Positions 1 to 39,001 of a stretch of DNA of 39,001 nt are shown here, piece after piece; positions within the stretch are counted from its first letter, which is position 1, and the number at the start of each line of letters is the position of its first letter. This stretch comes from a virus. Taxonomy: Duplodnaviria > Caudoviricetes. A program made the position numbers and the translations under genes. Below the pieces are notes generated by a model. The model saw nothing but the letters and a program-made list of their open reading frames with translations, did not search any database and had not been told where the DNA came from. The DNA is taken from the IMG/VR virus record IMGVR_UViG_3300004210_000005, positions 1 through 39,001 of that record. One strand, written 5' to 3'.

Positions 1-91
1 TTTAGTGATATATTGGCAGATAATGATTTAATGAAATCCTTTATTTTTAGTGATAGTTCGTACATTGTAGTCGGAATTACGGAGTGTTGAA

Positions 92-631
92 ATGACAATT
101 AATATTCGCAGCAACGTTTTTGAAACAAATAGTTCTAGCTCACATAGCGTATCTTTACATTTTCCGCTAACTGTTAAAGATCAGTTGGAAACAATTGAGC
201 CTAATACAAAGGGCGAAATTCATCTAGATGGTGGAGATTTTGCATCTACTGAAATTGATGTATCTTCCCCGATAGATAAGGCGAACTTTGTTGCAGCATA
301 TATTATGGTATATGGCAGCGAAGCTCTTAAACAAAGATTTGAAGAAGTTCTATTAGAGCACACCGGAGCAAAAAAGATTGTTTATAATCTTAGATTTACT
401 TACTCTGAAGGAAAGAAGGCTAATACATTTTTCTCTCCAGAATATTCTAATGCCGAAGATTGTGGGTATTATGGTGAGTGTTACGATTCTGACGAGGATG
501 AGTCTGAAGAATCCGAAAAGAAATCAGAGCACCCAGTAGAATTTTCAAAACTTGTGAAGAGTAAAGAAAAACTAAAGGTTTTCTTATTTAGCAATAGAGC
601 AAAGATTGATTCAGAAATTTCGTATGGATAA
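92..631 (+). CDS. conserved phage hypothetical protein (FETNSSSxHS family)
   Basis: N-terminal RSNVFETNSSSSHS motif recalled from phage hypotheticals; GGAG SD upstream. Confidence 0.7.
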   Translation: MTINIRSNVFETNSSSSHSVSLHFPLTVKDQLETIEPNTKGEIHLDGGDFASTEIDVSSPIDKANFVAAYIMVYGSEALKQRFEEVLLEHTGAKKIVYNLRFTYSEGKKANTFFSPEYSNAEDCGYYGECYDSDEDESEESEKKSEHPVEFSKLVKSKEKLKVFLFSNRAKIDSEISYG

Positions 632-637
632 AGAACA

Positions 638-1390
638 ATGAGTACAAAAGATAGTTTGGGCGACCGCATGAAAACTTATGAGGGAGCTTACCGAATTGGT
701 TTGCCAATTCGAATGCCCGTCATTATTAGAATTGATGGTAAAGCCTTCCACAGTTATACTAAGGGCTGTAAGAAGCCAGTAGATGACAATCTAGTTGATT
801 GCATGAATCAAACGGCAACATATCTGTGCAAAAATGTTCAGGGATGTCAACTGGCTTATGTTCAATCAGATGAGATTTCTTTGCTACTAAAAAACTATTC
901 CTCAATCGAAACACAGGCATGGTTCGATAACAACCTTCAAAAGATGGTTAGCGTATCTGCCGGAATGGCATCTGCTGTGTTTACAAGTGTTTCTCCGCAG
1001 ATTTTCGGAGTACACAAATTAGCCATTTTCGATAGTAGGGCTTTTATACTTCCAAAAGAAGAGGTGTGTAATTACTTTATTTGGAGACAGCAGGATGCTA
1101 CAAGAAACTCCGTTCAGATGTTAGCAAGAACCTTATACTCGCACAAAGAATGTAATAACAAAAATAACTCTGAACTACAAGAATTGTGTTTCCAAAAGGG
1201 AATTAATTGGAATTTCTGTCCAATCCCTCAGAAACGAGGGCGTGCAATTGTAAAGGTTAAGACTTTTAAATCTGGAACAAACCCAATTACTGGAGAAGAG
1301 TTCAGTGCTGAGCGTTCAGATTGGGTAGTGGATAATACAATTCCTATCTTTTCAGAAGACAGAGAATACATTGATAAGCTGGTAAGATAA
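638..1390 (+). CDS. tRNA-His guanylyltransferase Thg1-like protein (3'-5' polymerase)
   Basis: RIDGKAFH, YVQSDEIS, FDSRAF and YFIWRQQDATRNS motifs of the Thg1/TLP family. Confidence 0.93.
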   Translation: MSTKDSLGDRMKTYEGAYRIGLPIRMPVIIRIDGKAFHSYTKGCKKPVDDNLVDCMNQTATYLCKNVQGCQLAYVQSDEISLLLKNYSSIETQAWFDNNLQKMVSVSAGMASAVFTSVSPQIFGVHKLAIFDSRAFILPKEEVCNYFIWRQQDATRNSVQMLARTLYSHKECNNKNNSELQELCFQKGINWNFCPIPQKRGRAIVKVKTFKSGTNPITGEEFSAERSDWVVDNTIPIFSEDREYIDKLVR

Positions 1391-1911
1391 TGGAAAATAT
1401 ATTTGGAAATGTATTCTTGGGTAGCTTCGCGGAGGTTCAAGACATTAAGCTTGGCAAATTTCCATCTTGTGTCGCGTGTCTAAGCATTGGGTCAGAGTTT
1501 ATCATGTCCGATGTTCCTTCAATTCAATTAGAAGACATATCGGATATTATTCTGCCCGACTTAAACCTTATTGGAGTAGAACATCGTCAGTTATCTTTGG
1601 TTGATGGAGAAGATAATGCCATATGTAATATTCTTCCAAAAGCATTAACCTTTATAGACGACAACGTGAAACGTGGCGATGTGTACGTTCATTGTTTTGC
1701 AGGCGTTAGTAGATCTGCAAGTATAGTGTATGCTTATATGATCTATAAAGGTATTGAACCCATGAAAGCATTTGAAAGAATGTCTAGTAAACGAGGCACA
1801 GTTCACCCGTATAGAGGGTTTGTTTCAGAAATATTAGCTTATTTCAAAGTGCCTAATAGGAATATAATCCTAAAACAATTAGACTCTGGATTGTATAAAA
1901 ACATAAGATAA
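1390..1911 (+). CDS. dual-specificity protein phosphatase
   Basis: VHCFAGVSRS = HCx5R(S) catalytic loop. Confidence 0.88.
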   Translation: MENIFGNVFLGSFAEVQDIKLGKFPSCVACLSIGSEFIMSDVPSIQLEDISDIILPDLNLIGVEHRQLSLVDGEDNAICNILPKALTFIDDNVKRGDVYVHCFAGVSRSASIVYAYMIYKGIEPMKAFERMSSKRGTVHPYRGFVSEILAYFKVPNRNIILKQLDSGLYKNIR

Positions 1912-1912
1912 T

Positions 1913-2431
1913 ATGGAAAAATTTCTAGCAAACTCTTTATCTGTTGAGTGTCCAGAGCTAACAAAAGACTGGCATCCAACACTTAATCTTCCGTTGACTG
2001 CCGAGTCTGTTTCATTTGGCTCTAATAGGCGAGTGTGGTGGAAATGTCATAAATGTGGGCATGAATGGCAAACATATATTCATCTTCGTAGACGACAGAG
2101 GACATCCTGTCCTAATTGTATTGGGAGAGTTCAGAAGTTAGAGAATTCTTTTGCCGCAGCACACCCAGAGTTAATTGAAGAATGGCACCCAACTAAAAAT
2201 CTGCCATATACTCCTTATAATGTTCCAATGTCTGGTACTAGAAGATTTTGGTGGGTATGCCCAACTTGTGAACATGAATGGGAAACTTCTCTTTGTACAA
2301 GAAGTAATGGGTCTGGATGCCCTCTTTGTGGTAAGTTTAAGAATAGACAGCCGTATTGCGACCATGATATATGGGCTAAAGAAATTAGAAAACTTGTAAT
2401 CAAACCGAAATATATACATCATGGAAAATAA
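1913..2431 (+). CDS. tandem zinc-ribbon domain protein (DUF4379-like)
   Basis: two repeats of PEL..(D/E)WHPTxN...WWxCxxC.HEW...CPxC. Confidence 0.8.
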   Translation: MEKFLANSLSVECPELTKDWHPTLNLPLTAESVSFGSNRRVWWKCHKCGHEWQTYIHLRRRQRTSCPNCIGRVQKLENSFAAAHPELIEEWHPTKNLPYTPYNVPMSGTRRFWWVCPTCEHEWETSLCTRSNGSGCPLCGKFKNRQPYCDHDIWAKEIRKLVIKPKYIHHGK

Positions 2432-3128
2432 AGAATCATTTCAAAATAGAATTCGTCCATATTTTTCTCCAACAGATCAGCTTGATATTAAATTAGCTTA
2501 TGTGCTAGCTAAGTTTGGTCATCGCGCCCAATTTAGAAAAGAAGAGGTAAATGGTAAACCATTACGATATTTTGAGCACGTAAGAAGAACTGCTATAATC
2601 TTAATGGATGATATGAAAATTATGGACCGTGATATGATTATTACATGTCTATTACATGATGCCATTGAAGATACTCAGGACTTAACTCCAGAACTATTAG
2701 AACATTCTTTTGGCAAAGACGTCGCAACAATGGTTCAGCTTTTAAGCAAAAATCCTAAAGAAGGATATCATGATAGATTGAAAAACTGCAATAATTGGAA
2801 AGTTTTGGCTATTAAAGCGTGTGATAGATTGGATAATTTACATTCTTTAATCACTTTTGGGACCACTGTAGAATTCCAAAAGAAACAAATTAATGATACT
2901 AAGGAACATTATTTTGAACTATTCGATAAGCTACTTCGATTATGTCCAGAAGCCCATATAGTTAATGTTCGGTTTATTAGAGACGAAATAAGAAGGCTGG
3001 TTGAACGATATAGTGCTATCATAGAAGTTCAAGAACTACAAGTAAAAAGCCCAGATGAAGGTCGTTGTCCTACTTGTAATTCCTATCCAAGACGTGCGTC
3101 TTGTCCAATTAAATGTGACGAAATTTAA
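2421..3128 (+). CDS. RelA/SpoT-type HD hydrolase (small alarmone hydrolase, Mesh1-like)
   Basis: H..Q.R, YFEH, LLHDAIED and KACDRLDN motifs; no synthetase domain. Confidence 0.8.
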   Translation: MENKESFQNRIRPYFSPTDQLDIKLAYVLAKFGHRAQFRKEEVNGKPLRYFEHVRRTAIILMDDMKIMDRDMIITCLLHDAIEDTQDLTPELLEHSFGKDVATMVQLLSKNPKEGYHDRLKNCNNWKVLAIKACDRLDNLHSLITFGTTVEFQKKQINDTKEHYFELFDKLLRLCPEAHIVNVRFIRDEIRRLVERYSAIIEVQELQVKSPDEGRCPTCNSYPRRASCPIKCDEI

Positions 3129-3137
3129 AATTTCGTC
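3117..3137. other. perfect inverted repeat at the end of the HD gene (possible terminator/stabilising hairpin)
   Basis: gacgaaattt-a-aaatttcgtc. Confidence 0.4.
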
Positions 3138-3162
3138 CTCAATTTAAAAAATAACGCGGGAC

Positions 3163-3191
3163 TTGACTGTTGCTGCGTGCGGACTTATATT
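3163..3191 (+). promoter_or_regulatory. sigma70-like promoter upstream of DNA ligase
   Basis: TTGACT-N17-TATATT with A-rich upstream tract. Confidence 0.65.
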
Positions 3192-3221
3192 GTCTATAAG
3201 CGGAGGCTATAGTAAGGAAAT

Positions 3222-5093
3222 ATGTTAAATAATCGTATTCAAGATTTGGTTGTTAAGATTAACCAAGCAAGGCTTGACTATTATAACGGTCAACCAACAG
3301 TGTCAGATAAAGTATATGATGCTTGGTGTGATGAACTACGACTATTAGATCCTAACAATACCGCTGTAACAGCGGTTGGCGCTCCGGTCGCATCTGCTTG
3401 GCTTAAAGCTAAGCATCAAATTCCTATGGGCTCTTTGAATAAGGTGAATACTCCAACCGAGTTTTCTAAGTGGACAAATGATGTTGCTGATAAAGAAACA
3501 CTTTTTGTCACACAGAAACTAGATGGTCTTTCTATTGAGCTGATTTATGAAAACGGAACGCTAATTCAAGCAATCACCCGTGGTGATGGTGATGTTGGCG
3601 AGGATATTACGATAAATGTTAGGAAGATGGATGGTGTTAAGTCTCAACTTCCAACTACATTCAACGGCTCGCTTCGTGGCGAGATTATCATGTTGAAGTC
3701 AAAACATCGGAAGCATTTCTCGGACAAAGCTAATCCTCGCAATGCTGCATCGGGCGTTTCTAAGAGGCTTGATGGTGTTGGAGTTGAGCATCTATCTATT
3801 ATTTTCTATCAAGCATTGGGCGATGTGGATTTCAAGACTGAAGTTGAACAATTCGAATGGCTAAAGGCTCAAGGCATTATTATTCCGGATTATTGGATAT
3901 TTAAGAATGCTAGTGAAGTTAATCTACACTGGAGAAATTATCAAGACACTGATCGAGATAAACTAGATTACGATATTGATGGTTTAGTAATTCATATCAA
4001 TGATATGGCTAAACAAATGTCTTTAGGTGATAAAGATATGCGTCCATTAGGAGCTATCGCATTCAAGTTCGATAATGAGACTCGCGAATCTATTATTCGT
4101 GATATTATCTGGCAAGTTGGCAATAGTGGTCGTTTGACTCCTGTTGCAGTAGTTGATCCGGTATCATTGGTTGGTGCGACAGTCACTAGAGCCAGCATCT
4201 ATAATATGTCTTATATTGAAGAGCTAAGTCTTGATATTGGTGCAACAGTGTTGGTTGCACGAGCAAATGATGTGATTCCGCGAATTGAAGAATTGGTCAA
4301 GGGAACTGGCAAGGTAGCTATTCCTCCGACACACTGTCCATCTTGTGGTGGTATTGTTGTAATGATTGGTGAAAATCTTACATGCACGAACTCTGCCACT
4401 TGTCCTGCGCAAGTGATTGGTCGTATCAAGAATTGGGTTAGCGATTTGAATATCCTTGAGTGGGGCGATACCTTAATTGAAAAGTTAGTTGAAGCCAAGA
4501 AAGTAACGACTGTTGCTGATTTGTATACATTAACAGTTGCCGATTTAGCCGGAATTGATAGAATGGGGCAAAAGTCTGCGCAGAAATGTTATGATAGTCT
4601 GTGGAAGAATAGTGAGGTGACTTTAGACGTTTTCATTGGCGCACTAAGCATTCCTATGATTGGTTCAACAACTATTCGTCAGATCATGAATGCTGGTTGT
4701 GATACATTAGAAAAATTTGGGCAGCTCGGTGCTGCACAATTTGAGATGGTTCCCGGTGTTGGTCCGTCTAAAGCAGATTCTCTTGCTAATGGACTTTTGC
4801 AGAATCAAAAAGTTATTCTCGCACTACTTGATAATGGCGTTAAGATTAAAGCTAAAGTTGTTGGTAAGATGAGCGGATCATCCGTTTGTTTTACTGGTTC
4901 TATGAAGAATAAGAGACCAGTACTAGAAAAGATGGCGTCTGATGCTGGTGCTGATGTTAAGTCTTCTGTTGGAAAAGGCTTGACTTATCTTGTGATTGCA
5001 GATCCTAATAGTACAAGTTCTAAGGCAGTTGCAGCAAGAAAAATGGGGACAGTGCTTATTTCTGAGGATGAGTTCTTAGATAAGGTTCAATAA
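3222..5093 (+). CDS. ligA: NAD-dependent DNA ligase
   Basis: KLDG adenylation motif, TRGDG..GEDIT, RGE, NPRNAASG, DGLV, Zn finger, HhH repeats, C-terminal BRCT. Confidence 0.96.
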   Translation: MLNNRIQDLVVKINQARLDYYNGQPTVSDKVYDAWCDELRLLDPNNTAVTAVGAPVASAWLKAKHQIPMGSLNKVNTPTEFSKWTNDVADKETLFVTQKLDGLSIELIYENGTLIQAITRGDGDVGEDITINVRKMDGVKSQLPTTFNGSLRGEIIMLKSKHRKHFSDKANPRNAASGVSKRLDGVGVEHLSIIFYQALGDVDFKTEVEQFEWLKAQGIIIPDYWIFKNASEVNLHWRNYQDTDRDKLDYDIDGLVIHINDMAKQMSLGDKDMRPLGAIAFKFDNETRESIIRDIIWQVGNSGRLTPVAVVDPVSLVGATVTRASIYNMSYIEELSLDIGATVLVARANDVIPRIEELVKGTGKVAIPPTHCPSCGGIVVMIGENLTCTNSATCPAQVIGRIKNWVSDLNILEWGDTLIEKLVEAKKVTTVADLYTLTVADLAGIDRMGQKSAQKCYDSLWKNSEVTLDVFIGALSIPMIGSTTIRQIMNAGCDTLEKFGQLGAAQFEMVPGVGPSKADSLANGLLQNQKVILALLDNGVKIKAKVVGKMSGSSVCFTGSMKNKRPVLEKMASDAGADVKSSVGKGLTYLVIADPNSTSSKAVAARKMGTVLISEDEFLDKVQ

Positions 5094-5172
5094 TGTGTCG
5101 GACGCGTAGCAAACAATAATCACAAATAAACTGTAAAAATAGGCAATCTCTAATATATTATTAGAGGTTCAC

Positions 5173-5556
5173 ATGCGTTATTCTAAAATAGAAAGCGAAA
5201 GAACTTCTGATAAAACCGAAGGAATAATACAAGATGAAGAGATTGTATTTGTTGAGGAAGAAGATGAAATTACTGAGAAGATTCCTATCGAGAAGTTTTG
5301 TCAGATCAACAATGCCCCATTAATTTTCGACGATCCTGCTGCGATTGTTCGAATCCTATTATTACGTGCCAAGCCTGATTATGTTACCTATTATGGTTCA
5401 AAGATTTATTCAATCTTTATAAGAACTGAAAATAATGAGTCGTGGTTTGGTGTGCCTGTTAAAAATCCGAATGTAGGTCTTATGCGATGGGAGAAGTCTC
5501 ATTGGGATAAGATTTATGGATTCTCTTTATCCATGACTATGCACGAAGATACTTAA
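5173..5556 (+). CDS. hypothetical protein
   Basis: ORF with GAGG SD; no recognised motif. Confidence 0.6.
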   Translation: MRYSKIESERTSDKTEGIIQDEEIVFVEEEDEITEKIPIEKFCQINNAPLIFDDPAAIVRILLLRAKPDYVTYYGSKIYSIFIRTENNESWFGVPVKNPNVGLMRWEKSHWDKIYGFSLSMTMHEDT

Positions 5557-5623
5557 TTTCACTCGCTTTTTACTTAAACACCCACCGTCATGCCCGATAT
5601 ATCTTGACAGAGGGTGTAGAGCT

Positions 5624-6199
5624 ATGAATAAAATTATTTTTACGCCGGAAGATCTGAAAAAATGTATTGAATTTTCCGAGCAAGTTGATACGAGTTTGTA
5701 TTCCAAAAGAAACCAATGGGATGCAGATAAAAGAAAAGCAGACTCTAAAATTGGAAAACTTGGAGAGTTGGCGGTTTACTATTCTCTAAAAGATAAATAC
5801 CCAAACATTTCATACCCTGATTTCAAAATCTATCCTGCAAAACAAAAGTCATGGGATTTTGATTTAAAGGATGAAAAGTTTAATCTTCATGTTAAGACGC
5901 AGGAGTCATTACAGGCTTCAAAATTTGGAGAATCTTGGATTTTCCAATATGGAAATGGAAAGAATAGGCATTATGATAGGGAGATATTTGATCGTACCAG
6001 TCCCAATCAGTATATTGCTTTCGTAAAGGTAAACTTCATGAAGCAAGAGGGCGAAGTGCGAGCAATTGTGTCTCTTGATATGTTGCACGAGAATAAACTG
6101 TTTGCTTTACCAGTTTTAGAAAAACTTCAAGTGGCTAATAAATTAGCCGTGTATTATAAAGACTTAGAGAAGTTTGCTAATGATTTATGGCAATTATAA
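5624..6199 (+). CDS. putative PD-(D/E)xK restriction-endonuclease-like protein
   Basis: GKLGE helix followed by DFD...LHVK, resembling the E..D..(D/E)xK arrangement. Confidence 0.5.
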   Translation: MNKIIFTPEDLKKCIEFSEQVDTSLYSKRNQWDADKRKADSKIGKLGELAVYYSLKDKYPNISYPDFKIYPAKQKSWDFDLKDEKFNLHVKTQESLQASKFGESWIFQYGNGKNRHYDREIFDRTSPNQYIAFVKVNFMKQEGEVRAIVSLDMLHENKLFALPVLEKLQVANKLAVYYKDLEKFANDLWQL

Positions 6200-6373
6200 A
6201 TGGATTATGTAAATTGTCCTAAATGTGATACAGAATATAAAGTGACTTGGGGCGATGAAAATATGGATATAGACTGTAAGTGTGGTGCAAAGTTAGTAGT
6301 TGTATATGATGAATATTATGACGAAGAAGCCAATGAAGAATATAGTTATTGGTGGTTAGAAGAAAGAAAATGA
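6200..6373 (+). CDS. small acidic zinc-ribbon protein (57 aa, not in ORF track)
   Basis: manual translation MDYVNCPKCDTEYKVTWGDENMDIDCKCGAKLVVVYDEYYDEEANEEYSYWWLEERK; abuts upstream stop and overlaps the methylase start (ATGA). Confidence 0.7.
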   Translation: MDYVNCPKCDTEYKVTWGDENMDIDCKCGAKLVVVYDEYYDEEANEEYSYWWLEERK

Positions 6374-7170
6374 CAATAACCCCATTTCGATATCCTGGTT
6401 CAAAAAATAAACTACTACCAGTCTTAATGGAGCATATAGATCGTGCTATGATTGGGCATGATAGTTTTGCTGACGTGTTTGTTGGGGGTGGGTCAGTATT
6501 ATTAGAGGTGGCTCAGAAGTATCCAAATATACAGTTATATGCTAATGATAAAGATTATTGGGTATATTGTTTCTGGAAGGTTGTTTCAGATGTATATTCA
6601 ATACCCTACTTAGACCTGCTCAACCTGATTGACCACCCGCCGACTCTGGAGCATTTTTATAAGTTGCGCGAGGAACAGACGACAGACGAGGTGCGATGCG
6701 CTTACAAAGCAATTTTTTTCAATCGCACGACGTTCTCAGGAATCTTTTACAGTGGTCCAATAGGCGGCAAAGAGCAAAAAAGTGCTTATCCAATTGGGTG
6801 CAGATATAATAGCAAGAAGCTACGCGCAAAGATTGGTAAATGTAGGGAGTTATTAATGGGAAGAACCATAGTAACTAACAAACATTTTGCGGAGTATGAT
6901 CAGCTATATAATGATGCTCCAATGTATCTGGACCCTCCTTATTACAAGAAGGGAGACTCTTTGTATATAGAGAAGATGACTCCGGGTGACCATTTTGATT
7001 TGGCGGTATTATTGTATCAGCGCAAGAATTGGGTATTATCTTATGATGACTGTGATGAGGTTAGAGAGCTATTTGGCGCTCATGAGATTGTAGATTTATC
7101 AGCCAGATACTGTATTAATGGGAAAAAAGATAAGTGGGAACACAAAAACGAATTTATTATTCTTCCATGA
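6370..7170 (+). CDS. DNA adenine methyltransferase (Dam/D12 class)
   Basis: FRYPGSK, DVFVGGGSV (motif I), YLDPPY (motif IV); ATG 6370 preferred over TTG 6349. Confidence 0.9.
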   Translation: MTITPFRYPGSKNKLLPVLMEHIDRAMIGHDSFADVFVGGGSVLLEVAQKYPNIQLYANDKDYWVYCFWKVVSDVYSIPYLDLLNLIDHPPTLEHFYKLREEQTTDEVRCAYKAIFFNRTTFSGIFYSGPIGGKEQKSAYPIGCRYNSKKLRAKIGKCRELLMGRTIVTNKHFAEYDQLYNDAPMYLDPPYYKKGDSLYIEKMTPGDHFDLAVLLYQRKNWVLSYDDCDEVRELFGAHEIVDLSARYCINGKKDKWEHKNEFIILP

Positions 7171-7174
7171 TTGA

Positions 7175-7504
7175 TTGGACTTGCGTAAACTAATGCCTAG
7201 CACTAAAGAATTCGAAGAGGAAGATACTTCTCAATGTGTTTTACTTGAGTCTAATGGCGCTCTGATTACCGTAGATTATATGGATAATTATACAATAGAA
7301 ACTGATGAATTTTGGGTGCATATAAATTGTGATTTTAATCCAGGCATAGATATCAAGCATAAAAAATCTGGACGCGCTATGTGGCGTTTTGACACCAAAA
7401 CATTCTATGACATAACAAATATGCCAAAACCAGAGGAACTGACTGGTGCAGAACAAATAGATAGAATTTTGAATAGATTTTTTAATTTGAGGGCATTTTT
7501 ATGA
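7175..7504 (+). CDS. hypothetical protein with C-terminal LxxFx tag
   Basis: ends RFFNLRAFL; true start may be ATG 7193. Confidence 0.65.
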   Translation: MDLRKLMPSTKEFEEEDTSQCVLLESNGALITVDYMDNYTIETDEFWVHINCDFNPGIDIKHKKSGRAMWRFDTKTFYDITNMPKPEELTGAEQIDRILNRFFNLRAFL

Positions 7505-7797
7505 CATATGATGAGTTTGAAAACAAGAATCTGTTTAAAAGCCCAGATATTTCTATTGATATTTCTATGGAGTATAGAAATTACATAATAAATATAAAAG
7601 AATATTGGGTATATTGGTATTTTTCTGGAACGGTCATAATCATCAAAGATCATAATAATCTACTTGAATTTCATCAACTGCCTATTGATTTAACGTTATT
7701 TGGTATAACTGGCGAAGACATAAAACACATAAATGTAAATCCACATGAAGTAGAGCGTAGAATTAAAAAATTATTATCTTTAAGGGCGTTTTCATGA
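7501..7797 (+). CDS. hypothetical protein with C-terminal LxxFx tag
   Basis: ends KLLSLRAFS; ATGA coupling at both ends. Confidence 0.7.
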   Translation: MTYDEFENKNLFKSPDISIDISMEYRNYIINIKEYWVYWYFSGTVIIIKDHNNLLEFHQLPIDLTLFGITGEDIKHINVNPHEVERRIKKLLSLRAFS

Positions 7798-8003
7798 AGA
7801 ATGATGAATTATACGAGATGATTGATTATCAAATTAGAGAACAAATTTCTAAAGAGCTAAAATCTCTTTCTCCAGAAGAGAAAGATTGCTTTTATGATAT
7901 TAAAGAACGATATCAAGAACTTTATGCGCGATATTATCAAGAATATATAGATGATTCTTTTGATGAATTATGCGACTCTATAGAAATTTCAGATACTTGG
8001 TAA
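7794..8003 (+). CDS. hypothetical protein
   Basis: short acidic ORF, ATGA-coupled to the upstream gene. Confidence 0.6.
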   Translation: MKNDELYEMIDYQIREQISKELKSLSPEEKDCFYDIKERYQELYARYYQEYIDDSFDELCDSIEISDTW

Positions 8004-8006
8004 ACC

Positions 8007-8366
8007 ATGACACCAAATAGTGTATTTAATTCTGATCCTTCAGATTTTGTAATTTATAATAGAAACAACATTGAAGTTGTTGAAGATTATGTTGGTAATT
8101 TTATTATTAGAACGAAAAAATACGTCCTATGTTTTTGGTGTACTGATGGCATGACATTCTTTAAGAAAAAAAGAGGGCAATTAAAGCCTTCGGATTATAT
8201 TGAATATCAAGGGGTAACGACCAGTGGCAATTATGAAGATACAGTTCTTATTGGTAAAATGCCTCATCCTTTTATGGATAAGTTAATGAATTATAAAGAG
8301 CTTAAATCTGATAAAGATATAGATGATATTGTAGAAAGATATTTCAATTTAGTGGTATTTTCATGA
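8007..8366 (+). CDS. hypothetical protein with C-terminal LxxFx tag
   Basis: ends RYFNLVVFS. Confidence 0.7.
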   Translation: MTPNSVFNSDPSDFVIYNRNNIEVVEDYVGNFIIRTKKYVLCFWCTDGMTFFKKKRGQLKPSDYIEYQGVTTSGNYEDTVLIGKMPHPFMDKLMNYKELKSDKDIDDIVERYFNLVVFS

Positions 8367-8668
8367 TTTTATTCAATTTATTAGCTATATTTGGTTTAGC
8401 ATTTCTAATAAAAGAATCGGATGGTCCGTGGGGCATTATGGCTTGGATTAGAAACAGACTAATGACTAATAAATATGTAGGAGTTTTCTTCTACAAGTTA
8501 TTTGATTGTTATTTTTGCGTTGGATTCCACTGCGGCTGGATCGTGTATCTGCTACAGGCGGAAAAACTGCAATGGAATTTTTTAATTTTGTGGGGGCTTG
8601 CGGGTGGAATTTTCAGCCTTATATTAGACGCAGCGCTGATGCGATTGTATTCTCAGCGCGGTGATTAG
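8363..8668 (+). CDS. small membrane protein (DUF1360-like)
   Basis: hydrophobic segments; DGPWG...LFDCYFCVGF CxxC motif. Confidence 0.6.
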   Translation: MILFNLLAIFGLAFLIKESDGPWGIMAWIRNRLMTNKYVGVFFYKLFDCYFCVGFHCGWIVYLLQAEKLQWNFLILWGLAGGIFSLILDAALMRLYSQRGD

Positions 8669-8674
8669 GGTATG

Positions 8675-8848
8675 TTAGTTTCCAATCTGTTCAACTTTGT
8701 TAGATTGTTCTTGAATTTTACTATCAACTTTTTCACCAAAGATTTTAAATCCAGCAAGTGCTACAAGTGCTATTACTCCGACCAAAATTATATATTCAAC
8801 TAGGTTGGCTCCGAGATTGTCTTTTATCAATTTATTAAGCTTTTGCAT
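8675..8848 (-). CDS. flp: Flp/Fap (Tad) prepilin, 57 aa, not in ORF track
   Basis: manual translation MQKLNKLIKDNLG|ANLVEYIILVGVIALVALAGFKIFGEKVDSKIQEQSNKVEQIGN; G(-1), E(+5)Y(+6), hydrophobic helix; AGGAG SD upstream. Confidence 0.88.
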   Translation of the reverse strand: MQKLNKLIKDNLGANLVEYIILVGVIALVALAGFKIFGEKVDSKIQEQSNKVEQIGN

Positions 8849-8994
8849 GGTTACTCCTATACAGATGTCTTATAATTAGTTTGTCGAGAAATAGTTTCTA
8901 TTCTAGTATTCATATATAACTTCGAAAGAAGAGTCGGTCGATAAAATCAATAAGACTATAAATAGTCGTCAGAACAGATAAAAGGACCTATAAA

Positions 8995-10485
8995 ATGGGA
9001 AAAACAGCTTTGAAAGAGAGCGAAGTTTCGGTTGTTGTAAAGGATGTTCTTAAGAGATACACTCTTAATTTTACTGACATCATCAATAACAATAACAAAT
9101 ATTACAATCTGGAGATTCAAGAATCTAAAGATGGTAAGTTTTACCTATACACTCAGTATGGGCGCGTTGGCGGAACTGCTGCTAAAGAATATCGTATTTG
9201 CTCTGGGCAGGCTGACGCAGAATCTGAAGCGCAAAAGATTATCAAATCAAAATTGAAGAAGGGCTACGTTGAAGTTAAATTAGTTCAAGCGACTGTTGGT
9301 TCTGATGTAGCACGATCAAAAATTGAAACTTCTCAAGTATCTGTTGAAGATCTGAAAAAAATTGGCGTTAAGGTTGCCGAAGATGCCGCACTTAGTAAGT
9401 TGCACCCGCAAGTTAGCGATTTGATTCGTACTTGGTTCGGTGTTACCGCCGAATTCGTTGAAATGAATCTTGATACAAAGAAGTGTCCTCTTGGTCAATT
9501 ATCTGCTGACTCTATCATCAAAGGTCGTGATATCCTTGAAGAAGCAAGAAAGATCATTCACGCCAGTAAAAAGGACGTGGCAGAATTAAATAGATTGACA
9601 AATCTATACTATTCCAACATTCCTCACAATTTTGGATATACAAGAATTAATGCCGATGTTTTGCGCCTGGATGATGACTTTAAGATTGATAAGGCATTTG
9701 ATATTCTTGATGTCTTTTCTAACGCAAAAGACGTTGAAAAGGTTATTTCTAAGAAGAGCAATGTTGATTCTCAGTATGATACTTTGCATGCCGATCTTCA
9801 ATTCATTGATCCGTCTGAGCCAACTTGGAAGTGGATTGATGCTATGTTGAATAAAACAAAAGCACATAATCATCATTTCTTGGGCAATTTAAAGACTCAT
9901 AAGATTTTTAAAGTTGCTCGTCACAATGAAGAAAAGAACATGCTTGCTGCGGCAGAAGATATTGCGAGAGCGTGTGGCAAGTCGCAACCTTCACAAGCAT
10001 ATGCGTCTCTAGTAAAAGAACGCCCTGATGTTCCAAAGGAGTTGCGCAATCTATATGAAAAAGCAAATATCCTTCCAGGCTGGCACGGAACTCGTAGAGC
10101 GAACATGATCGGTATTACAACCAAGGGTCTTTTGATTCGTCCTTCTGGTGTTGTTCATGCTGGTTCGATGTATGGTGACGGTATTTATTGGGCAACTCAA
10201 TCCACTAAGTCTATCAACTATTGCGATGTTAAGGGCTCTTATTGGGCTCAAGGGACCAATAAGACTGCGTACCTATTCTTGGCAGATGTTGCTTATGGCA
10301 ATTACAAAATGGCAAACGGAGCACACTTCTATTCTAAGAAATCTATTTCTCCTAGTCATAGTGTATTTGCACAGGGCGGAAAATCTGGAGTTATTAATGA
10401 CGAGATTATTACATATACTCCTTCTGGTCCCGGTCAACAACACTGTTTGCGTTACATCATTGAATTCGAAACACAAGTTAGATAA
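8995..10485 (+). CDS. poly(ADP-ribose) polymerase: WGR + regulatory + catalytic domains
   Basis: NNNKYY..QYGRVG (WGR), PLGQLS and YYSNIPH (helical domain), WHGT / GSMYGDGIYWA / NDEIITY (H-Y-E triad). Confidence 0.92.
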   Translation: MGKTALKESEVSVVVKDVLKRYTLNFTDIINNNNKYYNLEIQESKDGKFYLYTQYGRVGGTAAKEYRICSGQADAESEAQKIIKSKLKKGYVEVKLVQATVGSDVARSKIETSQVSVEDLKKIGVKVAEDAALSKLHPQVSDLIRTWFGVTAEFVEMNLDTKKCPLGQLSADSIIKGRDILEEARKIIHASKKDVAELNRLTNLYYSNIPHNFGYTRINADVLRLDDDFKIDKAFDILDVFSNAKDVEKVISKKSNVDSQYDTLHADLQFIDPSEPTWKWIDAMLNKTKAHNHHFLGNLKTHKIFKVARHNEEKNMLAAAEDIARACGKSQPSQAYASLVKERPDVPKELRNLYEKANILPGWHGTRRANMIGITTKGLLIRPSGVVHAGSMYGDGIYWATQSTKSINYCDVKGSYWAQGTNKTAYLFLADVAYGNYKMANGAHFYSKKSISPSHSVFAQGGKSGVINDEIITYTPSGPGQQHCLRYIIEFETQVR

Positions 10486-10497
10486 TGTGGTGTAATC

Positions 10498-10980
10498 ATG
10501 TTTTATCATGTTTCATTGCAGAAAGAAACTTTAGAAGTGGGTGATGTAAAATTATTTACACCAAGAATTCCCATAAATGGATATCTTGATGAAACGGGAA
10601 AAACTATTGAGGATTATATCACGCCAAGAGTTTGTTTAAGTCCAACTATATTTGGTTGTCTAGTTGCAAGTAATGGGTGTGATAGCCCAGCGTCATTATA
10701 CTTAGATTATATTTCTACTATATCTATATTCGCAACGAATGATATACCAAATATCTTAAGACCAAGGCAGGTTAAGAAGAAAGTTCCTGACAAATATAAA
10801 GGCATCGTACCTGATTGTCATGTAACACATGAAGTCTGGTCTCTAGACCCAATCAATCTAACACTCATACATAAATATAATTGGACCACAAGTCTTAAAG
10901 ATAAAGCATATAGATCTTTTATGATTTCTGTGTGGAAGGACGAGTATAATCGATATATGCCAAAGAGATATAGAATATGA
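10498..10980 (+). CDS. hypothetical protein, possible ADP-ribosyltransferase-fold
   Basis: YHVS...PRIP...RVCLSPT...HEVW pattern resembles the three ART core strands. Confidence 0.5.
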   Translation: MFYHVSLQKETLEVGDVKLFTPRIPINGYLDETGKTIEDYITPRVCLSPTIFGCLVASNGCDSPASLYLDYISTISIFATNDIPNILRPRQVKKKVPDKYKGIVPDCHVTHEVWSLDPINLTLIHKYNWTTSLKDKAYRSFMISVWKDEYNRYMPKRYRI

Positions 10981-11450
10981 ATATATTTGTGCTAGATAAT
11001 GATATTGAACTGTGCGCGCAATATCATGTTGATAAGCATGTGGTGAAGATGATTTTGGAAACAACGCAATTATTGAATAATGCGTTTGTAAAACATAATC
11101 CAATGTCAAGTCCTATTTACAGACCAACACATGTAAATCATCCTTGTTCTATTTGGGCGTCCAAGACAAAATCAAATTTTATTTGGCTAAATAATCTTGG
11201 TTTGTCATTATGTAAAGAATATTCTTATAGGTATGGTAAGATTCATAAGTGTCAAGAGATATTAGAGCGTTTTGCTAAGAAGGACTTCCTTCTTCCAGAT
11301 GGTGAATTAACCGAATTTGCAAAATGTATGCCAGACGAGTTTAAATCTGATAATGTTGTTTTCTCATATAGAAAGTATTATATGGGTGCTAAGCAATCAT
11401 TTGCTAGCTGGAAGAATAGACCGATACCTGAGTGGTGGAGTGTAATATGA
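10977..11450 (+). CDS. pyrimidine-dimer DNA glycosylase/DenV-superfamily-like protein
   Basis: MNIFVLD..CAQYHVDKHVVKMILE..QLL and YRPTHVNHPC..W family motifs. Confidence 0.75.
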   Translation: MNIFVLDNDIELCAQYHVDKHVVKMILETTQLLNNAFVKHNPMSSPIYRPTHVNHPCSIWASKTKSNFIWLNNLGLSLCKEYSYRYGKIHKCQEILERFAKKDFLLPDGELTEFAKCMPDEFKSDNVVFSYRKYYMGAKQSFASWKNRPIPEWWSVI

Positions 11451-11929
11451 TAGATATTGTTACTGGTAGTATATTTGATTCTAAAGAAAAGTATTTGTGC
11501 CATCAGTGTAATTGTATTACAAAACGCTCGGCGCATTTGGCTCAAACAGTATTTGAGCATTATCCATATGCTGATGTATATGCTGCCAGAACTGAACCAG
11601 ATAAACCAGGCACAATTATTGTTAGAGGCAATGGAGAAGACCAAAGATTTGTAATAGCTTTGTTAGGGCAATATTATCCTGGCAAACCAAAATATCCAAA
11701 TTCAACTTTGGATGGAACAAAAGTTAGAGAAAAGTTTTTTCATAAAGCCCTAATGGCTGTTGCTCGCATTCCTGATTTAGAAAGCGTTGCTTTTCCGTGG
11801 CGTGTAGGCTGCGGAGCTGCTGGAGGAAATTGGGAATATTATCTTGGCACCATAACGAATTTCTCAAGATATATTGAGAAAACGCAAGGCGCAAAGGTAA
11901 TAATTTATAGACTTGAAGGAGAAGAATAA
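11447..11929 (+). CDS. macrodomain ADP-ribosyl hydrolase (TARG1/DarG/Poa1p-like)
   Basis: GSIF..HQCNC..LA..F..YP and AFPWRVGCGAAGGNW; ATG 11447 (ATGA overlap) preferred start. Confidence 0.85.
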   Translation: MIDIVTGSIFDSKEKYLCHQCNCITKRSAHLAQTVFEHYPYADVYAARTEPDKPGTIIVRGNGEDQRFVIALLGQYYPGKPKYPNSTLDGTKVREKFFHKALMAVARIPDLESVAFPWRVGCGAAGGNWEYYLGTITNFSRYIEKTQGAKVIIYRLEGEE

Positions 11930-12222
11930 TGTTAACAGATCTATTAAAGAATTTAAGTAAAGCAGTTTCGTATGCGTATCGTAAGGATGCAACCTGTCCT
12001 GGAGTGTTAGTTTCCACATTAAAAGATGGAAGTATTTATTCTTCTGTTGTTAGATATGGTACTGGAGATGGATTCAAGAATGGCAAGAAAGTTGTCTGTA
12101 AAAGCGTTGCCACTGATGTGGAAACTGCCATATCAGATCTATCTGATTTGTTTTTGGATCATCTAGGAGACGCTGAGCTTAATCCTATTGAAGTTTTGCG
12201 CAGCGCTAGAAAAGTAAAGTAA
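11929..12222 (+). CDS. hypothetical protein
   Basis: ORF coupled (TAATG) with AGGAG SD. Confidence 0.65.
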   Translation: MLTDLLKNLSKAVSYAYRKDATCPGVLVSTLKDGSIYSSVVRYGTGDGFKNGKKVVCKSVATDVETAISDLSDLFLDHLGDAELNPIEVLRSARKVK

Positions 12223-12224
12223 TT

Positions 12225-12656
12225 ATGACTATAAAATTTTACAAAACAAAAGACCCTTATGGGTATATGAGTAATTTCTATAGATCAAGAATGTTTATTG
12301 GTGGTAAATGGTGGAATACAATTGAGCACTATTATCAGGCAATGAAAACTGATTTTGCTGATGAACGAGAAATGGTTCGTACTGCCAAGACTCCTCGTAT
12401 AGCTAGAGATATTGGTCAAACGGTAACTATGCGTAAGAATTTTGATGATGATAAATATCTAATCATGAAGGCTGCCGTTTTAGCTAAGTTTTTACAACAC
12501 CCAGAACTTAGAGAGCAATTGCTTTCTACTAATGATGAAGTGCTGATTGAAGACTCTCCAGTAGATTATTATTGGGGATGTGGTGCCGATGGTTCTGGCA
12601 AGAATATGTTGGGCAAGGTGTTGATGGAAATTAGGTCGGAGTTTCGTCATGACTGA
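12225..12656 (+). CDS. NADAR family protein (YbiA-like)
   Basis: MSNFY, EHYYQAMK, KFLQH, LIEDSP.DYYWG, GKNMLGKVLM motifs. Confidence 0.92.
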   Translation: MTIKFYKTKDPYGYMSNFYRSRMFIGGKWWNTIEHYYQAMKTDFADEREMVRTAKTPRIARDIGQTVTMRKNFDDDKYLIMKAAVLAKFLQHPELREQLLSTNDEVLIEDSPVDYYWGCGADGSGKNMLGKVLMEIRSEFRHD

Positions 12657-13044
12657 TCTTAGAAAGAATCCTAGAAAATTCCAGCATTACGATGTTGCTT
12701 TCGATAAAGATGGTAATTTAATGGAAACGTATTGGGAGCCGCCCGATCCATCAAAACCGCCGCCTTCATGGACAACGGGTCCAAAAGGTTTAAAATATGA
12801 GCCAAATTGTATTTTTTCTGATACATTTGAGTTTGTTAGGTGTTATCCTACAAAGGGATCTGCTCATTTTTTATTTAGGTCACTAAATACTGGACGTAAA
12901 TATTCTATGTTTCTGTCTGATTTCGAAGATGTGATGAAGGGGAAACGACTTATTGATGGTCATAAATTGCAAGGAGAGTTTACTTTTTGTAAGCGAGGAA
13001 TCTCTCAAGGTGTGCGAATGATTATCGAAGACCAAGATCCGTGA
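12649..13044 (+). CDS. hypothetical protein
   Basis: ORF with GGAG SD overlapping the NADAR end. Confidence 0.65.
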   Translation: MTDLRKNPRKFQHYDVAFDKDGNLMETYWEPPDPSKPPPSWTTGPKGLKYEPNCIFSDTFEFVRCYPTKGSAHFLFRSLNTGRKYSMFLSDFEDVMKGKRLIDGHKLQGEFTFCKRGISQGVRMIIEDQDP

Positions 13045-13064
13045 TTTTTAAAAAATGTCCGCCC

Positions 13065-13092
13065 TTGCGCGTCAATTTTTACGACATACATT
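13065..13092 (+). promoter_or_regulatory. sigma70-like promoter, possibly giving a leaderless mRNA
   Basis: TTGCGC-N16-TACATT; ATG 6 nt downstream and no SD. Confidence 0.45.
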
Positions 13093-13098
13093 GTTGAC

Positions 13099-13608
13099 AT
13101 GAGAGCGGCACGATTTGTTATGCGGGGGTTGTTTGATCTTGGTAAACCAATAAAATGTAGAAGTGGTTGGTTGTGGGAATTAGAAAATGAACCAAGTAGA
13201 ATCTTGAAAGTAACTCAGGATCCAGATCCTGCCTTTCTTAAAAGATTTAATAAGATATTGTCATATTTACAGCGGATAGATAGCCCGTCTGTAGTTAAGG
13301 TTCATGAATTTGGGGTTGCTAAGAAAAATGGGGCTCGCTGTCAGATACCTTTCCATTATCATGTAATGGAAAAACTTAATCCTTTGCCAAAAGGATCTTA
13401 TGTTCCTCATGAGATGTTTACAGAGTTGCTTTCCTATTATTATCGTAGCAGGCAAACAATTCCCTTTTTTCTATCTGACAATATGATAAACTTCATAAAG
13501 GATTTGAAGAAACTTAAATATAAGTATTGCGATTTGCATTACGATAACATAATGCAAAATGAAGTTGGAAAATTCAAGATAATAGATTTAGAGGCTTTTT
13601 TAGGCTAA
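13099..13608 (+). CDS. minimal protein kinase-like fold protein
   Basis: ILKV, VMEKL, DLHYDNIM (catalytic loop), IIDLE (DFG equivalent). Confidence 0.75.
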   Translation: MRAARFVMRGLFDLGKPIKCRSGWLWELENEPSRILKVTQDPDPAFLKRFNKILSYLQRIDSPSVVKVHEFGVAKKNGARCQIPFHYHVMEKLNPLPKGSYVPHEMFTELLSYYYRSRQTIPFFLSDNMINFIKDLKKLKYKYCDLHYDNIMQNEVGKFKIIDLEAFLG

Positions 13609-13621
13609 AGGAGAACGGAAA

Positions 13622-14149
13622 ATGTGTGATAGCAAGCTAAAGAGTGTGATTGATTCGGTTGTTTCTGATTTCGTTAATAGCGGGGTTTTGTTTACCGCTC
13701 TTGATGTGAGTAATAAGGTTAAGGAGACTGTGCCTTTTGCCCGTCATCGTGAAGTGAGAGATGAAGTTCGTCAGGCGTGGTTGAATGATATTGAGCCGCA
13801 TGGATATGGGCGCTCACCAATTACTGTGAATCTTTCTGATGGATCTACAGCAGACGCACTACTATACCATCCCCTTGCAGACTCTTGGGATTTGGATAAT
13901 AAATATGATGCGCAACAACGAGCCAAGACTGCGGCACGACCTGTAACAGCGGCACCAGCGACGGTTACAGTTGGCACTAACAGTGTTAGCGTTTCAGATA
14001 GCGGCACTATTGTTACGGCTCCTGCGACTACTCCAGCGCCTGCACCAGTTGTTCCCGCACCAGTTGTGGCTATTCCGGCACCAATGAATGCTAAGGATTT
14101 GTGGAATAACCTATTTCAAGTTCAACCATCTTTGTTTCCACGCAGATAA
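13622..14149 (+). CDS. hypothetical protein with Pro/Ala/Thr-rich linker and C-terminal QPSLF
   Basis: AAGGAG SD; low-complexity linker. Confidence 0.75.
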   Translation: MCDSKLKSVIDSVVSDFVNSGVLFTALDVSNKVKETVPFARHREVRDEVRQAWLNDIEPHGYGRSPITVNLSDGSTADALLYHPLADSWDLDNKYDAQQRAKTAARPVTAAPATVTVGTNSVSVSDSGTIVTAPATTPAPAPVVPAPVVAIPAPMNAKDLWNNLFQVQPSLFPRR

Positions 14150-14158
14150 AGGTCAACT

Positions 14159-14839
14159 ATGAGCGCAGCGTATATTGTATTATCTATTGGCGATGACTTG
14201 CGTGATTTTGAAATAGAATGTCACGCAGGATTCATGAAAGCCAATGAAAGGGCATTGGAAATTGCTAAATGTAGATGCCCTCATATTCCCCCTACAATAA
14301 ATCCTCAAGAGGAGAAGATTGATGATGGAATAGTCTGGACGTATATTAGTACTTTAAGTAATTACGTTGCGGTTATATTCCAATATATTCAATCTCCACA
14401 AAAACCAAAAGGTTTTGTCAAGTACGGGGATGAAGATATATTGAATAAATCAACTAGTCCAATGGCATATCCTTGTTTTATAGCCGATGGATATCACCAC
14501 GGCAAACAGGCACCACCACTTCCCGATGATCCTGCTAACAGAGACCTTCCTGGTGGATGGGACTATAATGGTAAGCCAATTACTATGGCTACTGTTATTG
14601 ATGATCCGTATTGTGTTTATGACCATAGGCTATTAAACTTAGAACAAAAACGAGCATTAGTAATTGCTAGGGCTAGAAAACGACCAAGACTATCTGTCAA
14701 TATTCCGGGAATCGGAACCTTTTTACAAAATGTAGTGTTAGTGGAATTAAACAATCATAGTGTAATTGGCGACTTAATTATTGATGCAGAAATCAATTGG
14801 TTGGATGATTTCTTGGGAGAGTTAAAAAGCAAAAATTAA
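14159..14839 (+). CDS. hypothetical protein
   Basis: 226-aa ORF with AAGGT SD. Confidence 0.65.
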   Translation: MSAAYIVLSIGDDLRDFEIECHAGFMKANERALEIAKCRCPHIPPTINPQEEKIDDGIVWTYISTLSNYVAVIFQYIQSPQKPKGFVKYGDEDILNKSTSPMAYPCFIADGYHHGKQAPPLPDDPANRDLPGGWDYNGKPITMATVIDDPYCVYDHRLLNLEQKRALVIARARKRPRLSVNIPGIGTFLQNVVLVELNNHSVIGDLIIDAEINWLDDFLGELKSKN

Positions 14840-15531
14840 CGACTAGCTTCTTCGAACCAATATTCAAAATCTAATATCATTTTTAGTCCGCGAAGTTTTA
14901 ATCCGCGCATCAAAGAACCAGATCTATTTCCCCCAAATCCCATTTCGCGGTTATAGGAGAGTATATCTGCATAAGATTCATAATAAATCTTTTCGATATT
15001 ATCTTTGTTTGTAGAGGATTTTTTGTTCTTTGTCTGATTAAAAAGAACCAAGTTTGGTGGAGGGGCTTCTTTTAATAACTGTATTACTTTACCATAAAAA
15101 CTGTATGGAGAGACATGTGCCTCTGCCATTCTTAATTCATGGAATTTCATACCAAAATATCGCATAAACATTGTCTCTTTGGGTCTTTTTTCAAAATACT
15201 TGATTGTTTTCAATGATTGATAATCAGACTCTAGTCCTAGTTCAATAGAAAGCGCATGTTGATCAACTTTGGTAGCTAATTCTGATTCTTGTGGAGTTGG
15301 CTGTGGACCAGCTCCGGTCATTGCCGGATTAGAAGTTATTGGATTTTGTTGTTGCTGTTGGTGAAACCTTCGAGCCATTTCTTCTAATTCTGGAGATAAT
15401 TCTACCATTTCATCGCGCTTTGGCGCCGGGGCTTGAGTAACAGGCTCGTTACCAGGATTAGTCTGATTTTTAAAATCAGCTAACTTAATAATAAATCTAT
15501 CTGCTAAAGCCATTATGGTGTTATAGGTCAT
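14836..15531 (-). CDS. hypothetical protein (counter-oriented)
   Basis: 231-aa ORF filling the gap between + strand genes. Confidence 0.7.
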   Translation of the reverse strand: MTYNTIMALADRFIIKLADFKNQTNPGNEPVTQAPAPKRDEMVELSPELEEMARRFHQQQQQNPITSNPAMTGAGPQPTPQESELATKVDQHALSIELGLESDYQSLKTIKYFEKRPKETMFMRYFGMKFHELRMAEAHVSPYSFYGKVIQLLKEAPPPNLVLFNQTKNKKSSTNKDNIEKIYYESYADILSYNREMGFGGNRSGSLMRGLKLRGLKMILDFEYWFEEASR

Positions 15532-15608
15532 TTTAATCCCGCTATGTTATACATATTAATATGAGAATATTGAATACTACCTAGATTCACTTTAGATAAA
15601 AATACATT

Positions 15609-15818
15609 ATGACAACTTTTTTCGACGCAAACCAAGTTCGCTTGATATTAAAAATGAAATTATCTAATTATTCTTGGTATAATGATTGTCATGTGGTAAC
15701 ATCTAATGATTATTCAGATTATATAGTACTAGTTGGCGTAAAGAGAATAGATGCAAAAATTAGAAAAATAGTCACTAATCGTATGAGAAATGTGATTATA
15801 AAGTTGAAAGTGGATTAA
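15609..15818 (+). CDS. hypothetical protein
   Basis: 69-aa ORF in gene run. Confidence 0.55.
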   Translation: MTTFFDANQVRLILKMKLSNYSWYNDCHVVTSNDYSDYIVLVGVKRIDAKIRKIVTNRMRNVIIKLKVD

Positions 15819-15820
15819 TT

Positions 15821-16543
15821 ATGCCTATAAAAATACAAAGGGTATCTGATAAAGTATCAAGGAAATATAGAATGAGAATCTGCCATGTTTCTGACACACA
15901 CGGAGGGTTTCCAAAATTATTGGGACCTTTTGATGTAGTGGTTCATTCTGGGGATTTTTTCCCTAATTCAATTGCCGTAATGAACAGAAACGTTACACAA
16001 GAGATGGCTTTCCAATTAGATTGGTTAAGCCAACGACTTCATAATATAAAACAGTGGTTACAAGACCGCCCGTTTCTTTTCATACTTGGTAACCATGATT
16101 TCTTACATCCGCAACTAATGGCACAAACTCTCGGCTCTTATGGGATAAAAGCTGTTAACTTGACTGATCAAAGAGTTGAGTTCGGCGGGGTCGGTTTTTA
16201 TGGATTTCCATATGTTCCAACAATAGATGGAATGTGGAATTATGAAAGAGAGCTTCCAGAAATGGAGGTGGAAGTTGACAGGATGGTTAAAGAGATAAAT
16301 ACAAATTATGTAGACGTAATGGTTACACACGCGCCAGTATATCAGACTCTAGATTTAACCAGGGGTAATGCTGTAATTGGTAGCACCGTTCTAGCAAATG
16401 CCTTAGATTATAAGATAAGTAAAGATATGAAGCCAACTCATTTGCTGTGTGGTCATTGTCATGAAGCTAATGGTGTTGCAATTCGCGGGGACGTGTTAAT
16501 ATCTAATGCAGCCACCACGTTTCATACGGTAGAAATAAAATGA
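15821..16543 (+). CDS. calcineurin-like metallophosphoesterase
   Basis: SDTH, HSGD, GNHD, THAP, CGHCHE; true start may be ATG 15872. Confidence 0.9.
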   Translation: MPIKIQRVSDKVSRKYRMRICHVSDTHGGFPKLLGPFDVVVHSGDFFPNSIAVMNRNVTQEMAFQLDWLSQRLHNIKQWLQDRPFLFILGNHDFLHPQLMAQTLGSYGIKAVNLTDQRVEFGGVGFYGFPYVPTIDGMWNYERELPEMEVEVDRMVKEINTNYVDVMVTHAPVYQTLDLTRGNAVIGSTVLANALDYKISKDMKPTHLLCGHCHEANGVAIRGDVLISNAATTFHTVEIK

Positions 16544-16851
16544 ATATTAAACCAAAAGACATCAAAGTAAATTTGCCAATAGTGTTGGGGTTTGAGGATT
16601 ATCAAGAGATTCCTGCATTTGCGGCAGCTATAAATACTATCATTCATGGTAAGGTCAAGGTTAAGTGTGAAGACTTAGGAATGCTTGGGTGGCAACACAT
16701 GGGGATTTTTTATCTTCAACGCAATTTAGAATTCACAGAATTACGTGAACAGTTTGTTGATATGATTGACAGAGAGGTAATGTCTGCCGAGGCTGCATGT
16801 GGTACGGATGGCAAAGAATATCAAGAAGAACATTATGGCAGAAATAAATAA
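16540..16851 (+). CDS. hypothetical protein
   Basis: ATGA-coupled ORF. Confidence 0.65.
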   Translation: MNIKPKDIKVNLPIVLGFEDYQEIPAFAAAINTIIHGKVKVKCEDLGMLGWQHMGIFYLQRNLEFTELREQFVDMIDREVMSAEAACGTDGKEYQEEHYGRNK

Positions 16852-17071
16852 TCCATATCTTACCAAAAAGCAAATGCAAAAATTGCCGACTCATAGGTTG
16901 CTAGCTTATAAACGCAAACATTTGTCATACAACACTTACGCATTTTGCGGATTATGTGATGGTCCTTGCGCCAGAAATGCCGTAAAATATGCGAAAGAAA
17001 TTGCTGAGTGGGAAACTGCTTACAATGATATTAAGGAAATTCTTTCAACAAGAGAACATATAATTCGATGA
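16835..17071 (+). CDS. hypothetical protein
   Basis: ORF with CxxC; in-frame ATG 16835 preferred over GTG 16799. Confidence 0.6.
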   Translation: MAEINNPYLTKKQMQKLPTHRLLAYKRKHLSYNTYAFCGLCDGPCARNAVKYAKEIAEWETAYNDIKEILSTREHIIR

Positions 17072-17313
17072 AGAAAGAAGACATATTAAATCTTGTTGGG
17101 GCTACTTTTGGCAGGTTAACTGTTATAGAAGTAATTCAAATACCATCTAAACATTTTAAGTACACACTTAAATGTCAATGTGAATGTGGCACTATTAAGA
17201 GCTATAAGATTAGTGATTTTAGCAGTGTTCGTTCTTGCGGATGTCTTCGCAAAGAAAAATGGCGTAAAGCATATTATGCTTGGATAAAAGATCAAGATAG
17301 GTTAAATAAATGA
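17068..17313 (+). CDS. small Cys-rich protein resembling the N-terminal domain of phage HNH/AP2 endonucleases
   Basis: LVGATFGRLTV...CQCECG...SCGC; no nuclease domain follows. Confidence 0.65.
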   Translation: MKKEDILNLVGATFGRLTVIEVIQIPSKHFKYTLKCQCECGTIKSYKISDFSSVRSCGCLRKEKWRKAYYAWIKDQDRLNK

Positions 17314-17798
17314 TAGTAGCATTTACTGGGCACAGACCTGATAAATTAGGTGGATATAATTTACCAAACCCCACTTATATTAAGGTTTGCCGGGCTATTG
17401 ACAAACATTTGCGAGAAATCAATCCTAGTAAAGTTATATCTGGAATGGCTCTAGGAACAGATCAGTGGGCAGCTAATATAGCAATTAAATTAGGGATTCC
17501 GCTAATTGCAGCTATTCCGTTTGAAGGACAAGAAAAGAAGTGGCCAGAAAGGTCTCAGAAGGCATACAATTATTTATTGAAGAGGGCAACTGATATTGTT
17601 TATGTTAGTCCCCCAGGATTTTCCACCGTTAAAATGCAATTGAGAAATGAATGGATGGTAGATCAGTGCGATATATTGATCGGTGTGTATAATGGATCTG
17701 CGGGAGGGACTGCGAACTGTATTAAATATGCGGAGTCTCTAAAATTGTTCGATATGGTGCCTGCTAAAAAAATAATTATCATCGACCCAAATAAATAA
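17310..17798 (+). CDS. YspA/DUF1273 SLOG family protein
   Basis: AFTGHRP, ISGMALGTDQWAA, RNEWMVD, GGTANC. Confidence 0.88.
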   Translation: MIVAFTGHRPDKLGGYNLPNPTYIKVCRAIDKHLREINPSKVISGMALGTDQWAANIAIKLGIPLIAAIPFEGQEKKWPERSQKAYNYLLKRATDIVYVSPPGFSTVKMQLRNEWMVDQCDILIGVYNGSAGGTANCIKYAESLKLFDMVPAKKIIIIDPNK

Positions 17799-17810
17799 AA
17801 TAGGAGGGTG

Positions 17811-17838
17811 TTGACAAACAAAAATCACGATTTACATT
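17811..17838 (+). promoter_or_regulatory. sigma70-like promoter of the tRNA array
   Basis: TTGACA-N16-TACATT. Confidence 0.55.
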
Positions 17839-17895
17839 ATGGGTAGGCGAGAAAATAAAGTTCTCGATATATTACTAGTAAGACATACTAATATT

Positions 17896-17982
17896 GGGCG
17901 TGTGGCGGAATGGCAGACGCAGAAGTCTCAAAAACTTCCGGGGGTAATCCCCGTGTGGGTTCGAGTCCCACCATGCCCACCA
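17896..17982 (+). tRNA. tRNA-Leu(CAA)
   Basis: acceptor gggcgtg/catgccc, anticodon arm gaagt-ctCAAaa-acttc, long variable arm, GTTCGA, ACCA. Confidence 0.93.
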
Positions 17983-17987
17983 AATAA

Positions 17988-18071
17988 GCTTAAGTGATGT
18001 AACTGGTAAACTTGCAAGTCTCAGAAACTTGTGCTCGAAAGGGCGTAGGGGTTCGAATCCCCTCTTAAGCA
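17988..18071 (+). tRNA. tRNA-Leu(CAG)
   Basis: gcttaag/cttaagc, caagt-ctCAGaa-acttg, GTTCGAA; CCA not encoded (followed by cta). Confidence 0.88.
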
Positions 18072-18088
18072 CTATGATAATTTAATAT

Positions 18089-18177
18089 GCTACCGTGGCG
18101 AAACTGGCAGACGCCCTAGACTTAGAATCTAGTGTCCCGAAAGGGGCGTGGAGGTTCAACCCCTCTCGGTAGCACCA
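18089..18177 (+). tRNA. tRNA-Leu(TAG)
   Basis: gctaccg/cggtagc, ctaga-ctTAGaa-tctag, ACCA. Confidence 0.93.
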
Positions 18178-18180
18178 TAT

Positions 18181-18268
18181 GCTAAGGTGGCGTAACTGGC
18201 AGCCGCGCTAGTCTAAGAAGCTAGTACCTGTAATGGGTGTAGGGGTTCAAGTCCCCTCCTTAGCACCA
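18181..18268 (+). tRNA. tRNA-Leu(AAG)
   Basis: gctaagg/ccttagc, ctagt-ctAAGaa-gctag, long variable arm, ACCA. Confidence 0.9.
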
Positions 18269-18271
18269 CAA

Positions 18272-18622
18272 TTAATTTTTGCCAGGTTTTTTGGCAGCTT
18301 TAGAACTCTCAATTGACGGATACTTAGAATGTACTTTACGTACCACTGCGTTAACTAATGATTGTAGTGACCCTTTGTACCAGTCAGGAACCTTGCTATA
18401 TTGATTAACTCGTGCAATGGCATTTCTTGCTTGATCAATATTGTTAATTGGGAAATGGTCTTTTTTATCTTTGGCACTTTCGGCAGGAACACATACCGTT
18501 CCACGATTTCTGGTTTTAGCATTGGGATCAAGCTTCTTGTTTGCAGTTTTGATTAGTGCTTGTTTTGCTTCATCTTCAAATGCAGTTGCTAAATCCAATA
18601 AATTATCTAAATCGTAGTTCAT
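18272..18622 (-). CDS. hypothetical protein (DUF6582-like motif), inside the tRNA array
   Basis: HFPINNIDQARNAIARVNQ; TAAGGA SD on - strand. Confidence 0.7.
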   Translation of the reverse strand: MNYDLDNLLDLATAFEDEAKQALIKTANKKLDPNAKTRNRGTVCVPAESAKDKKDHFPINNIDQARNAIARVNQYSKVPDWYKGSLQSLVNAVVRKVHSKYPSIESSKAAKKPGKN

Positions 18623-18688
18623 GGTGTTCCTTATGTTTTCGGTATAATTTTATGCCAATAATTTGGCAGATAGTTATATGTTATTGTG

Positions 18689-18764
18689 GTGTTGTGAGGG
18701 AGCTGGTGACCCCGGATGACTGTGAATCATTCAATGACGAGATCGTAACTCGTACAACACACCA
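18689..18764 (+). tRNA. tRNA-His(GTG), atypical (A73, T-loop ATCGTAA)
   Basis: gtgttgt/acaacac, gatga-ctGTGaa-tcatt, acgag-atcgtaa-ctcgt, A-CCA; G at 18688 (-1). Confidence 0.8.
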
Positions 18765-18768
18765 AAAT

Positions 18769-18843
18769 GGTCCCATCGTCTAATGGCAAGGACGTCAGCC
18801 TCTCACGTTGAGAATACGGGTTCGAATCCCGTTGGGATCACCA
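18769..18843 (+). tRNA. tRNA-Glu(CTC)
   Basis: ggtccca/tgggatc, tcagc-ctCTCac-gttga, GTTCGAAT, ACCA. Confidence 0.92.
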
Positions 18844-18847
18844 TAAT

Positions 18848-18922
18848 GGGTATGGGACCGATTAACCATTTAGTAGAAACGAGAATCGGGAGCAGCAGGT
18901 GTAATTCCTATCATATCCACCA
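18848..18922 (+). ncRNA. tRNA-like RNA with G3:U70 and ACCA but no recognisable D/anticodon arms
   Basis: gggtatg/catatcc-A-CCA acceptor stem; internal ccgatt/aatcgg stem; degenerate T arm gcagg-tgtaatt-cctat. Confidence 0.6.
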
Positions 18923-18937
18923 CGTTTGATAATATAT

Positions 18938-19009
18938 GCCCCATGCAGCGGAACTGCAGCAGAGTCTTCTAAACTCAGCCAAGAGGTTCAACTCCTCTAT
19001 GGGGTGCCA
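18938..19009 (+). tRNA. tRNA-Arg(TCT), short atypical D arm
   Basis: gccccat/atggggt, gagt-ctTCTaa-actc, agagg-ttcaact-cctct, GCCA. Confidence 0.8.
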
Positions 19010-19013
19010 ATTA

Positions 19014-19087
19014 GCCCCTGTCGTAATGGATTTACGCAAGAGTCTACGAAGCTCTTTGTCTAGGTTCAAATCCTAGCAGGGGTGCCA
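19014..19087 (+). tRNA. tRNA-Arg(ACG)
   Basis: gcccctg/caggggt, agagt-ctACGaa-gctct, ctagg-ttcaaat-cctag, GCCA. Confidence 0.87.
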
Positions 19088-19109
19088 ACTAACAATTGAG
19101 GTAAGAACA

Positions 19110-19403
19110 ATGTTAGCCCATGAACTAAGAAAAGTGGCAGAAAAAGTAAGTGACGCTAAATCAGAAGAGAAAGCACAAGCTGCCGCCGAATTTCTTAGAA
19201 ATCGAGCAGTATCAAGTGCTCAATTAGGAAATTTTTCAATGAAAATTGAAACGTCCAAACTTACTTTTTCAAAAGATATTTTGAAAAAAGCAATGACCAT
19301 TCTTAGTAAAGAAGGGTTTGCGTGCAAGATAGATACTGAAATTACAGCTTGGTATAGTAATATTGATTGTGATAGTGAAGAGTTTTTGTATATGAATTGG
19401 TAA
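19110..19403 (+). CDS. hypothetical protein inside the tRNA array
   Basis: GAGGT SD; 97 aa. Confidence 0.7.
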   Translation: MLAHELRKVAEKVSDAKSEEKAQAAAEFLRNRAVSSAQLGNFSMKIETSKLTFSKDILKKAMTILSKEGFACKIDTEITAWYSNIDCDSEEFLYMNW

Positions 19404-19407
19404 ATAT

Positions 19408-19481
19408 GTCCCCGTAGCACAATGGATTAATGCAGCGCGCTACGAACGCGAAGATTGCAGGTTCGAGTCCTGCCGGGGATA
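19408..19481 (+). tRNA. tRNA-Arg(ACG), second copy
   Basis: gtccccg/cggggat, cgcg-ctACGaa-cgcg, gcagg-ttcgagt-cctgc; CCA not encoded. Confidence 0.88.
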
Positions 19482-19485
19482 CAAG

Positions 19486-19509
19486 AGGCTCTATAATGGA
19501 GCCTTTTTT
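19486..19509 (+). terminator. intrinsic terminator closing the tRNA array
   Basis: aggctc-tataatg-gagcct followed by a T tract. Confidence 0.75.
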
Positions 19510-19533
19510 ATTTTGTAGATTAAAGGATTATAT

Positions 19534-19839
19534 ATGTCTAGACCTAGTTTTATTACAGCTACAGATGTGGCTCGTTGGTCAAAAGAAATTGATGAAGATA
19601 AATCATTACCACCAGGCTTATCAAAATCTCCAGTCATACGAGAAGTATGTTTTGCTGGACTTTGGCTTTGTGAACAGTTAACTGAATTAAATTGCCCCAG
19701 ATCTCTTATTGTGAGAATTCAATATACCGCAGGTAAAGTGTCTTTCGGTAGAGACGCTTGGGAAATTCATCAGCAATTCTTAGAAGGTTACAAGAACAAT
19801 ACATTGGATTTTGCCGTAGATCCAACAAATATGAATTAA
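19534..19839 (+). CDS. hypothetical protein
   Basis: AAGGA SD; 101 aa. Confidence 0.7.
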   Translation: MSRPSFITATDVARWSKEIDEDKSLPPGLSKSPVIREVCFAGLWLCEQLTELNCPRSLIVRIQYTAGKVSFGRDAWEIHQQFLEGYKNNTLDFAVDPTNMN

Positions 19840-19858
19840 TTTATTTATTATTTGGGGA

Positions 19859-19887
19859 TTGACGCCGCAATTTGCGGTGATTATATT
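19859..19887 (+). promoter_or_regulatory. sigma70-like promoter with palindromic spacer
   Basis: TTGACG-N17-TATATT; spacer contains ccgcaa-t-ttgcgg. Confidence 0.6.
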
Positions 19888-19913
19888 ATTACGAGATTTA
19901 AACGGAGAAGATT

Positions 19914-21041
19914 ATGGCTCAGACTCAACAACAAGTAATGGTTACCTCTGACTTCAATTTGCAAAAATTGAGTACAAAAGATTTGTCAGAGCATATTTCT
20001 GCTGCAATTCAAGTTGGCAGTAATATCGCAGTATTTGGGCGCAGAGGAACCGGCAAAACAGAAATAGCTAAGTATCAAATTAAAAAATCTGGTTTGAAGG
20101 AAGTTTATCTAAATCTTTCTGTTTTAGAAAGAGTGGATATGGGTGGTTATCCAAATATTATGGGAGCTAACCTACAACGCAAATTCGTTGAGTTTTTGCT
20201 TCCTCAATTTTACGAAGAGATGGTAGATGGTAAAGAAGGTGTTGTTGCCTTATTGGATGAGGTGGATAAAGCAGATACAAGCCTTTGGGCTCCTCTATTA
20301 GAGTTTACTCAGTTTCACTCTATTAATGGTCGCCCCTTACCACAATTAAAGGCAATCATCATGACAGGTAACTTAATTTCAGAAGGTGGGGCTAGACCTA
20401 GCCTTCCTCTTCTGGATAGATCTGAAAAGTATCTAGTTGAAGCAGACGCATCTTCTTGGCTAGAATGGGCTGGTAAGATGGGTCATATTCACCCATCTAT
20501 CACCGCTTATATCACAGACCATCCAAAAGATTTGTTTGGAAATGTAGACCCAGATGATAGATACGCCGATCCTTCTCCTAGAGGTTGGGACCGAGCTTCG
20601 CAATTACTATATAAAGGAGAAGCCCATGGTTGGAGTACCAGCCTCTTAAATAGTAAGGTATCTGGTTGTGTAGGTAAAGATGCTGGACTCAAGTATTCTA
20701 ATTATTACGAGCACTATCAGCAACTACTGCCTATGATTGAAGACCTGTATCAAGGCAAGAATATAATTGATAGATATGAGCCATTGGAACCAACCAAAAA
20801 ATTAGTTGCTTGTATGATTACATGTGCAAGACTAGCGGCACAACTGGATCAGTCCGAAGGCGGTGAGTTACCTCCTTCAGTCCATTATGTTGGCAAATTC
20901 TTACAACAAGTATCTTACGAAAATGTTTTAGTCGCTGTTCGTAGCCAAATTCAGATTTTACGTTTGGTTAAGTTCAGTCTAGATGAGCATCCAGAGTGGG
21001 AAGCCGTTTTAAATAGAATCAATAGGCAAGTTGAGGACTAA
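19914..21041 (+). CDS. MoxR-like AAA+ ATPase (copy 1)
   Basis: GRRGTGKT Walker A, LLDEVDK Walker B, TGN, PLLDR, PSPRGW. Confidence 0.88.
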   Translation: MAQTQQQVMVTSDFNLQKLSTKDLSEHISAAIQVGSNIAVFGRRGTGKTEIAKYQIKKSGLKEVYLNLSVLERVDMGGYPNIMGANLQRKFVEFLLPQFYEEMVDGKEGVVALLDEVDKADTSLWAPLLEFTQFHSINGRPLPQLKAIIMTGNLISEGGARPSLPLLDRSEKYLVEADASSWLEWAGKMGHIHPSITAYITDHPKDLFGNVDPDDRYADPSPRGWDRASQLLYKGEAHGWSTSLLNSKVSGCVGKDAGLKYSNYYEHYQQLLPMIEDLYQGKNIIDRYEPLEPTKKLVACMITCARLAAQLDQSEGGELPPSVHYVGKFLQQVSYENVLVAVRSQIQILRLVKFSLDEHPEWEAVLNRINRQVED

Positions 21042-21082
21042 ACCTATCATCGTAACATGGTATATAACTATTTGGGGTTAAT

Positions 21083-22669
21083 ATGAAATTTTCCAGAGTG
21101 ATAGGTAAAGTTGACGATAAGCTGGTTGCCAAGGCTGAAGATAAATTATCTAAGGTATTTCTTGAGCTAGGCACAAGATATAATAATGAACATATTGGTA
21201 CTGGAATGGGTGGTGATCCATTAATCTTTGGACTAATGTATCCAATAGATCACATTTGTACTTTGAATATGCCAACAGCGGCGACAGATGGTAAAAGATA
21301 CTTCTGGAATCCTAAGTTTGTTGTCAAGACAAGTACTCGTGGTTTGCGCATTATCTGTAGCCACGAAGCTTGGCATGCGATCTATATGCACCCTCAAAGA
21401 AGAGGGTCGCGTATTCCTAAATTATGGAATATTGCGGTTGATTATATTGTCAATGGTACTTGTATGGAAGACTTAAAAGCTCGTAAACTTAATCCACATG
21501 ATGTCTTTACAAAAGAAGTTGGAAGATATATGTGCCTTAAAGATTATATGGAGCTTTTAAAAGATCCATTCCATCCACCTAAAGGGTGGGAAGATTTAAA
21601 GTTTGGTCAAGATAATGATCCTCATATTAGTCTTCCGAAGCCCGGCGAAGATAGAGATCTAACCCCTCAAGAACAAAAAGAGCTTGAGAGGAGAGAGAAG
21701 GGCGTAAGATTTTACTACGCCGATCCTAATCTTGATGAAGAATTAAAACGCCCAGAAAAAATCTATGATATGCTATATAAACTCCTACCCAAATGCCCTA
21801 AGTGCGGAAGTGTAGGGCTTTATAAGCCGCCAAGTAAGGGCGGCAATAAATCAAAAGGAGATGGTAATAGCCCAGGAAAAGATAATGGAGATAAGGGAGA
21901 TCCTGGACAATGCCCCGGCTGTGGAGGGGAAAAAGGAACATGCCCTAATTGTGGTGGGGGCTATGATATTTTTGGATTCGGAGCAACACTTGATGACCAT
22001 ATAGATGCGGAAGAAAGTGAAGAAAAGCTTGCTAAAAGAATCTCTGATGCCATGGAAGCGGCTAAGAAAATGGCTGGTCATATTCCTGGCTCTCTCGAAG
22101 ATGAATTGGGCAAACTTACTGCTCCTAAAGTTACATGGCAAGATATTATTCGTACCCGCCTTATTAAGGCTAGATCAGGTAATGGCAGAAATGATTGGAC
22201 CAGATTCAGAACGCGCCCAATGTTTGCGGGACTTTTAGTTCCTAAAAGAAGAAATTATTTTGCTCATTTCGGATGCCTACTTGATACTAGCGGATCCATG
22301 AGCGCAGAGGATATGGCATTTGGTTTATCACAACTGTGCGCCTTGGATGAAAAAGCAGAGGGAACGATTGTTCCAGCAGATGCTAAGATATACTGGGATA
22401 AGGCAGTTAAGATTAAAAAAGCTAATGCTGAAGAGATCACAAAAGTTAGACCTTACGGAAGAGGCGGGACCAAGTTTGCCGATTTCTTTAACGATTATGA
22501 AGAGAATATAGGTCATTGTGATTTTCTTATTGTAATCACAGATGGGTTTTTATTGGATTCTGATTTTGTAGAAATGAAAAATCCAGGTAAGGATGTCATC
22601 TGGCTAATTACCAGTGGAAGCGTTTTTAATCCTCCATTTGGTAGGGCATTTGATTTAAGAAGTTCATGA
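21083..22669 (+). CDS. DUF2201-like metallopeptidase + VWA domain protein
   Basis: TAATDG, HEAWH (HExxH), WNIAVD, CxxC inserts, LDTSGSM (MIDAS), GRGGT, ITDG. Confidence 0.85.
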   Translation: MKFSRVIGKVDDKLVAKAEDKLSKVFLELGTRYNNEHIGTGMGGDPLIFGLMYPIDHICTLNMPTAATDGKRYFWNPKFVVKTSTRGLRIICSHEAWHAIYMHPQRRGSRIPKLWNIAVDYIVNGTCMEDLKARKLNPHDVFTKEVGRYMCLKDYMELLKDPFHPPKGWEDLKFGQDNDPHISLPKPGEDRDLTPQEQKELERREKGVRFYYADPNLDEELKRPEKIYDMLYKLLPKCPKCGSVGLYKPPSKGGNKSKGDGNSPGKDNGDKGDPGQCPGCGGEKGTCPNCGGGYDIFGFGATLDDHIDAEESEEKLAKRISDAMEAAKKMAGHIPGSLEDELGKLTAPKVTWQDIIRTRLIKARSGNGRNDWTRFRTRPMFAGLLVPKRRNYFAHFGCLLDTSGSMSAEDMAFGLSQLCALDEKAEGTIVPADAKIYWDKAVKIKKANAEEITKVRPYGRGGTKFADFFNDYEENIGHCDFLIVITDGFLLDSDFVEMKNPGKDVIWLITSGSVFNPPFGRAFDLRSS

Positions 22670-22678
22670 GGCATCACA

Positions 22679-22750
22679 ATGGGCGTAGATTATTATCAGT
22701 GTGATAAGTGCTCGCGCGGCTTTTTCAAGAGAATAAAAAATGAACATTAA
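22679..22750 (+). pseudogene. possible truncated gene stub MGVDYYQCDKC...
   Basis: GAGG SD then MGVDYYQCDKCSRGFFKRIKNEH*; a single CxxC. Confidence 0.35.
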
Positions 22751-23222
22751 TGTTTTAGTAAGCGCTGGAGGTCTTTTATTTCTATTAACCTTTGTACATT
22801 TTTTTGTAGATTGGTTATTTCAAACCCATAAAGAAGCGGTTCTAAAAACTAGATCTACTTTGATTAGAGCTAGACATTGTTTGATATATACTGTTGGCTT
22901 TATTCCAATATTAATTTTAATGAGGCTTGAATTATGGGAACTATATACTGCAATTATGATTCTGTTCTTTTCTCACTTCCTAGAAGATACATATCTGCCA
23001 GTTTATTTGTGGGCGAGATACATTCGTAAACCACCAGAAATGTTTGAGTTAAACAAATATAAGGTGGTATTTGAGGGTTCGCTCATTGATTATCCAGCCA
23101 ATCATAAAGATGGTTTTATGGAATTTTCTAAGACCCCTCTCGGAAGAATTATAATCATTACCGTAGACCAAATAATTCACATAACATTCTTGATTCCTTT
23201 AGTCTGGATGGCTCTGAATTAA
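22740..23222 (+). CDS. DUF3307-like membrane protein
   Basis: HFFVDWLFQ, H..IY, SHFLED, DQIIH. Confidence 0.8.
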   Translation: MNINVLVSAGGLLFLLTFVHFFVDWLFQTHKEAVLKTRSTLIRARHCLIYTVGFIPILILMRLELWELYTAIMILFFSHFLEDTYLPVYLWARYIRKPPEMFELNKYKVVFEGSLIDYPANHKDGFMEFSKTPLGRIIIITVDQIIHITFLIPLVWMALN

Positions 23223-23251
23223 CCTGTTTTTATTTTAAAAATTAAGCGGGC

Positions 23252-23279
23252 TTGACTTTAATTTTTGAAGATACAAATT
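23252..23279 (+). promoter_or_regulatory. promoter-like repeat upstream of rIIA
   Basis: cTTGACTttaatttttgaagataCAAATTg, 28/30 identical to 33529-33558. Confidence 0.6.
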
Positions 23280-23343
23280 GGTTGCGTAGGGCGACGGTGA
23301 GTCGCGAGGCAATTAAAAATAATACGCAGTCTAGGAGATAGGC

Positions 23344-25440
23344 ATGAAACTTAGTGATATTAGACCGACGATTGAAACTTCTGGCGAACTTGAGGAGCAG
23401 TTCTTTTCTATTCAAGATCAGGGAATGATTTTCGACATCTTGCGAAACAAGATGTATTCAAATCCAATTCTAGCCATTTGTAGAGAAATCTCTTGTAATG
23501 CTAGAGATGCTCACAGAGAGGTTGGTACACCAGAAGTTCCAATTGTGATTAGTCTACCAACATCCCTAGAGCCTTTTTATAAGATCAAGGATTTAGGACC
23601 GGGTATTAGTCCTGATCGTATGTCTAACATTTTCATTAAGTATACGGCAAGTACCAAGAGGGACGATAACGTCCAGACTGGTGGATTCGGGTTAGGAGCA
23701 AAGACTCCGTTCTCATATAGTGACACATTTACTATCGTCACAAATTTTGAGGGAGTACAGTACAATTATGCTTGTTTTATTGATGAAACCAAGGTCGGTA
23801 AGCTGGCTTTATTCTCATCTACGCCAACGACAGAACCTAATGGAACAGAGATTATTATCCCTGTTAAGCCAGTTGACTTCAAACATTTTTCTGAATGGAC
23901 AGAACATGCCACTAGACATTGGGATGTAAAGCCGCTTATCAAAGGCGGCGCCTTGTCTTACCAAAAAATCGACAAAGTAATTGAGGGAGATAATTGGGCA
24001 ATTGCAACTTCTCCAAATTCATGGCAGCGTGAGGCGAAGCTAATTATTGATGGCATTGAATATCCTCTTGAACTATCGGCTCTTAAGACATATGCTGACA
24101 GTAAGATGATTGATTCTGCCAAAGGCAATATCTACTTGTACTTTAATGTCGGAGAGTTAAGCTTATCGGCAAGCCGAGAACAGGTTTATCTTGACAAGTC
24201 GACACAAGAAAAAATTAGAACTCGTTTAGATGAAATGGTTAACGAAGTTAAGATTAGGGTCGTTAATAAGATTGAATCTTTCCCAGATTTTTGGACGGCT
24301 AACCTATATTACCGAAATGAGTTAAGTACAGCATTTAGTAATATTTCATTCCTGGGACAACTATCTTGGCATGGTACGCCACTGTTTAGTTCAGGTTATA
24401 TCAACATTAATTGCCCAGTATTCATCTTTAGCAAGGGCAAGTATTCAAGAAAATATGGAACAGACCCTAACAGGATTACTCGTTCTGGTGGAAACAAATC
24501 ACTTAACTTTGAAGCTGATACGGCTATTTTTGTAAACGATCTTCCGTTAAAGGAACCAACAGGGCGCCATCTAAAGAAGGCTTTTGAAGATAATCCATCA
24601 TTAAAACACGTATATGTCGTGTGTCCAGATGCCAAAGTTACTTTAGATATTCTTAATACTAAGTTCCACTTAGACCTCATGAACCCAAGGCAGCTCTCTG
24701 AAGTTACCAAGGCGTCTGGTCGTACTTATAAGGGTTCCAATACTTCTAGGTTGATTTTATTTAAACTGGACCCTATAAATCAACATTTTAAGCAGAGCAG
24801 TCGAATCGCTTTAGACGAAGATACCAACGATAAGGTTCTTTGCAAATTACGAAAAGATTCTTATGGAAATAATAGGGACGCTATTCTTAAGAATGGTAAA
24901 GTGTTAAGTCAGTCAGGATTTAAAACGCTGCTCTCTATGTTTCCTTCCACATCTTTTTATGGTGTTGACGCAGATATGCCAGAAGATAGATTAGAAGATG
25001 ATTTTTCAGATTTCATCGGGCTAGAAGATTTTATTAATTTCAATGTAATCTCTAATAAAACAATTAATTTTGTCGAGATTAAGTTCGCCAGATCACTTGT
25101 ATATAAGGTTGATGAAAGACAAGTCAAGCACGCAGAAAAAATAAAGAACTTAATTGTAAATCCAGACAGTCTGTTTCTTAAGAGAATAATTCTTCATGAG
25201 AAAATTCGTAAACTTGGCGATACAAATTATGGTTTACTAGATATTTATGAAACAATTAATGGCATTATTCCAGAAGATGATCTTGAATTATTCAAGAAGA
25301 ATAACGAGGATATGGACTTAGAGGCAATAAATTCTAAGTTTGACCAAAAATATCCTTTAATGCCATACGTTAGCACATATAGGTACAATGATATTATTAG
25401 TCACTTGGTACAATACGTCAACTTAATTGACGCTGTTTAA
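23344..25440 (+). CDS. rIIA: rIIA-like protein (GHKL ATPase N-terminus)
   Basis: LRNKMYSNPILAICREISCNARDAH, DLGPG, STK, GGFGLGAK; directly upstream of rIIB-like gene. Confidence 0.88.
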   Translation: MKLSDIRPTIETSGELEEQFFSIQDQGMIFDILRNKMYSNPILAICREISCNARDAHREVGTPEVPIVISLPTSLEPFYKIKDLGPGISPDRMSNIFIKYTASTKRDDNVQTGGFGLGAKTPFSYSDTFTIVTNFEGVQYNYACFIDETKVGKLALFSSTPTTEPNGTEIIIPVKPVDFKHFSEWTEHATRHWDVKPLIKGGALSYQKIDKVIEGDNWAIATSPNSWQREAKLIIDGIEYPLELSALKTYADSKMIDSAKGNIYLYFNVGELSLSASREQVYLDKSTQEKIRTRLDEMVNEVKIRVVNKIESFPDFWTANLYYRNELSTAFSNISFLGQLSWHGTPLFSSGYININCPVFIFSKGKYSRKYGTDPNRITRSGGNKSLNFEADTAIFVNDLPLKEPTGRHLKKAFEDNPSLKHVYVVCPDAKVTLDILNTKFHLDLMNPRQLSEVTKASGRTYKGSNTSRLILFKLDPINQHFKQSSRIALDEDTNDKVLCKLRKDSYGNNRDAILKNGKVLSQSGFKTLLSMFPSTSFYGVDADMPEDRLEDDFSDFIGLEDFINFNVISNKTINFVEIKFARSLVYKVDERQVKHAEKIKNLIVNPDSLFLKRIILHEKIRKLGDTNYGLLDIYETINGIIPEDDLELFKKNNEDMDLEAINSKFDQKYPLMPYVSTYRYNDIISHLVQYVNLIDAV

Positions 25441-25453
25441 TAGGAGAATGACA

Positions 25454-26377
25454 ATGGAAAAAAGAGTTAAGGGTTGGTTGATTACGGATCAGAACATTAC
25501 GGTTAATTATGATGGGCAAACCCACATCGTTGCCCGTACAGACGCACTGGCTGACAAGCTTATTGATGCGGTAAAGACAAATAAGTTGGAGGAGATTCCC
25601 AATCTTATTTCTGCTGCAAAACGAGTAGAAACGTTTGGAAAGGGAAACTTCGTCGTTAAGGATGGGCAGATTCTTGTCAATGGCGTACTGGCTCCTCCAG
25701 TTCTTGGCGATAAGATTGTTCGATTCTCCAATGAGGGCTTACCTTATGAGCCTCTTGTGAAGTTTGCAGAAAATCTTCAAAAGAACCCATCGTTCCGAGC
25801 AGTTAACGAACTATTCCAATTCTTAGAGAAGAATGATCACCCCATCACCGACAATGGTTGTTTCATTGCCTATAAGAAAGTTCGTAAGGACTTTTTGGAT
25901 GGGCATACAGGAACAATCGATAACTCGGTTGGAAATACTGTAGAAATGCCTCGCAATCAGGTTAATGAAGACCCAACCCAGACATGCAGTTATGGTTTGC
26001 ATGTAGCTAATTGGGATTATGCAAATAACGTATATTCTGCTGGTGATTCTCCAGTAATGCTAGAAGTTGAAGTGAATCCTGCTGATGTTGTGGCAGTACC
26101 AGTTGATTACGATCAAGCCAAGATGAGAGTTTGTAAGTATGTAGTCTTGGGAGTGGTTGATCATGAGAATTCTGATTCTCCTCTTCGTGTAACCAGAACT
26201 CGTGCAGCAGTTGATGATGAATCTTGTTGCCATTGTGATGGGTGTGATGGGTGTGAAGATGATTACGAAGATGAAGAAGAACCTTGCCCACATTGCTGCA
26301 ACTATGATTGTTATGATGATGAATGTATGGACGATGAAAAAGAAGATGATTATCCTTGGGAAGATGAATTGAAGTAA
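25454..26377 (+). CDS. rIIB: rIIB-like protein with Cys/Asp-rich tail
   Basis: NPS..AV.ELFQFL, ITDNGCFIAYK, MPRNQV, CSYGLH, VNPADVVAVP.DY..KMRVCKY; ATG 25454 follows AGGAG. Confidence 0.88.
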   Translation: MEKRVKGWLITDQNITVNYDGQTHIVARTDALADKLIDAVKTNKLEEIPNLISAAKRVETFGKGNFVVKDGQILVNGVLAPPVLGDKIVRFSNEGLPYEPLVKFAENLQKNPSFRAVNELFQFLEKNDHPITDNGCFIAYKKVRKDFLDGHTGTIDNSVGNTVEMPRNQVNEDPTQTCSYGLHVANWDYANNVYSAGDSPVMLEVEVNPADVVAVPVDYDQAKMRVCKYVVLGVVDHENSDSPLRVTRTRAAVDDESCCHCDGCDGCEDDYEDEEEPCPHCCNYDCYDDECMDDEKEDDYPWEDELK

Positions 26378-26389
26378 TTCCATAATCAA

Positions 26390-26653
26390 ATGGACAGAGA
26401 CCATATCAGGCATGAGTTCAATGGTTTTTCTTTTACTTTTATAAATGTGAACCGCAACTTATGGATACATATCAGTTGTCCTATGTCTCACCTGCGAGTC
26501 GGTACACGACACTTTATTAGGCAAGTAGATACGTTTCGAGTTAATGAGGCGGTATTAAATGATGAGAGAATTTGGAAACTTGGATATCCTTCTTTGCCTG
26601 AAGAGTTGAGGCTGTATATTCGAAGATTTATTAGGTTGTCGGCTTTTTTATGA
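26390..26653 (+). CDS. hypothetical protein with C-terminal LxxFx tag
   Basis: ends RFIRLSAFL. Confidence 0.6.
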   Translation: MDRDHIRHEFNGFSFTFINVNRNLWIHISCPMSHLRVGTRHFIRQVDTFRVNEAVLNDERIWKLGYPSLPEELRLYIRRFIRLSAFL

Positions 26654-26669
26654 AAAGTTTGGAGAAAGA

Positions 26670-27821
26670 ATGAGTAATATCGCTATATTGGGTGCGTGTT
26701 GGGGAGATGAGGGTAAGGGACATATTACTCATTCATTTTCTAAAAAATTCGATTGGGTAATTAGATTTAATGGTGGGGCAAACGCTGGTCATACAATTTA
26801 TCGTTCCCATTATAATGGGAAGCGAATAAAATACGTTCACAACCTATTACCTTCATTTGACTGGAGAGAGTCGCATCTTAGATGTTTTTTGGCACAAGGC
26901 ATGGTAATTGATCTAGAACAACTTCATACCGAAATAATGAGGATTGAAGAGGAACAGGTGCTTTCTTGGGGTCATAAGTTTGGAGATATAGCTAAAAAAG
27001 TATATATTGATCCTGATGCTTTTGCCGTCTTGCCTGAACATAAAGAAGAAGATGCGAAAACCAACGGTCATATAGGTTCAACTAATCGTGGTATTGGTCC
27101 AGCATACAAGAGCAAGATATCCCGTAGCGGCACACGAATTAAAGATTTATTGCGAGATAAAAATGAATTTGCCATTAAGCTTCAAGAGATGGGCGTACAA
27201 TTCAAACACGTTTTAGAATTAAAACGAGAGTTTTCTAAAAGTAACTTGTTGTTTGAAGGCGCTCAAGGAGTAATGCTTGATATTAATCATGGCACATATC
27301 CTTTTGTTAGTTGTAGTGATTCGACTGTATCGGGCATTGGAGCTAGTGGATTTAATTTTGTTAAGTTAGACAACGTATATGGGGTTGCTAAGTGCTATTT
27401 AACCAAGGTTGGCGAAGGACCATTTCCCACTGAACTTCAAGGCGAAGAGGCGGAACATTTAAGAAAAATTGGCAATGAATATGGAGCGACGACTGGTAGA
27501 CCTCGACGTATTGGCTGGTTTGATTTGCCCGCTGTTAAGTATGCATGTGATAAGGGCGGTATTAACAATTTAATCATAACCAAGCTAGACATTTTAAATG
27601 GCATGGAACATGTAAAGCTTTGCGCCGCTTATGATAAAATGCCAGTGTGTCCATCTGATTTTTTTGACGCTAAAACTCAATTAATTAGATTTGCTGGATG
27701 GAAAAATTCTAAAAGATCTGATGAAACTGCTTCGTTCTTAGATTATATCAGCAATTTCTCTGGATGCCCCGTAAAGTATATTTCTACAGGAGTAGATGAC
27801 GAGGATATTATTGAGTGGTGA
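26670..27821 (+). CDS. purA: adenylosuccinate synthetase
   Basis: WGDEGKG, GGANAGHT, GSTNRGIGPAY, EGAQG, GTYPFV, GATTGRPRR, TKLD. Confidence 0.93.
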   Translation: MSNIAILGACWGDEGKGHITHSFSKKFDWVIRFNGGANAGHTIYRSHYNGKRIKYVHNLLPSFDWRESHLRCFLAQGMVIDLEQLHTEIMRIEEEQVLSWGHKFGDIAKKVYIDPDAFAVLPEHKEEDAKTNGHIGSTNRGIGPAYKSKISRSGTRIKDLLRDKNEFAIKLQEMGVQFKHVLELKREFSKSNLLFEGAQGVMLDINHGTYPFVSCSDSTVSGIGASGFNFVKLDNVYGVAKCYLTKVGEGPFPTELQGEEAEHLRKIGNEYGATTGRPRRIGWFDLPAVKYACDKGGINNLIITKLDILNGMEHVKLCAAYDKMPVCPSDFFDAKTQLIRFAGWKNSKRSDETASFLDYISNFSGCPVKYISTGVDDEDIIEW

Positions 27822-27838
27822 TATATTCCCATATCATT

Positions 27839-28882
27839 ATGGGATCTGTTCATCTAGATAAAATCAATACCAAATTCAGGCATTTAGTCGATTTGCTTAT
27901 GTTTTCTAATCGAACAGATATAGATCTGCAAGATTTTGAAATATTATTCTATGATAATTATTCTATTAATTTAGATTTTCTGTTAGATAGATTCAAGAAG
28001 TCTTGTGAAATTTTTTGGGAAAACAATGAATCTTTCTGGATTGATAGACTATCTTTTTTGCTCAAATTAAATGACAAGCCAGTTTCTAAAGGAATAGAGA
28101 AACATTTAGAAAAAAGAATGTTTTCTCTTGTAAGAAACAAGAACGATATAAGTGAAAAATATGATTTGGCGTATGTACAGTTCATAGCATATTGTAAAGT
28201 TATGTTTTATAGACAAGAAAGTTTATTATCTGTTAAAAATTATCTAACAGAGCTTCCAGCCCATGTAACAGCCGAAAAGCTAATAAAGATCGTAAAATCA
28301 TTTATTCCAACTGTATTTAAGAGCATTGATGAATATGCGGCTACAATATCTCATAAGATAGTACATTCGGCTAGAAATTTCGAGATATTACGGGCTTTAG
28401 AGAAGCAGGGCATCATAATTGATAGGCAACCATTGGTAAAATTAGCAAAAGAAATAATGGTTGAACGAGAGAGAAGCGACAAAAATATATTAGCCTTTTT
28501 CTCGTTGATTAATGATTCTCTCATATTATCTCAATTAAAATCCGATTATACGTCTAATAATAGACTGTCTCTAATGGATTTTTTATCCAACTGTGATTAT
28601 AGAATTCTTGAAGATTTTCACCTTAGAAATATTAGAAATATTATTTCTTTAGATGAAACTATAGCGGATGAGTTATCAATTATTTACATCAACAAACTAT
28701 ATGCAAGAAGAGTTAGCCATAAGCGCGCCAATGCAGATAGAATTGTTAGATTATTAAATACATTTCCTGAGATATCTCCAAAAAACATATTGGCTCATTT
28801 GTCTTCAAACAATAAGATGTATGATATTAAGTATATGATTTTAGCATTTCCAAATCTACGAAAGCTTGCCGCTTTCATATAA
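27839..28882 (+). CDS. hypothetical helical protein with C-terminal LxxFx tag
   Basis: ends NLRKLAAFI; ATG 27839 in frame with GTG 27815. Confidence 0.7.
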   Translation: MGSVHLDKINTKFRHLVDLLMFSNRTDIDLQDFEILFYDNYSINLDFLLDRFKKSCEIFWENNESFWIDRLSFLLKLNDKPVSKGIEKHLEKRMFSLVRNKNDISEKYDLAYVQFIAYCKVMFYRQESLLSVKNYLTELPAHVTAEKLIKIVKSFIPTVFKSIDEYAATISHKIVHSARNFEILRALEKQGIIIDRQPLVKLAKEIMVERERSDKNILAFFSLINDSLILSQLKSDYTSNNRLSLMDFLSNCDYRILEDFHLRNIRNIISLDETIADELSIIYINKLYARRVSHKRANADRIVRLLNTFPEISPKNILAHLSSNNKMYDIKYMILAFPNLRKLAAFI

Positions 28883-28892
28883 AGGGTTTACC

Positions 28893-29102
28893 ATGTTATG
28901 GAACGAATTAGAGTATGACACTCAGAGCACAATTCTGCTAAAAATTCTCAGCCTCATAGATGATGAACGAGATAAGAAAACGCGTGCCGCATTAATGGCA
29001 GCATTTCTTGAATTAAGAATGTGGAGTAACTTCCCATGTCAGGTTATAGAAGAAGAGTCTCTGACGGTAGCCGAGGCGCAAGATCAGTATGAGGATTGTT
29101 AA
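28893..29102 (+). CDS. hypothetical protein
   Basis: ATG 28893 after AAGGG SD. Confidence 0.6.
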   Translation: MLWNELEYDTQSTILLKILSLIDDERDKKTRAALMAAFLELRMWSNFPCQVIEEESLTVAEAQDQYEDC

Positions 29103-29328
29103 AGAGTTTCATAGCACTGAATATGCTCAAAAGATATCACCAGGATATGATAATCCGTATATAATATGGGGGCTTGGTGATGATGGCAATCTTTATGCTA
29201 AATATAGTGTTTCTGGATATCATTCAGAAAAGAATTGGCACAGATCGGACTTAATTAGATTTGGTTTAACTATTGGAGAAATGAAAAGAATAGTTAATGA
29301 ATTTGGTCATTTAATAATTTTTACCTGA
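29089..29328 (+). CDS. hypothetical protein with C-terminal LxxFx tag
   Basis: ends EFGHLIIFT. Confidence 0.65.
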   Translation: MRIVKEFHSTEYAQKISPGYDNPYIIWGLGDDGNLYAKYSVSGYHSEKNWHRSDLIRFGLTIGEMKRIVNEFGHLIIFT

Positions 29329-29337
29329 GAATAAAAT

Positions 29338-30480
29338 ATGAAGCACATTGTAATTGATACTATTATAAAGAATAGTCCACATTTAGGTTGGGTTGATGGG
29401 CGAACCGTACTGCTTGTTCGTCATGGTTCTCATGCTTATGGAACTAGCACGCCCGAAAGTGACGAGGATTTTAAAGGGATTGCAATCCCTCCAAAAGCAT
29501 ATTTTTTGGGCTCTCAGCTTCGTTTCGAACAAGCTGAACTTCATGATCCTGATGCTGTTATTTATGATCTGAGAAAGTTTTTTGTATTAGCGGCAGACTG
29601 CAACCCTAATATCATTGAGGTCTTACATACAGATCCGTCTGACCATTGCATTGTAGACCCTATTGGTGAGATAATCTTAGAACATAAGTATGATTTCTTA
29701 TCCAAGAAAGTAAAACATACCTTTATGGGATATTCTATCTCTCAATTAAAGAGAATCAAGACTCATAAGAAATGGATTATGAATCCTCCTAAGACACCAC
29801 CTACCAGAGCAGAGTTGGGACTTCCAGAACAGACCTTGATTCCTCAAGACCAGTTAATGGCAGCGCATGCTGAAGTACAAAAAGAATTAGATAGATTCCA
29901 ATTTGACTTTTTAGAGGGTCTAGATGATTCTACAAAGATTGGTATTCAGAACACGATGACATCTATGCTTGCTGAACTAAAAATCACTTCAGATCAGCAT
30001 TGGCAGGCGGCGGCTAGAAAGATTGGATTTGATGATAACCTGATTGAAGTCATGAAGCGTGAACGAGAATATTCTGCCAAAAAGAAGGAGTGGGATCAAT
30101 ACCAAAACTGGAAAAAGACCCGTAATCCTGCGCGTGCAGCTTTAGAGGAAAAATTCGGATATGATACCAAACATGCCTATCACTTGGTAAGATTAATTCG
30201 TATGTGCAGAGAAATACTAACTACAGGAAAAGTTATAGTAAAACGTCCAGATAGAGAAGAATTATTGGCAATTAGAAAGGGCGCTTGGACATATGACCAA
30301 TTAATTGAGTTCGCGGATAGTGAAGATGCCGCACTTAATAAACTGTATGCTACCTGTGACGTTCTTCCAAAACAACCAAATAAAGAGAAATTGGATGCAT
30401 TATGCATTCAATTAGTAGAGAAGTCACTGTCCAAGTATTCTTGGTATAATGTTCAGAAGTTTTTAAGAAAGCTGGTTTAA
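29338..30480 (+). CDS. predicted nucleotidyltransferase (YcgL/phage Pol-beta-like family)
   Basis: GSHAYG..SDEDFKG, NPNIIE, YDTKHAYHLVRL. Confidence 0.87.
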   Translation: MKHIVIDTIIKNSPHLGWVDGRTVLLVRHGSHAYGTSTPESDEDFKGIAIPPKAYFLGSQLRFEQAELHDPDAVIYDLRKFFVLAADCNPNIIEVLHTDPSDHCIVDPIGEIILEHKYDFLSKKVKHTFMGYSISQLKRIKTHKKWIMNPPKTPPTRAELGLPEQTLIPQDQLMAAHAEVQKELDRFQFDFLEGLDDSTKIGIQNTMTSMLAELKITSDQHWQAAARKIGFDDNLIEVMKREREYSAKKKEWDQYQNWKKTRNPARAALEEKFGYDTKHAYHLVRLIRMCREILTTGKVIVKRPDREELLAIRKGAWTYDQLIEFADSEDAALNKLYATCDVLPKQPNKEKLDALCIQLVEKSLSKYSWYNVQKFLRKLV

Positions 30481-30486
30481 TAGGAC

Positions 30487-30885
30487 ATGATTGCGTTATT
30501 ATTAACTGCAGTTGTTGAAATTGGATTTGCGCTTATAGTTGGCGTTATATTGTATCAAATATTATTGTCTGGTCCAATTAAGCGTTGGCTAGTAGCTAGG
30601 CGCAAGAGACATGATGCTTTTAATAGTGCCAATAATATTGCTCAAGTAAAACTATTATCTGAAAATGTAAAAGACATTGAGAAGTTTATTGAAAACAATG
30701 CTACTTATTTATCAGGTGAGATTATAAAAAAGCTGGTGGCAAGACTTGAATACCTTAAAGCTGATAAGGTTGTTAAAGATGACGATCTAAAGAAGAGGGT
30801 TCAAGTCATGTTGCCGGTTTTAGAGAAAGCATATGAAGATGCTGTAGAGATAGAAAGCGGAACAAGGAAAGTTAGGAGACGATAA
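30487..30885 (+). CDS. hypothetical membrane-anchored protein
   Basis: N-terminal hydrophobic helix followed by a basic patch. Confidence 0.7.
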   Translation: MIALLLTAVVEIGFALIVGVILYQILLSGPIKRWLVARRKRHDAFNSANNIAQVKLLSENVKDIEKFIENNATYLSGEIIKKLVARLEYLKADKVVKDDDLKKRVQVMLPVLEKAYEDAVEIESGTRKVRRR

Positions 30886-31433
30886 TGAGTCAAGTTTTAG
30901 TTGTTGATGTTGAATCAACTTGTTGGGAACCAGCATATACCCAACCAAAAAATGAAATTTCTGAGATTATAGAGATTGGTGTTAGTGTTGTTGATATTAA
31001 TAGGCTGACAATTCTTTCTAGCGAATCGATCCTGATAAAGCCCCAACGATCAAAACAAAGTGATTTTTGTATCAGGCTCACTTCAATTACTCCTGAAATG
31101 CTAAAAGATGGCATCACTTATCAAATGGCTTGTCATCATCTAGAAACCCAATATCAATCTTATAATAAGACCATGGTAAGTTGGGGTGATTATGATCGAA
31201 CGATGTTCAACCGATGCTGCTCGGAGTACGGTTGTAAATACCCTTTTGGCAAGCGCCACATGAATCTTAAAAATACTTTCACCATCCTACACGGGCTAAG
31301 CCGTGAGCCGGGAATGGACGCTGCCTTGAAGATGTTAGACATTCCACTAGAAGGTACGCACCATCGAGGTGGAGATGATGCAAAAAATATAGCAAAGATT
31401 TTGGTTCATACTTTATCTAAGTTTAGACAATAA
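30885..31433 (+). CDS. DEDDh 3'-5' exonuclease (ERI-1/KapD-like)
   Basis: DVESTC, EIIEIG, WGDYD, HHRGGDDA. Confidence 0.9.
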   Translation: MSQVLVVDVESTCWEPAYTQPKNEISEIIEIGVSVVDINRLTILSSESILIKPQRSKQSDFCIRLTSITPEMLKDGITYQMACHHLETQYQSYNKTMVSWGDYDRTMFNRCCSEYGCKYPFGKRHMNLKNTFTILHGLSREPGMDAALKMLDIPLEGTHHRGGDDAKNIAKILVHTLSKFRQ

Positions 31434-31439
31434 AGCATA

Positions 31440-32366
31440 ATGCCTCACTTATTTGAGTTATTAAGACGATTAGAAAATCCAATTGTACCTGATAACTTGG
31501 TTTCACAAATTAAAAGTGATCATAGTAATGATATCCATATGGTGCAAACTTATTTTATCTCTAGGATAAGAGAGGGTATAAGTTTTCAATCAGTGCTGAA
31601 TATTATGACTCATAGCGAAAGATCCAAAGATCTTCTTTCTATAGACGGTCAACTTAACGAAGTAATAGTTTGGCAGTATTTCAAAAAAGAACATCCAGAG
31701 TATCTAATTAATTTGATTGATAAAGATCCTAGATCTAAAAGACCATTGAAATTTGATTTAGCATCTTATATGTCAGAATTAACAATAACCGAAATTAATA
31801 TGGCAGTTAGCGATATTGCAGGTTCTACCAATATTGAAGAACGTGATCTATATTATCTTATTATAAATTCTTATTGGCAAGACCATATTAGATCTGGTGT
31901 TAGAGAGCAGATGCTCGTGGACAGTTTAACATTAAAAATCAAATATTCATTGTTGTGTGATGCTATAAAAACTGGTCACTGGATTTTCCCAAAAATTAGA
32001 GACCATATTGAAAATAAATACTTCTATAAATTCATCCAAGATAGGTTATCAGATAATTCAGAATTGTGTATGGCAATAAGACAGGCTCCGTTTAGCATTT
32101 CTTTTATGTGCCACCCTACGTTTCAAAAATGTTTATTTGAAAAATACCTGCAAATACCAAATACTATACAGTATATTTTTGAAAAAGCCATTGAGCAATC
32201 AGATGCTATACTCTTGTCTTCTATGGGCGGCGTGTATAACAAAAAAGAAGTGTTAAGAGCGTTAGTTCTAATTGCAGAAACGACCGGGCAGATTAAACCC
32301 ATGGATGAATTCATTATAAAATATAAGACAAGTAATGAGATCAAAAATCTAATCCCCTTTATATGA
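31440..32366 (+). CDS. hypothetical helical protein with C-terminal LxxFx tag
   Basis: ends EIKNLIPFI. Confidence 0.7.
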   Translation: MPHLFELLRRLENPIVPDNLVSQIKSDHSNDIHMVQTYFISRIREGISFQSVLNIMTHSERSKDLLSIDGQLNEVIVWQYFKKEHPEYLINLIDKDPRSKRPLKFDLASYMSELTITEINMAVSDIAGSTNIEERDLYYLIINSYWQDHIRSGVREQMLVDSLTLKIKYSLLCDAIKTGHWIFPKIRDHIENKYFYKFIQDRLSDNSELCMAIRQAPFSISFMCHPTFQKCLFEKYLQIPNTIQYIFEKAIEQSDAILLSSMGGVYNKKEVLRALVLIAETTGQIKPMDEFIIKYKTSNEIKNLIPFI

Positions 32367-32410
32367 CATAAGTCTATGTTATATAGATATATGATATTTA
32401 AAGGGAAAAC

Positions 32411-33520
32411 ATGACAAATGCATTAAATCTGCCAGAGATAGACCAAGAACAAGCCTTTAATCTAAGCAAATTTTTTATCAAGTCACAAAAGAACTTATTT
32501 CTTTTTGGACGACGTGGCGTAGGTAAAACGGAGATTGTTCTACAAGCAGCAAAGGAATGTAATATTAAAGTTAATTACATCAACCTTAGTGTTATTGAGC
32601 GTCCTGATTTGGCTGGCTATCCAGATATCAATGCACCAGGAGATATGGTAACGTTTAAGTCTCCTTTTTTTCTACCTAAACTAAGTGACGGCGAAGATGC
32701 GGATAGTATTATTCTGTTTGATGAAGTAGATAAGGCGCCGTGTGAAGTTACCGCTCCACTATTAGAAATTTTGCAATTTAAAAAGATTAATGGTAAAAAG
32801 ATTAATGTAATATCTTGCATTCTTACTGGCAACTTAATTAATGAGGGAGCGAATTCTAATCTGGTTAGCTCTGCATTATTAGATCGTGGAGCTAAATACA
32901 TTTTATCTTTTAATTTTGAAAAGTGGGTAGATTGGGCAAAGACGCACAATGTACACGATTTAATCTTGGGATTTTTAAGAAGCAATCCAGAGTTTGCTTG
33001 TGGCAAAACTGAAGATATAACTTACGCTAACCCGTCACCTCGTGGATGGACATTAGCTTCTGATGCATTAATACAAGCTAAAGAATTAAAGATAATTGAT
33101 ATTGATTCTGTAGCACAAATTATTTCAGGATTTGTTGGAAGTGAGGCTGGATTAAGATTCAAAATTTGGTATGAGCATTATAGAAAATTTGAGCCATTTG
33201 TTTATTCATTGATTGAAAGTGGATCTATGAATCTAAACTACCATGAACTGACTCCAACAGAGAAGGTGGTGTTTGTGGTAACGGCTTGTTATTTTGCAAA
33301 ACAAAAGGTGTTTCAAGATCCTAAATCTAAAAACAGATTTGTTTCTTTGGAACACTTATGCAACTTCTTGCTATCTAACAATGTAGATCATGAAGTGCAA
33401 GTAATGGGTCTATATAATTCGTTTGATTTCGAAATGATCGCCCAGAATAGACTCTATGAATGTAAACCATTCTTTGAGCTATTTCAAAAATTAAACGAAA
33501 ATATCACGCTAAAAAAATAG
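32411..33520 (+). CDS. MoxR-like AAA+ ATPase (copy 2, paralog of 19914..21041)
   Basis: GRRGVGKT, NLSVIERPDLAGYP, LFDEVDK, TGN, LLDR, PSPRGW. Confidence 0.88.
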   Translation: MTNALNLPEIDQEQAFNLSKFFIKSQKNLFLFGRRGVGKTEIVLQAAKECNIKVNYINLSVIERPDLAGYPDINAPGDMVTFKSPFFLPKLSDGEDADSIILFDEVDKAPCEVTAPLLEILQFKKINGKKINVISCILTGNLINEGANSNLVSSALLDRGAKYILSFNFEKWVDWAKTHNVHDLILGFLRSNPEFACGKTEDITYANPSPRGWTLASDALIQAKELKIIDIDSVAQIISGFVGSEAGLRFKIWYEHYRKFEPFVYSLIESGSMNLNYHELTPTEKVVFVVTACYFAKQKVFQDPKSKNRFVSLEHLCNFLLSNNVDHEVQVMGLYNSFDFEMIAQNRLYECKPFFELFQKLNENITLKK

Positions 33521-33529
33521 CTGCCACCC

Positions 33530-33557
33530 TTGACTTTAATTTTTTAAGATACACATT
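33530..33557 (+). promoter_or_regulatory. promoter-like repeat upstream of thioredoxin
   Basis: TTGACT-N16-CACATT; near-identical to 23251-23280. Confidence 0.6.
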
Positions 33558-33574
33558 GTGTTATGAGGAGAGCT

Positions 33575-33904
33575 ATGAGTACAGTTTTACATGTTAATGA
33601 TAGTGATTTTGAATCTGAAGTAATAAATTCTGATAAGCCAGTTCTAGTTGATTTTAGTGCTTCATGGTGTGGACCATGCCAACGATTAGCTCCCATCCTA
33701 GAACAGTTTGCGGTTCGAAATGACAAACTAGTTAAAGTTTGTAAACTTGATATAGACGAATCTTCGCAAACAGCATCACGATATGCAATCAGAAGCGTAC
33801 CAACAGTTATGTTGTTTGTTAATGGAAAACGAGCGGATACAAAGGTTGGGTTAGCTTCATTAGCTATGCTAGAATCAATGCTGACATCCGCACTTAGTAA
33901 GTAA
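33575..33904 (+). CDS. trxA: thioredoxin
   Basis: WCGPC active site; ATG 33575 after GAGGAG. Confidence 0.93.
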   Translation: MSTVLHVNDSDFESEVINSDKPVLVDFSASWCGPCQRLAPILEQFAVRNDKLVKVCKLDIDESSQTASRYAIRSVPTVMLFVNGKRADTKVGLASLAMLESMLTSALSK

Positions 33905-33915
33905 GGTAAATTAAA

Positions 33916-33975
33916 ATGTCAATAGTTATGGGCTATCCAGCCTCTGTCTATCAATATTTATTTATATTAGCATGA
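33916..33975 (+). pseudogene. orphaned original N-terminus of the downstream polynucleotide kinase
   Basis: TAAGGT SD + MSIVMGYPAS(VYQYLFILA*), a Walker A cut off before GKS; stop overlaps the endonuclease ATG. Confidence 0.7.
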
Positions 33976-34781
33976 GCGAGTATAAAAGGAACTGTCCTAA
34001 ATGTAATAAAGAAATTCTTTATAAGCATAAGTGTAGTTTTACTGTTGCCTTAAAAAAGGATTCTGTTTGTAGATCTTGTATGCAAAGTGGTAAGAATAAT
34101 CACTTTTTTAATAAGAAACACACAGTTGAATCAAGACAAAAAATGAGTAGATTTCAATCTATAGATAGACAATTTACTAATGAGCAAAAAGAACAGGCAA
34201 AACAACAATTATTAAAAGTTACAAATAATCGTCCATTATATGATATTTGGTTAGAAAAATATGGTGAAAATATTGCTAACCAAAAGTTAAATGATTTTAA
34301 ATACAAACTTTCAAAAAGAAATTCTGGTGAAGGAAATCCTATGTTTGGTAAACCATCACCACAAGGTAGTGGAAATGGTTGGTCAGGATGGTATAATGGA
34401 TGGTTTTTTAGATCTATTCGAGAACTATCTTATATGATATTGATAATAGAGAAGAATAATTTAAGCTGGGCAGTTCCAAATAAAACATTCAGGATATCAT
34501 ATTTAGATCATACGGGAAAGAAAAGAACTTATCTTCCAGATTTTATAATAAATGGCAATAAAATTATAGAAATAAAACCAACTAAGTTACACAATTCACC
34601 AAAAATTATTGCAAAAAGCAATGCTGCCAAGAGATTTTGTAGAGATAGGTCATTTAGTTATGAAATTGTGGATCCAGAAGTATTGACTTATGATCAGATA
34701 TTAAAGTTATATTTTGAAAATAAAATAAAATTTCTACCAAAATATGATAAAAAGTTTAGAGAAAGATATTTAAATGAGTAA
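33972..34781 (+). mobile_element. free-standing homing-type endonuclease (Zn ribbon, NUMOD3-like motifs, TnsA-like PD-(D/E)xK domain)
   Basis: CPKC..CRSC, GKNNHFFNKKHT..SRQKMS, GEGNPMFGK, FRS..E, YLPDF..IEIKP. Confidence 0.8.
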
Positions 34782-35712
34782 AGTTATATTAGTATGTGGC
34801 GCGCCCGCATCTGGTAAAAGCACTATCACAAGAAATTTGGTACAAGAACAAGGATTCATCTCTCTTAATAGAGATACAGAAGGCGGCACAATTGTTTCAT
34901 TACTTCCTAAAATGGAAGCTTTATTGAAAGATAATAAAGATGTAGTTCTGGATAACCTATTTCCCACTGTTGAAGTTCGAAAACCATTTCTTGAAATGGC
35001 TAAAAAGCATGGAGCAACCATTAACTGTGTATTAATGGGAACATCTATTGAAGATGCTGCTTTTAATGTTATTCAAAGGGCTTTTGGAATTATTGGCAAG
35101 TTTCCGTCTCCAGAGGCAATAAAAGAGGCGAAACATACAAATGTTTTCCCGCCCCTGGTACTATTCAAGTATAAAAAGGAATTTCAAAAACCAACACTTG
35201 CTGAAGGTTTTTCCAAAATTGATACGATTCCATTTGTTCGCAAGGATGATCCTACGTTTACCAATAAGGCTGTCATTGTAGATTATGATGGCACACTTCG
35301 TGAATGTATTGGAGGAAATGGAAAGTACCCTGTAACAAAAGATCAGATTAAGCTAATGCCTGGTCGTAAAGCTGTGCTGCAATCCTATAAGGATAAGGGA
35401 TACCTTTTACTTGGAGCTTCTAATCAAAGCGGCATAGCTAAAGATGAGTTATCTAATGAAACTGCTATTGAATTATTTAAACATACAAATAAACTATTAG
35501 GCATTGATATAGAATATAAATTCTGTCCACATAGGTCTGCTCCATTATCTTGTTATTGTAGAAAACCCATGCAGGGCATGTTTATTGATTTTATGCTTAA
35601 ATACAAACTAAATAGAAAAGAATCAATTTTTGTAGGTGATATGACAACAGATCGTACGGCAGCAACAAGATTTGGTTGCACATATATAGACCAAGCCGAA
35701 TTCTTTAAATGA
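34774..35712 (+). CDS. polynucleotide kinase + HAD-IIIA phosphatase (PNKP-like)
   Basis: GAPASGKST, NRD, LDN; DYDGTL, SNQSG, CRKP, FVGD. Confidence 0.85.
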   Translation: MSKVILVCGAPASGKSTITRNLVQEQGFISLNRDTEGGTIVSLLPKMEALLKDNKDVVLDNLFPTVEVRKPFLEMAKKHGATINCVLMGTSIEDAAFNVIQRAFGIIGKFPSPEAIKEAKHTNVFPPLVLFKYKKEFQKPTLAEGFSKIDTIPFVRKDDPTFTNKAVIVDYDGTLRECIGGNGKYPVTKDQIKLMPGRKAVLQSYKDKGYLLLGASNQSGIAKDELSNETAIELFKHTNKLLGIDIEYKFCPHRSAPLSCYCRKPMQGMFIDFMLKYKLNRKESIFVGDMTTDRTAATRFGCTYIDQAEFFK

Positions 35713-35755
35713 TCATTAAATGCATTATCAAAATTGAAGATTTGGAGAAAGTATT

Positions 35756-36142
35756 ATGTTGGATGAAAAAGATGATGCGTTGACTGATAAAGAAAAAAAC
35801 TATATTCAGTCAATGGAAAAAGAGCTTAAGCACATTTGTGATAATGATAGTGATACTGATGGAGAGGCATACGCAATGTTTCGTTTGCAAGACAAAATCA
35901 GCAATCTTAAATCATATGCACAAGATAGAAAAGTTCTCCAAGATAGGAATATTTCATTTACTCCAATATCTGGAGGATTTATTATACAGTCACCTACAAT
36001 GGCATATCGTAGATATTATTACTATGTCAATTCTTGTAAGTGGAGACAAGAAGGTAAATCTAAATACTATTTATGCAAAGACATAAATGATTTATTAGAT
36101 AGATTCATTCTAAATACTATTTTTAAAGGCAAAAAACGGTAG
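35756..36142 (+). CDS. hypothetical protein
   Basis: GGAG SD; 128 aa. Confidence 0.65.
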   Translation: MLDEKDDALTDKEKNYIQSMEKELKHICDNDSDTDGEAYAMFRLQDKISNLKSYAQDRKVLQDRNISFTPISGGFIIQSPTMAYRRYYYYVNSCKWRQEGKSKYYLCKDINDLLDRFILNTIFKGKKR

Positions 36143-36249
36143 GTTTTATATATGAAATGGTTGATCCTGTTATCTTAAGTGATGAATATATTACATTTAT
36201 ATATCCAAAATATTATGAAAAATTTAGAAAGAAGTATTTAAGATGTTGA
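36142..36249 (+). pseudogene. C-terminal remnant of an endonuclease related to 33972..34781
   Basis: frame reads GFIYEMVDPVILSDEYITFIYPKYYEKFRKKYLRC* vs SFSYEIVDPEVLTYDQILKLYFENKIKFLPKYDKKFRERYLNE*. Confidence 0.7.
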
Positions 36250-37211
36250 AAGTCATTTTATGCGTAGGTATAGTAGCATCAGGAAAGTCTACTTGGGCAA
36301 AAGAAGAAATCAAAAGAGATCCTAGTATCATTAGGGTTAACAGAGATGATCTGCGAGTTATGATGTCTAATTATGTTTACTCGCCAGAGAATGAGAAGCT
36401 AATCATTGCGGCTCGTAATCAAATCATTTCTAATGCTTTAAAGAGCGGAAGAAATGTCATCATTGATGATACTAACTTAAATCGCCGTAACTTTGAAGAT
36501 GTCTGTGCTTTGGTTAATAGCCTTGGCGTAGAATGTATGGTTATGGAGAAAGCATTCTATGTCGATCTGGATGAGGCAATTGCCCGCAATGCTAAGCGCG
36601 AAGGATTTGCTTTAATTCCTGAAGATGTTATACGTAAAATGTGGAAGCAATCTGGTGGAACACAACATAAGTTTTATAAAGGTAGAGTTGAGGTTTGCAG
36701 AGGAAATACTCTAGAATTTGATTCTGGAGAGCCCGCATCTACTGATATGAGTAAGCCTTTTGCTATTTTGTGCGATTTAGACGGAACTATTTCGCTTTTT
36801 AACCCCATTCGCAAGAATGGATCTGTTGAAAAGCGTCATGTTGGTGCGCCAGCCAGAAGCCCTTATGATGCATCTAAAGCAAATAATGATATGGTTAATG
36901 AGCCAGTTGCAGAAGTGTTAGAGAGAATGTCTGCTGCCGGATATCAAATCATATTCTGCTCTGGACGCGAAGATCGATACAGGGACCAGACCGTAGAATT
37001 TCTTAAGAAAAATGTTGGGTTTCCATATGAATTAATTATGAGAACAACTGGCGACTCTAGGAAAGACTCTATTGTCAAAGAAGAACTATATCAAAAATAT
37101 GTAGCAGAGAAATACAATGTATTTTTAGTGCTTGATGATCGTAATCAAGTAGTTGACTTCTGGCGTTCAAAAGGATTTGCCTGTTGGCAAGTTAACCCCG
37201 GAGATTTCTAA
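36243..37211 (+). CDS. pseT: T4 PseT-like polynucleotide 5'-kinase/3'-phosphatase
   Basis: GIVASGKSTWA, VNRDDLR, IDDTNL; DLDGT, SGR, RKDSIVK, LDDRNQVV. Confidence 0.9.
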   Translation: MLKVILCVGIVASGKSTWAKEEIKRDPSIIRVNRDDLRVMMSNYVYSPENEKLIIAARNQIISNALKSGRNVIIDDTNLNRRNFEDVCALVNSLGVECMVMEKAFYVDLDEAIARNAKREGFALIPEDVIRKMWKQSGGTQHKFYKGRVEVCRGNTLEFDSGEPASTDMSKPFAILCDLDGTISLFNPIRKNGSVEKRHVGAPARSPYDASKANNDMVNEPVAEVLERMSAAGYQIIFCSGREDRYRDQTVEFLKKNVGFPYELIMRTTGDSRKDSIVKEELYQKYVAEKYNVFLVLDDRNQVVDFWRSKGFACWQVNPGDF

Positions 37212-37555
37212 TGGTAAAAGTTGTATATAATGCATGTTTCGGGGGATTTGGTCTTTCTAGAAAAGCCGCTGAAAGGTTAGCACAATTGGGTGTGGCTGAA
37301 ATGGATGAAGAAATAAAATCCAAAGACGAGTCCCCTCTTAGGTGCTTAGGAGAATGTTTTTCGTTACCAGGCGGAATAGAAAGACATGACCCGCGTCTTG
37401 TTCAAGCTGTAGAAGAATTTGGTAAAGAAGCATCTGGCGCCTTTGCTGACCTTAAAATAGAAAAAATTAAAGGCAAGAAGTATATAATTGATGAATATGA
37501 TGGTAATGAATCGGTAACTGTCCCCTCAGATATAAAGTGGATAATTGTAAAATGA
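37211..37555 (+). CDS. conserved phage hypothetical protein
   Basis: KVVYNACFGGFGLS...RHDPRLVQAVEE...IDEYDG.E pattern recalled from phage hypotheticals. Confidence 0.75.
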   Translation: MVKVVYNACFGGFGLSRKAAERLAQLGVAEMDEEIKSKDESPLRCLGECFSLPGGIERHDPRLVQAVEEFGKEASGAFADLKIEKIKGKKYIIDEYDGNESVTVPSDIKWIIVK

Positions 37556-38064
37556 ATAATAGAAGATATTCTCCAATTAAACCTTTCCCGCCACACTTGC
37601 CAAAAAGAACAGAATTTCGTCTTTCTTTCTCAAACGGAAAGGAAGTCATTTATAGAGACGTATCTGTACTTGGAGACTCTGAGATTAATCTAGAAGAATA
37701 TTTTCGAGATCAAGATGAAGAACTTCCAAAAGATCCAGATATTAGACGATGGCAAAATTTATCTTTACAGGATATTGTAGATTTGGCGCCACCTAATACT
37801 AGATTATGTGATATTATTCTTGATATTGATATGCCAAGATACATGGAATATCTTGACCTTAGCTTTATCAAATATAATCGAGATCTAGATCGTGAAGATG
37901 AAGCATATCAAAAAGCATTACAAAAATACAATAAAGATGTGGTTAAATATAAAAAAGATCTTGCCAAATATGAAGAAGAATTGGAAGATTATGAAAATTG
38001 GGTTAAAGAACAAGAATTGGCTGAGCTTGAAGCCAAGATCAAAAAGTTAAAGAAATCAAAATAA
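37552..38064 (+). CDS. hypothetical protein with C-terminal coiled coil
   Basis: ATG 37552 (ATGA coupling); K/E/Y heptad-like tail. Confidence 0.65.
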   Translation: MNNRRYSPIKPFPPHLPKRTEFRLSFSNGKEVIYRDVSVLGDSEINLEEYFRDQDEELPKDPDIRRWQNLSLQDIVDLAPPNTRLCDIILDIDMPRYMEYLDLSFIKYNRDLDREDEAYQKALQKYNKDVVKYKKDLAKYEEELEDYENWVKEQELAELEAKIKKLKKSK

Positions 38065-38083
38065 TTCGGTTGATTTATTAAAT

Positions 38084-38111
38084 TTGACACCTAATTTTTA
38101 AGATTTATATT
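38084..38111 (+). promoter_or_regulatory. sigma70-like promoter, same family as 23252 and 33530
   Basis: TTGACA-cctaatttttaagatt-TATATT. Confidence 0.65.
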
Positions 38112-38133
38112 GTGTATAGAGGCGAAATTACAC

Positions 38134-38376
38134 ATGGCAAACGCAAACAATGCGGACGGCGTGCAGCGCAGCTATACGATTACGGTCCCATATCAATCTA
38201 ATAAATTGCCCGAGCAATTTAAACCGAACCTAGATCCGCCATATAAAGATTTAGCTGAGATATGCCACGAACACGATATCTATCTTTGTGATCGATTGGC
38301 TAAAGAATTATATGGAATACAAGATTTGTCATTACATATAGATAAAATAAAAGCAATTCTAAATTCAAAAGAATAA
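38134..38376 (+). CDS. hypothetical protein
   Basis: ATG 38134 after GAGG. Confidence 0.55.
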   Translation: MANANNADGVQRSYTITVPYQSNKLPEQFKPNLDPPYKDLAEICHEHDIYLCDRLAKELYGIQDLSLHIDKIKAILNSKE

Positions 38377-38381
38377 AAACA

Positions 38382-39001
38382 ATGTTATTAGTTCAAACAT
38401 ATCTACAGACTCATTCATTTGCTGAACTAGCTGAAGAACATGGCGTGTATGCGTCGTTCTCAAAATCAGGACACAAGTTCTCGTTAAACTATGATCAGCT
38501 TGAATCAAAAGAGTCAGATCTTTTAGCACAACAATGTCGTGGGCTTATCTTGTCCGCTGTGGACGGAAAATCATATCTACCTCAATCAATTGAGATTAAT
38601 GAGCGCCGAACCTACGATTTAGTTGTGCCTGGCGCGACAAGAGTTCTGGCATATCCTATGAATAGATTCTTCAACTATGGGCAGGGATCGGCGGCAGATG
38701 TTGATTGGGCTGATCCTAAACTTGCTATTCTAGAGAAATTGGATGGAACACTTACGATTGTTTACTATGATATGTTCACGGATGAATGGTGTGTTGCAAC
38801 CCGCTCGGTTCCTGAAGCTGATATTATTATTGATAGTGGTTTCTATACATTCAGATCTTTATTCGAAAAGGCTTTAAAGGATACCAATGGTATGTCATTT
38901 GAGGACTTTACAGAAAGACTTGATCGAGAAATTACTTATTGTTTCGAGTTAACTACTCCTTACAATAGGATTGTAGTTGATTATAAGGAATCAAGAATTA
39001 C
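38382..39001 (+). CDS. T4 Rnl1-like RNA ligase (partial, runs off the window)
   Basis: manual translation MLLVQTYL...QCRGLIL...RFFNYG...EKLDG (motif I)...VATRS...CFEL..PYNRIVVDY. Confidence 0.88.
   Translation, partial: MLLVQTYLQTHSFAELAEEHGVYASFSKSGHKFSLNYDQLESKESDLLAQQCRGLILSAVDGKSYLPQSIEINERRTYDLVVPGATRVLAYPMNRFFNYGQGSAADVDWADPKLAILEKLDGTLTIVYYDMFTDEWCVATRSVPEADIIIDSGFYTFRSLFEKALKDTNGMSFEDFTERLDREITYCFELTTPYNRIVVDYKESRI

Follow-up and report, generated by a model that had tools for sequence, protein, structure and literature searches.

A probable homing endonuclease gene that replaces the 5' end of a phage kinase gene at its Walker A codons

Why should a complete kinase gene stand directly behind a nuclease gene which is itself preceded by what looks like another start of the same kinase? 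This question is raised by a locus in the window, by which we mean the whole analysed stretch of viral DNA (39,001 nucleotides), a single 39-kb contig that alone represents the genome of its phage. A first-pass annotation, made from the letters only, had proposed that a splicing-free mobile element entered the Walker A codons of the kinase gene, brought a recoded, cleavage-immune 5' end and borrowed the ribosome binding site of its host gene. We consider it quite probable, judging from the sequence, that the nuclease gene, placed between the stub of the old start and a differently spelled new start, is a homing element which replaces the 5' end of the host gene without splicing. Some parts of the earlier proposal needed revision, and some related kinase genes carry, within their Walker A codons, a short stop-led insert that ribosomes likely hop over.

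Layout of the locus and its nuclease

The genes around the kinase, those of a large phage, are densely packed on the same strand, and orthologues of the kinase sit on viral contigs of up to 480 kb. The local order is AAA gene, thioredoxin, stub, nuclease, AAA_33-PNK3P kinase-phosphatase and T4-type PNK (Table 1). The reading frame of the stub, which opens MSIVMGYPASVYQYLFILA at ATG 33916, ends in a TGA (33973-33975) overlapping the nuclease ATG (33972-33974), and the nuclease, with its stop TAA at 34779-34781, overlaps the kinase ATG (34774-34776). When base 33946 (G) is joined to 34814-34815 (GT), the second Gly codon of Walker A is rebuilt in frame. These features, together with the SD ahead of the stub, had been described in the first-pass annotation and were confirmed.

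Table 1. Features of the locus and of its surroundings in the window
Feature	Position	Strand	Basis or remark
Thioredoxin gene, host neighbour upstream of the element	33563..33904	+	Pfam PF00085, E 1.7e-28; 67% identical to the L009 copy
SD-like AAGGT, 8 bases ahead of the stub ATG	33903..33907	+	Sequence; putative function
Stub: former 5' end of the kinase, closing with the first base of the second Walker A Gly codon	33916..33946	+	Likely left homology arm in homing (putative role)
Element leader with the CTATYAATA motif and without SD; the stub frame runs through it to TGA 33973-33975	33947..33971	+	
Nuclease, 269 aa: CxxC pairs, NUMOD3 motif, C-terminal TnsA-like PD-(D/E)xK domain (PDF...EIK)	33972..34781	+	
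Replacement 5' end of the kinase, start codon within the last nuclease codons; moves with the nuclease	34774..34829	+	Comparison with L009
Polynucleotide kinase/3'-phosphatase-like gene (AAA_33 and PNK3P/HAD), whole, one frame	34774..35712	+	Pfam PF13671, E 4.1e-13; PF08645, E 2.3e-7
Second polynucleotide kinase gene, T4-type, element-free in the window	36243..37211	+	Pfam PF25109, PF13671
Repair-type genes by appearance	638-1390, 3222-5093, 8995-10485, 12225-12656, 34774-37211		Labels by appearance; kinases Pfam-scanned

The stub can be recognised as a former kinase start. It scores 41 against an 11-residue start motif of element-free orthologues, a value reached by none of 3000 shuffles and by none of 424 other 91-base tiles of the window, the best of which scores 25. 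Against the window's own new start (8 residues) the similarity falls short of significance (p 0.14), since old and new start differ. It is less certain that the start reconstructed in the first-pass annotation is the ancestral one: the in-frame rejoining holds, but the kinase probably once began further upstream. In the related locus L009 the stub is longer, and an Ile codon stands opposite the stub ATG of the window, behind a 6-base gap that removes the L009 ATG; the window's stub ATG is therefore probably a secondary start. Only 5 residues precede the first Gly in the window's stub, compared with at least 7 in the element-free loci examined for this.

The element measures 867 bases and holds one ORF. 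Its product matches Pfam PF07460 (E 2.5e-13) and PF08722 (E 1.3e-8), and residues D190, E200 and K202 are invariant in 17 homologues. Foldseek found no match at E<=0.001, its best one being Tn7 TnsA (E 0.014, prob 0.99), and a PDB sequence search gave weak matches to T7 endonuclease I only (E 0.009). A nuclease domain and DNA-binding modules, outside any intron or intein, are what is expected of a free-standing homing endonuclease; the stub ends in a stop and the nuclease lies in another frame, which is not the arrangement of an intein. The nuclease had no match among 50,697 GenBank phage records and only 2 loci in the genome_contigs set.

Elsewhere in the window there are two related AAA genes (19914-22669 and 32411-33520), which we take to be MoxR-like from their motifs, the Pfam scan having covered the second one (32411-33520). 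After the first comes a 528-aa gene with an HExxH motif and a presumably vWA-like end. The AAA gene that precedes thioredoxin is roughly doubled in length in L007 (1124-3352) and L013 (1172-3328), with an insertion of intein-like appearance right after its Walker A. By appearance, we also take the window to hold a repair-type gene cluster: Thg1-like, NAD-dependent ligase-like, PARP-like and NADAR-like genes and the two polynucleotide kinases.

Transfer of the element and origin of the new start

L009 carries the same element (94% protein identity) at the same junction base with a different stub, whose stop lies 17 bases ahead of the nuclease ATG. Between the window and L009, identity is 80% in the AAA gene, 67% in thioredoxin and 95% in the nuclease; along the kinase it is 51/56 (91%) in the first 56 bases and 132/171 (77%) in the next 171. 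The nuclease genes differ by a dN of 0.026 and a dS of 0.18, and the comparison points to a nuclease still under selection. dS amounts to 1.64 in the AAA gene, 1.40 in thioredoxin, 1.03 in kinase codons 19-312 and 2.9 in the second kinase, and to 0.42 in kinase codons 1-18, a value resting on 18 codons. As the dS of the nuclease is 0.18 against 1.0-2.9 in these four flanking genes or gene parts, the comparison points to a recent lateral move of the nuclease together with the new start. Contigs of four DNA runs over 33300-35900, which show presence only, contained no joint of 33946 to 34814; a variant in run X4 has the differences of L009 and is not counted as a third lineage.

The element is also patchily distributed, since only one of 41 orthologue loci of the kinase, L231 (= L009), has the nuclease directly upstream. 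The first-pass annotation expected element-free relatives in which thioredoxin is followed directly by the kinase, and L011 and L012 have exactly this arrangement. The replacement of the 5' end that it proposed is likewise upheld, as the ILVCGAP of the new start occurs in none of the 37 other orthologue loci with a readable start. In the 37 element-free orthologues, the residue after the first Gly is Tyr in 15, Phe in 17 and Ala in 2, and the stub resembles the Tyr/Phe group. These orthologues come from other phages, no element-free allele of this very phage having been found. Among proteins taken alone, without gene context, P0121 (84% identical) starts MNKIIMVMGYPASGKST, and Ala follows the first Gly in 14 of 120 homologues.

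Where does the new start come from? It scores 29.5 for the same kinase family and 19.9 for the second PNK family, so that an origin from the latter is not supported, and it may therefore be the start of an ordinary allele rather than a specially recoded one. In the window, 10 of 15 P-loop bases agree between stub and new start, and with 5 of 15 differing an immunity of the new start to cutting is plausible. In L094 and L179, on the other hand, the five P-loop codons of the stub match those of the new start at all 15 bases, so recoding of the P-loop is not always the source of immunity. Together with the Ala found in 2 of 37 element-free orthologues, these loci weaken the suggestion that the recoded P-loop confers immunity. 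As a separate observation, there is a small GC hairpin around GGCGCGCC in the new P-loop codons (window 34792-34810). It is perfect in L009, and GCG-CCN recurs in the sister elements L008 and L015.

Relatives of the nuclease and the proposed way of moving

Family scans of viral and metagenome contigs, two of which kept the best 80 of 165 and the best 80 of 317, gave at least 182 nuclease ORFs in at least 128 clusters below 97% identity. By automatic classes, 101 of the 128 distinct nucleases listed stand at a Walker A: 47 directly upstream of an intact Walker A gene and 7 divergent from one, 16 ahead of a kinase whose Walker A is interrupted and 17 divergent from such a kinase, and 14 between the halves of an AAA gene split at Walker A. 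The other 27 were classed differently, although by eye four of them (L054, L031, L209, L200) do stand at one. Targets of the elements include AAA_33, AAA_28, thymidylate kinase and T4-type PNK genes. A cognate stub was detected at p<=0.05 in 21 of 45 intact-kinase loci and in 10 of 13 interrupted ones with enough upstream DNA. In 31 hand-picked pairs of stub and start, the similarity reaches no further than the second Gly, or stops shortly ahead of it, and 30 of the stubs lack the Lys codon of Walker A.

The clade of the window's nuclease (8 rows, SH-aLRT 95 in a quick IQ-TREE run) holds elements in at least three kinase genes, and the nearest sisters occupy orthologues of the window's second, T4-type PNK gene (L007, L015, L132, L162). 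The leader motif CTATYAATA stands at the left junction in all 7 members with upstream DNA, 6 of which have a recognisable stub ending at the same base. The overlap that is conserved is the downstream one, between nuclease stop and new kinase start (51 of 63). Its upstream counterpart is found in the window only (1 of the 31 hand-picked pairs; 6 more stubs stop no more than 20 bases from the ATG), and in L008 and L015 the nuclease has an SD of its own. The view of the first-pass annotation thus stands as regards a mobile, splicing-free element that has its place in Walker A codons and supplies a new 5' end, but borrowing of the host ribosome binding site is not general.

Several other arrangements were seen. 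In L076 (1437-4394), L031, L085, L101, L107, L128, L160, L175, L180, L185, L187, L190, L194, L197, L199 and L209, an AAA gene is broken in Walker A and the nuclease lies between its two pieces; GxPG is followed by Cys in the first, and TGKT is preceded by His-Asn in the second. Fourteen relatives of this kind appear to lie within split inteins; Pfam gave AAA for the halves and no intein match at 1e-5, so the reading relies on these residues. An intact Walker A gene, either helicase-like or a kinase, is divergent from the nuclease in L103, L201, L100, L172, L161, L150, L205 and L200, with a significant stub in L103 only. In L020, L022, L023, L025, L026 and 12 more loci, the nuclease and a stub-like piece are oriented away from the interrupted kinase, as though turned round; the stub scores of these 17 loci (12 significant) were not used, as an antisense hairpin arm or an AT-rich motif may inflate them. 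No Walker A adjoins the nuclease in L098, L102, L110, L116, L122, L123, L063, L079, L152 and L202, where it lies between what we take to be the end of a recA-like gene and a 5'-3' exonuclease-like gene.

How might such an element move? In a mixed infection, the nuclease would cut an element-free allele at or near its Walker A codons. The broken left end would recombine with the donor stub, having perhaps been joined to the leader by microhomology the first time, and the broken right end with the part of the kinase gene that immediately follows the new start. In the recipient, the original start would survive as a stub, and the resident kinase body would now follow the donor start, which would escape cutting by the nuclease. 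Homing by double-strand-break repair with co-conversion is established, according to the accessible text of PMC2988022. Because the new start lies inside the last nuclease codons, kinase synthesis likely depends on translation of the nuclease, which would shield the element from decay. The window nuclease lacks an SD and is thus probably translated by re-initiation after the stub, a local solution. As new starts resemble their cognate targets, entry into a new gene family would demand that the start be remade from that family. The simplest origin would be a nuclease upstream of an intact allele plus a one-sided illegitimate join.

This last idea can also be taken as an explanation of the whole locus: an ordinary free-standing homing endonuclease upstream of an intact allele, the stub being the scar of a single illegitimate repair with no later role in homing, and the new start being native to the donor. 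We regard this as possible but doubtful. The new starts do resemble the cognate target family in L132, L118, L193, L208 and in the window, stubs are often decayed or frameshifted (L007, L008, L015, L054), and 24 of 45 intact-kinase loci have no significant stub. Against this, 6 of 7 clade members, in different kinase genes, have their junction at one and the same Walker A base and share the leader motif, and the last 19 stub bases are identical at 17 of 19 positions between the window and L009, compared with 67% for thioredoxin, as if they had been co-converted. Such a scar probably describes the first origin of the element, which is compatible with homing.

Two further explanations fit the locus less well. 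Direct insertion of a transposon-like element at Walker A codons by the TnsA-like protein, with duplication of the target, would agree with the fold, with the precise junction in different kinase genes and with the inverted stub and nuclease in 17 loci, yet we consider it quite improbable. Tn7 TnsA alone cuts DNA and is not known to join it. The single-ORF element has no transposase partner (TnsB or TnsC), the sharing of only 10 of 15 P-loop bases in the window means that there is no target-site duplication, and the highly identical tract tapers off after about 55 bases of the kinase, as expected of co-conversion. A self-splicing intron, whose removal would join stub and kinase body in RNA and make the second start incidental, appears the least credible of all, to the point of being very improbable. 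The join is in frame, and homing endonucleases at conserved motifs are often intron-borne (PMC2988022, accessible text), but there is no Rfam intron match at E<=1 in 33000-36500. Moreover, the 25 bases from the junction to the nuclease ATG are all the non-coding DNA of the element, with none on the right side, leaving no room for a ribozyme core, and it is the new start that is conserved together with the nuclease while stubs decay in relatives.

Interrupted Walker A loops and comparison with known systems

A search across all loci collected for any insert of 0-12 bases between the GxP and GxGK codons returned 26 intact and 39 interrupted loops, and 33 of the 128 listed nuclease loci are among the latter. 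Examples in AAA_33-type kinases are L018 (4910-4935), L019 (4926-4953) and L020 (3845-3904, minus strand), followed by L022, L023, L025, L055, L062, L088, L113 and 29 more. The inserts measure 5 bases in 8 cases, 6 in 25, and 7, 8 and 9 in 2 each, and all 39 open with TAA, TAG or TGA right after the Pro codon, within an essential motif. They form 17 types with three stop codons and five lengths; the last triplet is a Pro codon in 8 types, one with possible G-U pairing to a Pro anticodon in 7, and ACA in 2. In a quick IQ-TREE run, the interrupted cases fall on one broad branch of the tree; they share ancestry and are therefore not 39 independent events. The kinase of the window has no stop-led insert in its Walker A.

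A hairpin of -19 to about -29 kcal/mol ends at the take-off codon in 39 of 39 interrupted loops, and none of the 26 intact ones reaches -19. Each of these hairpins is stronger than all 60 of its synonymous recodings, the median z being -6.0. The Arg-Gly codons read SD-like AGRGGG in 27 of 30 distinct hairpins, compared with GGG in 0 of 10 cognate stubs; hairpin and AGRGGG may thus have a stimulatory role in hopping. RNAalifold on the 30 ungapped hairpins gave only 4 pairs, because the hairpin registers differ, and the compensatory changes, counted on each sequence's own fold, are for that reason biased in favour of structure.

The kinase bodies are complete in 33 of 38 cases (116-287 aa), with 5 running off the locus. 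They stay under purifying selection, every one of 42 body pairs having a lower pN than pS (for L114-L117, dN 0.03 and dS 0.86), so a reading as pseudogenes was rejected. Readthrough of the stop is also ruled out, as 12 of 39 inserts shift the frame and the others would add 2-3 residues to Walker A. No start codon follows the insert, and an Rfam check of 6 loci, including 4 with an interrupted loop, showed no intron. Most simply, peptidyl-tRNA-Pro is likely to hop over the stop. When all viral contigs were scanned for the pattern without regard to the nuclease, 21 loci came up, 16 of which have the nuclease within 2 kb; 20 are kinases, the remaining one is a chance match, and several of the contigs are near-copies. 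Interrupted kinases with the hairpin and without an adjacent nuclease (L043, L213, L215, L226, L228) were found as well; the insert seems to persist after loss of the nuclease, or to spread without it.

Taking the relatives together, we lean, with some reserve, towards one widespread family of TnsA-like homing endonucleases from uncultured large phages, specialised on Walker A, which would survive in three forms: as a replaced start, as in the window; as a split intein; or as a replaced start with a stop-led insert of 5-9 bases, hopped from a Pro codon with the help of an internal SD and of a hairpin zipping up behind the ribosome.

For comparison with known systems we relied on the accessible parts of the papers cited. 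End-replacing homing elements are described as a rare third category, known from the nuclei of yeasts and the mitochondria of fungi, where they replace 3' ends. WHO elements of Torulaspora and Lachancea home and are neither intron nor intein (Coughlan et al. 2020, PMC7282813; bioRxiv 10.64898/2026.08.13.744650). As in the window, they keep the host gene whole by swapping one end for a variant, the displaced end staying as a fragment; at the DNA level, the window likewise has an endonuclease, a variant gene end and an old end left as a fragment, with no splicing. Resistance to self-cleavage has been shown for WHO elements, whereas cleavage by the window nuclease is putative. They also differ in that they are LAGLIDADG proteins with a zinc finger, act in the yeast nucleus on the 3' half of one gene (FBA1) and build clusters. 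The window element, NUMOD3 and TnsA-like by Pfam and aimed at the 5' end of a phage kinase gene, does not belong to the WHO family proper: it replaces about 13-18 codons, with the start codon inside the nuclease gene, and its family sits at the Walker A of several gene families. The mORF hybrids of fungal mitochondria, in atp6 of Allomyces macrogynus and in atp6, atp9, cox2 and nad3 of Glomus (PMC3630166; PMC4019555), similarly join an endonuclease ORF and a foreign copy of one gene end in frame, displacing the native end; there the replacement is C-terminal, the enzyme LAGLIDADG or GIY-YIG and the genome that of an organelle, whereas the window shows an N-terminal and motif-directed one. By analogy, the window element likely homes like WHO elements and mORFs, mirrored to the 5' end.

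Fractured genes, with a free-standing endonuclease within split inteins (Dassa et al. 2009, PMC2677866), resemble the locus in that the 3' end of the nuclease gene overlaps and supplies the start of the downstream piece, and T4 mobE shares a stop-start overlap with its upstream ORF (PMC2988022). In fractured genes and T4 free-standing endonucleases, however, the host protein is in two pieces or the nuclease is intergenic, while the window encodes one whole protein from a replaced start. The words 'TnsA' and 'Walker' are absent from PMC2677866, and the accessible part of PMC10448857 holds nothing on end replacement. The literature, as covered by titles and abstracts and mostly without subscription papers, gave no 5'-replacing or Walker A-directed phage endonuclease and no such short hops. 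The window element would thus be a phage version acting on 5' ends and moving between unrelated genes through a shared catalytic motif. Chimeric kinase starts made by such elements escape gene callers, and a testable target can now be named for a nuclease family without a cultured-phage member in the collection of 50,697 records.

For the interrupted relatives, the closest likeness is MobA with the T4 gene 60 bypass cassette (Manning and Atkins, bioRxiv 10.1101/2022.08.31.505936), whose insert protects from self-nicking and outlives the nuclease. Both have a free-standing nuclease beside a gene with a stop-led insert after the take-off codon and with a 5' RNA structure. In gene 60 there are a 50-base gap, Gly codons, a topoisomerase and an HNH nuclease, compared with 5-9 bases, a Pro codon and Walker A in the relatives, where hopping is a candidate. 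An SD 5' of a short gap has been proposed for a Streptomyces phage, and the accessible text of a 2016 review reports no natural in-frame stop hop (PMC5009743). The interrupted loops offer a natural allelic series for how a hairpin behind the ribosome and an internal SD drive bypassing. If the reading is true, dozens of short programmed hops would exist as one natural family, and no smaller counterpart of the T4 gene 60 cassette would be known.
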